DNA from: Candidatus Nanohaloarchaea archaeon
GTDB lineage: Archaea > Nanohalarchaeota > Nanosalinia > Nanosalinales > Nanosalinaceae
DNA length: 10,497 nucleotides
Assembly (NCBI GenBank): GCA_041639695.1
Contig: JBEQBQ010000023.1
Location: 1 to 10,497 of the forward strand
Reading direction: 5' to 3'
In this document: positions 1 through 10,497 of the stretch, in pieces
Position numbering within the stretch: position 1 is the stretch's first letter
Layout of the letters: every line of letters begins with the position of its first letter
Translations under genes and position numbers: made by a program
The notes under the pieces: model-generated
Seen by the model: the letters and a program-made list of their open reading frames with translations, nothing else
Database searches by the model: none
Told to the model about the DNA's origin: nothing

Positions 1-51
1 ATTATGGCGACGGGTTTAAAAAAGTTCGTCTGTACAGGAAAAAACTCCCTG

Positions 52-58
52 TTTAAAA
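52..58 (+). promoter_or_regulatory. Putative archaeal TATA box (TTTAAAA) for the 84..791 gene
   Basis: TTTAAAA lies 26-32 nt upstream of the GTG start at 84, the spacing expected for a leaderless or short-leader archaeal mRNA. Confidence 0.5.
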
Positions 59-83
59 TCCAACCAATCAGAAATAATTACTT

Positions 84-791
84 GTGAGGCTGGAACTTGA
101 CGGAGAGACAGTACGTTACACCACAAGAACAAGTTCGAAAGCCCAAAAGCCTAACATCCGGTCAAAGAAGACTTACTTCGAGGTTGTACTCCCTGAGAAA
201 TCGGCACTTAAAGCCGAGAATCTTCTAAAACGGAAGAAGAACTGGGTATTAAGAATACGTGAAGACCACGAGAAATACCGTGAGAAGGTACCGAAAAGAC
301 TGTTTGTGGAGGGCGAGAACTGGAGAGTGCTTGGCCAACAAAAGGAAATCAGGATCAATAGTAGGAAAACCGGTAAGGTAGACGATAATATTCTTCTTGC
401 AGAGCATCTTGTAGAGCGTAACTCAGTGAAAAACCGATTGAAACAGGTTCTGAAAGATGAGGCCAGAAACATCTTCGAACACAAGTCGGATCTATACACT
501 GACAGGATAGCAGAAGATTATGAGAAGATATTTGTTAGTGATCAAACCACTCGATGGGGTAGCTGTTCAGGCAAGAACAACCTCAACTTCAACTGGCGGC
601 TAATACTTGGACCTGAGAAAGTTGTTGACTACGTTGTCGCCCACGAAGTCGCCCACCTCAAACATATGAATCATGGCAAAGAGTTCTGGAATTTAGTAGA
701 AAAACTTCACCCTGATCACCGTAATTCGAGGGAGTGGCTGGAGCAGAATGCCGCAGAACTAACTTTTGATCCGGAAACTCTCGACTGCTGA
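84..791 (+). CDS. YgjP/DUF45-family (M48/SprT-like) zinc metallohydrolase
   Basis: 235 aa with GTG start. Family signature RWGSCS...LNFNWRL...VDYVVAHEVAHLKHMNHGKEFW; HEXXH encoded at 642-656; basic N-terminal half typical of the family. Confidence 0.9.
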   Translation: MRLELDGETVRYTTRTSSKAQKPNIRSKKTYFEVVLPEKSALKAENLLKRKKNWVLRIREDHEKYREKVPKRLFVEGENWRVLGQQKEIRINSRKTGKVDDNILLAEHLVERNSVKNRLKQVLKDEARNIFEHKSDLYTDRIAEDYEKIFVSDQTTRWGSCSGKNNLNFNWRLILGPEKVVDYVVAHEVAHLKHMNHGKEFWNLVEKLHPDHRNSREWLEQNAAELTFDPETLDC

Positions 792-830
792 ATCGTTAGA
801 GTGTTAATGTTAACCGTCCAAGTACTTCTT

Positions 831-918
831 GACCCCGTAAACCGGGGTTGACAACCAATAGTTCCGCCGAAAATTGCGGAGCGGGTCGGGCTTGGAAGCT
901 TCGCGCTTCGGCCCACCC
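831..918 (+). ncRNA. Candidate structured non-coding RNA with three consecutive hairpins; family unknown
   Basis: Hand folding gives H1 831-837/843-849, H2 861-867/876-882 and H3 883-899/905-918. Each stem contains a G-U wobble only on the + strand. Hand-counted GC is 55/88, versus 14/39 and 12/51 in the flanks. TTAATG at 804-809 upstream and TTCACTTTTC at 919-928 downstream. Confidence 0.55.
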
Positions 919-928
919 TTCACTTTTC
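919..928 (+). terminator. Possible pyrimidine/oligo-T terminator after the hairpin element
   Basis: TTCACTTTTC directly follows the strong H3 stem. Archaeal intrinsic terminators are oligo-T rich. Confidence 0.35.
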
Positions 929-937
929 CAATATTCA

Positions 938-946
938 GATATAATT
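938..946 (+). promoter_or_regulatory. Putative TATA box (GATATAATT) for the 970..2139 gene
   Basis: AT-rich TATA-like motif 24-32 nt upstream of ATG 970. Confidence 0.45.
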
Positions 947-969
947 GTTTTTTCTTCCAAGTAACATTT

Positions 970-2139
970 ATGGAAGATCGTACTCAAACGGTCGAAGGAT
1001 ACCTGGAGCAGGCAGTAAGCACGTTGATCCAGAAACCAGGAGTCTTCCCAAGCATAGAAGACCGTGAAAAGAACGACGGCTTTCCATGGAGGCCGGAAAT
1101 TGACCTCGAATCATCAACGATTTCAGTAGATTTAAACAATCTAAAAGATGATGAACTAAGGTTCTATTCGGAAATATGGACCGAAGTTTATTCCGAGAGA
1201 GCGATGCAAGATGTTCTCAACAACAGGATTAGATTTCTTGAAAACGAATTAGATATAGAAGTTGAAAACCCCTCTGCTGTCTTCCTACCATTAGAAACAG
1301 GTGGAAGCGGTTTCTATGACAAAGATGAACACCGAGTAGGCGTAGATAGATCGAACTTCCCACATGTACAGCTTGGGGAACCCATCCAAGTAATATGGCC
1401 TGGAACAAACCGGACTCTGAGCCACGAGTCCGTCCACGCAGCACAGATGATGACAGACCGGTTTGAAGAACTTCATTCAGATATCGCTGAAAAGGATGTC
1501 TACAACCAGGAATTCACGGATAACGTTGATAGGGCAGGAATGGAGGCATTAGCACGGTTTGAGGAAGATCCTTGGGGTAACCATATGCAGAGAGGGAGAG
1601 AGCTTGAGAAAGGTTTGTCGAAAGTTTATCGTCTGCCCGGTCTTCTAGAGAAGGATCGTGGACCTGAAGGAACTGAGAGAAAGAGGTTGAACGGCGGAGG
1701 AGGTTTCCAGTTAGGAGATCATCTCTACAGCGATCCCTACGGAATGGCCGATGTAATCGCATACTCCGTGAAGAACTACTTCAAGACCCGAGATGATATT
1801 GAAAACCACCGTAGGGAAACAAGAAAGGCTCTGTTCGATATAGCAGCTGATGCGGAGGAATGGGAGCGAATGCTCTCAGGCATCTGGAAAGAACTAGGGT
1901 ATCCCGACTACCACAAAATATTCGAGGAAAACTACCGAAGAATTCAGAACGACCCTGTATACGCTAAGAACGAGCTAAACCGTCTTAAACAAGAAGTGAG
2001 AGAAAAAGAAAAAGTTGAACCGGAAGAATACTACGAAGTAAGATCCTTTATCCATGCTTACGAGGAGACAGGTAGAAATGCTCCTGACCAGCTCATGAAC
2101 TTAGCCCGTGACCTTTATGATCTGGAGAAAATCCGGTAA
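970..2139 (+). CDS. Uncharacterised acidic protein with zincin (HEXXH...E) metallopeptidase-like motif
   Basis: 389 aa from ATG 970, preferred over the track's TTG 874, which lies inside the hairpin element. GFYDKDEHRVGV strand, then TLSHESVHAAQ (1423-1437) and a downstream Glu in GMEALA (1543-1545). No obvious signal peptide or TM segment. Confidence 0.8.
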   Translation: MEDRTQTVEGYLEQAVSTLIQKPGVFPSIEDREKNDGFPWRPEIDLESSTISVDLNNLKDDELRFYSEIWTEVYSERAMQDVLNNRIRFLENELDIEVENPSAVFLPLETGGSGFYDKDEHRVGVDRSNFPHVQLGEPIQVIWPGTNRTLSHESVHAAQMMTDRFEELHSDIAEKDVYNQEFTDNVDRAGMEALARFEEDPWGNHMQRGRELEKGLSKVYRLPGLLEKDRGPEGTERKRLNGGGGFQLGDHLYSDPYGMADVIAYSVKNYFKTRDDIENHRRETRKALFDIAADAEEWERMLSGIWKELGYPDYHKIFEENYRRIQNDPVYAKNELNRLKQEVREKEKVEPEEYYEVRSFIHAYEETGRNAPDQLMNLARDLYDLEKIR

Positions 2140-2757
2140 CTACATCATCCACTTTTCTTCCCACTGTCTGATTCTTTCACGCCACTCCTCTTCCTCACTC
2201 CGTTTATCTTCTGAACCAAGTAGATCTTTCTCTCTAAGCCTGTAACCTATTACTACGCCTGAAACCATTCCTAGCAGGTGTGCCTCATAAGCTGTGTTCG
2301 TGCTTCCTGTTAGACCGGCGAACTGGATTAAAGTATAAATTATGAATACAGCCCACATAGGAAGAGGAACTCCTAAAGCCAGCCCGATCTGTTTAGGTCG
2401 GTAAACTGCTAAAGCTGCAAGAACTCCCATAGCTCCTCCTGAGGCACCGATAATATAGCTGGAAGGGAAGAAGACAAAAGCTGAGATATTTGCTAGAAGC
2501 GCCGAAATCAGGAAAGTAAACAGAAATAGTTTTCCGGACGTGTAACGCTCGTAGATTGAACCGAAAAGTCCGAGGAAGAACAGATTGTTCAGGAGATGTT
2601 CAAGACCTGAATGACCCAGTATAGAGGTAAAGAACTTGTAAAATGGAGAGGCAGAAGCGTTGAACCCCGGGTTGAAACCTGTCGAGGCCTGTATAAAGTA
2701 AACTAGGCCAAGTACCGTGCAGAGCTGGAGTGCAACGAACCTGAACTTGGAATCCAT
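2140..2757 (-). CDS. Rhomboid-family intramembrane serine protease
   Basis: 205 aa, multiple hydrophobic segments. Motifs HSGLEHLLNN (HxxxxHxxxN), catalytic GASGG and AYEAHLLG (catalytic His). Confidence 0.93.
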   Translation of the reverse strand: MDSKFRFVALQLCTVLGLVYFIQASTGFNPGFNASASPFYKFFTSILGHSGLEHLLNNLFFLGLFGSIYERYTSGKLFLFTFLISALLANISAFVFFPSSYIIGASGGAMGVLAALAVYRPKQIGLALGVPLPMWAVFIIYTLIQFAGLTGSTNTAYEAHLLGMVSGVVIGYRLREKDLLGSEDKRSEEEEWRERIRQWEEKWMM

Positions 2758-2780
2758 AAACCCAGTTTTGGGTCCTCAGG

Positions 2781-2786
2781 TTTAAA
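2781..2786 (-). promoter_or_regulatory. Putative TATA box (TTTAAA) for the rhomboid gene
   Basis: TTTAAA 24-29 nt upstream of ATG 2757 within a 31-nt spacer, suggesting an independent leaderless transcript. Confidence 0.55.
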
Positions 2787-2788
2787 CT

Positions 2789-5449
2789 TCACTCGACACG
2801 GTTACCAAACTTCCGGGATAGCAGCCTCCTGAAACCGTACTCGAGCACCGTGAACACTCCTAGTGCCAGGGCGACCTGAGCCCAGTGATGTGGCTGGAGC
2901 GGAACGGTCTTGAAAAGACCGGAAAGCGGCGTGTAAAGTATTGCCAGGTGTGTCAGTGAAGCGAAGAGTATCGCCGCAATCAGGTAGAGGTTTTGTTTAA
3001 GTCTAAGGCCGTAGTCCCTTCTGATAACCTGGAACATCATTATCTCGAAGAATGCCAGTGCCATGAACAGCATGGTCTGTGCGTATGCAAAGTTCTCGAT
3101 GTTCAGGAAGAACACCGGCAGCATGATAATAGCTGCGAGAGGTCCTGTAACCGCTATCATGGATAAAATCTTCTTATCAAGTATTGGTTCATCTCTACCC
3201 CTAGGATCCCTCTCCATAATGCCTTCGACTTTTGGATCCTTTCCGAGCGCGATCGCTGGAGGTCCGTCGGAAGCGAAGTTAACCCATAGGATCATCAAAG
3301 CAGTTAAGACAACCGAGTCACCTTCGGAGAAGTACTCAGGGAAGAACAATCCTCCTATAAGCGTTCCGAGGAAGACGAACATGACTTCTCCCGAGTTGGT
3401 TGATAGAAGTTGATTAGTCACTTTCCTAATGTTGTCAAAGATCGCTCTTCCTTCTGCGATCGCATCCCTGATAGTAACAAAGTTATCGTCCTGCAAAACC
3501 ATGTCGCTGCTTTTCTTCGCAACATCAGTCCCTCTCTGACCCATAGCTACACCGACATCGGAGTTCTTTAGGGCCGGAGCATCGTTAACCCCATCTCCTG
3601 TCATCGCAACGTTGTATCCCTGATCCTGTAGTGCCTCTAGTATTCTTACCTTGTGCTGTGGAGATACACGTGCGAAGATCTCGACCTCAGTCACCTTCTC
3701 CTGAAGCTCTTCTTCGGATAAATCCTCGATCTCCGGCCCTCTCATCGCGCCCTCCGGATCGAAACCTAGTTCCTTTCCGATAGCCTTCGCTGTCTCTATG
3801 TTGTCGCCGGTTGCCATTACCACACCGATGCCTGCGGTTCTGCAGTCTTCAACTGCTTCCTTGACCTCTTCTCGGGCCGGATCCATCATTCCCTGAAGAC
3901 CGAGGAACACTAGTTCCGACTCTAGCTCTTCTTCATCCATGTTAGGATCCTCTACCTGTTTCCTCGCGAATCCAAGAACCCTCAAAGCATCCCTAGCCAT
4001 CTGGTGGTTTCTATCTAATACTTCCTGCTTTCTCTCTTCTGTAAGCTCTTTCTCCTCACCGTCAAGAAGTATCCTGTCGCATCTTTCTAGAACGGTTTCC
4101 GGAGCACCCTTCATGTAGGCAGTATCATCTTTGACAACAGTCATCCTCTTTCTGTCGGAGGAGAAGGGAACACTTCTCTGTCTTTCATCACTTTCCTCAA
4201 TACCTGCCTTCATGCCTGCCACAAGTAAGGCAACTTCTGTGGGTTCTCCTCTAAACCCATCTTCAGTTTTCTCAGAGTTGTTGCAGTATACACCGCACTC
4301 AAGAAGAGGTTCCAAATAACCTGAATCAGTTTCGTGACCGTTACGTCTGAAACCGCCGTTTATGGCTGTACCAGTACCTCCGACATCAAACTCCTCGCCC
4401 TGGAAGTAAAGGTTTTCCACAGTCATGGTTCCTTCTGTCAGGGTACCGGTCTTATCGGTTACAATATAGTTTACTGAGCCAAGCGCCTCGACGACAGGAA
4501 GACGTCTTACAAGAGCATCCTTCTTCAACAGTTTTCGAGAGCCTAAAGCAAGAGTTAAGGTAACGATCGCGGGTAAAGACTCTGGTATCGCAGCAACTGA
4601 AAGTCCGATTGCTAGCAAAAGAATCGTGATAACATCAGCCCCGGTAAGAAGTGCCTGGATCACTGCCACAAGGGAAATAATACCTATTACAAGCATGCCG
4701 ATCTTCTTGCCCATAGCGTCGACCTCCTGCTGGAATGGCGTTCTCTCTGTTTCAGCATCTTCCAGCTCTTCAGCGATATCTCCTACCTCAGTATCCATGC
4801 CTGTAGCAGTTACAACAGCTTTACCTCTACCCTTCACAACGTGGGTGTTCATAAATACCATGTTGTCCCGATCTGCTAATGCCGAATCCTCCGAAACAGT
4901 GCCAGAGTGTTTCGAAACTTCCTGGCTTTCACCTGTCAAAGCGGACTCGTCTGTTGAAAGTGATTCTGCCTCGATAATTCTTGCGTCAGCAGGAACAGCG
5001 TCTCCCTGCTCCAGATAAATTATATCTCCGGGAACGATTTCTGTAGAGTCCACCTCGATCTTCTTTCCATCACGCTTGACTGTCGCGTTCGGCGTGGACA
5101 TCTTCTTCAAAGCCTGGATAGACTTCTCTGCTCTGTAATCCTGTATAAAACCGAATAAACCGTTTGCCAAAAGTATTAGAAGTATTACTCCCGCTTCCCT
5201 GTATTCAGGGCTGTGGCCTGGGACTAATCCTATTCCCAGAGATAGTATGCCGGCCGCAAACAACAGGTAGATTAGATTATCCTGGAACTGACTAAAAAGT
5301 ATCCTCCATGCTGAAGTCGAATCATCGCTTTCTATACGGTTCTCACCGTTTTCTTCAAGGCTTTTTTCTGCATCTTCGCTGCTTAAGCCTTCCTCTGAAG
5401 TTCCGAGGTCCGAGTAAACTTCTTCCAGAGACTTACTATGTTGCGGCAT
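2789..5449 (-). CDS. Cation-transporting P-type ATPase, P2A (Ca2+/SERCA-like) subtype
   Basis: 886 aa from ATG 5449 (MPQHSK). Motifs TGES, DKTGTLT (phosphorylated Asp), KGAPE, TGDN and GDGVNDAPALK; TM4 AIPESLP, TM5 STNSGE, TM6 LWVNFASDG. The 72-codon upstream extension in the track overlaps the divergent gene and is unlikely to be real. Confidence 0.95.
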   Translation of the reverse strand: MPQHSKSLEEVYSDLGTSEEGLSSEDAEKSLEENGENRIESDDSTSAWRILFSQFQDNLIYLLFAAGILSLGIGLVPGHSPEYREAGVILLILLANGLFGFIQDYRAEKSIQALKKMSTPNATVKRDGKKIEVDSTEIVPGDIIYLEQGDAVPADARIIEAESLSTDESALTGESQEVSKHSGTVSEDSALADRDNMVFMNTHVVKGRGKAVVTATGMDTEVGDIAEELEDAETERTPFQQEVDAMGKKIGMLVIGIISLVAVIQALLTGADVITILLLAIGLSVAAIPESLPAIVTLTLALGSRKLLKKDALVRRLPVVEALGSVNYIVTDKTGTLTEGTMTVENLYFQGEEFDVGGTGTAINGGFRRNGHETDSGYLEPLLECGVYCNNSEKTEDGFRGEPTEVALLVAGMKAGIEESDERQRSVPFSSDRKRMTVVKDDTAYMKGAPETVLERCDRILLDGEEKELTEERKQEVLDRNHQMARDALRVLGFARKQVEDPNMDEEELESELVFLGLQGMMDPAREEVKEAVEDCRTAGIGVVMATGDNIETAKAIGKELGFDPEGAMRGPEIEDLSEEELQEKVTEVEIFARVSPQHKVRILEALQDQGYNVAMTGDGVNDAPALKNSDVGVAMGQRGTDVAKKSSDMVLQDDNFVTIRDAIAEGRAIFDNIRKVTNQLLSTNSGEVMFVFLGTLIGGLFFPEYFSEGDSVVLTALMILWVNFASDGPPAIALGKDPKVEGIMERDPRGRDEPILDKKILSMIAVTGPLAAIIMLPVFFLNIENFAYAQTMLFMALAFFEIMMFQVIRRDYGLRLKQNLYLIAAILFASLTHLAILYTPLSGLFKTVPLQPHHWAQVALALGVFTVLEYGFRRLLSRKFGNRVE

Positions 5450-5451
5450 TA

Positions 5452-5469
5452 TATCTGTACTTTCAGATA
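5452..5469. promoter_or_regulatory. Inverted repeat TATCTG-N6-CAGATA, possible operator of the ATPase gene
   Basis: Perfect 6-bp arms (5452-5457 and 5464-5469) between the ATPase start codon and a TTTTATT box at about 5474-5480 on the - strand. Confidence 0.3.
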
Positions 5470-5608
5470 CTCCAATAAAAAAACAATTCTTAGCACAACC
5501 AGCTCTAATAGAATTATAGGTACAACTTCTTGGTTCTACGATAAAACAAAATAACTTGGAGACAGATTGTTGAAAGAGAATAAAAGCATTCAAGCAGAAC
5601 CCGGGACC

Positions 5609-6382
5609 ATGGGTATAAAGTCCGCAAGCGATGTCCTGAACTCGATGATTGAGAAGGGGCTTCACGAGCTTGACCGTGACTTTACCGGCCTGTTTCTTTC
5701 GAGTCTTTCAGCCGGACTGGATATTGGTTTCGGCCCGCTTCTAATGGCAGTCATACTTACTCTTTCTACGGGAGGTTACGGCGACCTAGGAACCGAGCTT
5801 CTTCTGGCAAGCGCTTACGCAGTCGGATTTATACTGGTTATACTCGGACGTTCAGAGCTTTTCACCGAACATACTACACTAGCGGTAATACCTGTACTTG
5901 ACGGCAGTTCATCGCTAAAAAAATTGGGACGACTCTGGGGAACAGTCTATATAGGAAATATTATAGGAGGTATGATCTTTACTGGTCTGACACTATTATT
6001 AGTGCCTGAACTTGGGGTAGTAAATCCAGAAGCATTTGGTACAATCGCATCTAAGCTGATAGGTCATCCCGCACATTATATCTTTGTAGCAGGAGTGTTT
6101 GCGGGCTGGCTTATGGGACTGATGGCGTGGCTAGTTACAGGAGCGAAGAGCACCACCAGCAGAGTATTCATGATCTGGATGGTTGCCGCAACTATTGGGT
6201 TGCTTCACCTCCCGCACAGCATAGCAGGAAATGTTGAAGTCTTGTTCGGACTTCTGCTCTCCTCGGTCACAACCGTTCAGTACTTGTCATTCCTCGGATT
6301 GGCAACGTTAGGAAACGCTGTAGGCGGCGCAGTATTTGTAGCACTGCTGAAATACGGGCATGTGACAAGGGGAGCAAAGTAA
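5609..6382 (+). CDS. Formate/nitrite transporter (FNT) family channel
   Basis: Hydrophobic protein with about 6 TM segments. FNT motifs GRSELFTEHT, W..VYIGNIIGG, HSIAGN and TLGNAVGG. Start uncertain: ATG 5609 (AATAAAAG about 25 nt upstream) or TTG 5567/5570. Confidence 0.9.
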   Translation: MGIKSASDVLNSMIEKGLHELDRDFTGLFLSSLSAGLDIGFGPLLMAVILTLSTGGYGDLGTELLLASAYAVGFILVILGRSELFTEHTTLAVIPVLDGSSSLKKLGRLWGTVYIGNIIGGMIFTGLTLLLVPELGVVNPEAFGTIASKLIGHPAHYIFVAGVFAGWLMGLMAWLVTGAKSTTSRVFMIWMVAATIGLLHLPHSIAGNVEVLFGLLLSSVTTVQYLSFLGLATLGNAVGGAVFVALLKYGHVTRGAK

Positions 6383-6392
6383 AAATCAAGAT

Positions 6393-6503
6393 TTAGTTCA
6401 AAGACTCCCCAACCCAATCCAAGAACTTCTGATTACCTTCGATCTCAATCAACTCTATGATCGGGGTTTCATCGCTATGCATCCCCTCAACTTCCAACAG
6501 CAA
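6393..6503 (-). pseudogene. Small acidic ORF or gene remnant (LLLEVEGMHSDETPIIELIEIEGNQKFLDWVGESLN*)
   Basis: 36-codon open frame filling the FNT-immunity spacer and ending in TAA 10 nt from the FNT stop. Glu/Asp-rich like the genuine proteins here. An in-frame TAA lies just upstream. Possible starts are TTG 6503 or ATG 6482. Confidence 0.3.
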
Positions 6504-6531
6504 TTAATTTTTGGGATTTCTATTTTTCTTT

Positions 6532-6825
6532 ATGGGGAATAAGATTGCCAAGAAATACTTGCATCTAATTATTTCATTTACTGATGGAGCTAAGACTGCG
6601 TCTGAATTCGAGAGCGAATATTTGGCTGAGTTTAAGCAGGAAGATGATGAGATGCCAGAGAAAATATTTGAACCACTTAACTCACTGTTTTTTGCAGCTG
6701 ATGCATACTGTGAGGATCCAGAACTGAGAGATCAGCACGATATTGGAGACGAAGAATTCCTCGAAGAGGCAGTCTCAGCACAGAGGAAGTTAGAGCAGCT
6801 CATAGAGGACGATGATACAAACTAA
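6532..6825 (+). CDS. Colicin D immunity-like protein (Colicin_immun/ImmD fold), orphan
   Basis: 97 aa from ATG 6532. Pattern YLHLIISF.DG..TASEFESEYL...LNSLFFAADAYCEDPELR...IGDEEF.EE parallels the colicin D immunity family pattern (LF....ITA.EF...LF.AA..F.PD..R...ID...L..EV). Recognised by eye, not by search. Confidence 0.75.
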   Translation: MGNKIAKKYLHLIISFTDGAKTASEFESEYLAEFKQEDDEMPEKIFEPLNSLFFAADAYCEDPELRDQHDIGDEEFLEEAVSAQRKLEQLIEDDDTN

Positions 6826-6829
6826 TCAT

Positions 6830-8437
6830 CTACTCTACTTGCCTCAAGATCTTCGCTGAATCCTCTGCACCGATCGAGATTATGAGCCGCGACAGTCTTG
6901 GACCGCTTTCTCTTGAAAGGATAACCTTGTACATCGCGTTGAAGAACTCACCGGTTCCCAGTTCTGTGTCTTCTTTTACATCAAAGATCTTACCATCAAG
7001 GTCATCCTGATCCTTCCAATCCTCGGTTTCCAGCATCTCAGCAAGCTTAATCGCTGCGTCTTTTTCCTCCTCGGAAAGTTCCTCTCTAACGTCTTCCGGA
7101 ATCTCTTCATTTATTTCGTAGACATAGTCCTCTGGTGCATAGTCTCTGGCCCAGTTCTTAGCTCTCTCAAGTCTATCCAGAGTTCTTTGCTTGTCTTCGT
7201 CGGACAGTTCATCCGGTAGATGTCCGGTCCTTCTAAGAGACTCGAAGCCTTTGGTCTTCCATTTCTCCTCGGGAACTGTCTGTGCGATGAAAGATGCCTG
7301 TTTGAAAGGAATCCTGACAGGCTCCTCTTCAGGAATCTCAACCATAGCTAGTTCGTACACCCTCTTTCTGTGTTTTCTTTCCCTGTCGTTCTCCAGCTCC
7401 TCCGGGTTAAAGTACTGGTGTTCGATCTTGTCGAACTTCTCGTATCTCTGGAAGATTTCCTCATCAACGAAAGGTATCTCGAAGGATTTGTTGGGCTTGG
7501 TTCCCGAGAAGAGGAAACGGATCATTTGAGGGCTGTAAACCTTCTTCAGTTCAGAGATTGTGAAGACATCTTCTCCTGAGCTTGAGGAGATCTTTCCGCC
7601 GTCCTTCGTAACAAATTCGTACATCTGGTGGACGGGCGGCTCTTTATCGAAAATCTTCTCCGCCAGTTCGTTTCCGGTATCTCTAGAACCTCCTGCCGCG
7701 GAGTGTTCCTTTCCTGCGGGCTCGAAATCAACCCCTTCATATTCCCATCGCATCGGCCAGTCAATCCTCCAAGGAGGCTTGACACTGCCTTCTTTCTTGA
7801 AGTTCAGCTCTTCCTCTCTATCACACTCATTACAGTAGTAATTTACGGTGTATTCGCCATCGTACTCCCGTACTTCAGTGAAGTCCTTGCCGCACTCAGT
7901 GCAGTAAACACTTAGAGGATAGTAAGGTTCTTCCTTAGGCTCTTTCCTGTACTTGTCCAGTATTTCTTTGATTTCCTTTCTGTTGTTCATCGCCTTCTTG
8001 ATTAAATCAGCATAATCGCCGTTCTCGAACTTAGGTGTCTGTCGGATGAACTCGATATCCATGTACATGTCCTCGAGCTCTTCCTCAAGCTGCGATTCAA
8101 AGTGTTCTGCGTACGAGTCGTGACATCCTTCCGGATCCGGAACCTTCGAAACAGGCTTTCCAATATGTTTTTCGAACTGGTCAGGAACGTTCGCGGGAAC
8201 CTTCCTGAAACGGTCGTAATCGTCCCAAGAGTAAATGAACTTGACTTTCTCATTTCTGTTTTTGAGTGATTTAACAACAAAATCTGTTGTTATTATTTCT
8301 CTGAAGTTTCCTGCGTGTACAATTCCTGAGGGAGAGATCCCTGAGGCACATACGTATGTTTCTTGGTCAGGATATTTCTGCGTTACTCCGAACGCTAACT
8401 GGTCCGACCAGAAGAGAGGTCTTTGATCTTGAGTCAT
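6830..8437 (-). CDS. lysS: Lysine--tRNA ligase, class I
   Basis: 535 aa. FWSD N-terminus, SGISPSGIVHAGNFRE (HIGH-like), WDDYDRFRKVP, CxxC pairs (CTEC, CNEC), WRIDWPMRW, EPAGKEH, KISSS (KMSKS-like) and C-terminal SGPRL. Confidence 0.97.
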   Translation of the reverse strand: MTQDQRPLFWSDQLAFGVTQKYPDQETYVCASGISPSGIVHAGNFREIITTDFVVKSLKNRNEKVKFIYSWDDYDRFRKVPANVPDQFEKHIGKPVSKVPDPEGCHDSYAEHFESQLEEELEDMYMDIEFIRQTPKFENGDYADLIKKAMNNRKEIKEILDKYRKEPKEEPYYPLSVYCTECGKDFTEVREYDGEYTVNYYCNECDREEELNFKKEGSVKPPWRIDWPMRWEYEGVDFEPAGKEHSAAGGSRDTGNELAEKIFDKEPPVHQMYEFVTKDGGKISSSSGEDVFTISELKKVYSPQMIRFLFSGTKPNKSFEIPFVDEEIFQRYEKFDKIEHQYFNPEELENDRERKHRKRVYELAMVEIPEEEPVRIPFKQASFIAQTVPEEKWKTKGFESLRRTGHLPDELSDEDKQRTLDRLERAKNWARDYAPEDYVYEINEEIPEDVREELSEEEKDAAIKLAEMLETEDWKDQDDLDGKIFDVKEDTELGTGEFFNAMYKVILSRESGPRLSRLIISIGAEDSAKILRQVE

Positions 8438-8457
8438 AAAACCGGATTAGAACTCAA

Positions 8458-8465
8458 CTTTAATA
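8458..8465 (-). promoter_or_regulatory. Putative TATA box (TATTAAAG) for lysS
   Basis: Located 21-28 nt upstream of ATG 8437 in a 33-nt spacer. Confidence 0.5.
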
Positions 8466-8470
8466 GGGTT

Positions 8471-9328
8471 TTACAGGCCTGAAGCTCTAGACCTGAGCTT
8501 CTCAACCCTATCGTACGGAATAGTTACATCTGCGATGTTGAATTTTTCAGAGTTTGAGCCGTGGCAGTCGGTCCCTCCCGTCTTCAACAAGTCTAACCTA
8601 TCTGCGATCTGTCTGGCATAATCCTCAGCGAAATGTATTGTGAAGGAGTCCCGCTCAATTTTTTGCTGGTACGTGTATTCAACTTCTATAGCATCCAAAC
8701 CCGCTTGTTTCAACTTTTTCACTTTCTCAAACGCTTCATCCTTCTCCAGGGACCTTCCAGGGTGTGCGAGAGCTGTGACACCTCCCGCTTCATGAACTAG
8801 GCTAATAACTTTCTCTGCAGGTATTTTTGGTGTTTCAACGTATGCTTCATGTTCAGATCCAATCAGTTTTTCAAACGCTTCTTCAGAGGTTTTGACCACT
8901 CCCTTCTCCTCCAGAGTCTCTGCGAGATGCGGTCTGCCAACTGTTCCATCCGCCTGATCTATTACATCTTTATATCGGATATCTTCTTCTATCTCCGAGT
9001 CAAGTTTTCTCACCATCTGCTTCATCCGAGTTTGCCTGTTTTCCTTAAGCTGCTTGAAGATTTTGTTAGTCGGGTCTGCTTCCGGATCTATGAAGTACGC
9101 AAGTATCTCGATTTTCTCTCCTTCGATTTCACATTTTATCTCAGAACCCGTTATGATCTCCACACCCTTCCTTTCCTCGACCCTTCCATCCAACTCATCC
9201 GGTATGGCGTCATGATCCGTCACAGCAATACATCTAATACCGTTTTCTTTGGCCTGTTCAACTCTTTCATCTACTGAGTCAGTTCCATCAGAAGCAGTTG
9301 TATGCATATGAAGATCTGCAGACTCCAT
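8471..9328 (-). CDS. PHP-domain metal-dependent phosphoesterase (TrpH/YciV-like)
   Basis: 285 aa. PHP motifs DLHMHTTASDG, AVTDHD, GSEI, GRPHLA, LAHP and GGTDCHG, plus the helical insertion typical of the YciV/TrpH subfamily. Confidence 0.93.
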   Translation of the reverse strand: MESADLHMHTTASDGTDSVDERVEQAKENGIRCIAVTDHDAIPDELDGRVEERKGVEIITGSEIKCEIEGEKIEILAYFIDPEADPTNKIFKQLKENRQTRMKQMVRKLDSEIEEDIRYKDVIDQADGTVGRPHLAETLEEKGVVKTSEEAFEKLIGSEHEAYVETPKIPAEKVISLVHEAGGVTALAHPGRSLEKDEAFEKVKKLKQAGLDAIEVEYTYQQKIERDSFTIHFAEDYARQIADRLDLLKTGGTDCHGSNSEKFNIADVTIPYDRVEKLRSRASGL

Positions 9329-9350
9329 AAACTAAGCAAGTCGGTCCAAT

Positions 9351-9356
9351 TTTAAA
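9351..9356. promoter_or_regulatory. Palindromic TTTAAA box, candidate bidirectional promoter (PHP gene / site-2 protease gene)
   Basis: Only TATA-like motif in the 53-nt divergent spacer; 23-28 nt from ATG 9328 (-) and 26-31 nt from ATG 9382 (+). Confidence 0.55.
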
Positions 9357-9381
9357 CATCACCTGCCCGAACTAAGAATAT

Positions 9382-10497
9382 ATGATAGACGTCAATCCAA
9401 GGCTAGTATTCTTCATACTGTTTACCGCCGGTCTCGCAGCTTTCCTGTGGTTTGACCGGGAAAAAGTCCAGAGACACTTCATAATTTTCTATAGGAGAAC
9501 CCAGCGCGGTATATCCTTTATCGATAGAACCGCAAAAAGATTCCCAAGATTCTGGAACGCTTACGGCTGGGCAGGAGTTTTAACCGGAGTAATCTCGATT
9601 CTTGGATCCACGATTCTTGTAGGCTACACGTTCTTCGACATTTTCAAGACGCAGAGCCTTCAGAACGGTCCATCATTAATATTACCGGGTATCGTGGCGG
9701 AGAACCAGTTCAACCCCGGAGTATCATTCATCCCTGTAGAGTACTGGATCGCCAGCATCGCAGTACTTATGCTGGTACACGAATTCTCCCACGGAATTGT
9801 TGCCAGAGCTGAAGACTTCGAGCTTAACTCGGTTGGCTGGGGCGTAATGGGAATCTTCCCGATCGCTTTCGTCGAACCAAAAGGCGAAGGAATGCTTCCT
9901 GGTGCGGATGTAGACGAGGAGGTTGAAGGCCACTGGCACCAAGGTAACTGGAAGCAGAGGATCAAAGTTCTTTGTGCTGGAAGCTTCGCGAACTACTTGA
10001 CAGCAGCATTATTCCTAGGGGGAAGTCTTGCTTTCACAGCATTCCTTACAGCACCTTCAGGCGTATTTTATGATGCCCAGCAAGGTTACCCGGCGATGGA
10101 AGCAGGCATGGAAAACGGAACCATTAACCAGATCAACGGACAGGACATAGAAACTGTCGAGGACCTGCAGAACGTTGCATCAGATATTGAGGTCAAAGAC
10201 TCTGTAAGTGTTTGGAGCTCAGAGGGTAACTTCACCTTCCAAGCCGCCCAGAAAGAAGGAGAGCAAGGAGGCTACATGGGCGTGCAGATAGGGCAGACAC
10301 AGGTACTTAAATCAGCTTATTCCGGTTACGCGGAGATACTGAACTGGTTCAACAACCTGTTATTTACGGTTGGATTCCTGAACTTCCTGATCGGACTGTT
10401 CAACATGCTTCCTCTAAAGCCTCTTGACGGAGGTTGGACTGTCGATGCAGTGCTTGAAAGGTTTGCGGGCGAAGGTTCGAGAAGTGCTTTGGACGCG
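9382..10497 (+). CDS. Site-2 protease (peptidase M50) with PDZ-like insert; 3'-truncated by the window end
   Basis: Own translation from ATG 9382 (MIDVNPRLVFF...) is open to the window end (372 codons). HEFSH at 9778-9792, AFVEP, AGSFAN, PDZ-like YPAMEAGM...INQING, and FNMLPLKPLDGG (NxxPxxxLDG from 10402). Absent from the ORF track, presumably because no stop codon falls in the window. Confidence 0.95.
   Translation, partial: MIDVNPRLVFFILFTAGLAAFLWFDREKVQRHFIIFYRRTQRGISFIDRTAKRFPRFWNAYGWAGVLTGVISILGSTILVGYTFFDIFKTQSLQNGPSLILPGIVAENQFNPGVSFIPVEYWIASIAVLMLVHEFSHGIVARAEDFELNSVGWGVMGIFPIAFVEPKGEGMLPGADVDEEVEGHWHQGNWKQRIKVLCAGSFANYLTAALFLGGSLAFTAFLTAPSGVFYDAQQGYPAMEAGMENGTINQINGQDIETVEDLQNVASDIEVKDSVSVWSSEGNFTFQAAQKEGEQGGYMGVQIGQTQVLKSAYSGYAEILNWFNNLLFTVGFLNFLIGLFNMLPLKPLDGGWTVDAVLERFAGEGSRSALDA

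Follow-up and report, generated by a model that had tools for sequence, protein, structure and literature searches.

The intergenic gap and its flanking signals

The window, that is, the whole stretch of 10,497 nucleotides analysed here, carries an ORF at 84-791 that encodes a YgjP-like metallopeptidase domain (Pfam E 7e-47). Its TGA stop codon (789-791) and the next start codon, ATG 970, are separated by an intergenic gap of 178 nt (792-969), the longest of the 8 gaps between ORFs taken as genes in the window. The downstream ORF, of 389 aa and on the same strand, had no match to a Pfam family. Within the gap, 40 nt past the stop codon of the YgjP-like gene, begins a GC island (831-918) in which 55 of the 88 positions are G or C, as compared with 14/39 (36%) and 12/51 (24%) in the two flanks.

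The length of the gap and the composition of the island had been pointed out in an earlier reading of this DNA that used the letters only (the sequence-only reading); the first was confirmed and the counts of the second were reproduced. That reading had also placed a TTAATG box about 22-27 nt before G831, a T-rich run past the last stem and a TATA-like box ahead of the next gene, and all three were present. TTAATG occupies 804-809, i.e. 27-22 nt 5' of G831. The sequence TTCACTTTTCC follows directly 3' of the last stem (P3), and GATATAATTG lies at 938-947, upstream of ATG 970. Coordinates of the parts of the element are collected in Table 1.

Table 1. Parts of the predicted RNA and its flanking signals, with positions in the window. 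Promoter and terminator functions are putative.
Feature	Position	Strand	Remarks
TATA-like box GTGTTAATGTTAAC, putative promoter	802..814	+	TTAA at 804-807, 27 nt before G831
Hairpin P1, 8 bp, loop U838-A839-A840-A841-C842	830..850	+	Fold; double changes in 7/8 pairs
Joiner J1/2, single-stranded	851..860	+	Unpaired in MFE and consensus structures
Hairpin P2, 7 bp, loop 5-10 nt	861..882	+	Double changes in 4/7 pairs
Hairpin P3, 14 bp, bulged C887, bulged U893-G894, 5-nt loop here	883..918	+	Double changes in 7/14 pairs
T-rich run TTCACTTTTCC, likely archaeal terminator	919..929	+	
Whole predicted RNA, about 88-96 nt	831..926	+	Covariance-model match at 829-926, 101-110 bits, E about 1e-22 to 1e-24; ends placed from promoter spacing and T-run

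Predicted fold

The region 825-925 of the + strand was folded with RNAfold and gave three hairpins with a minimum free energy (MFE) of -45.4 kcal/mol. The mean of 200 dinucleotide shuffles was -31.0 +/- 3.2 kcal/mol (z -4.51), and none of the 200 was as stable. The minus strand folded less well (MFE -41.0, z -2.82), with 2 of 200 shuffles as good. These hairpins are exactly the three stems that had been proposed from the sequence. In the RNAfold output P1 paired 829-837 with 843-851, and P2 paired 861-867 with 876-882. G-U wobbles had been claimed for the + strand as well, and were found at U830-G850, G831-U849, U862-G881 and U892-G910.

Distribution of homologues

BLASTN against 60 relatives identified clear homologues in seven genomes, all of the same family; those from other genera have 45-55 additional nt at the apex of P3. 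A covariance model (R1) was built from the seven sequences and a second one (R2) from the 18 genome sequences. Of the 50 genomes of the family searched with R1, 18 had the RNA; these belong to 8 of 21 genera and include 10 of the 23 with a completeness of 90% or more. R2 recovered the identical 18 among 70 genomes at order and phylum level. None of 20 genomes from four sister families had the RNA, even at E<=1 with laxer filters, and R2 found none at E<=1 in five high-quality genomes of the family that lack an R1 match.

The element is single-copy in its source genome (G000; 971 kb, 38 contigs), and each of the 18 carriers has one copy; the two matches in G001 are one gene on overlapping contig ends. 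A 20-nt match elsewhere in G000 (C2:66394) is a chance match and lies within no Rfam family.

A degenerate pattern of the core was run over the genome contigs of 185,579 species and gave 15 archaeal and 5 bacterial loci. All 15 archaeal loci, which are nanohaloarchaeal or unclassified archaeal, passed the covariance model; the pattern loci include Ca. Nanosalina sp. (J07AB43 and VS9-1), Nanohaloarchaea archaeon (SG9 and M3_22) and a Ca. Nanohalobium sp. Among metagenome contigs 37 loci fitted the pattern and 24 of them passed the model, with matches in hypersaline metagenomes. The only sequencing run found to contain the window was one of metagenomic DNA. The 5 bacterial and the remaining 13 metagenome loci were taken as chance matches because the covariance model failed them. 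Viral contigs and phage and plasmid collections held no match to the pattern. In the collections searched, the predicted RNA family is confined to one family of Nanohaloarchaeota, which to judge by the names on the records includes Ca. Nanosalina and Ca. Nanohalobium.

Absence of the RNA was further examined at loci where the gene order is kept. The high-quality genomes G006 and G018 retain the LysRS-TraB-MBL arrangement, and no homologue was found in the interval with filters off, the best match being partial at E 1.3. The weak match in the G018 interval folded no better than its shuffles (z 0.20). The empty syntenic interval in both genomes indicates that at least some of the absences are real. 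Two genomes that are complete on a single contig also lack the RNA.

On a LysRS tree of 41 genomes the carriers were scattered: 9 changes were needed, at least 8 of them forced by well-supported branches, against a mean of 13.2 when carriers were shuffled. Near-identical pairs differ, as where G064 has the RNA and G032 (89% complete) lacks it; such differences may be due to incomplete bins no less than to loss. Several copies of the RNA lie on short contigs or at contig ends. Both the single-gene LysRS tree and the tree of the RNA core are too weak to separate vertical loss from transfer. The presence of the RNA in 18 of 50 genomes, together with the real absences, indicates that it is not essential. 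Such a non-essential pattern fits a regulator or an accessory role at least as well as it fits a core ribonucleoprotein.

Covariation and conserved positions

Pairs were counted in 42 matches, which correspond to 35 distinct rows; contig ends truncate two of these rows. In the 35 distinct sequences 98.4% of the cells form standard pairs, and double compensatory changes occur in 18 of 29 pairs (122 cells), in an alignment that was fitted to the model structure and is biased towards it. None of 500 shuffles reached any of the five pairing measures. As a control the 3' partners were slid by 1-3 columns, which left 31-52% of cells paired and 0-6 pairs with double changes. Independent MAFFT/RNAalifold analyses of 7 and of 22 sequences recovered the same helices. 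The sequence-only reading had named conservation and covariation among relatives as a check on its proposal, and both were found: homologues in 18 genomes, double changes in most pairs and no shuffle that reached the pairing measures.

Many positions of the element do not vary. In P1 the loop UAAA is invariant in 35/35 sequences; at the fifth position of the loop 33/35 have U, and C is seen only in the genus of the window. The 5' half of J1/2 is variable, and the 3' half is conserved (A857 A858 U859 A860, running into G861 U862): A857, U859 and A860 are invariant in 35/35, and at position 858 there are 29 sequences with A and 6 with G. In P2 the wobble U862-G881 and the loop base G869 are each invariant in all 35 distinct homologues. 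P3 is paired in 100% of cells and its U893-G894 bulge is invariant in 35/35. The P3 pairs that never vary are G883-G885/C916-C918, G888-G889/C913-C914 and A896-A897/U907-U908, so that GGG/CCC, GG/CC and AA/UU are the same in 33/33. A small ORF was considered and rejected: the longest ATG-to-stop frame in any homologue is 24 aa, and the medians are 3 and 0 on the two strands.

These data bear on a further reading of the locus, a chance cluster of GC-rich hairpins or a dispersed repeat of the MITE/REP kind. Beyond the GC-rich, palindromic look of the island there is nothing to recommend it. One copy per genome, in G000 as in the 18 carriers, was the outcome of the single-copy check that the sequence-only reading had suggested against such repeats; covariation runs through three helices, and no repeats or target-site duplications were seen. 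We regard this explanation as refuted by the copy number and the covariation.

Short and long forms

The 33 full-length distinct sequences fall into 11 short ones of 94-103 nt, that of the window included, and 22 long ones of 131-152 nt. In the long form P3 is topped by a three-way junction whose two hairpins, P3a and P3b, covary, and in the short form a short loop stands in place of this module. Both forms occur inside one genus, as in G000/G002 versus G001 and in G066 versus G021/G033. The tree of the core columns is weakly resolved; on it the short form requires from 2 changes (well-supported branches only) to 5. The fact that short and long forms coexist within genera indicates that the apical module is dispensable and that the core of about 90 nt is the functional unit. 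Natural variation has in this way already delimited the minimal functional core.

A probable RNA gene with its own signals

An A/T-rich box was found at a fixed distance upstream of the RNA in all 18 genome loci. It reads GTTAAC in 10 of them and is a variant (e.g. ATTAAC, GATAAC, TATAAG) in the other 8, with its TTAA starting about 27 nt ahead of the first base of P1. At the 3' end, TTT occurs within the last 8 model positions in 27/33 sequences. The SRP RNA, RNase P RNA, 5S rRNA and many tRNA genes of G000 have similar boxes upstream (TTTTAAC, GTTAAAAC or TTTAAAA), and its SRP RNA, RNase P RNA and 5S rRNA genes are followed by TTTTCC-type runs. The box and the T-run, along with the invariant wobble U862-G881, point to the + strand as the one encoding the RNA.

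In contrast to these constant signals (box and T-run), the flanking genes and their strands vary among the 18 genome loci, and at 9 of these the closest ORF downstream is encoded on the strand opposite to the RNA. The only neighbour cluster shared across genera in the 18 loci is the YgjP-like gene, which lies upstream of the RNA in G000/G002 and downstream of it in G003 and G064, of two other genera. G002 lacks the 389-aa gene found downstream in the window, and its RNA lies 36 nt from a rhomboid gene; compared with G002, a 1.2-kb gene is inserted directly after the RNA in G000. A riboswitch or cis-leader would be expected to lie constantly upstream of one gene family on its own strand, and no such family was found across the 18 genome loci.

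The window on its own would allow a cis element, which could serve the YgjP-like gene as a structured 3' UTR or terminator, or else the next gene as a 5' leader or riboswitch, since the island lies 40 nt past one stop codon and a gene on the same strand follows. The comparison argues against both halves of this reading. Because the neighbours vary across genomes, the RNA is neither a UTR nor a leader; the YgjP-like gene is found downstream in G003 and G064, the downstream gene of the window is missing in G002, and the RNA has a conserved putative promoter box of its own. We consider a role in cis very improbable. The sequence-only reading had offered two possibilities here. Its 3' UTR of the YgjP-like gene did not hold up, as the gene upstream varies, the YgjP-like gene is downstream in two genera and the two have mismatched phyletic patterns (the gene is in 12/50 genomes). 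Its other proposal, that of a small ncRNA on the + strand that stands alone and is of unknown class, is supported by the covariation, the boxes in 18/18 loci, the T-run and the likeness of these signals to those of stable RNA genes, and so is its remark that the element is probably not the 5' UTR of the next gene, given that downstream genes differ.

Taken together, the element is very probably a standalone structured RNA gene of a new family. We infer that it would be transcribed as a discrete stable RNA.

Genomic neighbourhood and nuclease genes

A loose backbone of LysRS and a TraB-family gene lies within 4-8 kb of the RNA in G000/G002, G008 and G012, and two MBL-fold genes and GlmS are near it in G008 and G019. 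Around the RNA many loci have genes of nuclease, restriction-modification or toxin-antitoxin type within about 4 kb, including YgjP-like, VRR-NUC, Dcm, an MmeI-like methylase, PIN+MNT, PD-(D/E)XK, GmrSD and SNF2-PLD. In G002, Dcm+NgoPII and a type I R-M system lie at distances of about 6 and 11 kb, respectively. Such surroundings raise the possibility that the RNA is tied to a flexible part of the genome rich in nuclease and defence genes, either as partner or regulator of a nuclease (e.g. VRR-NUC) or as a landmark for insertion, as tRNA genes are. The 1.2-kb insertion after the RNA in G000 as compared with G002, and the copies on short contigs and contig ends, are in keeping with this. The YgjP-like gene adjoins the RNA in 6 loci, on either side, and is 40-65 nt away on the same strand in the three loci measured (the window, G003 and G064). 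Of the 42 loci examined, 7 have VRR-NUC as a neighbour of the RNA; the gene is present in 28/50 genomes, namely 15/18 with the RNA and 13/32 without it; as related genomes are not independent, this contrast is weak and serves as a lead only.

However, no single gene is always adjacent. The YgjP-like gene, with 6/18 genomes among carriers and 6/32 among the others, does not track the RNA, and the VRR-NUC gene is mostly far from it, for instance at a distance of 51 kb in G008 and on a different contig in G000. G000 has no partial duplicate of the RNA that would mark the border of an island, and no match was found in viral contigs, phages or plasmids. LysRS, TraB, the two MBL-fold genes and GlmS are ordinary backbone. 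On balance the link to a nuclease- and defence-rich region appears unlikely. Two proteins were considered as partners of the RNA and set aside, the YgjP-like protein for its mismatched phyletic pattern and VRR-NUC for a co-occurrence that is partial and mostly unlinked. That a nuclease-type protein of the flexible genome, with VRR-NUC as the best lead, has this RNA as its dedicated subunit or regulator we hold to be decidedly unlikely. If it were true, RNA and protein would make up a system specific to nanohaloarchaea and serving genome defence or DNA transactions, of a kind undescribed in DPANN.

Comparison with known RNA families

The whole window was searched with Rfam 15 (4227 families) and gave no match at the gathering score. 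At E<=10 the region 740-1000 gave three matches, all at chance level, the best with 15.5 bits against a threshold of 83; a long-form homologue gave four, again at chance level. A hit to a known family, which the sequence-only reading had named as the finding that would speak against novelty, was thus not obtained.

Three stable RNAs lie elsewhere in the genome: the SRP RNA at C3:18932-19199 (120.4 bits), the RNase P RNA at C27:3974-4324 (85.5 bits) and the 5S rRNA at C3:44062-44177 (68.6 bits). Their models did not match the element at E<=10. ARAGORN found no tRNA in the window, and features of tRNA were lacking in the homologues: GTTCRA occurs in 1/33, no CCA follows the last helix, and the hairpins stand in series without a closing stem. 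A C box (RUGAUGA) was found in 0/33 sequences and a D box CUGA in the last 25 nt in 0/33; CUGA occurs somewhere in 21/33 sequences, never near the 3' end and, in the rows inspected, in the P2 loop. As to H/ACA RNAs, ACA after P3 was found in 1/33 and ANA in 2/33. The bulges of P3 are of 1 nt and 2 nt only, both on one strand, and neither a pseudouridylation pocket nor a K-turn/K-loop pattern is readable from the helices of the element. The lack of tRNA T-loop, C/D box, SRP and RNase P signatures, which had been claimed for the single sequence, was confirmed.

One further resemblance was followed up. A similarity of GUAAUAG and GGCUUAGAAGC had suggested mimicry of the GTPase-associated region of 23S rRNA. 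The idea found no backing in the assembled 23S rRNA of G000, which is partial and lacks the motif, and the best local alignment was insignificant.

Discussion

Possible mode of action

We propose that the RNA is probably transcribed from the TATA-like box about 27 nt upstream and that transcription would end at the T-run. The conserved core comprises P1 with its UAAAU loop, a joiner that ends in ARUAGU, and P2, with its U-G wobble, directly abutting the bulged P3. The apical two-hairpin module on P3 is optional, and is missing in the RNA of the window. The invariant loop, joiner, wobble and bulges may form a fixed three-dimensional surface for a protein, in which case the RNA would be the RNA part of a ribonucleoprotein or a regulator that sequesters a protein. 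It would act neither through long base-pairing nor in cis. Recognition of the core by a protein is suggested because many paired and unpaired positions are fixed, other helix positions covary freely, and the module is dispensable. None of the loci examined points to a partner through a constant neighbour gene. As a whole, the explanation as a standalone, stable RNA of a new family, bound by a protein through its invariant core, has in our view an even chance of being correct; the protein-binding mode taken by itself we would put slightly below even.

The conserved unpaired stretches could equally be seeds for pairing with other RNAs. In a trans-acting base-pairing sRNA, the 6-8-nt joiner CCAAUAGU, the 5-nt P1 loop UAAAU or both would pair with mRNAs, and the hairpins would serve mainly for stability. 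A standalone gene with its own predicted promoter and terminator suits such an sRNA, and a patchy, non-essential distribution is typical of regulators. However, the conserved unpaired stretches are only 5-8 nt long, and a seed-plus-scaffold sRNA has no need of the many invariant paired positions and bulges. Moreover, the genome contains ACTATTGG, with which the joiner would pair, at 14 sites as against about 30 expected, and this sequence is absent from the assembled 23S (partial) and 5S rRNA, the SRP RNA and the RNase P RNA. Base-pairing in trans is conceivable but doubtful.

The compact core, with its invariant junction, bulge and loop nucleotides and its G-U wobble, would also be in keeping with a self-folding RNA that binds a ligand or is catalytic and acts in trans. 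Against this, no riboswitch or ribozyme of Rfam was matched even at E<=10, no conserved gene association hints at a ligand, and the fold has no sign of a closed multi-helix junction or pseudoknot; we consider it improbable. Binding of a protein by the invariant core is the reading that we prefer.

Significance

To our knowledge, few lineage-specific RNAs have been described from DPANN archaea, and we know of almost no characterised ncRNAs beyond the universal ones in these nano-sized organisms. Supported by covariation and overlooked by annotation pipelines and by Rfam, the element is a clear example of an RNA gene that is structured and specific to one lineage. A new Rfam family could be started from its alignment and covariance model. 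Should the RNA have a protein partner, it would mark a new ribonucleoprotein in highly reduced genomes, in which every retained gene is informative.

Relation to known systems

No description of this RNA family was found in a literature search. One published case concerns Ca. Nanohalococcus occultus SVXNc, for which five very highly expressed ncRNAs are described, four of them unclassified (Reva et al. 2023, PMC10266531). The unclassified ones are depicted there as hairpin-hinge-hairpin-tail structures, one of them common to a second cultivated genus, and the ncRNAs are stated to have no BLAST match in other prokaryotes (PMC10266531). Like the element, they are nanohaloarchaeal small RNAs outside known families. 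In contrast to them, the element belongs to a family found in 18 genomes; the family may nevertheless overlap with those ncRNAs (PMC10266531). A metatranscriptome study mentions one nanohaloarchaeal intergenic RNA, of 266 nt (PMC7002113).

Among well-known RNAs, the 5' (Alu) domain of archaeal SRP RNA (RF01857) is similar in layout: a hairpin, a short conserved single-stranded joiner, a hairpin and a long bulged helix. The element, like that domain, is GC-rich, and its TATA-like box and T-run resemble those at the SRP RNA gene of its own genome. However, the element lacks helix 2, which encloses the two hairpins, and the S domain, and it has a joiner of 9-14 nt in place of the UGUAA-type turn. 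A likeness of GGGUCGGGCUUGGAAG to helix 8 is contradicted by the covariation, which pairs GAAGC with GCUUC. A divergent SRP Alu domain was rejected, given that there was no SRP match at E<=10 and that a complete SRP RNA is encoded at another place in the genome; the likeness is one of topology only.

With the archaeal H/ACA and C/D guide sRNAs the element shares its small size, richness in hairpins, predicted stability and probable location in a separate gene. The orphan 'motif' families of Rfam are a further parallel: they too are known by conservation and covariation and have a narrow taxonomic range. The element differs from them in lying outside the 4227 families of Rfam 15 and in coming from a DPANN lineage.

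The region 3' of the RNA gene

The gene immediately 3' of the three-hairpin RNA in G000, the genome to which the window belongs, is a 389-aa ORF. At the corresponding site of the sister genome G002 this ORF is missing and the distance from the RNA to the rhomboid gene is 36 nt. The two genomes thus differ by a 1.2-kb indel directly adjoining the RNA gene.

Coordinates of features in the window and in related loci
Feature	Location	Strand	Remark
389-aa ORF	window 970-2139	+	no Pfam family matched
P-type ATPase ORF	window 2789-5665	-	start as listed
Formate/nitrite transporter ORF	window 5567-6382	+	start as listed
104-aa ORF	window 6511-6825	+	match to PF09204 (colicin-like immunity, a bacterial family), E 3.5e-13
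Split RNA gene, G001	C21:5969-6053 and C18:43-184		end of C21, start of C18
Ribosomal protein L7Ae gene, G001	L091:821-1195		~640 nt downstream of RNA
Stretch around the RNA, G002 (L113/L114)	G002:C1:251000-279795
23S rRNA match, G000	C28:46-2126		model positions 16-2974

Further along the window, the P-type ATPase and formate/nitrite transporter ORFs overlap by 99 nt at their listed starts (window 5567-5665), and the start codon is probably over-extended in at least one of them. The occurrence of the colicin-like immunity family in a nanohaloarchaeon is out of the ordinary.

Loci in related genomes

A single RNA gene of G001, a congeneric genome with the long form of the RNA, is split over the ends of two contigs, C21 and C18. 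The contigs overlap, the assembly break lies inside an apical hairpin of the RNA, and they can probably be joined. The gene order at this locus is RNA, L7Ae gene and aIF5B; the arrangement with L7Ae was seen at this single locus only.

The stretch around the G002 RNA is rich in restriction genes. At distances of up to about 20 kb from the RNA it holds a Dcm methylase paired with an NgoPII-type endonuclease, an HsdS gene, and HsdR with a second YgjP-like gene immediately adjoining it. The counterpart of this stretch in G000 falls beyond the contig start.

Stable RNA genes of G000

No 16S rRNA was found assembled in the whole G000 genome. Since the positions covered in the 23S model fit in only 2081 nt, the assembly must hold the rRNA in a partial or collapsed state. 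The SRP RNA, RNase P RNA, 5S rRNA and many tRNA genes of G000 have in common a TTTAAAA, TTTTAAC or GTTAAAAC box, located ~20-40 nt upstream of the 5' end of the mature RNA. This box can serve as a putative promoter consensus for the lineage.
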